From: an uncultured Candidatus Saccharibacteria bacterium
GTDB taxonomy: Bacteria > Patescibacteriota > Minisyncoccia > Phycocordibacterales > Zambryskibacteraceae
Assembly (NCBI GenBank): GCA_964384735.1
Contig: CAYLKX010000002.1
Location: forward strand, 9,381 to 34,019
Direction of reading: 5' to 3'
DNA length: 24,639 bases
Shown: piece after piece, positions 1 through 24,639 of the stretch
Position numbering within the stretch: the stretch's first letter is position 1
Layout of the letters: each line of letters starts with the position of its first letter
Notes under the pieces: generated by a model
What the model saw: the letters and a program-made list of their open reading frames with translations, nothing else
What the model was told of the DNA's origin: nothing
The model's database searches: none
Made by a program: the position numbers and the translations under genes

Positions 1-43
1 AAGTAAGAAGGGTATAAATTGGCTTCCTTTAAAGGCTGAAATT

Positions 44-52
44 TGCTATAAT
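44..52 (+). promoter_or_regulatory. Extended -10 promoter (TGnTATAAT) of gyrB
   Basis: TGCTATAAT at 44-52, 92 nt before the gyrB ATG. Confidence 0.65.
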
Positions 53-59
53 ATAGATA

Positions 60-136
60 CGAATAATTGACGAATTAGGCCGAATGATACGAATAAAATC
101 ATATTCGCGACATTCGATCATATTCGTGTAAATTCG
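60..136. repeat. Symmetric array of 4x CGAAT followed by 4x ATTCG in the gyrB leader
   Basis: CGAAT at 60, 71, 81, 90; ATTCG at 103, 112, 122, 132; mirror-symmetric about ~98. Confidence 0.85.
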
Positions 137-144
137 CATAACAT

Positions 145-2124
145 ATGGCAGACAAGGCTAAAAAATCTGGCTCATACGGCGCTGACAGCATTACCGTCCT
201 CGAAGGGTTGGAGCCTGTCCGCAAACGCCCAGGCATGTACATCGGCACCACTGGTCCCGATGGTCTCCACCACCTCATTACCGAGATCTTCGACAACTCT
301 CGCGACGAGGCCATGGGTGGTCATGCCAATGACATTGAGATCGCCCTCCTCCCTCCGTTTAAGGCTGGCGAGCCAGCTCGCGTCCGCGTAACCGACAACG
401 GCCGTGGTATCCCTGTCGACGTCCACAAACAAACCAAGGTCTCAGCTCTTGAAATGGTTATGACCGTCCTCCACGCCGGAGGCAAGTTCGGTGGTGAAGA
501 TAGCGGTTACAAAGTCTCTGGCGGTCTCCACGGTGTGGGCGCCTCAGTAGTTAACGCCCTTTCCATGTATGCCAAGGCTGAGGTCCACCGCGACGGGGGA
601 GTCTATGCTCAGGAATATAATCAAGGTAAGAAGAAGAGCGCAGTAAAGAAGGTTGGTGGTAGCAAGGAGCACGGCACGATCATCACCTTCCAACCAGATC
701 CAGAGATCTTCCCAATCACTGACTTCAACTTCGAGCGCATCGTCAACCACATGCGCCAGCAAGCTTACTTGGTGAAGGGGACTCGCATCTCTGTTATCGA
801 CGCTCGTGAAGCTGGTAAGATTGATACAGATGACATCTTTTATATCCGTGAGCTTGGCCTTGATTTACCAAGCATGTCCTTCTACTTCGAGGGAGGCCTC
901 ATGTCTCTAGTCCGCTTCGAAAACGCTCACCAAAAGACTCTCCATCGCAACATCTTCTATGTAGAAAAGCCTGGCACCAAGGATGGTGAAATGGTCGAGA
1001 TCGCTCTCCAATACGTCGATGACACTTCCTCACGCATCTTGCCATTTGCCAACAATATTTATACAGCTGAGGGAGGCACCCATGTGACTGGTTTCAAAAC
1101 TACTCTTACTCGCTCACTCAACTCCTACTCAAGGAAGAATAATTTAGTGAGTGAAAAGGAGGACAACTTCACCGGTGATGACGTGCTTGAGGGTCTCACA
1201 GCGGTGATCTCGGTCAAACTCCGTGAGATCCAGTTCGAAGGCCAGACCAAGGGCAAACTTGGCTCCGTCGAGGCTCAGGGCATGGTCTCCGATGTCTTCG
1301 GCGAAGCTTTTGCCACCTTCTTGGAAGAGAACCCAGACGACGCTCGCGCCATGGTGCAAAAGTCTCTCCTCGCTCTCAAGGCTAGGAAGGCGGCTAAAGC
1401 GGCCAAGGACTCAATCCTCCGCAAGGGTGCTCTTGAGGGCATGACCTTGCCGGGCAAGTTGGCAGACTGTCAGTCTCGCTCAGCAGAGGAGAGCGAGCTC
1501 TTCATTGTGGAGGGAGACTCCGCCGGTGGCACTGCCAAGATGGGTCGCGACAGACGCATCCAAGCTATCCTCCCACTCCGTGGCAAAATTTTAAATATTG
1601 AACGTGCTCGCCTCGACCGCCTGCTTGGTTCAGAACAAATCAAGAACTTGGTGATTGCCCTCGGCACCGCCATTGGTGACACCTTCGACATTACCAAACT
1701 CCGCTACCACAAGATCATCATCGCCTCCGATGCCGATGTGGACGGAGCACACATTCGCACTCTCTTCCTCACCCTGATGTATCGCTACTTCCGCCCGCTC
1801 ATTGATGCTGGATACGTTTACATTGCTCAACCACCACTCTACAAGATCAAGAAGGGGAAGGAGGTCCACTACGCTTATAGCGATGAAGAAAAGAATAAGA
1901 TCAAAGACGCTTCAGATATCCAACGTTATAAAGGTTTAGGAGAGATGAATGCCGAGGAACTATGGGAAACGACCATGGACCCAACGAAACGTGTTTTGAA
2001 ACTTGTAACGGTTGAAGACGCTCGCGATGCCGATCGCATCTTCGACATCCTCATGGGCACCGACGTCCCTTCCCGCAAGTCCTTCATCCAATCTCACGCC
2101 AAAGAAGCTTCATTGGATATTTAA
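145..2124 (+). CDS. gyrB: DNA gyrase subunit B
   Basis: YGADSITVLEGLEPVRKRPGMYIG, DNGRGIP, LHAGGKF, SGGLHGVG, TOPRIM VEGDSAGG/DADVDG, QRYKGLGEMN; 659 aa short form. Confidence 0.97.
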   Translation: MADKAKKSGSYGADSITVLEGLEPVRKRPGMYIGTTGPDGLHHLITEIFDNSRDEAMGGHANDIEIALLPPFKAGEPARVRVTDNGRGIPVDVHKQTKVSALEMVMTVLHAGGKFGGEDSGYKVSGGLHGVGASVVNALSMYAKAEVHRDGGVYAQEYNQGKKKSAVKKVGGSKEHGTIITFQPDPEIFPITDFNFERIVNHMRQQAYLVKGTRISVIDAREAGKIDTDDIFYIRELGLDLPSMSFYFEGGLMSLVRFENAHQKTLHRNIFYVEKPGTKDGEMVEIALQYVDDTSSRILPFANNIYTAEGGTHVTGFKTTLTRSLNSYSRKNNLVSEKEDNFTGDDVLEGLTAVISVKLREIQFEGQTKGKLGSVEAQGMVSDVFGEAFATFLEENPDDARAMVQKSLLALKARKAAKAAKDSILRKGALEGMTLPGKLADCQSRSAEESELFIVEGDSAGGTAKMGRDRRIQAILPLRGKILNIERARLDRLLGSEQIKNLVIALGTAIGDTFDITKLRYHKIIIASDADVDGAHIRTLFLTLMYRYFRPLIDAGYVYIAQPPLYKIKKGKEVHYAYSDEEKNKIKDASDIQRYKGLGEMNAEELWETTMDPTKRVLKLVTVEDARDADRIFDILMGTDVPSRKSFIQSHAKEASLDI

Positions 2125-2134
2125 ATAAGTGGAC

Positions 2135-2163
2135 TTGACGTATATAATATAAAGTGCTATAGT
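2135..2163 (+). promoter_or_regulatory. sigma70 promoter TTGACG-17-TATAGT
   Basis: Near-consensus boxes with exact 17-bp spacer; GGGAGG SD precedes ATG 2184. Confidence 0.7.
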
Positions 2164-2183
2164 TGTATGTAGGGAGGGTCCTA

Positions 2184-2426
2184 ATGACTTGGGTGTCGGA
2201 AGCAATTGGCTGGGCAGCGGACGCTTGTTTCCTGCTCGCTTACTTCCTGGTCTCTCGCAAGAAGATTGAGGGATCGGGTAAGGAGTTCAACTTCTTAAAC
2301 CTCGGTGGAGCCATCTTGTATGGCACGTACGCCATCATCAAGCACGCTCTGCCGATCTTTATTCTTGAAGCTTTCTGGGGCGTCATCGCGATCACCGCGC
2401 TCAAGGAGGCATACAAGAAGAAATAA
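2184..2426 (+). CDS. Small multi-pass membrane protein (80 aa), resembles CBU_0592-like / PQ-loop-type small membrane proteins
   Basis: Three hydrophobic segments; IGW...LLAYFLVS...FNFLNLGGAIL pattern; start moved to the ATG after the SD. Confidence 0.6.
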   Translation: MTWVSEAIGWAADACFLLAYFLVSRKKIEGSGKEFNFLNLGGAILYGTYAIIKHALPIFILEAFWGVIAITALKEAYKKK

Positions 2427-2478
2427 GCACCTTCACACACACCGCGTGGGCCACACTGGCCCCGCGGTGATTCTTTTT
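2425..2478 (+). repeat. Cassette-boundary repeat R1 (bulged GC hairpin plus T-tract)
   Basis: 54 bp identical to 3172-3225; stem CACCGCG(T)GGGCCA-cac-TGGCCCCGCGGTG. Confidence 0.9.
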
Positions 2479-2484
2479 GTGATG

Positions 2485-2513
2485 TTGATATAGTTATATT
2501 TTAAATATACAAT
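2485..2513 (+). promoter_or_regulatory. sigma70 promoter TTGATA-17-TACAAT
   Basis: Boxes and spacer seen directly; homologous promoter at 3231. Confidence 0.7.
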
Positions 2514-2584
2514 CAGATTAGACTTGGGGTTAACCCCTCTCTCTATTAACCAGATACTCTGGCCGTAGGAAATTAGGAGGAGAC

Positions 2585-3172
2585 ATGATCACTAAAGGTA
2601 AAGGGCCCCGTGCCCAAGGCTACAAAAGCCTGGTGTATGGGGCAATCTGTGGAATGGGGCTAGCTTTCACCTTCATCTACTTAATCTGGCGCTTCAACGG
2701 TGGAGCGACGGCTGACCTGGTGATTCGCCCAGGGATCTTCTTGCTCATGTCATGCACGGTAGCCTTGGGCTACTGGCTCAGTGACACCTTGCACAGATCG
2801 TGGTGGAAGGAGAAGGTCCTTGATCTGGTTGGCAATAGGGTCGCCCTCGCCAAGATCGCCGATGACAAGTTGGTCGAGCTGGCCAAAAAGGTCGAGGCTG
2901 CCCACAGGCTTGTCAATCAAATCGAGAGGCATGAGGACGTGGATAAGCTAGCCAAGGTCCTGGGCTACGAAAGAACCCGTCCTGACGACCCGGCTGGGCT
3001 GGCGTTTTGGTGGAAAGGCCTGCAGGAGAGGGCGGACAACCTCTACTACGAAGCCGTGCACGAGTTCTCCAGTTGCCAGGATGACTTCGAAGTGCTGGCC
3101 GGAGTCTTCGACTTCAAGCTTCGTGAATACGAACTTGACCCGCACTCTGGCTTGATCAGATTCAGGCCCTGA
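2585..3172 (+). CDS. Hypothetical 2-TM membrane protein, paralog A (195 aa)
   Basis: AGGAGG SD; two N-terminal hydrophobic helices; clear paralog at 3330-3908. Confidence 0.8.
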   Translation: MITKGKGPRAQGYKSLVYGAICGMGLAFTFIYLIWRFNGGATADLVIRPGIFLLMSCTVALGYWLSDTLHRSWWKEKVLDLVGNRVALAKIADDKLVELAKKVEAAHRLVNQIERHEDVDKLAKVLGYERTRPDDPAGLAFWWKGLQERADNLYYEAVHEFSSCQDDFEVLAGVFDFKLREYELDPHSGLIRFRP

Positions 3173-3225
3173 AGCACCTTCACACACACCGCGTGGGCCA
3201 CACTGGCCCCGCGGTGATTCTTTTT
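3172..3225 (+). repeat. Cassette-boundary repeat R2
   Basis: Identical to R1 over 54 bp; begins at the TGA of paralog A. Confidence 0.9.
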
Positions 3226-3230
3226 TGATA

Positions 3231-3259
3231 TTGACATAGTTAGATTTTAAATATACAGT
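3231..3259 (+). promoter_or_regulatory. sigma70 promoter TTGACA-17-TACAGT
   Basis: Consensus -35 and 17-bp spacer. Confidence 0.7.
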
Positions 3260-3329
3260 CAGATTGGACTTAGAGTTAAAACCCCCTCTATTAGCCAGAT
3301 ACCCTGGCAGTAGGAAATTAGGAGACTGT

Positions 3330-3908
3330 ATGATCACAAAAGGAAAGGGGCCTGCTCAGGCCTCCAAAAGCCTGGTCTATGGTGCAATCTGTGGGATGGG
3401 GCTGGCCTTTGCCCTCATCTACTTGATCTGGCGCCTCAACGGTGGAGCGGCGGCTGACCTGGTGATTCGCCCAGGCATCTTCTTGCTCATGTCATCAGCG
3501 GTAGCCTTGGGCTACTGGCTCAGTGACACCCTGATCAGATTGCGTTGGAAGGAGGAGGTCCTTGAACTAGTGGACAAGAGCATCACCTTCGACAAGATCG
3601 CCGAAGACAAGCTCGTCGAGCTGGCGAAAAAGGTTGAAGCCCAGCACATTCTCTTCAACAAAATCCTGTGTTGCAAGAGTGTGGAAGAATTAGCCCAGAT
3701 CCTGAACTATAGGGAAGGCCCCTCTACCGACCTAGGAGAGCAGTCTCTCTGGTGGCACAAAGAGAAGGAAAGGGCGGAAAGGCGCTACGACGATGCTGTA
3801 AATGAATTCTTCAGTTGCTACGACGACTTCAGAAAGCTCTCCAAGATCTTCGACTTCAAGCTTCGAGAGCGCAACTGGGGCACGTACTCTGGCACCGTCA
3901 GATCCTGA
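3330..3908 (+). CDS. Hypothetical 2-TM membrane protein, paralog B (192 aa)
   Basis: Start set to MITKGKGP to match paralog A; AGGAG SD upstream. Confidence 0.8.
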   Translation: MITKGKGPAQASKSLVYGAICGMGLAFALIYLIWRLNGGAAADLVIRPGIFLLMSSAVALGYWLSDTLIRLRWKEEVLELVDKSITFDKIAEDKLVELAKKVEAQHILFNKILCCKSVEELAQILNYREGPSTDLGEQSLWWHKEKERAERRYDDAVNEFFSCYDDFRKLSKIFDFKLRERNWGTYSGTVRS

Positions 3909-3913
3909 TCCCA

Positions 3914-3955
3914 TTCACACGCACCGCGTGGGCCACACTGGCCCCCGCGGTGATT
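3914..3955 (+). repeat. Cassette-boundary repeat R3
   Basis: Differs from the R1 core by 1 substitution and 1 extra C. Confidence 0.85.
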
Positions 3956-4042
3956 TCGTTTTTAAGCCTTAAATTTCAACATTTTTTAATAATTACTTAT
4001 CCCCAGTTTTGATGAAAATAGGGGATTTTTTGCTAGTTTTGT

Positions 4043-4085
4043 GTGGTGTAGTGGTATAAAATAGTTGATAGGTGGGAATAAGTGG
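4043..4085 (+). promoter_or_regulatory. Putative MraZ boxes (GTGG repeats)
   Basis: GTGG at 4043, 4051, 4072, 4082; the last two are 10 bp apart as in characterised MraZ operators. Confidence 0.45.
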
Positions 4086-4089
4086 TATG

Positions 4090-4154
4090 CGAATAGCCTT
4101 ACGAAAAGGCACATGCGAATCTAAACCCCATTCGATCAAATTCGTAACAATTCG
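4090..4154. repeat. CGAAW x3 then ATTCG x3 array in the mraZ leader
   Basis: CGAAT 4090, CGAAA 4102, CGAAT 4116; ATTCG 4130, 4140, 4150. Confidence 0.8.
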
Positions 4155-4157
4155 TAT

Positions 4158-4553
4158 ATGTTCATCGGCGAATACACACACACTGTTGATGAGAAGAATC
4201 GCTTCTCCATGCCAGCCAAGTTTAGAAAAGAGCTTGGCCGGAAGGTGGTGGTCACTCGCGGTAAGGATCATTGTCTCTTCCTCTATCCCATCAAGACTTG
4301 GACGGCAATCTCAAAGGAGGTTACTGGCTTAGGGCACGTCAATAGTGATCAGCGTTACGCTCGATTCACCTTTGCCGGCGCCTCCGAAATCGAGATTGAT
4401 TCCATCGGCAGGATCTTGGTGCCCGAATTCTTGCGAGAGTTCGCCAACCTAGACCAAAGCATTGTGATCACCGGCGTGCACGACAGGGTTGAGATCTGGA
4501 ATGAGAAGCGCTGGTTGGATTACAGGAAGAAATTGGAATCCGAATATGCTTAA
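4158..4553 (+). CDS. mraZ: Division/cell-wall cluster transcriptional repressor MraZ
   Basis: MFIGEYTHTVDEKNRFSMPAKFR, DSIGRILVP, GVHDRVEIW; precedes rsmH. Confidence 0.95.
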   Translation: MFIGEYTHTVDEKNRFSMPAKFRKELGRKVVVTRGKDHCLFLYPIKTWTAISKEVTGLGHVNSDQRYARFTFAGASEIEIDSIGRILVPEFLREFANLDQSIVITGVHDRVEIWNEKRWLDYRKKLESEYA

Positions 4554-5478
4554 TCCGGCCAACTCCGCTAAAGCTACGTCGGCTAAACATAAAACTGTTC
4601 TTTTACAAGAAGCGATCGAGCACTTAGGTCTCGAAGAGGGTGGGAACAAAACCTTCGTCGATGCCACTTATGGTGGTGGAGGCCACAGCCAAGAGGTAGC
4701 CAGGCGCTACCCAAAGGTGAAGGTGATCGGCATCGACCAAGATCCAGCGGTAAATCCTAAACCAGAAATCCTAAATCCTAAATTGGAATTCAGGCGGGGG
4801 AACTTTAGGAATATTGACCAAATTCTTGGAGAGATCCGACCAGATGCGATCCTCTTCGACCTTGGTTGGTCCACCGACCAACTAGCCGGCAAGGGGATGA
4901 GCTTCATGCACGACGAGCCTCTCGATATGAGACTCGGCGGGCCCCGCCGAGAAGACGGCGGGGTAAATTTTAGTGCCAAAGATGTGGTAAACAACTGGAG
5001 CGAGGAGGCTCTAGAGCTCATCATCAGAGGCTTCGGCGAGGAGCGTAACTCAAGGCGAATTGCGAGAGCGATTATGGAAGAGCGAAGTTTCGCTCCCATC
5101 AACACCACTCTCGAGTTGGCTCAAATCATTGAGAGCGTGGTGCCAAGGCGTGGACGCATCCACCCAGCTACCAAGACCTTCCAAGCCTTGAGGATCACCG
5201 TTAACGAAGAGCTCACAGCTCTAGAGGAAGGTTTGGCCAAGGGTTGGCAGATCCTCAACTCTGGTGGACGTATGGCGGTGATCTCCTTCCACAGTCTCGA
5301 AGATCGCATTGTAAAAAGATTCTTTAAAGAAAAGGTTGAGGAGAGGAGTGGGGAGTTTATTAATTCACCCCGCCTAGGACCAGGCGGGGCAAGGAAGCCA
5401 ATCGTGCCAAGTGAGGAGGAATTGGAGAGGAACCCACGCTCCCGCAGTGCCAAACTCCGAATTATTAAAAAATTATGA
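4546..5478 (+). CDS. rsmH: 16S rRNA m4C1402 methyltransferase RsmH (MraW)
   Basis: HKTVLL, DATYGGGGHS, DEPLDMR, HPATKTFQALRI, ISFHSLEDRIVK, NPRSRSAKLR; start at the ATG overlapping the mraZ end. Confidence 0.95.
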   Translation: MLNPANSAKATSAKHKTVLLQEAIEHLGLEEGGNKTFVDATYGGGGHSQEVARRYPKVKVIGIDQDPAVNPKPEILNPKLEFRRGNFRNIDQILGEIRPDAILFDLGWSTDQLAGKGMSFMHDEPLDMRLGGPRREDGGVNFSAKDVVNNWSEEALELIIRGFGEERNSRRIARAIMEERSFAPINTTLELAQIIESVVPRRGRIHPATKTFQALRITVNEELTALEEGLAKGWQILNSGGRMAVISFHSLEDRIVKRFFKEKVEERSGEFINSPRLGPGGARKPIVPSEEELERNPRSRSAKLRIIKKL

Positions 5479-5840
5479 AAACCAAAATGACTTTAAACCA
5501 GATGAGTCTCCCGTTCGGCGAAGCTAAGGCCGAGCTCCTTTCATATGACAACCGGGTGAAGACATTTTGGACTCTCGCCATGCTCTGCCTCCTCGCTTTC
5601 GTGGCTTACTTCTACGCTATCAACGTCACGGCACACAACGTTGCTCAGCGCGGAGCCTTAGAGCGCGAGGCCGGCAACCTCACCACTGAGATCGCCAGCC
5701 TAGAATTCCAATATATTGGCCTTAAGGATCAAGTGACGATCGAAACCGCTCATGGTCTTGGCTTCAAAGAGGTTAGCAACCCGCTCTACGTCGCTCGTGG
5801 TGGGAATAACTCTCTATCTTTCAACACCGTTAACCGTTAG
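5475..5840 (+). CDS. FtsL-like single-TM coiled-coil division protein
   Basis: Lies between rsmH and ftsI; TM followed by coiled coil; AHGLGF motif at the usual C-terminal position. Confidence 0.6.
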   Translation: MKTKMTLNQMSLPFGEAKAELLSYDNRVKTFWTLAMLCLLAFVAYFYAINVTAHNVAQRGALEREAGNLTTEIASLEFQYIGLKDQVTIETAHGLGFKEVSNPLYVARGGNNSLSFNTVNR

Positions 5841-5863
5841 TATAGAGGGAGTCCATCCTTCTT

Positions 5864-7615
5864 ATGTTTAGTTTGGAAAATCGTCTAAGAGTTATAACGT
5901 TGTGCCTCATCTGCTTTGCCCTTGTCTTAGTGGGCAAGCTTTATTTCCTCCAAGTAGTGCAGGGGAGCGAGTTCCGCACCAAGGCCGAGCACCAATATGT
6001 CACTCGTTACAACTACTTCGACCGAGGGAGTATCTACTTCAGCACCAAAGATGGCTCACTAGTGCCTGGCGCCACAGTGAAGGACGGCTTCCTCCTTAGT
6101 CTCAACCCCTCCATCACTCGCCTCATGCCTGACTTGGAGGATATTTATAGCAAATTGAACAGCATTACCCCCCTCGACAAGACCACCTTCTTCGCCAAAG
6201 CAAAGAAGGAGAATGATACTTACGAGGAGTTGAGTAAGCACCTCGACGCCAAGGTGGGTCAAGCGATCCAAGCTCTTAAGATTACTGGCGTGCGAGCCGA
6301 CCGCGAGCGCTGGCGTACTTACCCAGGCCAGAGCATGGCGAGCCACACTCTAGGCTTGGTGGGCTACGGCTCCGGCAACACTCTCACTGGTCAATATGGG
6401 CTAGAGAGATTTTATGAAAATACGCTTAAGCGAGATAAGGACTCCACCTTCTCCAACTTCTTTGTGGAAATCTTTTCCAACCTGCAGTCGGTGGTGAGCG
6501 ATAGTAGCGCAGTGCAAGGTGATCTTGTCACTACCATCGAACCTTCAGTCCAAGCCTTCCTCGAGCGCGAGCTCTCGCAAGTAACGAACAAATATTCATC
6601 AGAGTTTACTGGTGGGGTGGTGATCGACCCTAACACAGGTGAGATCGTAGCCATGGCTCTCACCCCTAGCTTCGACCCCAATTCACCCCAAAATGCTCCG
6701 AATGCAAGTGTCTTCCGCGACCGATTGGTTGAGGACCGTTATGAAATGGGTTCGATCATCAAGTCTCTCACTTACGCCATTGGTTTAGAAACGAAATCCA
6801 TCACTCCTCAAATGACTTACAACGATCCAGGTTGTATGACTTTAGATAAGAAGACCTTCTGCAACTATGACCAGAAGTCGCACGGCTCTGGCGTCACTAT
6901 GCAAACCGCTCTAGGCCAATCACTCAACACCGGTGCGGCCTTGGTGGCCCAAAGAGTGGGGACCAAGCGCTTCAACGAGATGCTCCTCAACTTCGGCCTG
7001 GAGGAAAAGACGGGTATAGACTTGCCCAACGAGGGCGCCTCTCTCACCTCGAACCTCCACACCAATCGTGATTTGGAAGCCGCTCAAGCCTCCTTCGGCC
7101 AAGGTGTGGCTCTCACCCCGATTGCAACTGTGCGGGCTCTCTCAAGCCTCGCCAATGGTGGCACCCTCATTACTCCACACTTGGTTAAGGAGATTAAATT
7201 TAAGATTGGTGGAGGCAAAACTATAAGTTACCCCAAGCCTGAGGAGAGGAAGAGGGTCTTGAGCGAAGAAGCTTCGGGCGAAATTTCAAAAATGTTGGTA
7301 GAGGTGGTAGATAAAAGTTTGAGGAATGGCACTGTAAGCCTCCCCAACTACAGCGTAGCCGCCAAGACTGGAACCGCTCAGATTGCTAACCCAGGTGGCC
7401 GAGGCTACTACGAGGACCGATACTTGCACTCCTTCTTCGGCTACTTCCCAGCTTACAACTCACGCTTCCTCGTCTTCCTCTTCACCTACTACCCGAAGAA
7501 TGTGCAGTTCGCTTCGGAAACTCTAACAGACTCCTTCTTCAACATCACCAAGTTCCTTATAAATTATTACGAGATCCCTCCAGATAGAGAGAGGGTGACA
7601 GCCAAGGGCATTTAA
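5864..7615 (+). CDS. ftsI: Class B penicillin-binding protein (FtsI/PBP2 type)
   Basis: N-terminal TM, RGSIYF, YEMGSIIK (SxxK), SLN (SxN), KTGTAQ; dcw position. Confidence 0.85.
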   Translation: MFSLENRLRVITLCLICFALVLVGKLYFLQVVQGSEFRTKAEHQYVTRYNYFDRGSIYFSTKDGSLVPGATVKDGFLLSLNPSITRLMPDLEDIYSKLNSITPLDKTTFFAKAKKENDTYEELSKHLDAKVGQAIQALKITGVRADRERWRTYPGQSMASHTLGLVGYGSGNTLTGQYGLERFYENTLKRDKDSTFSNFFVEIFSNLQSVVSDSSAVQGDLVTTIEPSVQAFLERELSQVTNKYSSEFTGGVVIDPNTGEIVAMALTPSFDPNSPQNAPNASVFRDRLVEDRYEMGSIIKSLTYAIGLETKSITPQMTYNDPGCMTLDKKTFCNYDQKSHGSGVTMQTALGQSLNTGAALVAQRVGTKRFNEMLLNFGLEEKTGIDLPNEGASLTSNLHTNRDLEAAQASFGQGVALTPIATVRALSSLANGGTLITPHLVKEIKFKIGGGKTISYPKPEERKRVLSEEASGEISKMLVEVVDKSLRNGTVSLPNYSVAAKTGTAQIANPGGRGYYEDRYLHSFFGYFPAYNSRFLVFLFTYYPKNVQFASETLTDSFFNITKFLINYYEIPPDRERVTAKGI

Positions 7616-7620
7616 CTTAG

Positions 7621-7649
7621 TTGAAAATTAGACAAAATTCATTTAAAGT
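7621..7649 (+). promoter_or_regulatory. tRNA promoter TTGAAA-17-TAAAGT
   Basis: Boxes and spacer seen upstream of the tRNA. Confidence 0.5.
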
Positions 7650-7665
7650 ATCGGAGTGAGTTAGA

Positions 7666-7739
7666 GGCCCTATCGTCTAGCCTGGTTAGGACGGAAGCTT
7701 CTCAAGCTTTAAACCCGGGTTCAAATCCCGGTAGGGTCA
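7666..7739 (+). tRNA. tRNA-Glu (anticodon CUC); CCA not encoded
   Basis: Acceptor GGCCCTA/TAGGGTC, anticodon arm GAAGC-TTCTCAA-GCTTT, T-loop GGTTCAAATCC, discriminator A then CAA. Confidence 0.92.
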
Positions 7740-7823
7740 CAAACTTCGTTTGTGACAGCCGGAAGCTGCGTAGGCAGCTGAGGCGGGGTCGCGGAAAATT
7801 TCAGTAGAAATTTATCCGTGACC
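7736..7823 (+). other. Triple-hairpin element abutting and overlapping the tRNA 3' end
   Basis: GTCACAAAC-ttc-GTTTGTGAC; AGCTGC-gtag-GCAGCT; 16-bp bulged stem 7787-7823. Confidence 0.6.
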
Positions 7824-7866
7824 ACAAAACATAAAAAATTATTGTGGCTCACAAATAAAAATTCAA

Positions 7867-7889
7867 CCCAGGCGCGTGGCGCGCCTGGG
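7867..7889 (-). terminator. GC hairpin after orphan 7909-8151
   Basis: Perfect 10-bp stem CCCAGGCGCG/CGCGCCTGGG with 3-nt loop. Confidence 0.55.
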
Positions 7890-7908
7890 CGTGTGTGGGG
7901 TGCGTGGG

Positions 7909-8151
7909 CTAGTGGTCCCAGTGAGGATCATGGATCGCCTGATCTTGGATCTCTTCAGGCAGATCATGGAAGGGGATGATCCCCCTCGTCAGCGGGACCT
8001 TGGGCTTCTTCACCTTGGGTTTCGCCTTCGGCTTGCGCTTCGGCTTGGGAGCCGTCTTAGTCTCGAGCTCCGGCAGATCCTCGTCCGGAAGGGCAAACCG
8101 CTGGTAGACCCGCCGTCCTGGCTGGCTGTAATCAAAACTACGAATGCTCAT
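7909..8151 (-). CDS. Hypothetical Lys/Pro-rich small protein (80 aa)
   Basis: GGGAG SD 7 nt before ATG 8151; downstream hairpin; low-complexity KPKRKPKAKPKVKKPK. Confidence 0.55.
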   Translation of the reverse strand: MSIRSFDYSQPGRRVYQRFALPDEDLPELETKTAPKPKRKPKAKPKVKKPKVPLTRGIIPFHDLPEEIQDQAIHDPHWDH

Positions 8152-8225
8152 GCTAACGCTCCCGCTGGGAAGAAAGAGGTTAACTAGCAACTAGGCCTAA
8201 CCCAAAATTAACACACAATATTAAC

Positions 8226-8678
8226 TTACGCTAGGAGGGCATCCACAACCTCTTTGACCAAAGTGCCATCAACCTTGCCTTTGAGCTCCTTCATGACTGA
8301 GCCGGTGAATTGGCCGGCCTTGTCCTTGGTTGGAGCTTCGCTAGCGATCTTCGCTTTTACAAAAGTTTCAACCTCCTCTCGAGACATCTGAGCCGGGAGG
8401 TATGATTGGAGGACATTGAGCTCAGCTTGCTCGGACTCGGCCAAGTCGGCTCGGCCACCATTGGTAAATTGCTCAATACTATCCTTCCTCTGCTTCACAG
8501 CACGGGTGATGACGGTAAGAGCCTCATCGTCGGAGAGAGCCTCGTCTGGGCGCCTGCCCTTGGCGACAAGCTCGTTGGTAAAGGCGGACATAAGACCACG
8601 GATAACGGTTAACTTAACCTGATCCTTGGCCTTCATAGCGAGGATCATCTCGCCTTTGATATCTGTTTGTAGTGACAT
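8226..8678 (-). CDS. yqeY: GatB/YqeY domain protein
   Basis: AMKAKD, KQRKDSIEQF..GGRADLAE.E..EL.VL..YLP, GKVDG. Confidence 0.9.
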   Translation of the reverse strand: MSLQTDIKGEMILAMKAKDQVKLTVIRGLMSAFTNELVAKGRRPDEALSDDEALTVITRAVKQRKDSIEQFTNGGRADLAESEQAELNVLQSYLPAQMSREEVETFVKAKIASEAPTKDKAGQFTGSVMKELKGKVDGTLVKEVVDALLA

Positions 8679-8747
8679 CCCGTAGTAGAAATTGGCATTA
8701 TTTTTATAAAATGCACCTCCGGTGCGATGCCAATTTTCACTACCGGA
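8676..8747 (-). repeat. ~70-bp inverted-repeat element copy 1, ending at the yqeY ATG
   Basis: Reverse complement nearly identical to 17173-17243; internal ~20-bp terminal inverted repeats. Confidence 0.85.
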
Positions 8748-8765
8748 ACATGTTATAATCCTAGC

Positions 8766-9794
8766 ATGAACTGGTTACTCATCGCCATTTTGGCCCTCAA
8801 TATTTACCTAGTTTACCGCTTAACGCAGAAGAGGCCTGCCGAAGGGGAGTCCGATGGCCTTAAACTCCTCCTCACTCATATAAACGACCTCTCTCACGCT
8901 ATTGATCGCAAGATGAGCGACTCCACCCGCACAATGAGTGAGAGTGTGCACCGACAGTTCACCGAGTCGGCCAAGTTGATCAAGGAGGTGACCCAAGGCC
9001 TCACCAAGCTCGATGAGACCAATAGGCAGGTGGTCTCCTTCGCCGATCAACTCCAAAGCCTCCAAGATATTTTGAAGAATCCAAAACAAAGAGGCGTTTT
9101 GGGCGAATATTACCTTGAGACCTTGCTCAAAAATGTGTTGCCTCCAGGGAGCTTCCAAATGCAGTACGAATTCCCCAACGGAGAGATCGTGGATGCTGTC
9201 ATATTTGTGAAGGATCGCATTGTGCCTATCGACTCCAAGTTCTCACTTGAGAACTACAACCGCATGGCAGGGGAGAGCGACCCGGTGGAGAAGGAGCGCC
9301 TGGCCAAAGTCTTTGAAAATGATTTGAAAATGAGGATCATTGAAACCTCTAAGTATATCCGCCCGCAAGACAAGACGATGGACTTCGCCTTCATGTTTAT
9401 CCCTCACGAAGCTATTTACTACGATCTCGTCTCGGGCACTGTGGGCGCCACGGAGGAGAACTTGATCCAAAGAGCAGCCTCTAAGTATCGCGTGATTGCT
9501 ATCTCACCAACCTCACTCTTCGCCTATCTCCAAACAGTCCTTGAGGGGTTAAAGGGCCTCCAGATAGAAGAGAGTGTGAAGGAGATTATTAAGAACGTTG
9601 GCGCTCTCCAGAAGCACCTTGGGACCTACGAGGAGTACTACACGAAGGTGGGCAACGCCTTGGGCACCGCGGTAAACCAGTATAACCTAGCTGGCAAGGA
9701 GTTTAAAAAGATCGATAAAGACATCCTTAAGATCTCTGGCAAGAGCCTCGAGATCGAGAATCTGACACTGGACAAACCGGCCATAGAGGAGTAG
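8766..9794 (+). CDS. rmuC: DNA recombination protein RmuC family
   Basis: N-terminal TM, LKNPKQRGVLGE, D...PIDSKF, DFAFMFIPHEAIY, SPTSLFAYL. Confidence 0.9.
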   Translation: MNWLLIAILALNIYLVYRLTQKRPAEGESDGLKLLLTHINDLSHAIDRKMSDSTRTMSESVHRQFTESAKLIKEVTQGLTKLDETNRQVVSFADQLQSLQDILKNPKQRGVLGEYYLETLLKNVLPPGSFQMQYEFPNGEIVDAVIFVKDRIVPIDSKFSLENYNRMAGESDPVEKERLAKVFENDLKMRIIETSKYIRPQDKTMDFAFMFIPHEAIYYDLVSGTVGATEENLIQRAASKYRVIAISPTSLFAYLQTVLEGLKGLQIEESVKEIIKNVGALQKHLGTYEEYYTKVGNALGTAVNQYNLAGKEFKKIDKDILKISGKSLEIENLTLDKPAIEE

Positions 9795-9808
9795 AATAGC
9801 AACCCTAT

Positions 9809-10126
9809 ATGGAATATGCAGTTTTCACCACAGGAGGCAAGCAATATCGCGTCAAAACCGGCGATACTATTAAGATTGAGAAGTTAATGGGTGAGCACAA
9901 GGAGGGCTCTACCCTCACCTTCGACGAGGTCCTCATGACTGAGAATGGCAACAGCATTACCCTCGGCAAGCCTTACATCAAGGGCGCTAAGGTTACCGCC
10001 ACCCTCACCAAGATTGGTCGTGCTCAGAAGGTGACCGTTATCAAGTACCAGCCTAAGTCTCGCTATTTTAAGAAGAATGGCCACCGCCAACCTTTCTTTG
10101 AAATCAAGATCGCATCAGTGAAGTAA
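9809..10126 (+). CDS. rplU: 50S ribosomal protein L21
   Basis: YAVFTTGGKQYRV, GKPYIKGAKV, KKNGHRQPF. Confidence 0.97.
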   Translation: MEYAVFTTGGKQYRVKTGDTIKIEKLMGEHKEGSTLTFDEVLMTENGNSITLGKPYIKGAKVTATLTKIGRAQKVTVIKYQPKSRYFKKNGHRQPFFEIKIASVK

Positions 10127-10137
10127 GACTAGGTTTT

Positions 10138-10171
10138 AAGAAAAACCGGCCAAAAATGGTCGGTTTTTCTT
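10138..10171. terminator. Bidirectional intrinsic terminator
   Basis: AAGAAAAACCGGCCA-aaaa-TGGTCGGTTTTTCTT. Confidence 0.8.
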
Positions 10172-10185
10172 TATCTTTTATTCTA

Positions 10186-10214
10186 TTGACTTTATAATCT
10201 AAACATGCTATTAT
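10186..10214 (+). promoter_or_regulatory. sigma70 promoter TTGACT-17-TATTAT
   Basis: Boxes and spacer seen; AGGAGG SD before ATG 10260. Confidence 0.65.
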
Positions 10215-10259
10215 TAAGAGCAGAGTACCTGTCGGGCCTAATGGCCCAGGAGGAGTGTA

Positions 10260-10820
10260 ATGAGCTTTTTAAAGGATTTGCGGGGGGCCTACCCCCGCAT
10301 GCCAATGGGGCAGTTCATCGAGATCGTGACCAAGTATCGCGAAAGCGATGAACTCTTGGCTCGCCTCGATGAGGCGGAACGGCCTGCCGCGGATGCCTTC
10401 GAGGCACATCGGAAGGCCTGGAAGGAATTGCTTCAGCGGGTCTCCGCCTCGGAACAGCACCACCACCTGCATTTCGTGGTGCCCCCCAAGTACGACTTGG
10501 AGCATGTGCAGGCCATCATCATGTATGGCTTCCTCATGCCGGGAAGCGGGGTCTCGTTCATCGGGGCGCACGCGTTGCCGATCAGGCACGTGCACACCAA
10601 CGTCAGGAACAAGTTGGGGCGCTACCGCTTCGACGAGGCCAAGTACCAACTGGCTCTGGAGTTCCTGATCAAGGAAGGAGTCGTGTGCTCGCCGAACAAA
10701 GACGGGCACAAGGACGCCATCTCCCTCAATCAGCGCGCCGGCAAAGAGACTAGCTCTCACGGCGAGCAGATCCTTCGGGTGGCATTGGACTACGCCATCC
10801 AGAAGAAGCTCCGGAAGTAA
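10260..10820 (+). CDS. Hypothetical protein (186 aa)
   Basis: Promoter, SD, ORF and downstream hairpin all present; GC-rich by eye. Confidence 0.75.
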   Translation: MSFLKDLRGAYPRMPMGQFIEIVTKYRESDELLARLDEAERPAADAFEAHRKAWKELLQRVSASEQHHHLHFVVPPKYDLEHVQAIIMYGFLMPGSGVSFIGAHALPIRHVHTNVRNKLGRYRFDEAKYQLALEFLIKEGVVCSPNKDGHKDAISLNQRAGKETSSHGEQILRVALDYAIQKKLRK

Positions 10821-10838
10821 CCCGCCGGAGAAGCATCG

Positions 10839-10869
10839 AGGCCCGGTTCGACGACGTCGAACCGGGCCT
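10839..10869. terminator. Perfect 14-bp GC hairpin between convergent genes
   Basis: AGGCCCGGTTCGAC-gac-GTCGAACCGGGCCT. Confidence 0.65.
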
Positions 10870-10872
10870 TTC

Positions 10873-11481
10873 TTATTTCGTCCTATTACGGAGAGCGTTC
10901 TTCAGGGTCTCTGGGTCAGCGTACTCAAGCTCAGCGCCGTTTGAGAGGCCTCGCCCAAGGAGAGAGAAGGTGACTGGCAAATCTTTAAAATAACCCTTAA
11001 TAAAATCAGCTGTATGCTCACCATCCATATTTACATTCATGGCCAAAATAACTTCCTTCAACCCCGCCTTCGCACCCTCCTCCAATCTAGAAGCCAGAAG
11101 TTGTAAGCGAATCCGCCTCTCCGGCTCTTTGTCCAAAATTGGGACCACACCACCAAGCACAAAGTAGTGGCCCTCGTAACTACCACTCTTTTCCACCACC
11201 TCCAGGTCGACATCGCGAGGCACCACCATGAGGAGTGAGTTGTCGCGAGTCTCGTCTAAGCAAATCTTACAAGTATTAGCTGGCGAACCATTCTTTACAA
11301 AGTATCTCTGGCACTTGTCGCACTGGTGAATGCCTCGCTTCAACTCCTCAATCGCTCGCACTAAGTCATCTGAGTAAGAGCCGTTACGTGAGAGGATGTA
11401 GTAGACGAAGCGCCTAGCTTGGCGAGGGCCGATCCCTGGCAAACTCTTAAACAATTCCGTTAATTTATCGATCGAATTCAT
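10873..11481 (-). CDS. recR: Recombination mediator RecR
   Basis: LPGIGPRQARR HhH, C4 zinc finger (CDKC...CKIC), TOPRIM YFVLGG, G.ELEYAD..TL..AL. Confidence 0.95.
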   Translation of the reverse strand: MNSIDKLTELFKSLPGIGPRQARRFVYYILSRNGSYSDDLVRAIEELKRGIHQCDKCQRYFVKNGSPANTCKICLDETRDNSLLMVVPRDVDLEVVEKSGSYEGHYFVLGGVVPILDKEPERRIRLQLLASRLEEGAKAGLKEVILAMNVNMDGEHTADFIKGYFKDLPVTFSLLGRGLSNGAELEYADPETLKNALRNRTK

Positions 11482-11545
11482 CCCGTACGAAATTTACGAT
11501 TAATTAAACCTTGAGATGGAATATTCATTTTATTTCGTACGGGAT
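11480..11545. repeat. Element with perfect 14-bp terminal inverted repeats ending in the recR start codon
   Basis: ATCCCGTACGAAAT (11480-11493) ... ATTTCGTACGGGAT (11532-11545). Confidence 0.8.
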
Positions 11546-11556
11546 TCATTTAGGAC

Positions 11557-12981
11557 CTAAAAGCTATTAAAATCCTCCTCAATCTTGCCGTAGTTAGAAT
11601 AGTCTATCTCAGCAAAGGTGTTGAAGCGAGAGTGGTAGTCGATCTGGACGTTACCCAAAGGACCGTTCCTATGCTTGGCCACAATGAGCTCCTTCCTCTG
11701 CACCTCCTTAATCTTGCCAGACTCATCACGAATATCCTCCTCATTTTGGTGGATAAACATCACCAAGTCGGCGTCTTGCTCAATAGAACCTGAGTCGCGG
11801 AGGTCAGAGAGCTTAGGCTTACCACCACGTTGCTCAATGTTACGTGAGAGCTGAGAGAGAGCAATGACAGGGATATTGAGCTCACGAGCCAAGTGCTTAA
11901 GGCCACGAGAGATCTCGGTCACTTGCTGAACAGTGGAGTCTGAGGCGCGAGCTTGAGAGGGGGCCATGAGTTGAAGGTAGTCCACAATGAGGAGTTTGAG
12001 CCCCTTCTCAATCTTGAGCTTGCGAGCAGCAGAGCGCATCTTCATGATCGTGTTGCCTGGCTGATCGTCGATATAAATAGGCGCTCTCGAGAGATCATCG
12101 AGGGCATCACGAATATTTTTAAACACATCGTCACGCCAAGTCCCACTCTGGGTGCGCACACCCTTGCGGATCACTGAGGCATCTGTCTTAGACTGAGCGG
12201 CGACGATACGATCCACGAGCTGATCGGCACTCATTTCAAGGGAGAAGATGCCCACCGGGATCTGATGCTCTGAGGCAATGCGTCGAGCAATATCGAGAGC
12301 GAAAGCCGTCTTACCCACAGATGGGCGAGCAGCAAGGATAATGAGGTCAGACTTTTGGAACCCGCCTAAAATATCGTCGAGTGACTTGAAGCCAGTTGGC
12401 ACACCACGGAGCTCGTGCTCAGCACTAGAAAGTTTTTCAAACCTCTCAAAAGCATCATGAAGGAGGGGCACAATGTCTTGGAAGCGTGAGGTACCGGAGA
12501 AGCGCTCGGTGATGTCGAAGACCTTCTTCTCCGCCTGGTCGAGGATCTCCTCAAGCTCTCCAGCCTCGTTGAAGCCGAGGTGAGAGAGATGCTCAGAGGC
12601 CTCAATGAGCTGACGCATCATATACTTCTTCATCACGATCTCCGCGTAGTGCTTGATATTGGCTGAGGAAGGCACTGAGCTAGAAAGCTCGGTGAGGAGA
12701 GCCACGCCACCAACCTTGTCCAAAATTTCACGCTCTTTCAAACGAGTGGAGAGGGAGAGGAGGTCGATAGGCTGATGCTTGCCGAAGAGGTCAAGCATCG
12801 TTTCGAAGATCATGCGATGCTTCTCAAAATAGAATGACTGCGTATTGACGATGTCCAAGATTTCGTAAATTGCATCTGGGCGAAGCATTACTGAGCCAAG
12901 GAGAGCCATCTCGGCCTCCAGAGAGTGAGGAGGGATACGAAGTCCCGCATTGGTGAGTGATGATGCGCCAGAAATTTGCAT
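11557..12981 (-). CDS. dnaB: Replicative DNA helicase DnaB
   Basis: PPHSLEAE, AARPSVGKT (Walker A), VDYLQLM, LSQLSR, LSDLRDSGSIEQDAD, AKHRNGP. Confidence 0.96.
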   Translation of the reverse strand: MQISGASSLTNAGLRIPPHSLEAEMALLGSVMLRPDAIYEILDIVNTQSFYFEKHRMIFETMLDLFGKHQPIDLLSLSTRLKEREILDKVGGVALLTELSSSVPSSANIKHYAEIVMKKYMMRQLIEASEHLSHLGFNEAGELEEILDQAEKKVFDITERFSGTSRFQDIVPLLHDAFERFEKLSSAEHELRGVPTGFKSLDDILGGFQKSDLIILAARPSVGKTAFALDIARRIASEHQIPVGIFSLEMSADQLVDRIVAAQSKTDASVIRKGVRTQSGTWRDDVFKNIRDALDDLSRAPIYIDDQPGNTIMKMRSAARKLKIEKGLKLLIVDYLQLMAPSQARASDSTVQQVTEISRGLKHLARELNIPVIALSQLSRNIEQRGGKPKLSDLRDSGSIEQDADLVMFIHQNEEDIRDESGKIKEVQRKELIVAKHRNGPLGNVQIDYHSRFNTFAEIDYSNYGKIEEDFNSF

Positions 12982-12985
12982 AACA

Positions 12986-13019
12986 CGAATTATAACGAAT
13001 CTGGCCGAATGGCACGAAT
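12986..13019 (-). repeat. 4x ATTCG (sense strand) at ~10-bp period across the dnaB promoter
   Basis: CGAAT on + at 12986, 12996, 13006, 13015; TATAAT on - at 12989-12994, 7 nt from the ATG. Confidence 0.8.
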
Positions 13020-13073
13020 GAAGAAAATGGCGAAATGGGGGAGAGTGGGTGGAAAAGGTGGGGAAAAGATCAT

Positions 13074-13102
13074 TTGACACAATTGGAATCCAAACATATA
13101 GT
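13074..13102 (+). promoter_or_regulatory. sigma70 promoter TTGACA-17-TATAGT
   Basis: Near-consensus; AAGGAG SD precedes ATG 13137. Confidence 0.7.
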
Positions 13103-13136
13103 ATCCGAGCAGTACCTCACACAAAGGAGCACGCCT

Positions 13137-13328
13137 ATGGAAAAGCGTCACCAGGAAGTGAGTCAGGATGATCAGTTGATCGCCACGATGGTGGCCGACC
13201 TCAGGTTGGTCCACCCCCGTGGCCTGAACGGCAAGGACCTCGACAAGATGGTCAACTCGAACTTCGGTTCGAGCCCGCCCAACGGAATCCGCGAACTGCT
13301 GATGATCCGGCTCTGCCAGACGCATTAG
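13137..13328 (+). CDS. Hypothetical small protein (63 aa)
   Basis: Promoter, SD and downstream 13-bp hairpin frame the ORF. Confidence 0.6.
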   Translation: MEKRHQEVSQDDQLIATMVADLRLVHPRGLNGKDLDKMVNSNFGSSPPNGIRELLMIRLCQTH

Positions 13329-13347
13329 CGCCTACATGGCGCCAAAC

Positions 13348-13376
13348 GGCCCACCACGACACTGTCGTGGTGGGCC
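13348..13376. terminator. Perfect 13-bp GC hairpin
   Basis: GGCCCACCACGAC-act-GTCGTGGTGGGCC. Confidence 0.65.
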
Positions 13377-13402
13377 AAATCTTTTATAAAACTCGAGAAT
13401 TT

Positions 13403-14611
13403 TTATAACCCCAAACCGAGAACTTTATCAAAGTCGAAGAGAGTGGCCTTCTTGTCCTCTGGAGACACTTCCTTATCTTTTACCAAAGTCCAAACCACCG
13501 CGAGAGCTTGAGCTGTATTCAAATCATTTTCCAGCTTAGCCATAAATTGCTCCTTATAATCTTCATTAACCTCACCTTGTGTGTCAAAGGGCACCTTTGA
13601 CACGAAATTCTTAAGCTTAGAAAGCGCGCTCTGGGCAGCCCCAAGCGCCTCGTAGGTGAAATTGATCGGCGACTTGTAATGCGTCATGAGTAAGAGGTAG
13701 CGGTAGTCTAGTGGGGTAAAGCCCTCTGCTACTAAAGTGTCCAGATTCACCCCAGAACCCTCACTCTTGGCCATCTTGCCATCATTGAGACGCACAAATT
13801 CGTTGTGGAGCCAGAAGTTGGCAAGCTTAGTGCCAAAGGCTGCCTCAGACTGAGCGATCTCGTTATTGTGGTGCACAGGAATATGGTCAATGCCACCAGT
13901 ATGAATATCAAATGGTTGCCCAAGGAGAGAGCGACTCATGGCCGAGCACTCAATATGCCAACCAGGGAAGCCTTTGCCCCAAGGAGATTCGAACCCCAAC
14001 TTGTCGTTACTTGATAGCTTCCAAAGGACAAAGTCCCGGGGGCTCCTCTTGCCACTAGCATCCACTCGACTCTCTATATCACGCAGGGGAGTGAGCCCGC
14101 CCAAAGCACCGTAGGTTGCCAATTTGCTTGTATCAAAATAAATTCCATCAGCCAACTGGTAAGCGTAGCCATTGGCCTCAATCTGTTTGATCAACTCGAT
14201 CTCTTGAGCCAAGTACTCAGTGGCCCGAGGCAAGTGGCTCGGCATCTTAATGTTCAAGGCCTCTAAGTCGTCGACAAAAGCGCCAGTATACTTATCTGCC
14301 AGAGTTTTGAGCCCTTCGAGAGTGAGTGGTAAACCCTCGCGCTTAAGACCCTTCACCATCTTGTCGTCACCAGTATCAGCATCAGAAGTGAGGTGGCCCA
14401 CATCGGTAATATTGATTACTTGCTCCACCTCATAACCAACATATTCCAAAGTTCGACGCAAAATGTCGGCAAAGACATAGGCGCGCAAGTTGCCAATATG
14501 AGCTCGATCATAAACAGTCGGACCACAGTGATACATCTTGACGAGCCCAGACTCAATCGGCTTAAATTCCTCTAATTGCCCACCGAGAGTATTATGAAGT
14601 TTCAATACCAT
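13403..14611 (-). CDS. cysS: Cysteinyl-tRNA synthetase, C-terminally short (402 aa)
   Basis: CGPTVYDRAHIGNLR, GFPGWHIECSAM, DIHTGGIDH, HHNNEIAQSE, KMAKS. Confidence 0.95.
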   Translation of the reverse strand: MVLKLHNTLGGQLEEFKPIESGLVKMYHCGPTVYDRAHIGNLRAYVFADILRRTLEYVGYEVEQVINITDVGHLTSDADTGDDKMVKGLKREGLPLTLEGLKTLADKYTGAFVDDLEALNIKMPSHLPRATEYLAQEIELIKQIEANGYAYQLADGIYFDTSKLATYGALGGLTPLRDIESRVDASGKRSPRDFVLWKLSSNDKLGFESPWGKGFPGWHIECSAMSRSLLGQPFDIHTGGIDHIPVHHNNEIAQSEAAFGTKLANFWLHNEFVRLNDGKMAKSEGSGVNLDTLVAEGFTPLDYRYLLLMTHYKSPINFTYEALGAAQSALSKLKNFVSKVPFDTQGEVNEDYKEQFMAKLENDLNTAQALAVVWTLVKDKEVSPEDKKATLFDFDKVLGLGL

Positions 14612-14629
14612 GATGATATAATCTCACCT

Positions 14630-15847
14630 ATGGAAATTCTCCGCAAACACTCTGGCTTCATTGCTCTCTGCATTGTCCTTAGCTTCGGCTTCTACAACTT
14701 GGGAGTGAAGAACGCTTACAAATCGCCTCAAGTGCCAACCTCAGAGCTCATTGGGCAAACAGAGGGCAAGCCAAGCAACATCGACTTCGCCCCCTTCTGG
14801 CGAGCTTGGAACTTTATTAATGAAAAGTATGTTGCCGCCTCCACCACCAAGAAGCAGGTGACGGATCAGGAGAAGGTTTATGGTGCGATTAGTGGACTCA
14901 CCAACTCCTTGGGTGATCCTTACACAGTCTTCTTCCCCCCAGTAGAATCTGAGATGTTTGCCGCTGATGTGCGAGGTAACTTCGAGGGTGTGGGCATGGA
15001 GGTCTTGGCCAAAGACGGTGTGATCAACGTCGTCTCTCCGCTCAAAAACTCTCCAGCTGAGCGAGCGGGTATGCGTGCTGGCGACAAAGTGATCAAGATC
15101 AATGATAAGGTCACGAGTGGTATGGCCACTGAGGATGCGGTGAAGCTGATCCGTGGCCCAAAGGGGACCAAGGTCACTCTCACCGTGTCTCGCACTGGGG
15201 TCAAGGAGCCTCTCGAGATCTCTATCATCCGCGACACAATCGACTTACCAGTCATCAATACCGAGACCTTGCCAGGAGGCATCTTTAAAATTAGTTTGTA
15301 CAGCTTCACCGCCACCTCACCAAACCTCTTTAGAGGAGCCTTGCGCGAATTTGTAAGCTCCAACAATGACAAGCTCCTCATCGACCTCCGTGGCAACCCT
15401 GGTGGCTACCTCGAAGCAGCTATCGACATCGCCAGCTGGTTCCTCCCAGCCAACAAAGTGGTGGTGCGCGAGAGCTTCAGTAAGAGTGATGAGAGAGTTT
15501 ATAGGAGTCGTGGTTACAACATCTTCAGCGACAAGCTCAAGGTGGTGATCTTGGTCGACAAAGGTTCGGCCTCCGCTTCAGAAATTTTGGCCGGAGCTCT
15601 CAAGGAGCACGGGATTGCTAAGTTGGTAGGGGAGAGAACTTTCGGCAAAGGCTCTGTGCAGGAATTAATCAACCTAACTGAGGACACCACTCTCAAGATC
15701 ACTGTCGCTCGTTGGCTCACACCAAATGGCAATTCAATCTCTGACACTGGAGTATCTCCAGACTATGCTGTAAGCCTAACTCAAGAAGACCGCTCCAAAG
15801 GTGTGGACCCTCAGCTCCAAAAAGCTCTCGAAATTTTGAATCAATAA
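14630..15847 (+). CDS. ctpA: S41 family C-terminal processing protease with PDZ domain
   Basis: LGDPYT, FEGVG, PDZ SPAERAG, DLRGNPGG, SASASE, GERTFGKGSVQ. Confidence 0.9.
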   Translation: MEILRKHSGFIALCIVLSFGFYNLGVKNAYKSPQVPTSELIGQTEGKPSNIDFAPFWRAWNFINEKYVAASTTKKQVTDQEKVYGAISGLTNSLGDPYTVFFPPVESEMFAADVRGNFEGVGMEVLAKDGVINVVSPLKNSPAERAGMRAGDKVIKINDKVTSGMATEDAVKLIRGPKGTKVTLTVSRTGVKEPLEISIIRDTIDLPVINTETLPGGIFKISLYSFTATSPNLFRGALREFVSSNNDKLLIDLRGNPGGYLEAAIDIASWFLPANKVVVRESFSKSDERVYRSRGYNIFSDKLKVVILVDKGSASASEILAGALKEHGIAKLVGERTFGKGSVQELINLTEDTTLKITVARWLTPNGNSISDTGVSPDYAVSLTQEDRSKGVDPQLQKALEILNQ

Positions 15848-15854
15848 AATAGAA

Positions 15855-15881
15855 ATGCGCCGGTAACCAGTACCGACGCAT
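15855..15881. terminator. Hairpin between convergent genes
   Basis: ATGCGCCGGTA-accag-TACCGACGCAT. Confidence 0.55.
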
Positions 15882-16249
15882 CATGTGGCGTGCTTCCTTC
15901 GGAAGGGGAGGATTTTGGCTTGGGCCTGGCCAAGTCGAGTGATCTGGATCATTTCCTTTCCGCCTCCACCAGACTGTCTCCGAAACACGACTGCGAAATG
16001 GCAATTGAAGCGTTCATCTTGAACTTCAAATGCCTCTCTCAAACCTTTCATAAATAATGAGAAGGTGGCCCAATCTTCTTGGCTCTTAGGGCACAATTCC
16101 TCTGAGATCACCCAGAGAACGTGCTTACCCCCACTACTCAAGTGTTCCAGCGACTCAGCCACCACTGAGGTGAGATGCAGTGGGCTAGTGTAGCCAACCA
16201 AAGTTCGATAGACAGGATCTACGTTGGTTCTGAAACTCAGGAACCCCAT
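15881..16249 (-). CDS. Hypothetical protein (122 aa)
   Basis: GGAGG SD before ATG 16249; own promoter at 16279-16307. Confidence 0.6.
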   Translation of the reverse strand: MGFLSFRTNVDPVYRTLVGYTSPLHLTSVVAESLEHLSSGGKHVLWVISEELCPKSQEDWATFSLFMKGLREAFEVQDERFNCHFAVVFRRQSGGGGKEMIQITRLGQAQAKILPFRRKHAT

Positions 16250-16278
16250 TAGCCCTCCAAGGCAAAATTCCATAAAAC

Positions 16279-16307
16279 AAAATACATTTAAATTGAATAC
16301 GTGTCAA
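16279..16307 (-). promoter_or_regulatory. sigma70 promoter TTGACA-17-TATTTT
   Basis: Seen on the minus strand. Confidence 0.55.
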
Positions 16308-16312
16308 ATAGA

Positions 16313-16341
16313 AATCGGCCGAGCGTGTCGCTCGGCCGATT
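16313..16341 (-). terminator. Perfect 13-bp hairpin with 3-nt loop
   Basis: AATCGGCCGAGCG-tgt-CGCTCGGCCGATT. Confidence 0.65.
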
Positions 16342-16359
16342 CAAGAAAGAACACCAACT

Positions 16360-16704
16360 CTAAGCTCGAGGCTCGGGCTCCGCTCTGGCCAAGGTCAAAG
16401 CTTGCCGAACTCTCAGGAACTGAGTTGAGTTGAGAGAGAGCCAAGCGTCGTCACCTTCACAGCGATAGACCTGTGAGATGTCGGAGTAAAACTTGCTCTC
16501 CTCGACGATCTTCTGCACCCTGGTGAGCTCGCGCACAGCCGAGTCCAGATCGCTGAAGCCCCTCTTGAGCTCAACCAGAACCCACGATCCGCTACTCCCA
16601 GCACCACCTTGACTCAACTCCACCAACCCGCCAAGGATTGAGTTGAGGTGCAAGATCGCCGTCTGGGAATCGGACATTACTTTCAAACCGAATCTTACTC
16701 TCAT
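16360..16704 (-). CDS. Hypothetical protein (114 aa), distant paralog of 16720-17088
   Basis: AGGAGG SD; motifs shared with the neighbouring ORF. Confidence 0.7.
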   Translation of the reverse strand: MRVRFGLKVMSDSQTAILHLNSILGGLVELSQGGAGSSGSWVLVELKRGFSDLDSAVRELTRVQKIVEESKFYSDISQVYRCEGDDAWLSLNSTQFLRVRQALTLARAEPEPRA

Positions 16705-16719
16705 GGGCCCTCCTGGGTC

Positions 16720-17088
16720 CTAGTCCGTTTCCGCCTTCTCGCCTGAAAGAGGCAGTGGTTCGTCGAGAGGAATGGATTTGCTGGGCTCCAGTGAAATCCA
16801 TTTGTCGCCATCCCTCTTCAAGAAGTAAACGCGCAAACTCGAGTTCTCCGACTCGGCCAGCACATCGTGAAGGCGACGAATCTCCTCCCTCACTACCTCA
16901 AGTTCTTTGTAAGCCTCCTCAGGGCTCGTGTAGTCCTTGGTCAACCTGATGATAGAGGTGAAGGGATTCGTCTTGGTGATAGTCTCCAGTTCAACCACCA
17001 CACCAAGGCCGAGATTGATATGCCTGACAATTTTCTCAACAATCTCGAACCCGCCACAAACATGGATAACTTGAACGCCGAAAGTCAT
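16720..17088 (-). CDS. Hypothetical protein (122 aa)
   Basis: AGGGAG SD; promoter at 17136-17164. Confidence 0.7.
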   Translation of the reverse strand: MTFGVQVIHVCGGFEIVEKIVRHINLGLGVVVELETITKTNPFTSIIRLTKDYTSPEEAYKELEVVREEIRRLHDVLAESENSSLRVYFLKRDGDKWISLEPSKSIPLDEPLPLSGEKAETD

Positions 17089-17135
17089 AGAGACTCCCTT
17101 AAAAGCATTGGTTACCGAACTTACGTCTACTAGCC

Positions 17136-17164
17136 AAATTAGGCTCTTTTTATTACTATGTCAA
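17136..17164 (-). promoter_or_regulatory. sigma70 promoter TTGACA-17-TAATTT
   Basis: Seen on the minus strand. Confidence 0.55.
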
Positions 17165-17172
17165 TCTATGAA

Positions 17173-17243
17173 TCCGGTAGTGAAAATTGGTATCGCACCG
17201 GAGGTGCATATTTATAAATAATGCAAATTTCTACTACGGGATG
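17173..17243 (+). repeat. ~70-bp inverted-repeat element copy 2, ending at the rplI ATG
   Basis: Matches the reverse complement of 8676-8747 with only a handful of differences. Confidence 0.85.
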
Positions 17244-17510
17244 AAAGTCATACTACTTAGAGACGTGAAGGGGGTGGGGAAGCGCTTTGATATCAAAGAG
17301 GTGAGCGATGGCTACGCCAATAATGCTCTCTTACCCCAAGGCTCAGCCTTAGTGGCCAACAAGGCGGGTTTATTGAAAGCGGAACAACTCAAATCTCACT
17401 CGCTAGCCAAGCACGCCAAGGAGGAAGCTGAACGTGCGGAGAAGGAAGCAAAAAGGCTCGAGAAGCATCACGCCCTCGAGGCCTTCAAGGCTTCAAACAA
17501 GAGGAGTTAA
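17241..17510 (+). CDS. rplI: 50S ribosomal protein L9, N-terminal domain plus helix only (89 aa)
   Basis: [34 protein letters not shown] matches the L9 N-domain; no C-domain. Confidence 0.85.
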
Positions 17511-17779
17511 ACAACGCTGACGACCTTCTTCTTAGAAACGGTGTTGTCGAAGTTGACCTTGCGCTTGTAAGACATCTTTACCTTACCAGTAATGAGGGAG
17601 AAGATGGTGTGATCCTTACCCATGGAGACGCCACGACCTGGCAAAACGTCGGTCCCGCGCTGACGCACGATAATAGCCCCAGGCTTAGCCTGAGCACCTG
17701 GAGTAAGCTTCAAGCCCAAATACTTTGGGTTTGAATCTCTTCCGTTTTTCGATACGCCTGCGGACTTTTTATGTGCCAT
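17507..17779 (-). CDS. rpmA: 50S ribosomal protein L27
   Basis: [37 protein letters not shown]. Confidence 0.97.
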
Positions 17780-17793
17780 AAATGTTTACATTT

Positions 17794-17814
17794 ACCCTGA
17801 GCTTGTCGAAGGGT
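17794..17814. repeat. REP-like short palindrome ACCCTGAGCTTGTCGAAGGGT
   Basis: ACCCT...AGGGT ends; resembles a widespread CCTGAGC.TGTCGAAGG motif recalled from other genomes; single copy here. Confidence 0.4.
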
Positions 17815-17829
17815 TGTATAATTAGCCAT

Positions 17830-18231
17830 ATGAATATAGCAGAGACCTTCAACTTTGACAAGGAGGGGAGGGTAGAGAGCAAGGGTAGGCAATGGGTGAG
17901 AAAGCTCTTCCTCAGCTTAGTCATCATCCTCACAGCAAGCCTCGCCTTTGCCATAGGGCGCCTTACCTCCTCCTCATCAAGTGCTCCCATTAAAGTTGAG
18001 TTAGACCCAAGCCTCACCAGCCAAACTGACCCATCACCTAAGGCTCTCCAAGCCTCCATAACAGCCCCTAGCCCAGATACGGTCTATGCCTCCAGTAAGG
18101 GCAAAAAGTACTACTACGAGGCCTGTAGTGGGCTTAAAAGGGTCTCCGAAACCAACAAAATCAGCTTCCCAAGTGCCCAGGTGGCCGAAGCCTCTGGCTA
18201 TACCCTCGCGGTGGGGTGCCAAAAGCCTTAA
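17830..18231 (+). CDS. Membrane-anchored protein with a C-terminal Ada-metal-binding-like small domain
   Basis: TM LVIILTASLAFAIG, Ser/Pro linker, YASSKGKKYYYEAC...AEASGYTLAVGC; TATAAT 7 nt before the ATG. Confidence 0.6.
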   Translation: MNIAETFNFDKEGRVESKGRQWVRKLFLSLVIILTASLAFAIGRLTSSSSSAPIKVELDPSLTSQTDPSPKALQASITAPSPDTVYASSKGKKYYYEACSGLKRVSETNKISFPSAQVAEASGYTLAVGCQKP

Positions 18232-18246
18232 AGTATTGCCCAATAT

Positions 18247-18264
18247 ATGGCTCTATAGAGCCAT
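18247..18264. other. Perfect 18-bp palindrome (terminator or operator)
   Basis: ATGGCTCTATAGAGCCAT. Confidence 0.5.
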
Positions 18265-18287
18265 TTTATAAAAACGAGACAATAAAA

Positions 18288-18321
18288 AGCCCTTGACATC
18301 AAGGGCTGGATATGCTAAGAT
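18288..18321 (+). promoter_or_regulatory. Strong promoter TTGACA-17-TAAGAT (TGn-extended) with a palindrome across the -35
   Basis: AGCCCTTGA-ca-TCAAGGGCT overlaps TTGACA at 18293-18298. Confidence 0.7.
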
Positions 18322-18437
18322 ATATATAAGTCAGCTAGAGCTGGCTTTTCATTTACTAGGAGGAGAAAGTTACGGTCACGGCGATCCTTGATTACTAGTT
18401 TATCCCACTGTTTATTCTTCAGTTATCAACTATTGGT

Positions 18438-18893
18438 TTGCTCTTCTCACTCTCATCTGGTGCGATGTCCGTTCTACCGGCCATGACTGCCACCGATACT
18501 GTAAGTCTTCCAGCTATTTCAGAGCCGAAGGAGGTGAGATCAGTAGACTACGGCCCGATTACTGACCCGAAGAACGTTGAGAAGTTCGTTAAGGACTACT
18601 TCGCCGACATCCCGCTTCTTGCGAAGATTGCGAGCTGTGAGTCCCATTACCGCCAGTACGACTCCAATGGAGAGGTGCTCCGTGGTAAGCAGAACTCTTA
18701 CGACCGCGGTGTGATGCAGATTAACATCTGGTATCACCAGGAGACTGCAGAGCAGATGGGCTTGAACTTGAACAAGATCGATGACAACGTCGCTTTCGCC
18801 CGATACCTTTATGAAAAGTTCGGCGCCAAGCCATGGGTCTCATCCTCACCTTGTTGGTCAAAGCCTTCTAACGCAGAAGTGGCTAAGAAATAA
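18438..18893 (+). CDS. Lysozyme-like / lytic transglycosylase (SLT-type) exported protein; start uncertain
   Basis: IASCES (catalytic ES), DRGVMQIN, NVAFARYLYEKFGAKPW. Confidence 0.75.
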   Translation: MLFSLSSGAMSVLPAMTATDTVSLPAISEPKEVRSVDYGPITDPKNVEKFVKDYFADIPLLAKIASCESHYRQYDSNGEVLRGKQNSYDRGVMQINIWYHQETAEQMGLNLNKIDDNVAFARYLYEKFGAKPWVSSSPCWSKPSNAEVAKK

Positions 18894-18910
18894 TCTTAGC
18901 TAAGGTCAAT

Positions 18911-18973
18911 AAACACAAAACCCGCCCACCCCCCCCCCTACTCAGACGGGGCAAGGTGGCGGGTTTTGTGTTT
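18911..18973 (+). terminator. Intrinsic terminator with a REP-like insert in its loop
   Basis: AAACACAAAACCCGCC ... GGCGGGTTTTGTGTTT. Confidence 0.75.
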
Positions 18974-19034
18974 TACAAACTATTTATTTTTAAAATATTT
19001 AAGTTACAATTTTATAAGATCGCACAAAGGGGGA

Positions 19035-19268
19035 ATGAGATTGCGTAGAACACACTACTTTTCCAGCGCGAGACATGCTGAGGCCACCAGTAACTGGAGG
19101 CCGAAGTTTGATTCTGGTGACAAGATAGAGAACCTCAGCAACCACCACCGCGCCCGAGTAGTCGAGACACCTCGCCCTGGCTCCGATCATATTAGGGTGG
19201 AGGTGACTCGATGCAACCGCACCTACCGCACCTTCTGGGCCATCAATAATGTGCGCAAGCTCACCTAA
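19035..19268 (+). CDS. Hypothetical small basic protein (77 aa)
   Basis: AAAGGGGG SD before the ATG; downstream hairpin at 19270-19303. Confidence 0.55.
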   Translation: MRLRRTHYFSSARHAEATSNWRPKFDSGDKIENLSNHHRARVVETPRPGSDHIRVEVTRCNRTYRTFWAINNVRKLT

Positions 19269-19269
19269 A

Positions 19270-19303
19270 CTGCTCCGACCTCGCCATGCGATCGTCGGAG
19301 CAG
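19270..19303. terminator. Hairpin between convergent genes
   Basis: CTGCTCCGAC/GTCGGAGCAG 10-bp stem with inner TCGC-cat-GCGA. Confidence 0.6.
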
Positions 19304-19323
19304 AACTATTTTTAATCCTCCAT

Positions 19324-20304
19324 TTAATCCTTCAATGGGTGGAAGTCTTTGTGCGTCTTCTCCGCATATTTGTCTGAAGCGTGAACGTAACGAGTAGTGG
19401 TATCAAGTGACTCGTGGCCGAGGAGGATCTGGATCGCCGCTGGGTTGGCCCCAGACTCAGCCAAGTAGGTGGCAAAGCCGTGGCGCAAGGAGTGCGCCGA
19501 GGTTGGCACATTGATCCCCAAAATTTCCCTATACTGCTTGATCTTCATTTGTAAGTAATTGGGCGAGATATGCTTCGTCTTATCCTTCATATTGAGCCCT
19601 TGAGTCGCCACAAAGAGGTATGGATACTCATCGGTCCGCTCTTTAAGATAATTATCAATATGCTTCTTGGCTCTATCAGTAAGGTAGATGAAGCGTTGCT
19701 TCTTGCCCTTACCTTGGATGAAGATTCGACCAGACTTGTCGAGTTGAGCCCTTTTAAGATTAATTAATTCCGAAATACGCATACCGGAGGCAAACAAGGT
19801 CTCGAGCATGGCCCGATTCCTCAAAGCGACCAATTTCTCCTTCTCAATCTTGGTTGGAAACTCAATCAACTTCTTAAGCTCTTCCATCTCAGCAACTTGT
19901 TTGTGCTTCTTCTCCATCCTGAGGAGCTTAATCGAGCCTGGCACGACCGGCACCTCTTCATCCATATCAATTAAGTATTGTAAGTATCGTCTAAGTGAGG
20001 TCAGGATTCGGTTGATCGAACCTGACTTAAGATCCTGCATAGTGGCCGAGCCCTTGGCCGTGCGCCTGTCACTTGAGTTGAGGTAAGCCTTAAACTGCTC
20101 AATGGTCCGCTTGGTGGCTGATTTGAATTCCAAATCCATTTCTTTTTTTAAAAAGTGAGCAAAGGTCTCCAAGTCGCGCTCATAGTTGTAGGCCGTCTCG
20201 GGGGAGTAGTTATTGGCCCGAATAAATAAAAGGAAATCATCTAAGTAAGGCAAAGTGTCTGGGGTAGAGGACTCGAGCTTGGGATTGAAGCGTGGTCTAG
20301 GCAT
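19324..20304 (-). CDS. Xer-family tyrosine recombinase (XerC/D-like)
   Basis: N-terminal core-binding domain; RNRAMLETLFASGMRISEL, GKGKKQR, HSLRHGFAT, LGH..LDTTTRY; full R-K-H-R-H-Y set. Confidence 0.92.
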   Translation of the reverse strand: MPRPRFNPKLESSTPDTLPYLDDFLLFIRANNYSPETAYNYERDLETFAHFLKKEMDLEFKSATKRTIEQFKAYLNSSDRRTAKGSATMQDLKSGSINRILTSLRRYLQYLIDMDEEVPVVPGSIKLLRMEKKHKQVAEMEELKKLIEFPTKIEKEKLVALRNRAMLETLFASGMRISELINLKRAQLDKSGRIFIQGKGKKQRFIYLTDRAKKHIDNYLKERTDEYPYLFVATQGLNMKDKTKHISPNYLQMKIKQYREILGINVPTSAHSLRHGFATYLAESGANPAAIQILLGHESLDTTTRYVHASDKYAEKTHKDFHPLKD

Positions 20305-20335
20305 CTTGGTTTAGCTTGGTTTATTTATAGTAGGG

Positions 20336-20363
20336 ACTGAGTATAATATCTCTAACACTCAGT
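20336..20363. promoter_or_regulatory. Candidate dif-like Xer site or xer operator (11-6-11)
   Basis: ACTGAGTATAA-TATCTC-TAACACTCAGT; arms match 9/11 as inverted repeats. Confidence 0.55.
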
Positions 20364-20401
20364 ATTATAGGCTATAAGGCCTGGGTCCAGCAATTAACTT
20401 G

Positions 20402-20410
20402 TGTGGATAA
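20402..20410 (-). promoter_or_regulatory. Consensus DnaA box
   Basis: TGTGGATAA is the reverse complement of TTATCCACA. Confidence 0.4.
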
Positions 20411-20692
20411 TTAAATCTGATTAATTCCCCCATTAATTGTTTTGATTTAATTCCCCTCCCTCTTTCCACACTACCTCTCTTCTACCAAAACTTATTGATT
20501 CAAAATTAATTCGGAATATTAATTAGGCACCACTCCCCCACAAAATTTTGGATCTCAGTAGGGGAGTTTTAGAAAAATGATTATTCAATCAAAGATGACC
20601 ACCATTTAAAAGTAAAATGCATCAATAAATATACTGGCACATAAATTGGCGCGAGTAAGAAGAAAAGGAAGTACTTCAACCACTTAGGCATA

Positions 20693-22105
20693 CTAGTGAA
20701 TATAATTCCAAAGAGTTACAACCAAGTCCTTGAGCCCGGCAAGCAAGGTCCAAAGGTAGGCCACGGCGTCTCGACCCTTGTCGGAAGACATCCAAGCGAA
20801 GATCGACCAGCCGAAGAAGTATTTGAGCGCCACAAGAGCCAGCAAGATAAGGATCAACATACCGATGAATCCCCCATTCTTACTCTGGTCATTCAAATCA
20901 GCTTTAAGTAGTTCGATTGCTTTATTAATTCTTTGCATAGATTTTTCTTTACCAATAATTTCTAAAAGGACCAACGGATCCGGTGAGGCCTTGGCACCCG
21001 TGAGAGCAAAGCGTACTGGCCAAAGCACGCTCCCACGGCCCACACCCTCAGCATACTCCATAAGCTTTTGGGCAACATCGGATGTTGAACAATTGCTGAT
21101 TATCTCTAGTGACTTTTCAAGGTGCTTGAGAGTAGCTTCTTTAGGATCGTTCTTCCATACCAAACCCTCCACCGCATACTCTGGCTCACCTGTCATATAA
21201 GGCTCACTCTCAATACTTTTAACCATAAGCATCCTTTGCTCCTCAGCTGGCAAGAGCTTGATGTGCTCCTTATTGACCCAATCGAGCTTCTTTGGGTCGA
21301 AGATGGCCCCACCCTTCTGCACCTTCTTAAGATCGAACTGTTCAATGAGCTCTTGCATAGTAAAGATCTCTTGCTCTGTGCCCGGATTCCAACCCAAGAG
21401 AGCGAGATAATTAACGATAGATTGGGGTAAGTATCCAGCGTTCTTAAAATCCCGAAGAGAGGTAGCGCCATGTCTAGCAGACATCTTCGAACGGTCTGAG
21501 CCAAGAATGAGTGGCAAGTGAGTGTACTGAGGCCTTTTAGCACCAATCGCTTCTTGAAGAAGAATCTGGCGAGGAGTATTGGAAATACCATCATCACCGC
21601 GAATAATATGCGTCACACCCATCTCATGGTCGTCCACCACAACTGTTAGATGGTATAATGGCTCATTGATATTGCGAGCAATTACAAAATCACCCAACTC
21701 GGTTGTATCAAAAGAAATTTCGCCTCTAATACCATCAGTAAAAGCAACGATCTTATTTGGGTTTTTAAATCTCACCACTTCCCTATTCTCTCCCTCAGTC
21801 TCATGAGAGATATAGGCTGTACCGTTATTTAACATTTTCTGAATATACTCCTTATAGACTTCAGTTCTCTCAGATTGCCTGAAGGGACCTCTGTCATAAG
21901 TTATACCGAGCCAAGACAGCGAATCAATAATGTCTTGTTCATACTCCTTCTTAGAACGCTCTTTGTCAGTATCCTCTAATCTAAAGACAATTTCTCCACC
22001 ATGGTGCTTAGCAAAAAGATAATTAAACAAAGCTGTTCTGGCTCGACCAATATGGAAAAAGCCAGTTGGTGAAGGAGGTATTCTAACTACAACTTTTTCT
22101 GACAT
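20693..22105 (-). CDS. gltX: Glutamyl-tRNA synthetase with an in-frame C-terminal membrane / prepilin-like extension
   Basis: PPSPTGFFHIG, RLEDTD, DDHEMGVTHIIRGDD, LALLGWNP, WPVRFALTG; start MSEKVVVR. Confidence 0.93.
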   Translation of the reverse strand: MSEKVVVRIPPSPTGFFHIGRARTALFNYLFAKHHGGEIVFRLEDTDKERSKKEYEQDIIDSLSWLGITYDRGPFRQSERTEVYKEYIQKMLNNGTAYISHETEGENREVVRFKNPNKIVAFTDGIRGEISFDTTELGDFVIARNINEPLYHLTVVVDDHEMGVTHIIRGDDGISNTPRQILLQEAIGAKRPQYTHLPLILGSDRSKMSARHGATSLRDFKNAGYLPQSIVNYLALLGWNPGTEQEIFTMQELIEQFDLKKVQKGGAIFDPKKLDWVNKEHIKLLPAEEQRMLMVKSIESEPYMTGEPEYAVEGLVWKNDPKEATLKHLEKSLEIISNCSTSDVAQKLMEYAEGVGRGSVLWPVRFALTGAKASPDPLVLLEIIGKEKSMQRINKAIELLKADLNDQSKNGGFIGMLILILLALVALKYFFGWSIFAWMSSDKGRDAVAYLWTLLAGLKDLVVTLWNYIH

Positions 22106-22106
22106 A

Positions 22107-23252
22107 TTATTTGGCAACCTCATGCTCGAGGGCGATCTTTAAAATTTCTTCAGCAATATTCTTAGAAGCTTCAGGTTTGAAGAAGTTTTTGTCAGCCTCC
22201 TTCATTTTGCCCCTCAACTCTTCGTCATCAATCAGGCGAGTGATCTCCGCCTGCAAAATGTTTGGCGTAAGATTGTCCTCCTCGATCACCTCGCACCCCC
22301 CTGCCCTAGCGAAGGCGAAGGCATTGGAATGTTGGTCATGACTCACCCGTTCATTAATCGGAATGATAATAGCTGGAATCTGCCAAGATGCAATCTCGAA
22401 GATGGCTGAGCCCGCTCGTGAGACCACGACACTCGCTACCCCTGCCGACATGCGAGTAGCGGAGGCGTTGAGGTAGTCGAAGGGTTTGTAACGATCCTTG
22501 TATTGAGAGTCATAAAGCACTGCATCGGCAGTGGCCTTCACCTCGGCGAAATTTTTGGCCCCAGTTTGGTGAATAATGACGTAATGCTTGACCAACTCCT
22601 TGAGACATCCAAGCAAAGCCTCGTTGATCCTCTTGGCGCCTTGTGAGCCCCCCACTACCAAGATAACCGGCACACCCTCCTCAATCTTAAGGAACTCTCT
22701 AGCGCCATTTAAAATTGGTGTAGCAATTTCGGCTCTAATTGGCTGGCCAGTGTAAGCCGTCTTCTCTGGAGCGAAGTAGCGTCCAGCATCTTTGTAGGAA
22801 AGGGCCACTCTTTGAGCAAACTTCCCCGCCCACAAATTAACCTTGCCAGGCACTGAGTCTGACTCGTGGATCACCACGGGGATCCGCAAGATCCGAGCTG
22901 CGAGCAAGGCGGGGAAGCTCGCGTAACCTCCCTTGCCAAAGACGACATCGGGGTAAAGTTGGTAAACTTGGAAAATAGATTTCAACACTCCCCAACCAGT
23001 TTTGAAAAGGTCGAAAAGGTTTTTAAAAAGATTCAAAATTCCTGGTGAACGACGAATCTTACCAGCACTATTCTTCTTATACACAATACCTCGCTCATAG
23101 AGAGCGCCGGGATCATAGGGGGTAGGCGACATGAAGTAGAGCTCAAGCTCAAGAAGATGCTTCTCCTTAGCCAAGCGGGTAAGCTCCTCTGCTACAGAAA
23201 TAATTGGGTAAAAGTGACCCCCTGTCCCCCCGCCGGTAAATAAGATTCGCAT
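22107..23252 (-). CDS. murG: Lipid II GlcNAc transferase MurG
   Basis: GGGTGGHFYP, GKGGYASFP, GGSQGA, SRAGS, HDQHSNA. Confidence 0.95.
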   Translation of the reverse strand: MRILFTGGGTGGHFYPIISVAEELTRLAKEKHLLELELYFMSPTPYDPGALYERGIVYKKNSAGKIRRSPGILNLFKNLFDLFKTGWGVLKSIFQVYQLYPDVVFGKGGYASFPALLAARILRIPVVIHESDSVPGKVNLWAGKFAQRVALSYKDAGRYFAPEKTAYTGQPIRAEIATPILNGAREFLKIEEGVPVILVVGGSQGAKRINEALLGCLKELVKHYVIIHQTGAKNFAEVKATADAVLYDSQYKDRYKPFDYLNASATRMSAGVASVVVSRAGSAIFEIASWQIPAIIIPINERVSHDQHSNAFAFARAGGCEVIEEDNLTPNILQAEITRLIDDEELRGKMKEADKNFFKPEASKNIAEEILKIALEHEVAK

Positions 23253-23254
23253 AA

Positions 23255-24358
23255 TTAAGTATGTTTCTGAGTTTTAGAAATCGCCAAGACAATCCCCACT
23301 TCAAACAAGCTCGCAAAGAGCGATGTTCCGCCATGCGAGACGAAAGGCAAAGTAATGCCCGACAAAGGCAAGACTCCTAGCATTGCGCCAATATTGACGA
23401 AGGCTTGGGCAATAATCATTATAACAATGCCCACAACTGTCAGTCTAGCAAAGAGATTCGGCACCCTTGAGGCCACCTTGAGCCCTCTAATGGCGAAGAG
23501 GAGGAAGATGCCTATCAGGATCACCGAGCCCAGAAAGCCGAATTCCTCTGCTGCTACGGCAAAAATGGAATCCCCTATTGGTTCTGGAAGGTAAGTAAAC
23601 TTCTGCACACTCTGGCCGAAGCCTCGCCCAAATATTTCACCCGAGCCAATGGCAATGAGCGACTGTTGGATCTGGTAACTCGCCCCTTGCGCATCAGCTG
23701 TAGGGTCGAGGAAGGTTTGGATACGCTTCATCACATATGGCCGAGTGAAAGCGAGAAGGGCTAGACCCAAAGCTCCGCACAAGGCCAGAGCGAGAATATT
23801 TTTCCACGGGCCACCAGCCGCAATGTACATGGCGAAGGAAGCAAAGACAATGATGAGGAAGGTGTCAGTGTCTGGTTGGAGCAAGAGGAGCCCGCCAGCT
23901 ACTCCAAGCAAAATGAGCATGGGCAAAAGTCCGTAGCGAAACTCCTTCACCCTCTCCTTCACACTCGAGAGCCAAGCGGCAAAGTAAATGACGAAAGCAA
24001 ATTTAAGAATCTCCGATGGTTGGAAAGAGACTCCTGCCAACATGATCCAGCGCCTAGCCCCACCGTGTTCGAAGCCGATTGAAGGTACCAAAACCAAAAT
24101 GTTTAAGAAGATGGCGAAGAGGAAGAGGTAGAAGGCCGATGAGCGCCAAATCTTGTAATCGAGGCGCGAGGTGATGATCATGGCGATAGAGCCAAGGAGA
24201 AGACCGAGAACAACTTGGGAGAAGGTGATGCTCGAGTAATTACTCCCCTCTTTAGCCAAGAGCCCAAGTGAAGCGGAGGAGAAGATGAAGAACCCCGCCA
24301 CGATTAAGATGATGGTGAAAATTAGAAATGTTTTATCAATCTTAGAACCTTTAGACAT
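23255..24358 (-). CDS. ftsW: SEDS peptidoglycan glycosyltransferase FtsW
   Basis: GARRWI, SFQPSEILK, LQPD, YQIQQSLIAIGSG, YLPEP..D.IF, LPFVSHGG; directly upstream of murG. Confidence 0.9.
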   Translation of the reverse strand: MSKGSKIDKTFLIFTIILIVAGFFIFSSASLGLLAKEGSNYSSITFSQVVLGLLLGSIAMIITSRLDYKIWRSSAFYLFLFAIFLNILVLVPSIGFEHGGARRWIMLAGVSFQPSEILKFAFVIYFAAWLSSVKERVKEFRYGLLPMLILLGVAGGLLLLQPDTDTFLIIVFASFAMYIAAGGPWKNILALALCGALGLALLAFTRPYVMKRIQTFLDPTADAQGASYQIQQSLIAIGSGEIFGRGFGQSVQKFTYLPEPIGDSIFAVAAEEFGFLGSVILIGIFLLFAIRGLKVASRVPNLFARLTVVGIVIMIIAQAFVNIGAMLGVLPLSGITLPFVSHGGTSLFASLFEVGIVLAISKTQKHT

Positions 24359-24376
24359 AACTTCCCTAATTGTAGC

Positions 24377-24639
24377 CTATTTCAATACCAAATCGAAGTT
24401 GATGCGACCAATAATCTGCCCGCGAGGCGTCTTCACATCCACTCGCCAACGACCAGGGGTGAAGTTATATTTTGTCGAATAAGTGCGGAAGCCCTCTGCC
24501 CTACCCCCAGTGAGGTGAAGTGGGATCCGAGTGGCAGTGATCCACTCACCTTGATCATTTTGATACTGCCAATCATGATAAATATCTAAATTAATACTCC
24601 CCGGAGCGAAGATGGCTGTATAAGCATTGAGAGCCTCAC
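24377..24639 (-). CDS. DUF2914-like protein, C-terminal part (gene starts beyond the window)
   Basis: Translated by hand: ...AYTAIFAPG...YHDWQY...GGRAEGFRTYSTK...PGRWRVDVKTPRGQIIGRINF..LK*. Confidence 0.6.
   Translation of the reverse strand, partial: EALNAYTAIFAPGSINLDIYHDWQYQNDQGEWITATRIPLHLTGGRAEGFRTYSTKYNFTPGRWRVDVKTPRGQIIGRINFDLVLK

Follow-up and report, generated by a model that had tools for sequence, protein, structure and literature searches.

The gyrB–mraZ interval

The window, meaning the whole stretch of DNA analysed, comprises 24,639 nt of contig CAYLKX010000002.1 (GenBank assembly GCA_964384735.1). Its conserved anchors, gyrB on the left (145..2124, + strand; ORF list and tblastn) and mraZ, the first gene of the dcw cluster, on the right (4158..4553, +), enclose three transcription units in the same orientation. 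An earlier, sequence-only reading had described three promoter-SD-ORF units, each ending in a hairpin block, and promoter-like sites, an SD sequence ahead of each ATG and the blocks R1, R2 and R3 were all located. gyrB has no terminator of its own here, and P1 (2135..2163, +), a sigma-70-like promoter of ORF1 (TTGACG-17-TATAGT, with TG before the -10), begins 11 nt past the gyrB stop codon. Each of the other units also has its own -35/-10 pair: P2 (2485..2513, +; TTGATA-17-TACAAT) precedes ORF2 and is homologous to P3 (3231..3259, +; TTGACA-17-TACAGT), which precedes ORF3, both being conserved between these paralogous units. An ancestral spacer common to congeners (3990..4157, +) leads into mraZ and contains a DnaA-box-like TTATCCCCA (3997-4005), followed by a GTGG-repeat and -10 elements.

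In congener loci gyrB was identified upstream of mraZ by tblastn, and this synteny is kept in all of the congeners with both anchors readable (28 of the 34 that have mraZ). Across the genus the shortest spacer between the two genes is 115 bp and the longest exceeds 2.4 kb, with varied cargo, and in congeners gyrB is closed by a hairpin plus T-tract terminator that is as strong as the R blocks and unrelated to them in sequence.

ORF1 (2184..2426, +) encodes a small membrane protein (80 aa) that belongs to the CBU_0592 family: it scores 43.4 bits with NF047864 (cut-off 25) over positions 2-70 of the 72-position model. PHROGs gave only a weak match, of unknown function. The family is found in none of 36 congeners, so that ORF1, which within the genus is confined to the source species, appears to be new. 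GC3 of ORF1-3 (0.69-0.71) and their GC content are barely above those of the neighbouring genes (GC3 0.54-0.64) and therefore give no clear foreign signature. A 136-aa membrane protein encoded after gyrB in three congeners was considered as a relative of ORF1 and proved unrelated on comparison.

ORF2 and ORF3 are tandem paralogs

ORF2 (2585..3172, +; 195 aa) encodes two transmembrane (TM) helices and a helical C-terminal domain, and its paralog ORF3 (3330..3908, +; 192 aa) carries a C-terminal motif common to congeners. The alignment of the head-to-tail units 2425-3171 and 3172-3906 extends over terminator, promoter, leader and ORF, with both ORFs intact, in agreement with the earlier view of cassettes 2 and 3 as a tandem duplication. 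The proteins are 62% identical and promoter plus leader 81%, bearing out the claim that the flanks of the hairpins have diverged, and ORF1, as a member of the CBU_0592 family, is unrelated to either. dS between ORF2 and ORF3 is about 0.55, a value from which the duplication is taken to be old, and omega is 0.49 overall (0.20 in the TM half, 0.64 in the C-terminal half). Judged from these substitution patterns, ORF2 and ORF3 are old tandem paralogs, both under purifying selection. The alternative description of the array as an accordion locus is weak for the same reason: a recent, copy-variable amplification would be expected to leave near-identical copies.

Searches with the single proteins and with a two-sequence profile against 5.8 G and 1.84 G proteins recovered only ORF2 and ORF3 themselves. 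Neither matched anything in Pfam, NCBIfam, PADLOC or PHROGs, and all ESM Atlas matches were below 0.9. AlphaFold2 models (pLDDT 65 and 71) contain only two TM helices and a helical bundle, for which Foldseek against the PDB, like a PDB sequence search, returned nothing significant. The two genes are, however, not true orphans, since diverged homologs lie directly upstream of mraZ in congeners. Eight congeners have the family, and in at least six of them a protein of 175-191 aa with two TM helices and a helical part is encoded at this position; profile-profile comparison (hhalign) of ORF2 with the congener family gave a probability of 91% (E = 1e-6), the C-terminal motif being common to both. 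This relation was detected by profile-profile comparison only, BLASTP of ORF2 against the G024 neighbour not being significant. The family is present in 9/37 genomes of the genus and in 0/200 genomes of the order outside this genus. It constitutes a genus-restricted, very fast-evolving 2-TM family located directly before the cell-division (dcw) cluster, which was missed by sequence searches of billions of proteins and found through synteny and profile comparison only. In each congener the membrane gene upstream of mraZ ends in a different strong hairpin plus T-tract terminator, unrelated to R.

The R blocks as intrinsic terminators

R1 (2425..2478, +; stem-loop 2440-2469 plus T-tract) starts inside the ORF1 stop codon (TAA, 2424-2426), and R2 (3172..3225, +; stem-loop 3187-3216 plus T-tract) likewise starts within that of ORF2 (TGA, 3170-3172). 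R3 (3907..3961, +; stem-loop 3922-3952) is a diverged copy of the block, at the position where congeners have different terminators of their own. A repeat search showed R1 and R2 to be identical at 54/54 nt, while R3 matches at 46/55 positions once gapped. The two changes originally ascribed to R3 are indeed the only ones within a 42-nt core (one A>G change and one inserted C), but over the whole block the first 7 nt and the T-tract also differ, giving an overall divergence of ~16%. On RNA folding each block forms a GC stem of 13 bp capped by a 3-nt loop, with energies of -25.9 to -27.7 kcal/mol and z-scores of -4.4 to -4.9; 0/200 shuffles fold as well. A single extrahelical T in this stem, as previously proposed, is present in R1 and R2 as a bulged U, whereas in R3 the extra C converts it to a 1x1 mismatch.

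The stems begin 13-14 nt past the stop codons (2440, 3187 and 3922) and are followed on the sense strand by T-tails with 5-6 T in the first 10 nt. A genome-wide scan identified 437 hairpin plus T sites, 44 of them at <= -20 kcal/mol; many of the strong hairpins have 11-14 bp stems and 3-4 nt loops. The R blocks, ranking 15th to 17th and of similar geometry, fit the normal terminator pattern of this genome. Against Rfam no family was matched at E <= 1 except for a chance-level match to NrrF. Given the stable GC stem and the T-tract after each stop codon, the blocks can be regarded as canonical intrinsic terminators, a function that the earlier reading had mentioned as an additional one and that is probably their main and sufficient role in vivo. 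The R hairpins would insulate the three transcription units from one another, and R3 would stop read-through into the mraZ/dcw promoter.

No sign of a recombination system

Several features had suggested an integron-like array of mobile cassettes, in which R would be a site-specific recombination site (attC-like or an Xer hairpin substrate): one imperfect hairpin, with an extrahelical T, recurs at the boundary of all three units, cassette 1 has no relation to the other two, and a tyrosine recombinase gene lies 16 kb away. The recombinase is present as stated, but it is the only PF00589 protein of the genome and is of Xer type by score (192 bits for XerC and 189 for XerD, compared with 69 bits for the integron-integrase model TIGR02249, cut-off 265); profile searches with PF00589 and TIGR02249 revealed no integron integrase in the genome. 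Inspection of R, with its stem-loop of 30-31 nt, agrees with the earlier statement that the GTTRRRY/RYYYAAC core is lacking: neither the R''/L'' nor the L'/R' core of attC sites (RYYYAAC ... GTTRRRY) is present. Every cassette has a promoter of its own, and units 2 and 3 remain homologous across R and onward into promoter and ORF, which is the pattern of a simple duplication. The terminators behind this gene in congeners are unrelated to R, and an AT-rich palindrome before the xer gene bears no resemblance to it.

Further copies of R, which the sequence-only reading had proposed to look for in this and sister genomes, were found neither in the 360-kb genome itself, where the three local copies are the only ones, as would not be expected of a dispersed REP/MITE-like repeat, nor in 40 relatives. 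The assembly is ~88% complete, so an extra copy could lie in its unassembled part. The exact 22-mer of the hairpin had no match in two public contig collections (genome and metagenome contigs), and an alignment-based search of metagenome contigs for related loci returned no relatives. A different 70-nt repeat family, unrelated to R, is dispersed in the genome. Without integrase, attC core or further copies, and with promoters inside the cassettes, the integron-like interpretation is exceedingly improbable; the R hairpins are not recombination sites, and nothing indicates an integron or another recombination system. This removes what had been a candidate for a new integron-like system and leaves a tandem duplication of the ordinary kind, with intrinsic terminators.

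Origin of the identical R1 and R2 blocks

As the earlier reading had argued, one duplication alone does not account for three R copies: duplication of a promoter-ORF-R unit gives two, and R1 needs a further event. The three-copy history can be reconstructed in more than one way. R1 and R2 are identical at 54/54 positions, although the adjacent promoter plus leader is 81% identical and R1 and R3 are 84% identical, and the homology between units ends abruptly inside the ORF1 stop codon. In column shuffles of the unit-to-unit alignment (76% identity) a perfect 54-nt run was reached in 6/200,000 cases, and the run is therefore not due to chance. These patterns make R1 most likely a recent short-tract copy of R2. 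Gene conversion, or repair of a break with the paralogous R2-P3 region as template, would have produced R1; the left junction of the copy would fall in the ORF1 stop codon, and the 3' end of ORF1 now abuts R1. A lack of further copies and a recent gene-conversion tract had been named beforehand among the findings that would speak against a recombination site; no further copies were found in the searches above, and a short conversion or copy tract from R2 is what the comparison points to. Part of the R identity is explained by selection on the stem rather than by copying, since the stem is conserved in R3 too (one change in 30 nt).

The exact identity of R1 and R2, or the linkage of ORF1, R1 and P2, could conceivably have arisen when a mixed population was put through a de Bruijn assembler. 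Self-comparison shows contig ends with overlaps of exactly 55 nt, from which k = 55 is deduced, and the perfect repeat is exactly 54 nt (k-1), the longest that shares no 55-mer. A repeat of that length creates no shared graph vertex at k = 55 and so should not cause mis-joins, and the reads must contain the 55-mers that connect R with ORF1 on one side and with P2 on the other. ORF1, ORF2 and ORF3 are moreover each recorded on 6-8 contigs in NCBI, ENA and Logan assemblies (exact proteins on 8, 6 and 7 contigs, respectively, with no variants listed), leaving such an artefact with hardly any likelihood. Better founded, but still unlikely, is an ancestral array of at least three promoter-ORF-R units, the first ORF of which was lost to the incoming ORF1, with R1/R2 identity reflecting either strong purifying selection on the terminator or its concerted evolution over a long time, and no recent copying. 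Even counting R3, the three copies hardly differ in the stem, terminators beside the dcw promoter are plausibly under strong selection, and congeners also have strong terminators at the same position. In two congeners an upstream terminator (L044) and the post-gyrB terminator (L015) loosely resemble R and may point to an ancestral upstream R, although as GC-rich palindromes they could do so by chance. Selection on a terminator tolerates compensatory changes, however, as seen in R3, and R1 and R2 agree also in the T-tract and in the 15 nt preceding the stem, where R3 has diverged; the probability of 54/54 matches at the identity of the flanking sequence is about 1e-7 to 1e-5.

A more general process could also be envisaged, in which recurrent hairpin-promoted template switching grafts a neighbour's terminator, and sometimes its leader, onto new genes, R being a mechanistic junction rather than a passive duplicate. 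A second locus of the same genome (G000:C1, 4535-5515), between rplK and argS, contains two unrelated ORFs, encoding an 81-aa orphan and an NT5C-type nucleotidase, that match exactly over 25 nt in the leader core and over 33 nt in the terminator core; the stop codon of the second ORF lies in the hairpin loop, and the R1 junction is likewise in a stop codon. With only two such loci, no similar pairs elsewhere in the genome self-comparison, and ordinary duplication plus gene replacement or conversion explaining both, recurrent grafting of this kind is very unlikely. The broader proposal that minimal CPR genomes pass copies of strong terminator hairpins, at times together with leaders, to adjacent newly acquired genes (‘expression-signal capture’), by hairpin-stalled template switching or break repair, is put forward as quite a doubtful one. 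If true, it would domesticate foreign ORFs in fixed intergenic slots, and R1 at ORF1 and the G000:C1 leader/terminator pair would be two instances in one 0.36-Mb genome. Two loci at which unrelated accessory genes have copied expression signals in common hint at how streamlined genomes provide new genes with terminators. A leader motif common to the C1 and C2 cassettes, TGGC(N)GT(T)AGG, had seven genome matches against 3.3 expected and was not considered convincing, as four of the seven are the two paralogous pairs.

Proposed history of the locus

The explanation that we favour, with a probability of about 0.72 for the whole, combines the filling of a variable slot, an old tandem duplication, intrinsic terminators and the copying of R1 from R2. 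The locus would be a species-specific filling of the gyrB-mraZ intergenic slot in a very small CPR (Paceibacteria-type) genome. Its core would be a genus-restricted, fast-evolving gene for a membrane protein with two TM helices and a cytoplasmic helical domain, normally placed just upstream of mraZ and equipped with a promoter and a strong Rho-independent terminator of its own. For the order of events and the mechanism of the R1 copy, we infer that this promoter-ORF-terminator unit was duplicated in tandem long ago, giving ORF2-R2 and ORF3-R3, that the presumably foreign small membrane gene ORF1 was added later next to gyrB with its own promoter, and that it then received R1 by the conversion or repair described above. 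Across the whole CPR genus the gyrB-mraZ spacer emerges as a gene-insertion hotspot, and at this locus the 54-bp perfect direct repeat predicts that unequal recombination can delete or amplify ORF2.

Comparison with known systems

Like an integron, the array lines up small ORFs, and behind each stands an imperfect hairpin containing an extrahelical base. Unlike integrons, it has no IntI, attI or Pc and no R''/L''-L'/R' cores, promoters are found in the cassettes, two of the three cassettes are paralogs and there are no other copies of the site. attC sites are 57-141 nt in length, compared with 30 nt for the R hairpin. Rho-independent terminators offer the closer match: in R too, a GC-rich stem-loop on the coding strand comes straight after a stop codon and runs at once into a U-tract, and its geometry and stability are those of other terminator-like hairpins of this genome and its congeners. 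Nothing essential differs from ordinary intrinsic terminators, the bulged U being a minor imperfection; what is unusual is only that one sequence serves three adjacent genes.

Tandem duplication with concerted evolution similarly produces head-to-tail units homologous in regulatory and coding parts, with one short, perfectly identical segment inside units that are 75-85% identical. The present case departs from textbook conversion between fully homologous copies in that the copied tract abuts the non-homologous gene ORF1, so that one of its ends would have been joined without homology. In REP-mediated duplications, reportedly described by Shyamala et al. in 1990, short direct repeats flanking a gene can likewise be substrates for unequal crossing-over, although R, unlike REP, is not a dispersed repeat family. 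The ‘minimal mobile elements’ of Neisseria, said to have been described by Saunders and Snyder in 2002, also occupy a fixed slot between anchor genes with different genes by lineage; transformation and exchange by flanking homology belong to those elements, the likeness seen here being one of gene layout. Phage ‘morons’ are independent promoter-ORF-terminator units inserted between conserved genes (PMC3594210). Although the locus described here is on a bacterial chromosome with no phage genes nearby, it resembles them in consisting of self-contained transcription units between conserved syntenic genes, with cargo that varies among relatives.

Three hairpin-closed genes between gyrB and mraZ

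The source assembly comprises 0.36 Mb in 42 contigs (~88% complete, 48% GC); genomes in its genus span 0.4–0.6 Mb. In the window, gyrB (145–2124) and mraZ (4158–4553; first gene of the dcw cell-division cluster, followed by rsmH, ftsL and ftsI) are separated by three small genes on one strand: ORF1 (2184–2426; 80 aa), ORF2 (2585–3172; 195 aa) and ORF3 (3330–3908; 192 aa). Each is preceded by a sigma-70-like promoter (P1, 2135–2163; P2, 2485–2513; P3, 3231–3259) and a Shine-Dalgarno sequence and is closed by a hairpin block (R1, 2425–2478, stem-loop 2440–2469; R2, 3172–3225, stem-loop 3187–3216; R3, 3907–3961, stem-loop 3922–3952), confirming the three units described in the sequence-only reading. 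R1 and R2 are identical (54/54 nt). The two changes previously counted in R3 hold for its core (one substitution, one extra C) but not for the whole block (46/55 identical), where the first 7 nt and the T-tract also differ. The left edge of the block lies inside the stop codon.

R folds into a GC stem of 13 bp that carries a bulged U (a 1×1 mismatch instead in R3) and ends in a 3-nt loop, at ~ -26 kcal/mol (z -4.4 to -4.9; 0/200 shuffles fold as well), with a T-rich tail directly 3′ of each stem. Scanning the whole assembly for hairpins followed by T-tracts gave 437 sites, of which 44 reach -20 kcal/mol or lower; GC stems of 11–14 bp with 3–4 nt loops are frequent among these, and the R copies take ranks 15 to 17. 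Congeners carry strong terminators of this kind, unrelated to R in sequence, after gyrB and after the ORF2/3 homolog, followed by a conserved TTATCCACA-like box and the mraZ promoter region, and R3 occupies exactly this terminator site ahead of the dcw promoter. R is thus predicted to be a terminator of the type used throughout this genome, as had been proposed. Unlike short-spacer congeners, where a hairpin and T-tract directly follow gyrB, the window has no separate gyrB terminator (2125–2183), P1 beginning 11 nt past the gyrB stop codon; R1 is therefore the first terminator met by gyrB read-through. Because R fits the genome pattern, R1 is the first terminator after gyrB and R3 lies at the congener site, the blocks probably insulate the three transcription units and shield the mraZ/dcw promoter from read-through.

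ORF2 and ORF3 belong to a fast-evolving family ahead of mraZ

The units at 2425–3171 and 3172–3906 align head-to-tail through terminator, promoter, leader and ORF, and cassettes 2 and 3 are best read as an old tandem duplication. The proteins share 62% identity and dS is 0.55; omega is 0.20 across the transmembrane (TM) half, against 0.64 for the C-terminal one. Both genes are thus being maintained after a duplication that is not of recent date, which counts against the dynamic ‘accordion’ that had been suggested.

Searches with single sequences and with a two-sequence profile, covering 5.8 and 1.84 billion proteins, returned nothing beyond the pair itself. Synteny extends this: six congeners have a same-strand gene immediately upstream of mraZ whose product starts with two TM helices and ends in a helical domain. 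Five of these were aligned (175–191 aa; G042, L044:6264–6836; G043, L042:583–1110; G047, L045:578–1102; G017, L040:589–1143; G024, L024:2088–2654); the sixth, in G021, is a profile-search match outside the alignment. Profile-profile comparison of ORF2/3 with the five gave a probability of 91% (E = 1e-6, 100 columns), and the joint alignment has a common C-terminal motif, F-Y/S-S-x-Y/Q-D ... K-L-x-x-R-x-W-x-x-Y-x-G. Searched with the seven-sequence profile, 9 of the genus's 37 genomes carry the family, against 0 of 200 from the remainder of the order. ORF2 and ORF3 are thus not true orphans: they belong to an accessory gene family that is confined to the genus, evolves very fast and keeps to the pre-dcw position, and only this species among those searched has two copies. 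Functional searches with ORF2 and ORF3 (Pfam, NCBIfam, PADLOC, PHROGs, PDB sequences, Foldseek) were blank; an AF2 model predicts two TM helices and a helical bundle (pLDDT 71).

A variable slot with a probable newcomer

mraZ was found in 34 congeners, and gyrB is adjacent to it in all 28 with both anchors readable (for the remaining six, either the contig ended or the flank upstream went unexamined). The spacer is 115–195 bp in 14 of the 28 and 0.4 to >2.4 kb in the remainder. Its cargo, labelled, named Pfam matches excepted, by reading translated ORFs unscored against family models, includes a toxin-antitoxin-like pair (locus L021), a GIY-YIG nuclease (L030), an SGNH-like hydrolase (L038), DUF5674 (L023), an EamA-like membrane protein (L010) and a 136-aa membrane protein (L041, L045 and L040). 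With the 2-TM family as further cargo, the spacer (window 2125–4157; loci L010–L045) is a genus-wide insertion hotspot. ORF1 is a member of the CBU_0592 membrane family (43 bits against a cut-off of 25), found in 0 of 36 congeners, and is read as a newcomer in the slot.

Across the genus, the stretch that separates the last terminator from the mraZ promoter retains a DnaA-box-like TTATCCACA or the complementary TGTGGATAA (window 3997–4005; same position in L013, L019, L020, L024, L042, L044 and L045). The window copy is degenerate (TTATCCCCA); close to xer (20402–20410), TGTGGATAA occurs in perfect form. The element could serve DnaA control of the dcw operon or be origin-related. Just upstream of mraZ (~4040–4090), GTGG repeats ~10 bp apart (consensus GTGGGAAATAGTGGTA) surround a -10-like TATAAAAT; this block, kept in the spacers of nearly all congeners, probably serves as MraZ operator and dcw promoter.

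Origin of the third hairpin copy

As the sequence-only reading had pointed out, a single tandem duplication leaves only two copies. Duplication of promoter, ORF and R accounts for R2 and R3, and R1 needs another origin. R3 differs from R2 by ~16%, matching the neutral divergence of the units (promoter and leader 81% identical; 39% of synonymous sites changed). The 54-nt identity of R1 and R2 is far above flank expectation, since such a run was reached in 6/200,000 shuffles (P ~1e-7 given the identity seen in the remaining alignment). Homology of R1 stops abruptly on the left, inside the ORF1 stop codon, and on the right passes smoothly into the 81–86% identical promoter region. Most economically, R1 would be a recent short tract copied from R2 onto the 3′ end of an incoming ORF1. 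Either gene conversion or break repair could have done this, priming in the homologous P2/P3 region and joining without homology at the stop codon on the left. The main alternative is an older upstream R homogenised by conversion, and terminators loosely resembling R do occur, after gyrB in L015 and at an upstream position in L044.

The repeat length is also exactly k-1 of the assembly: k = 55 is indicated by exact 55-nt overlaps of contig ends (e.g. C2 1–55 = C21 5805–5859) and by duplicated 55-mers 155 nt apart, taken to flank 100-N scaffold gaps (e.g. C1 10028–10082 = 10183–10237). This match is probably a coincidence; a 54-nt repeat has no common 55-mer, so a mis-join is not expected; the ORF1-R and R-P2 junctions must both exist in reads.

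The proposed copying of R2 onto ORF1 has a parallel between rplK and argS (C1 4535–5515; L056:636–1616), where an 81-aa orphan (4571–4816) and an NT5C-type 5′-nucleotidase (4928–5491) are mutually unrelated. Their leaders (4535–4574 and 4891–4931) match at 90% identity around an exact core of 25 nt. For their terminators (4832–4874 and 5473–5515) the identity is 95% and the exact core 33 nt long, and the nucleotidase stop codon lies within the hairpin loop. Finding this twice within 0.36 Mb suggests recurrent copying of expression signals between neighbouring accessory genes of this genome; that a specific hairpin-promoted mechanism drives it seems improbable.

Other repeats in the assembly

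On C5 (12856–13247), an 86-aa GIY-YIG-type ORF (12899–13159) lies between two identical 44-nt repeats (100%) that look like a tRNA 3′ end, reading like a T-arm, an arrangement with the signature of insertion at a putative tRNA gene with target duplication. Pairs of 120–140 nt repeats with 81–88% identity (C1 32665–33262, C4 16124–16812, C28 1633–2114) look like template/variable repeats of diversity-generating retroelements. From reading the sequence, the C4 and C28 pairs adjoin putative reverse-transcriptase-like ORFs; on C1 one lies ~0.7 kb downstream, just ahead of a pair of 77-nt highly structured hairpins (34791–35090).

Comparison with integrons

An integron-like array with R as recombination site was rejected: the genome's only tyrosine recombinase is Xer-type, with no integron integrase, R has no attC core, all three cassettes have promoters and two are paralogous. 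The AT-rich palindrome ahead of xer does not resemble R. The sequence-only reading had listed a lack of further R copies among the findings that together would refute it; none were found in the genome or 40 relatives, nor by exact 22-mer in genome and metagenome contig collections. A second scan of metagenome contigs for the locus gave no matches, and Rfam was blank for R. Set beside integrons, the locus is no new recombination system. Its architecture is ordinary and combines, in an intergenic slot that varies between lineages, intrinsic terminators with an old tandem duplication and a short tract of conversion or copying. Its remaining interest is modest and lies in the hotspot, the hidden fast-evolving family ahead of mraZ and possible ‘signal capture’.

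Follow-up and report, generated by a model that had tools for sequence, protein, structure and literature searches.

A candidate dif site and its adjacent single Xer recombinase gene in Paceibacteria

In a chromosome of the Paceibacteria (Parcubacteria, CPR), a 28-bp palindromic element located immediately upstream of a xer gene is, with high probability, the dif site, and this xer most probably encodes the single Xer recombinase dedicated to it. This assignment is based on sequence comparison. The original prediction of a chromosome-dimer-resolution site is well supported: the element is conserved together with xer, it lies at the switch of sequence polarity, the genome shows a single Xer, and FtsK carries a gamma domain. 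Every computational test that the prediction named as able to refute it, and that was run, favoured the dif reading.

Results

The 28-bp site in the window

The analysed stretch of DNA (the window, 24,639 nucleotides) is part of a 34-kb contig. The source genome, G000, comprises 360 kb in 42 contigs and is 88% complete. The features at the xer locus are as follows.

19324..20304, minus strand: xer, the only tyrosine recombinase gene found in G000, Xer-like, 326 aa (PF00589)
20336-20363, plus-strand coordinates: dif-like 28-mer ACTGAGTATAATATCTCTAACACTCAGT, 11-6-11, read from the sequence
20336..20346, minus strand: xer-proximal arm, highly conserved, minus-strand TTATACTCAGT; TTATAC invariant among loci
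20347..20352, minus strand: 6-bp centre, minus-strand GAGATA, presumed strand-exchange region; varies among loci with the arms fixed
20353..20363, minus strand: promoter-proximal arm, less conserved, minus-strand ACTGAGTGTTA; positions 2, 8, 10 and 11 vary
20364..20369, minus strand: -10-like TATAAT adjoining the site (plus strand ATTATA), a perfect hexamer
20388..20393, minus strand: weak -35-like TTGCTG, with an 18-bp spacer to TATAAT
20402..20410, minus strand: DnaA-box-like TTATCCACA, 38 bp upstream of the site

Reading of the window bears out the predicted layout. The 28-mer has the 11-6-11 arrangement, its arms are complementary at 9/11 positions, 31 bp separate it from the xer ATG, and a minus-strand TATAAT directly abuts the palindrome. 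In the direction of the gene the minus strand reads ACTGAGTGTTA-GAGATA-TTATACTCAGT. We rejected the 11-6-11 geometry as evidence by itself. Inverted repeats of this form with at least 9/11 matches occur nine times in the window, about three times more often than in shuffled sequence (3.0 ± 1.8 per window), and 116 times in the 360-kb genome. The geometry is within chance, and therefore the case for the site must rest on comparison.

Conservation and variation of the site

The genus sample includes 37 genomes, and the xer of the window (type A) is present in six of them, G000 included. Four of the five other orthologs show 70–80% identity, and the remaining one is a 64% fragment ending at a contig edge. 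The site lies upstream of xer in the same orientation in all five relatives. Its 24-bp core, TGAGTATTAGAGATATTATACTCA, is identical in these five genomes, and the window differs by one A-to-G change (5/6 identical). Outside the conserved core, alignment of the intergenic DNA is poor, and gene content and synteny upstream differ. Wider loci were retrieved from genome and metagenome contigs by protein rather than by site, so that the sampling is unbiased toward the site. This retrieval gave about 70 xer orthologs with 52–83% amino acid identity. A conserved 11-6-11 site upstream of orthologs, proposed as a check along with the prediction, is present in the 46 non-redundant Paceibacteria loci whose upstream DNA reaches far enough, usually 3–140 bp from the start of the xer match. 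In a deeper clade (52–65% identity) the site is still adjacent to xer but is inverted relative to the gene.

The 24 distinct site sequences (47 loci) all retain the 11-6-11 geometry. TTATAC of the inner arm is invariant, while the opposite arm is less conserved. Site positions 13, 15 and 16 in the centre are variable, giving the versions GAGATA, GAGTTA, GAGTGA, GAGTAA, GGGATA and TGGATA. The outer arms covary: pair 3/26 changes from T.A to C.G, and pair 2/27 is found as C.G, G.C or T.A. These palindromic co-changes are seen in ACCGAG..CTCGGT and ATCGAG..CTCGAT. A fixed inner arm with a changing centre and changing outermost bases fits a putative recombinase core site. The site is also a single-copy element. 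G000 contains one copy, its next best match having 6/24 mismatches, and one copy per genome is found in five long-contig relatives (G053–G057). In an order-wide sample the type-A site occurs in 10 of 401 genomes from at least six families, once in each positive genome, and a reversed control pattern has no match in the 401 sampled genomes.

The xer product and FtsK

The xer ORF matches Phage_integrase (PF00589, E 6e-34) and the N-terminal SAM-like domain PF02899. Its product scores 192 bits against the NCBIfam model for XerC, 189 for XerD, 171 for XerA and 88 for XerS, below every equivalog threshold compared (curated cut-offs of 335, 330, 220 for XerA NF040815, and 267 bits, respectively). 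The nearest solved structure is XerD (1a0p, E 2.5e-24), with XerH (5jjv) a weaker match (E 2e-15). Aligned to XerD 1a0p, the product displays the R, K, HxxR, H and Y motifs, and its segments ASGMRISEL, GKGKKQR, HSLRHGFAT, LGHESL and RYVH fall opposite XerD segments bearing the catalytic residues. By this alignment the product has the catalytic R-K-HxxR-H/W-Y set of tyrosine recombinases.

A PF00589 search returns a single gene each in G000, in G042 (a relative 96% complete in 2 contigs) and in G051. In G052 two further PF00589 genes are found on a small contig. The count of Xer genes, raised in the original prediction, thus comes to one each in G000 and in the 96%-complete two-contig relative, and the same search detects neither a second Xer nor a canonical XerC/XerD pair in these two assemblies (88% and 96% complete). 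A second recombinase on DNA absent from the G000 assembly (88% complete, 42 contigs) is possible. FtsK is found in all five genomes examined. FtsK of G000 contains 4TM, alpha, motor and gamma domains, and the match to FtsK_gamma scores 94 bits.

Polar words and the position of the terminus

With G000 divided into 42 contigs, the terminus was mapped in long-contig relatives instead of genome-wide in G000. In G042, where one contig covers 464 kb of the 483 kb, the site and dnaA are located at 203.2 and 407 kb, respectively. The cumulative GC skew forms a plateau at 181–220 kb with its peak at 213 kb. The word GGGNAGGG is distributed 26+/4- in the left replichore and 7+/22- in the right, and the best-splitting interval, 203150–204549, holds the site. 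G052 shows 17+/5- and 6+/26-, and its best interval (270694–274220) encloses the site at 273938–273961. As a guard against circularity, the training of polar 7-mers and 8-mers was restricted to DNA more than ~65 kb distant from the site; sets were in addition trained on one genome and applied to another. The cross-trained 7-mers (G042 and G052, each scored with the other) switch at 203150–203305 in G042, at the site, and at 272.1 kb in G052, 1.8 kb off. Jointly trained word sets switch at 202.5–203.3 kb and at about 271–271.6 kb, respectively. The switch of cross-trained 8-mers is 6.5 kb (G042) and 9 kb (G052) away from the site.

Five further relatives were selected purely as genomes with long contigs and were scored with 7-mers from distant regions of G042 and G052.

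G053: GGGNAGGG toward the site 21/22; 7-mer switch interval (115–880 bp) encloses the site
G054: GGGNAGGG toward the site 13/13; 7-mer switch interval (115–880 bp) encloses the site
G055: GGGNAGGG toward the site 11/14; 7-mer switch interval (115–880 bp) encloses the site
G056: GGGNAGGG toward the site 23/23; 7-mer switch interval (115–880 bp) encloses the site
G057: GGGNAGGG toward the site 10/11; 7-mer switch 1.3 kb off

The best GGGNAGGG interval encloses the site in all five. Over the seven relatives, the orientation flip of GGGNAGGG and of the 7-mer sets is 0–3 kb from the site, often about 150 bp. The contig of the window itself has its 7-mer switch at 17864–20452 and its 8-mer switch at 18209–18401. 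The window contains the following KOPS-type octamers.

17865..17872, plus strand: GGGGAGGG, toward the site
22299..22306, minus strand: GGGCAGGG, toward the site
24499..24506, minus strand: GGGTAGGG, toward the site
2067..2074, minus strand: GGGAAGGG, away from the site

The original prediction listed three such octamers, all pointing to the site. Those at 17865(+), 22299(-) and 24499(-) do so; the fourth, at 2067(-), had been missed and points away.

Pooled over the genomes, GGGNAGGG occurs 170 times on the leading strand versus 26 on the lagging strand. It ranks 16–18 among 47,848 one-N octamer families, of which GNAGGGGA is the top (232 versus 21). Because many G-rich words are polar and GGGNAGGG is not the highest of them, we regard it only as a candidate FtsK recognition word. 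We also considered and rejected polarity as a by-product of gene orientation: 87% of the motifs are oriented toward the site versus 70% of gene proxies, and the polarity is kept on template strands (36 versus 12) and in intergenic DNA (29 versus 6).

Mononucleotide GC skew behaves less uniformly. In the window its sign is unchanged at the site. In G042, G053, G056 and G057 the extremum lies 1–14 kb from the site; in G052 the distance is 47 kb, and in G054 and G055, as far as these were fetched, it is about 100 and 85 kb, respectively. Owing to this inconsistency among relatives, polar words with non-circular training were used instead. The expectation of a terminus at the site holds for the polar-word switch in seven relatives and on the window contig; it does not extend to the skew of the window or to the distant extrema of G052, G054 and G055. 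An origin in place of a terminus, suggested by the DnaA box, was rejected, as the G-rich words point toward the site. In G042 the cumulative skew passes a local minimum at ~375 kb and then rises; dnaA is near this rise, in the chromosome half opposite the site. In G052 dnaA is at the skew minimum of one contig (C2) and the site is on another.

A second xer in the same slot

Type-A xer is absent from 31 of the 37 genus genomes, and any xer found in these is only about 30–37% identical. DnaB identity, in contrast, stays at 79% or above in almost all full-length matches within the genus (71–72% in two). In six of the genomes lacking type A, the other xer occupies the same slot, with o151-o149-o90 downstream; the small upstream ORF is seen in two of these six, where the fetched flank reaches. 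This alternative xer (type B1) is accompanied by a conserved 11-6-11-like block, (A)CTTCGTTTTA-CATATA-TTGTGCGAAGG. In G020 the polarity switch (146248–146475) and the GC-skew peak (146 kb) both fall on this block. Another xer with its own site thus sits in the same slot at the polarity switch, from which we infer that the xer/site cassette is exchanged in situ at the terminus by a non-orthologous version within one genus.

Promoter overlap and DnaA boxes

In 43 loci, -10-like hexamers ending 0–3 nt before the site account for 37 positions over four offsets, and other offsets have 0–5 each. Promoters matching at least 9/12 consensus positions are found at the site in 17/43 loci versus 2/43 at a control anchor, with both site orientations represented. 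An aligned TTGnCn in the -35 region is conserved in six genus-level orthologous loci. A consensus promoter scan of the window leaves the xer promoter uncalled, since only 3/6 bases of the -35 agree with the consensus; its assignment follows from the perfect -10 together with the comparison among loci. The predicted xer transcription start is within the first arm of the site. As the -10-like hexamer adjoins the site, a bound recombinase would cover this start. Repression of xer by occupancy of the site is plausible on sequence grounds, though we would put it slightly short of an even chance. Similar autoregulation through promoter overlap was speculated earlier for difSL-xerS (PMC1914069). In G052 a 154-aa gene on the opposite strand is inserted 2–3 nt after the site, leaving the site and its promoter-like flank intact. 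Here the site is no longer directly before xer, which has a separate TATAAT of its own; therefore the promoter overlap is dispensable. The palindrome begins the predicted xer transcript, so an additional RNA or operator role is possible.

Of 46 loci, 26 have a DnaA-box-like TTATCCACA (at most one mismatch) no more than 100 bp from the site. The density of these boxes is 3.14 per kb near the site versus 0.31 per kb in the flanks, a ten-fold difference. The motif is also located beside the type-B1 block and beside the phage copy in contig L222.

Copies of the site in phage contigs

Three distinct IMG/VR contig groups of tailed phages, with terminase, portal and head genes, contain the site in versions whose arms are perfectly symmetric and whose centre is a different one. 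L222 and four near-identical contigs have ACTGAGTATAA-TGGTCA-TTATACTCAGT, and the copy in L233 has the centre TAGTCA. The copy in L230 is ATCGAGTATAA-GAGTAA-TTATACTCGAT, with arms equal to those of the chromosomal variant of L152 and L155. In five phage records, these being only 24–81% complete, no tyrosine or serine recombinase (PF00589, PF00239) was detected. Among the 401 genomes no integrated phage flanked by two sites was found, and none of them has two copies. Seven other viral matches (L223, L224, L226–L229 and L231) were discarded as chance, their outer arms being non-palindromic; the three that were checked (L224, L227 and L229) are inside ORFs. The phage copies resemble mobile elements exploiting Xer (IMEX), and they independently suggest that the 28-mer is a recombination target.

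Comparison with known Xer/dif systems

The single-recombinase kind of Xer/dif system is already known, and the Paceibacteria version differs from its described members. XerS/difSL of streptococci and lactococci consists of one recombinase with its site immediately upstream of the gene, forming a module at the terminus (PMC1914069; PMC5357621), and this self-contained module was proposed to have replaced XerCD (PMC1914069). The Paceibacteria locus shares with it the single recombinase, the site directly upstream, the terminus location and the presence of FtsK. The differences are in the details. difSL spans 31 bp, its centre being 11 bp long and its arms unequal, whereas the Paceibacteria site is 28 bp and 11-6-11; neither the 31-bp form with an 11-bp centre nor an XerS equivalog is found here. 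XerS is 356 aa long compared with 326 aa here, and the xer product scores 88 bits against the XerS cut-off of 267. In L. lactis the polar word, GAAGAAG, is A-rich (PMC3384302), while those here are G-rich.

XerH/difH of Helicobacter and Campylobacter also uses a single recombinase and a near-palindromic site linked to its gene, with a homotetramer on two sites (PMC5357621). The single recombinase and the linked near-palindromic site are common to both systems, but the difH arms, AGTTATGAAAA and AAAAGTTTGA, and its centre differ from the Paceibacteria site. Unlike XerS/difSL and XerH/difH, the locus described here keeps the classical 28-bp 11-6-11 form with the A-TTAT junction. Its protein is closer to XerC/XerD than to either XerS or XerH, and its polar words are G-rich.

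The resemblance to XerC/XerD-dif of E. coli and B. subtilis includes the 28-bp 11-6-11 site with one arm far better conserved, the terminus position, converging polar words of the GGGNAGGG type and the FtsK gamma domain. XerC and XerD are also the best family and structure matches of the xer product. The dif sites of E. coli, B. subtilis and Frankia (PMC3025954) share the A-TTAT centre/arm junction, and by inspection ~16/28 positions match. Here, in contrast, one recombinase gene adjoins the site, the arms are nearly symmetric, and the protein is below both equivalog cut-offs. The two recombinases of XerC/XerD are not found: G000, G042 and G051 each have one PF00589 gene. XerL/dif of Legionellales and XerA/dif of archaea are likewise single-recombinase systems of dimer resolution. 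The protein lineage of XerA is different, and the xer product, at 171 bits, falls below the XerA threshold (NF040815, 220 bits). According to one report, the Legionella dif was revealed by the mobile element LME-1, which carries a dif mimic (PMC9765430); this mimic parallels the phage copies of the Paceibacteria site.

Discussion

The element has inverted arms of ~11 bp around a 6-bp centre, is present in single copy and lies at a replichore junction. FtsK with a gamma domain and polar words pointing to the site are both present. These are the features by which dif was predicted elsewhere (PMC3025954; PMC1914069), and therefore we read the element as dif. Gene and site can be read as one module, by analogy with XerS/difSL and XerH/difH. 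By the same analogy, and that of XerCD/dif, two Xer protomers would bind the two 11-bp arms. Septal FtsK, oriented by G-rich polar words of the GGGNAGGG or GNAGGGGA type converging on the site, would pair the two dif copies carried by a dimeric chromosome and activate their recombination. Strand exchange would then occur at the borders of the 6-bp centre and resolve the dimer.

The overlap with the promoter raises the question of whether the palindrome is no recombination site but just an operator for xer transcription, to which Xer or some other dimeric regulator binds, and lies at the terminus only because xer happens to be located there. The -10-like hexamer adjoins the site in most loci and in either orientation, well above the control anchor, and the first arm contains the predicted transcription start. 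We nevertheless consider an operator function alone very unlikely. The G052 locus keeps the site and its promoter-like flank despite the inserted gene, with xer served by another TATAAT, and phage contigs retain the site with no xer behind it. Half-site centres ~17 bp apart across the 6-bp centre suit tyrosine-recombinase core sites better than helix-turn-helix operators. Nor would an operator explain why polar words converge so closely on it, to about 150 bp. If the xer mRNA began with a hairpin acting in stability or translational control, conserved arms around a variable 'loop' would be expected, and as RNA the site folds into a 9-bp stem of -9.9 kcal/mol. The fold has a z of only -1.6, however, and 12/200 shuffles fold equally well; Rfam detects no RNA family in 20250–20750 (E up to 1). 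The arm sequence itself, beyond its pairing, is conserved across orthologs of 52–83% identity. Position 10/19 is a conserved T-T mismatch, and in the inverted-site clade the frequent G-T at 8/21 would turn into an A-C mismatch in RNA. With the transcription start probably inside the first arm, and with the terminus position and the phage copies left unexplained, a hairpin in place of a dif site is extremely improbable.

The remaining alternative is that xer and the site are the int/att module of a resident mobile element, with dimer resolution achieved otherwise or absent. Its patchy distribution (6/37 genomes in the genus, 10/401 in the order), its in-situ replacement by a xer that is not orthologous and has a different site, and the lower GC across 19.5–22 kb would all agree with such an element. 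But this xer is the sole tyrosine recombinase in genomes of 360–480 kb, no flanking element cargo or second att copy is found, and the flanks are housekeeping genes in conserved order. The alternative cassette is likewise at the polarity switch. Mobility of the cassette is moreover compatible with dif function; XerS/difSL is also a self-contained module, the acquisition of which replaced XerCD as proposed (PMC1914069). We therefore hold an int/att module in place of dif to be highly improbable and retain the reading of the 28-mer as the dif site of a single Xer.

A broader picture can be offered only tentatively, and as a whole it is rather unlikely to hold. In it, the Paceibacteria xer-dif would be a self-contained, exchangeable terminus cassette, with at least two non-orthologous versions replacing each other in one slot within a genus. 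The DnaA box found with each version might couple xer expression or use of the site to replication status, and integrase-less tailed phages carrying symmetric mimics of the site might rely on the Xer of the host for integration or for resolving their multimers. If this picture is true, it would add a class of tailed-phage IMEX in CPR.

Our literature search found no description of Xer/dif in CPR, Patescibacteria or Parcubacteria, and as far as it reached, the gene-plus-site cassette is undescribed for these bacteria. The predicted site would provide a terminus of replication and a place of dimer resolution, both defined by sequence, for CPR, uncultured bacteria with minimal genomes about whose chromosome biology next to nothing is known. 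It could serve as an anchor for finishing MAG genomes and for replichore analysis, and it would extend FtsK-type polar words of the GGGNAGGG kind to CPR. The phage-borne mimics may offer a host-linking marker for CPR phages, and the 28-mer with its 326-aa protein makes a compact system that is easily tested in vitro. The in-situ swap would be a clean natural example of module replacement, a process so far inferred only for whole families such as XerS.

Polar words and base skew

In contig C2 of each of the Kaiserbacteria MAGs G054 and G055, the polarity of G-rich oligomers and the mononucleotide GC skew conflict in about 85–100 kb beside the site, which shows that the oligomer polarity is no simple by-product of base skew. 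The top polar word families in the pooled contigs of seven relatives (G042, G052 and G053–G057) are GNAGGGGA (232 versus 21) and ANAGGGAA (246 versus 30). Both have NAGGG in common with the KOPS of E. coli and the SRS of B. subtilis, and they are candidate FtsK guide words of the lineage.

Surroundings of the site

The window holds several further elements:
20402–20410, DnaA-box-like motif TTATCCACA
20581–20691, minus strand, 36-aa hydrophobic small ORF, starting 1 nt past the gltX stop
20532–20567, conserved hairpin ACTCCCC...GGGGAGT, after the small ORF
2441–2468 and 3188–3215, identical pair of GC-rich 28-bp palindromes, ACCGCGTGGGCC...GGCCCCGCGGT, from the inverted-repeat scan

The small ORF is kept in relatives with 55–78% identity by tblastn, and the hairpin lacks a T tract. 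In the relative G052, a gene lies between the site and xer:
L094 (G052 contig C1) 2290–2990, opposite strand, 154-aa ORF

It is inserted 2–3 nt past the conserved arm of the site and extends the site-to-xer distance to about 720 bp. The ORF has a GGAGG Shine-Dalgarno sequence, and its N-terminus is signal-peptide-like.

A second, probable xer/dif cassette in the same genus

Six loci of the same genus (L022, L023, L026, L028, L029 and L030) carry a non-orthologous xer, with about 30% identity, in the syntenic slot of the window xer. This gene comes with a conserved block of its own, cTTATCCACA-N9-(A)CTTCGTTTTA-CATATA-TTGTGCGAAGG, found in genome G020 as follows:
G020 contig C1, 146420–146450, block of the non-orthologous xer (type-B1 site)

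In G020 this block coincides with the switch in polar-word orientation as well as with the peak in GC skew; xer/dif cassettes have thus been swapped in situ within the genus.

The DnaA-box-like motif and phage-borne sites

TTATCCACA is enriched tenfold at distances of up to 100 bp from the site, in both orientations and on both sides, and 26 of the 46 orthologous loci have it there. It also adjoins the type-B1 site and a phage copy of the site (L222, about 8355–8363). Copies of the site with symmetric arms are present in IMG/VR phage contigs:
L222, 8417–8444, also in L220, L221, L225 and L232
L233, 13303–13330
L230, 8918–8945

The contigs bearing them are of tailed-phage type, with terminase, portal, head and primase genes, and 250–800 bp separate the copies from the terminase genes. 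A search of five of the phage records found neither a tyrosine nor a serine recombinase. These contigs are candidate Xer-exploiting phages of Paceibacteria.

Follow-up and report, generated by a model that had tools for sequence, protein, structure and literature searches.

Catalytically active aminoacyl-tRNA synthetases (aaRS) that are anchored to a membrane are known in no organisms besides those with a CAAD domain, the cyanobacteria, and no aaRS-CAAD has been found outside that group (PMC4893482). Work on these enzymes includes Olmedo-Verd 2011 and Santamaria-Gomez 2016 (PMC4893482). Five species carry a GluRS-CAAD, whose probable origin is a fusion of gltX with the adjacent curt1; the two genes are contiguous in related species. 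In the enzyme that was tested, ValRS of Anabaena, catalysis was little affected when CAAD was deleted (PMC4893482). Mycobacteria provide a different arrangement in LysX, a two-domain protein composed of MprF and LysRS (PMC2713425).

Here, we describe a gltX gene in a 24,639-nt stretch of DNA (hereafter the window) from an uncultured Candidatus Saccharibacteria bacterium, in which the GluRS frame runs on into a short hydrophobic tail. In this genome of ~0.4 Mb, the same architecture has apparently been reached with a non-homologous anchor and by the capture of a neighbouring gene, the route proposed for GluRS-CAAD.

The gltX reading frame and its C-terminal tail

The gltX ORF runs on the minus strand from 22123 to 20693 and specifies 476 residues. 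A more likely start is the ATG 1 nt past the murG stop, at 22105, which would yield a protein of 470 residues. Residues 1-403 form a complete bacterial GluRS. Pfam detects the catalytic domain (PF00749, tRNA-synt_1c, 5e-86) and the anticodon-binding domain (PF19269, Anticodon_2, 8e-14), the latter profile ending at residue 403, and with TIGR00464 (gltX_bact) the protein reaches 432 bits, the cut-off being 290. The class I signatures can be read in the translation, HIGH as HIGR (PSPTGFFHIGRAR) and KMSKS as KMSAR (SKMSARHG), the latter aligning with KLSKRHG in relatives. The GluRS part is 56-68% identical to GluRS of the genus, and it derives from the single gltX found in this 88%-complete genome.

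Table 1. Features of the fused gltX locus, in window coordinates
Feature	Positions	Strand	Evidence and remarks
ftsW	23255-24358	-	ORF list; Pfam labels on public contigs
murG	22107-23252	-	ORF list; Pfam labels on public contigs; packed against gltX
gltX proper, GluRS catalytic and anticodon-binding domains	20906..22123	-	Codons 1-406; Pfam, TIGR00464
Junction/linker KADLNDQSKN	20876..20905	-	Codons 407-416; alignments of GluRS ends and small-protein starts; no in-frame stop
In-frame TTG, codon 410	20894..20896	-	Position of the small gene's ancestral start codon
Predicted TM helix FIGMLILILLALVALKYFF, residues 419-437	20813..20869	-	Family G-F motif just before; Kyte-Doolittle, AF2, alignment
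Short loop GWSIFAWMSSDKGR and predicted second, amphipathic Trp-rich helix ending ...LWNYIH	20696..20812	-	AF2, Kyte-Doolittle, hydrophobic moment
36-aa hydrophobic micro-ORF (MPKWLKYFLFF...)	20581..20691	-	Starts 1 nt past the fusion stop (TAG-T-ATG)

The unusual feature lies at the C-terminus. In the alignment, GluRS of ten genus orthologues stops 0-8 residues past the helix ...AIxxL(K). In the window, the frame stays open for 70 codons after ...AIELLK (KADLNDQSKNGG-FIGMLILILLALVALKYFFGW...LWNYIH) before it closes at TAG 20693-20695, and the run-on has the layout ...AIELLK-ADLNDQSKNGG-FIGMLILILLALVALKYFF-GWSIFAWMSSDKGR-DAVAYLWTLLAGLKDLVVTLWNYIH. At the corresponding site, relatives have the gltX stop, usually a gene for an M23 peptidase, and the start of a small gene; here, the 40 nt preceding the TTG at 20896 are plain gltX coding sequence.

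The tail is strongly hydrophobic. The Kyte-Doolittle mean over 19 residues is 2.57 in the predicted TM helix, compared with a maximum of 1.08 within the GluRS part, while the second helix, with a maximum of 1.55 and a hydrophobic moment of 1.29, appears amphipathic and is borderline as a membrane span. An AF2 model of the 67-aa tail, computed with 12 orthologues, is all-helical with zero strands (pLDDT 70); its helices span residues 8-27, 31-36 and 39-66 in stand-alone numbering, with a break after 20 residues. Free-standing members of the family to which the tail belongs (see below) have a short N-terminus rich in K and R ahead of the helix and mostly D and E after it, a charge distribution that implies an N-in, C-out topology for the tail. 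An N-in topology would therefore permit a cytoplasmic enzyme on the N-terminus. The linker between GluRS and the membrane helix is short, at ~10 residues, and might hamper access of tRNA to the anticodon-binding domain at the membrane; we counted this against a tethered enzyme.

These features had been noted in an original prediction made from the letters of the window alone, and the description has stood up: GluRS lacks a stop where it normally ends and carries ~70 extra residues, TTG 20896 is in frame, KNGG↓F (the arrow marking the proposed cleavage site) is followed by 15 hydrophobic residues with Glu+5 missing, and a second amphipathic Trp-rich helix follows.

The fused sequence is real and reproducible at the level of DNA. 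The original prediction had singled out positions 20890-20915 for a stop or an indel; there is neither, and Logan contigs from four wastewater runs in two studies bridge the junction. Four public assemblies, independent of one another (ERZ17987007, ERZ27283013, ERZ3756521 and ERZ27282915), contain the whole fused gene with 0-2 differences over 1413 nt, and a fifth, JGI 3300015606, holds an identical 534-nt 3' fragment. Contig names in these five follow both the NODE style of SPAdes and the k141 style of MEGAHIT. A strain variant represented by a unitig of ~95% identity differs by 6 substitutions in 123 nt, and its frame is still open; four of the changes are synonymous and the others, N411D and D412G, both fall in the linker. 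This variant retains TTG 20896, with both flanking bases altered. None of the runs that hold the locus is RNA.

Accordingly, we regard it as extremely improbable that an error in sequencing, assembly or binning dropped a stop codon or joined two separate genes. The source is a fragmented metagenome bin of 42 contigs and the genes are separate in every relative with a match, as such an error would have it, but the same indel-free junction recurs in the five assemblies and in unitigs of the four runs, and a diverged strain shares the open frame. One suggestion of the original prediction, a recent stop loss or an assembly error, thus splits in two: loss of the stop in one lineage only, the related species with a match having two genes, agrees with the data, and the assembly error does not. 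All copies of the fused gene come from one near-clonal population plus the one variant unitig. The copies therefore establish the sequence and not its long-term retention, and the fusion may be young and perhaps unproven by selection.

The tail among free-standing small membrane proteins

The tail matches proteins of relatives with E-values of 3e-8 to 3e-16. In a whole-protein search of 31 related genomes, GluRS matches end at query residues 407-412; the match to residues 410-476 lies 1.3-2.4 kb farther downstream, in a small ORF of its own on the same strand. Such an ORF was matched in 35 of the 36 other species of the genus, the remaining one being an incomplete genome without a match, and a continuous match to GluRS plus tail was found in none of the 36. 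An apparent gltX fusion of 814 aa in one relative, G047, was rejected, as an N-masked stretch joins murG and gltX there. The original prediction had held that two separate genes in all close relatives would refute the fusion. All 35 species with a match do have two genes, which indicates that the fusion is young and lineage-specific rather than absent.

Aligned with 12 genus orthologues, the tail is 41-53% identical and keeps all 13 family-invariant columns (13/13), including G, F, L, L, L, K, Y and F in the region of the TM helix. TTG 20896 aligns column for column with Met1 of the orthologues (MNKLNNERGFIGM... vs LNDQSKNGGFIGM...), and the start regions read MNK..RGFIG in the orthologues and (L)NDQSKNGGFIG in the tail. 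The start codon is ATG in 12 and GTG in one of the 13 relatives read, and TTG in none (0/13). The closest correspondence is with a short-form orthologue in G047, to which the tail is 51% identical over 63 aa without a gap, both proteins ending in YIH; two free-standing orthologues share 52% identity with each other. We considered accelerated evolution of the tail, since a regression on GluRS identity gave 5-21 points of extra divergence, and rejected it: the apparent excess arises because the tail was compared mostly with a long-form subfamily across an indel. Relative to short-form orthologues, it is as conserved as those are among themselves.

An exhaustive profile search returned 317 cluster representatives. 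The best 150 of these are all proteins of 54-173 aa with the match at the N-terminus, and these 150, like every genus orthologue, are free-standing. Among 5.8 billion sequences, the only GluRS-length proteins with the tail belong to the window's own cluster, and the profile match in this genome is unique. The family consensus is ..[KR]GFI..IILIIIAL.LLKYFF[ND]WSIFD... In the ESM atlas, all clusters of the family are labelled 'hypothetical protein'; of the few members with a known taxon, more belong to Minisyncoccota than to any other phylum. Pfam and NCBIfam searches of the tail, 12-13 genus orthologues and 68 wider members gave only sub-threshold matches of the generic TM-helix type. These included a holin (E=0.024), MS_channel_1st and PsbL. 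The AF2 model had no Foldseek match better than E=4.8 in the AFDB clusters and none in the PDB, a result that is uninformative for a helical peptide of 67 aa.

As judged by alignment, then, the tail is a full-length orthologue of an unnamed, free-standing small membrane protein, and the match to a conserved family argues that the run-on is not a chance open frame. The tail shares with the family its short-form length, its invariant residues and its place between gltX and the 36-aa ORF. It differs in being the C-terminus of another protein, which none of the best 150 of 317 representatives and none of the genus orthologues is.

Gene order around the fusion points the same way. The 13 loci that were read have the order murG, gltX, a coiled-coil M23 peptidase (~430 aa) and the small membrane protein (64-108 aa), and a distant family member lies in the order ftsW-murG-gltX-M23-small-GTPase. 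In each related locus that was read far enough, the small gene is directly followed by the 36-aa ORF (56-78% identity by tblastn); this ORF is identical in the five assemblies and absent from public gene calls. Within this group's cell-wall gene cluster, the locus flags a conserved, unannotated pair of genes for tiny membrane proteins.

With the one exception of G010, all related loci read have the M23 gene between gltX and the small gene; it is absent from the locus of the window's species. An orthologue of the lost gene was found nowhere else in the 88%-complete genome, where only different M23 or coiled-coil proteins occur (on contigs C13, C21 and C34). G010 keeps the gltX stop, the ATG of the small gene and a 36-nt spacer, and the spacer still holds the last codons of M23 (ttgcatgtttaccgtct, compared with ttgcgtatttaccgtct in G013). 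The two species are not sisters in the GluRS tree, with moderate support (84-85%), and the two losses of M23 therefore look independent. Only the event in the window's species would have removed the gltX stop and left both frames in register.

Origin of the fusion and its predicted product

These observations suggest the following course of events. In the genus, ftsW, murG and gltX are followed in turn by the genes for the coiled-coil M23 peptidase, the small membrane protein and the 36-aa peptide. In this species, loss of the M23 gene, of the gltX stop and of the small gene's ATG, now TTG, would have let gltX read into the small gene. Each ribosome that completes gltX would then produce GluRS, a 10-residue linker, a strong TM helix and an amphipathic helix; there is no stop codon, and every complete translation of gltX therefore carries the tail. 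GluRS would remain cytoplasmic while being attached to the membrane on its inner side. Since no second gltX was found, the tethered enzyme would have to charge tRNA-Glu for the whole cell. A single gltX, the organism's occurrence in several samples and a diverged strain with the same allele argue that the fused enzyme is functional enough to live on.

The interpretation we favour, and hold to be somewhat probable, is that capture of a neighbouring gene has anchored GluRS to the membrane on its cytoplasmic face. It corresponds to the first suggestion of the original prediction, a membrane-tethered synthetase akin to CAAD-aaRS, which fits the data best. We infer that the fused GluRS is translated as one polypeptide, inserted into the membrane in the predicted topology and active. 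At 88% completeness, the genome might still harbour another gltX or a free-standing copy of the small gene, and we counted this against a tethered GluRS.

In evolutionary terms, the fusion is most likely near-neutral, an accident of genome reduction that the cell tolerates, and not an adaptation. If it is only that, it illustrates how deletions in reduced genomes can make chimeric essential genes. Should the fusion protein be intact and active, an essential and normally soluble translation enzyme would be able to work tethered to the membrane in a minimal cell. The locus would then also show, in a natural case that can be dated, how fusions of this kind start.

The small protein might also be made on its own; an internal start at TTG 20896 was among the suggestions of the original prediction. 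Ribosomes starting there, or at the ATG that forms codon 422, would release it in free form alongside the fusion, and the tail on GluRS would then be a by-product that might be poorly inserted or degraded. We consider such dual output unlikely, though with more in its favour than a passing chance. The TTG sits exactly at Met1 of the orthologues, and in the strain variant it persists despite changes to both adjoining bases. The tail keeps all the family-invariant residues, which would be expected of a small protein that is still required. SD-like motifs offer little guidance here: SD-like 4-mers precede 16% of long ORFs against a background of 20%, and with no enrichment the missing SD ahead of TTG 20896 is uninformative and does not count against initiation. 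On the other side, TTG serves as the start in no orthologue, and no sigma-70-like promoter was found on the minus strand between 20300 and 22400. Moreover, nothing would stop the ribosomes that translate gltX, and the fusion protein would be made regardless. Dual output therefore supplements a tethered GluRS and does not replace it.

The search for promoters extended to the relatives. Ahead of the small gene, a simple scan gave no site in G047; in G010, it gave one that is badly placed. A candidate conserved promoter in relatives, TTGCnT..17..TAATAn just before the ATG, was rejected as M23 coding sequence; the bases are conserved because they encode the conserved C-terminus and stop of M23 (...PLAYLPSI*).

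Comparison with prepilins and membrane-linked synthetases

The original prediction had called the tail 'prepilin-like' and had proposed that prepilin peptidase (PilD) releases GluRS from it. There is some ground for the comparison. As in type IV prepilins, the tail has a short charged N-terminus followed by Gly at -1, Phe at +1 and a hydrophobic helix (NGG↓FIGMLILILLALVAL). Among 68 members of the family, conservation of the Gly column reaches 90% or more, and G-F turns up in 119 of the 150 best representatives in a crude motif scan. The dipeptide is thus nearly invariant, with K or R before it and the hydrophobic helix after it, and in most members the Gly lies 4-16 residues from the N-terminus, a leader-like length. 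The genome also encodes a Peptidase_A24 (PilD) homologue, at 4273-4599 of contig C4. On this basis, a PilD-like or other protease could cut the conserved G↓F, turning the polyprotein into soluble GluRS and a small protein that begins at Phe419.

Several observations make such cleavage very unlikely. Residue +5 is Leu in the tail and mostly I, L or V in the family, where the rare E stems from the crude motif scan and K is frequent at +3. The N_methyl profile PF07963 matches neither the tail (up to E=1) nor the tail with 12 genus orthologues (up to E=10), and it is not among the 25 of 64 families listed for the 68 wider members; yet it finds the genome's five canonical pilins, which read G↓FT(L/I)(I/V)E, all have E at +5, and cluster with the PilD homologue on another contig, C4. 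The AF2 model is without strands and the protein is too short for the head domain of a pilin, in which a globular beta-sheet head follows a long alpha-1 helix. The gene also lies in a cell-wall and division context (ftsW, murG, gltX, M23) and not in a pilus locus. A prepilin leader of 418 residues is not known. What the tail shares with prepilins is thus the G↓F dipeptide only, and in view of the absent Glu+5 and PF07963 match we find no support for either the label or the proposed release by PilD. A broader version, in which the whole family would be new prepilin-peptidase substrates that lack Glu5 and are cut by PilD at [KR]-G↓F, with GluRS as a released leader of 418 residues, strikes us as highly improbable. 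If it were true, the supply of an essential synthetase would be coupled to the processing of a membrane peptide. In sum, the tail differs from type IV prepilins in lacking Glu+5, an N_methyl match, a pilin head domain and a pilus locus.

With a GluRS tethered by an uncleaved tail as the preferred reading, the appropriate comparisons are with synthetases that are joined to membrane proteins. Like mycobacterial LysX, the fused GluRS would be a bacterial aaRS domain covalently linked to an integral membrane protein. LysX contains a specialised extra LysRS paralogue that feeds a lipid-aminoacylating MprF enzyme domain, whereas the sole GluRS found in this genome is joined to a peptide of 67 aa without an enzymatic domain. 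In keeping with this difference, Pfam shows two GluRS domains only, and the 70-aa tail is domain-free.

GluRS-CAAD is the closer parallel. In both cases, a housekeeping class I aaRS without a paralogue (a single gltX was found here) carries a helical anchor that derives from a free-standing small membrane protein, and in both the anchor is thought to have been gained by fusion with a neighbouring downstream gene. The anchors themselves differ. The one described here is not CAAD/CURT1 and has no Pfam match; CAAD was detected neither in the tail or the 12 genus orthologues nor among the families listed for the 68 wider members. CAAD has two TM helices and a coiled coil, whereas the tail has one confident TM helix (Kyte-Doolittle 2.57) and an amphipathic helix that is borderline (1.55). 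The host is an unrelated, non-photosynthetic bacterium, probably of the Minisyncoccota, with a tiny genome and without thylakoids, and the fusion is confined to one near-clonal population, whereas CAAD-containing synthetases are spread over many species. By this analogy, the fused GluRS is convergent with cyanobacterial GluRS-CAAD and not a member of the CAAD family.

A candidate micro-protein behind the fusion

The fusion, in which the gltX (GluRS) frame reads without a stop into a small membrane-protein gene, is followed by a 36-aa hydrophobic ORF (see table). In all related loci read that reach that far, this ORF recurs immediately 3' of the small membrane-protein gene with 56-78% identity, and it is absent from the gene calls of the public contigs. 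The ORF thus probably encodes a genuine micro-protein that has escaped annotation and pairs with the small membrane protein. As to start signals, the majority of genes in the genome that carries the fusion (G000) seem to begin without a Shine-Dalgarno sequence: in a rough count that relied on naive start calls, the SD-like 4-mers GGAG, GAGG, AGGA or GGGG were found upstream of 16% of ORFs of at least 150 aa, versus 20% of random positions.

Features of the fusion locus, of related loci and of the pilus locus
Feature	Location	Strand	Context
36-aa hydrophobic ORF, MPKWLKYFLFFLLAPIYVPVYLLMHFTFKWWSSLIE	window 20581-20691	(-)	starts 1 nt past the fusion's stop
Contig branch point	window 20452		between 36-aa ORF and xer gene
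Xer-like tyrosine recombinase, 326 aa	window 19324-20304	(-)	downstream of the fusion
Site of the lost M23 gene, with 36-nt remnant	L022:1716-1753		G010; between gltX and small gene
Small-protein gene	L023:3130-3453		G014
Compact pilus locus	G000:C4:2930-5764	(-)	contig other than the window's

Variation around the small gene within the genus

A second species of the genus (G010) no longer has an M23-peptidase gene separating gltX from the small gene; its locus still has the gltX stop, a 36-nt remnant of the lost gene's last codons, and an ATG. The loss in this species looks independent. The small protein of a third species (G014) carries an N-terminal insertion of 22 residues with a degenerate second copy of the ..KERGF.. 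motif (MNKFNKERGFTPT...QRKRGFIG); the 5' end of the gene seems to have been partly duplicated in tandem.

Genus-wide, the stretch past the small-gene pair is variable, and the position of xer is occupied in relatives by other genes that differ by species and lie on either strand. In two wastewater sequencing runs, a second contig matched window 20400-20452 and then continued into unrelated sequence (TGGAGCACGTGTTGG...); this continuation was not found in the G000 assembly. One run contained a joint leaving out 20453-20555. These data suggest that 20452 is a rearrangement boundary or a strain variant adjoining the tyrosine-recombinase gene.

Pilus genes elsewhere in the genome

The compact pilus locus of G000 comprises five canonical type IV pilin genes of the G|FTLIE type, and a Peptidase_A24 (PilD-like) gene sits among them.
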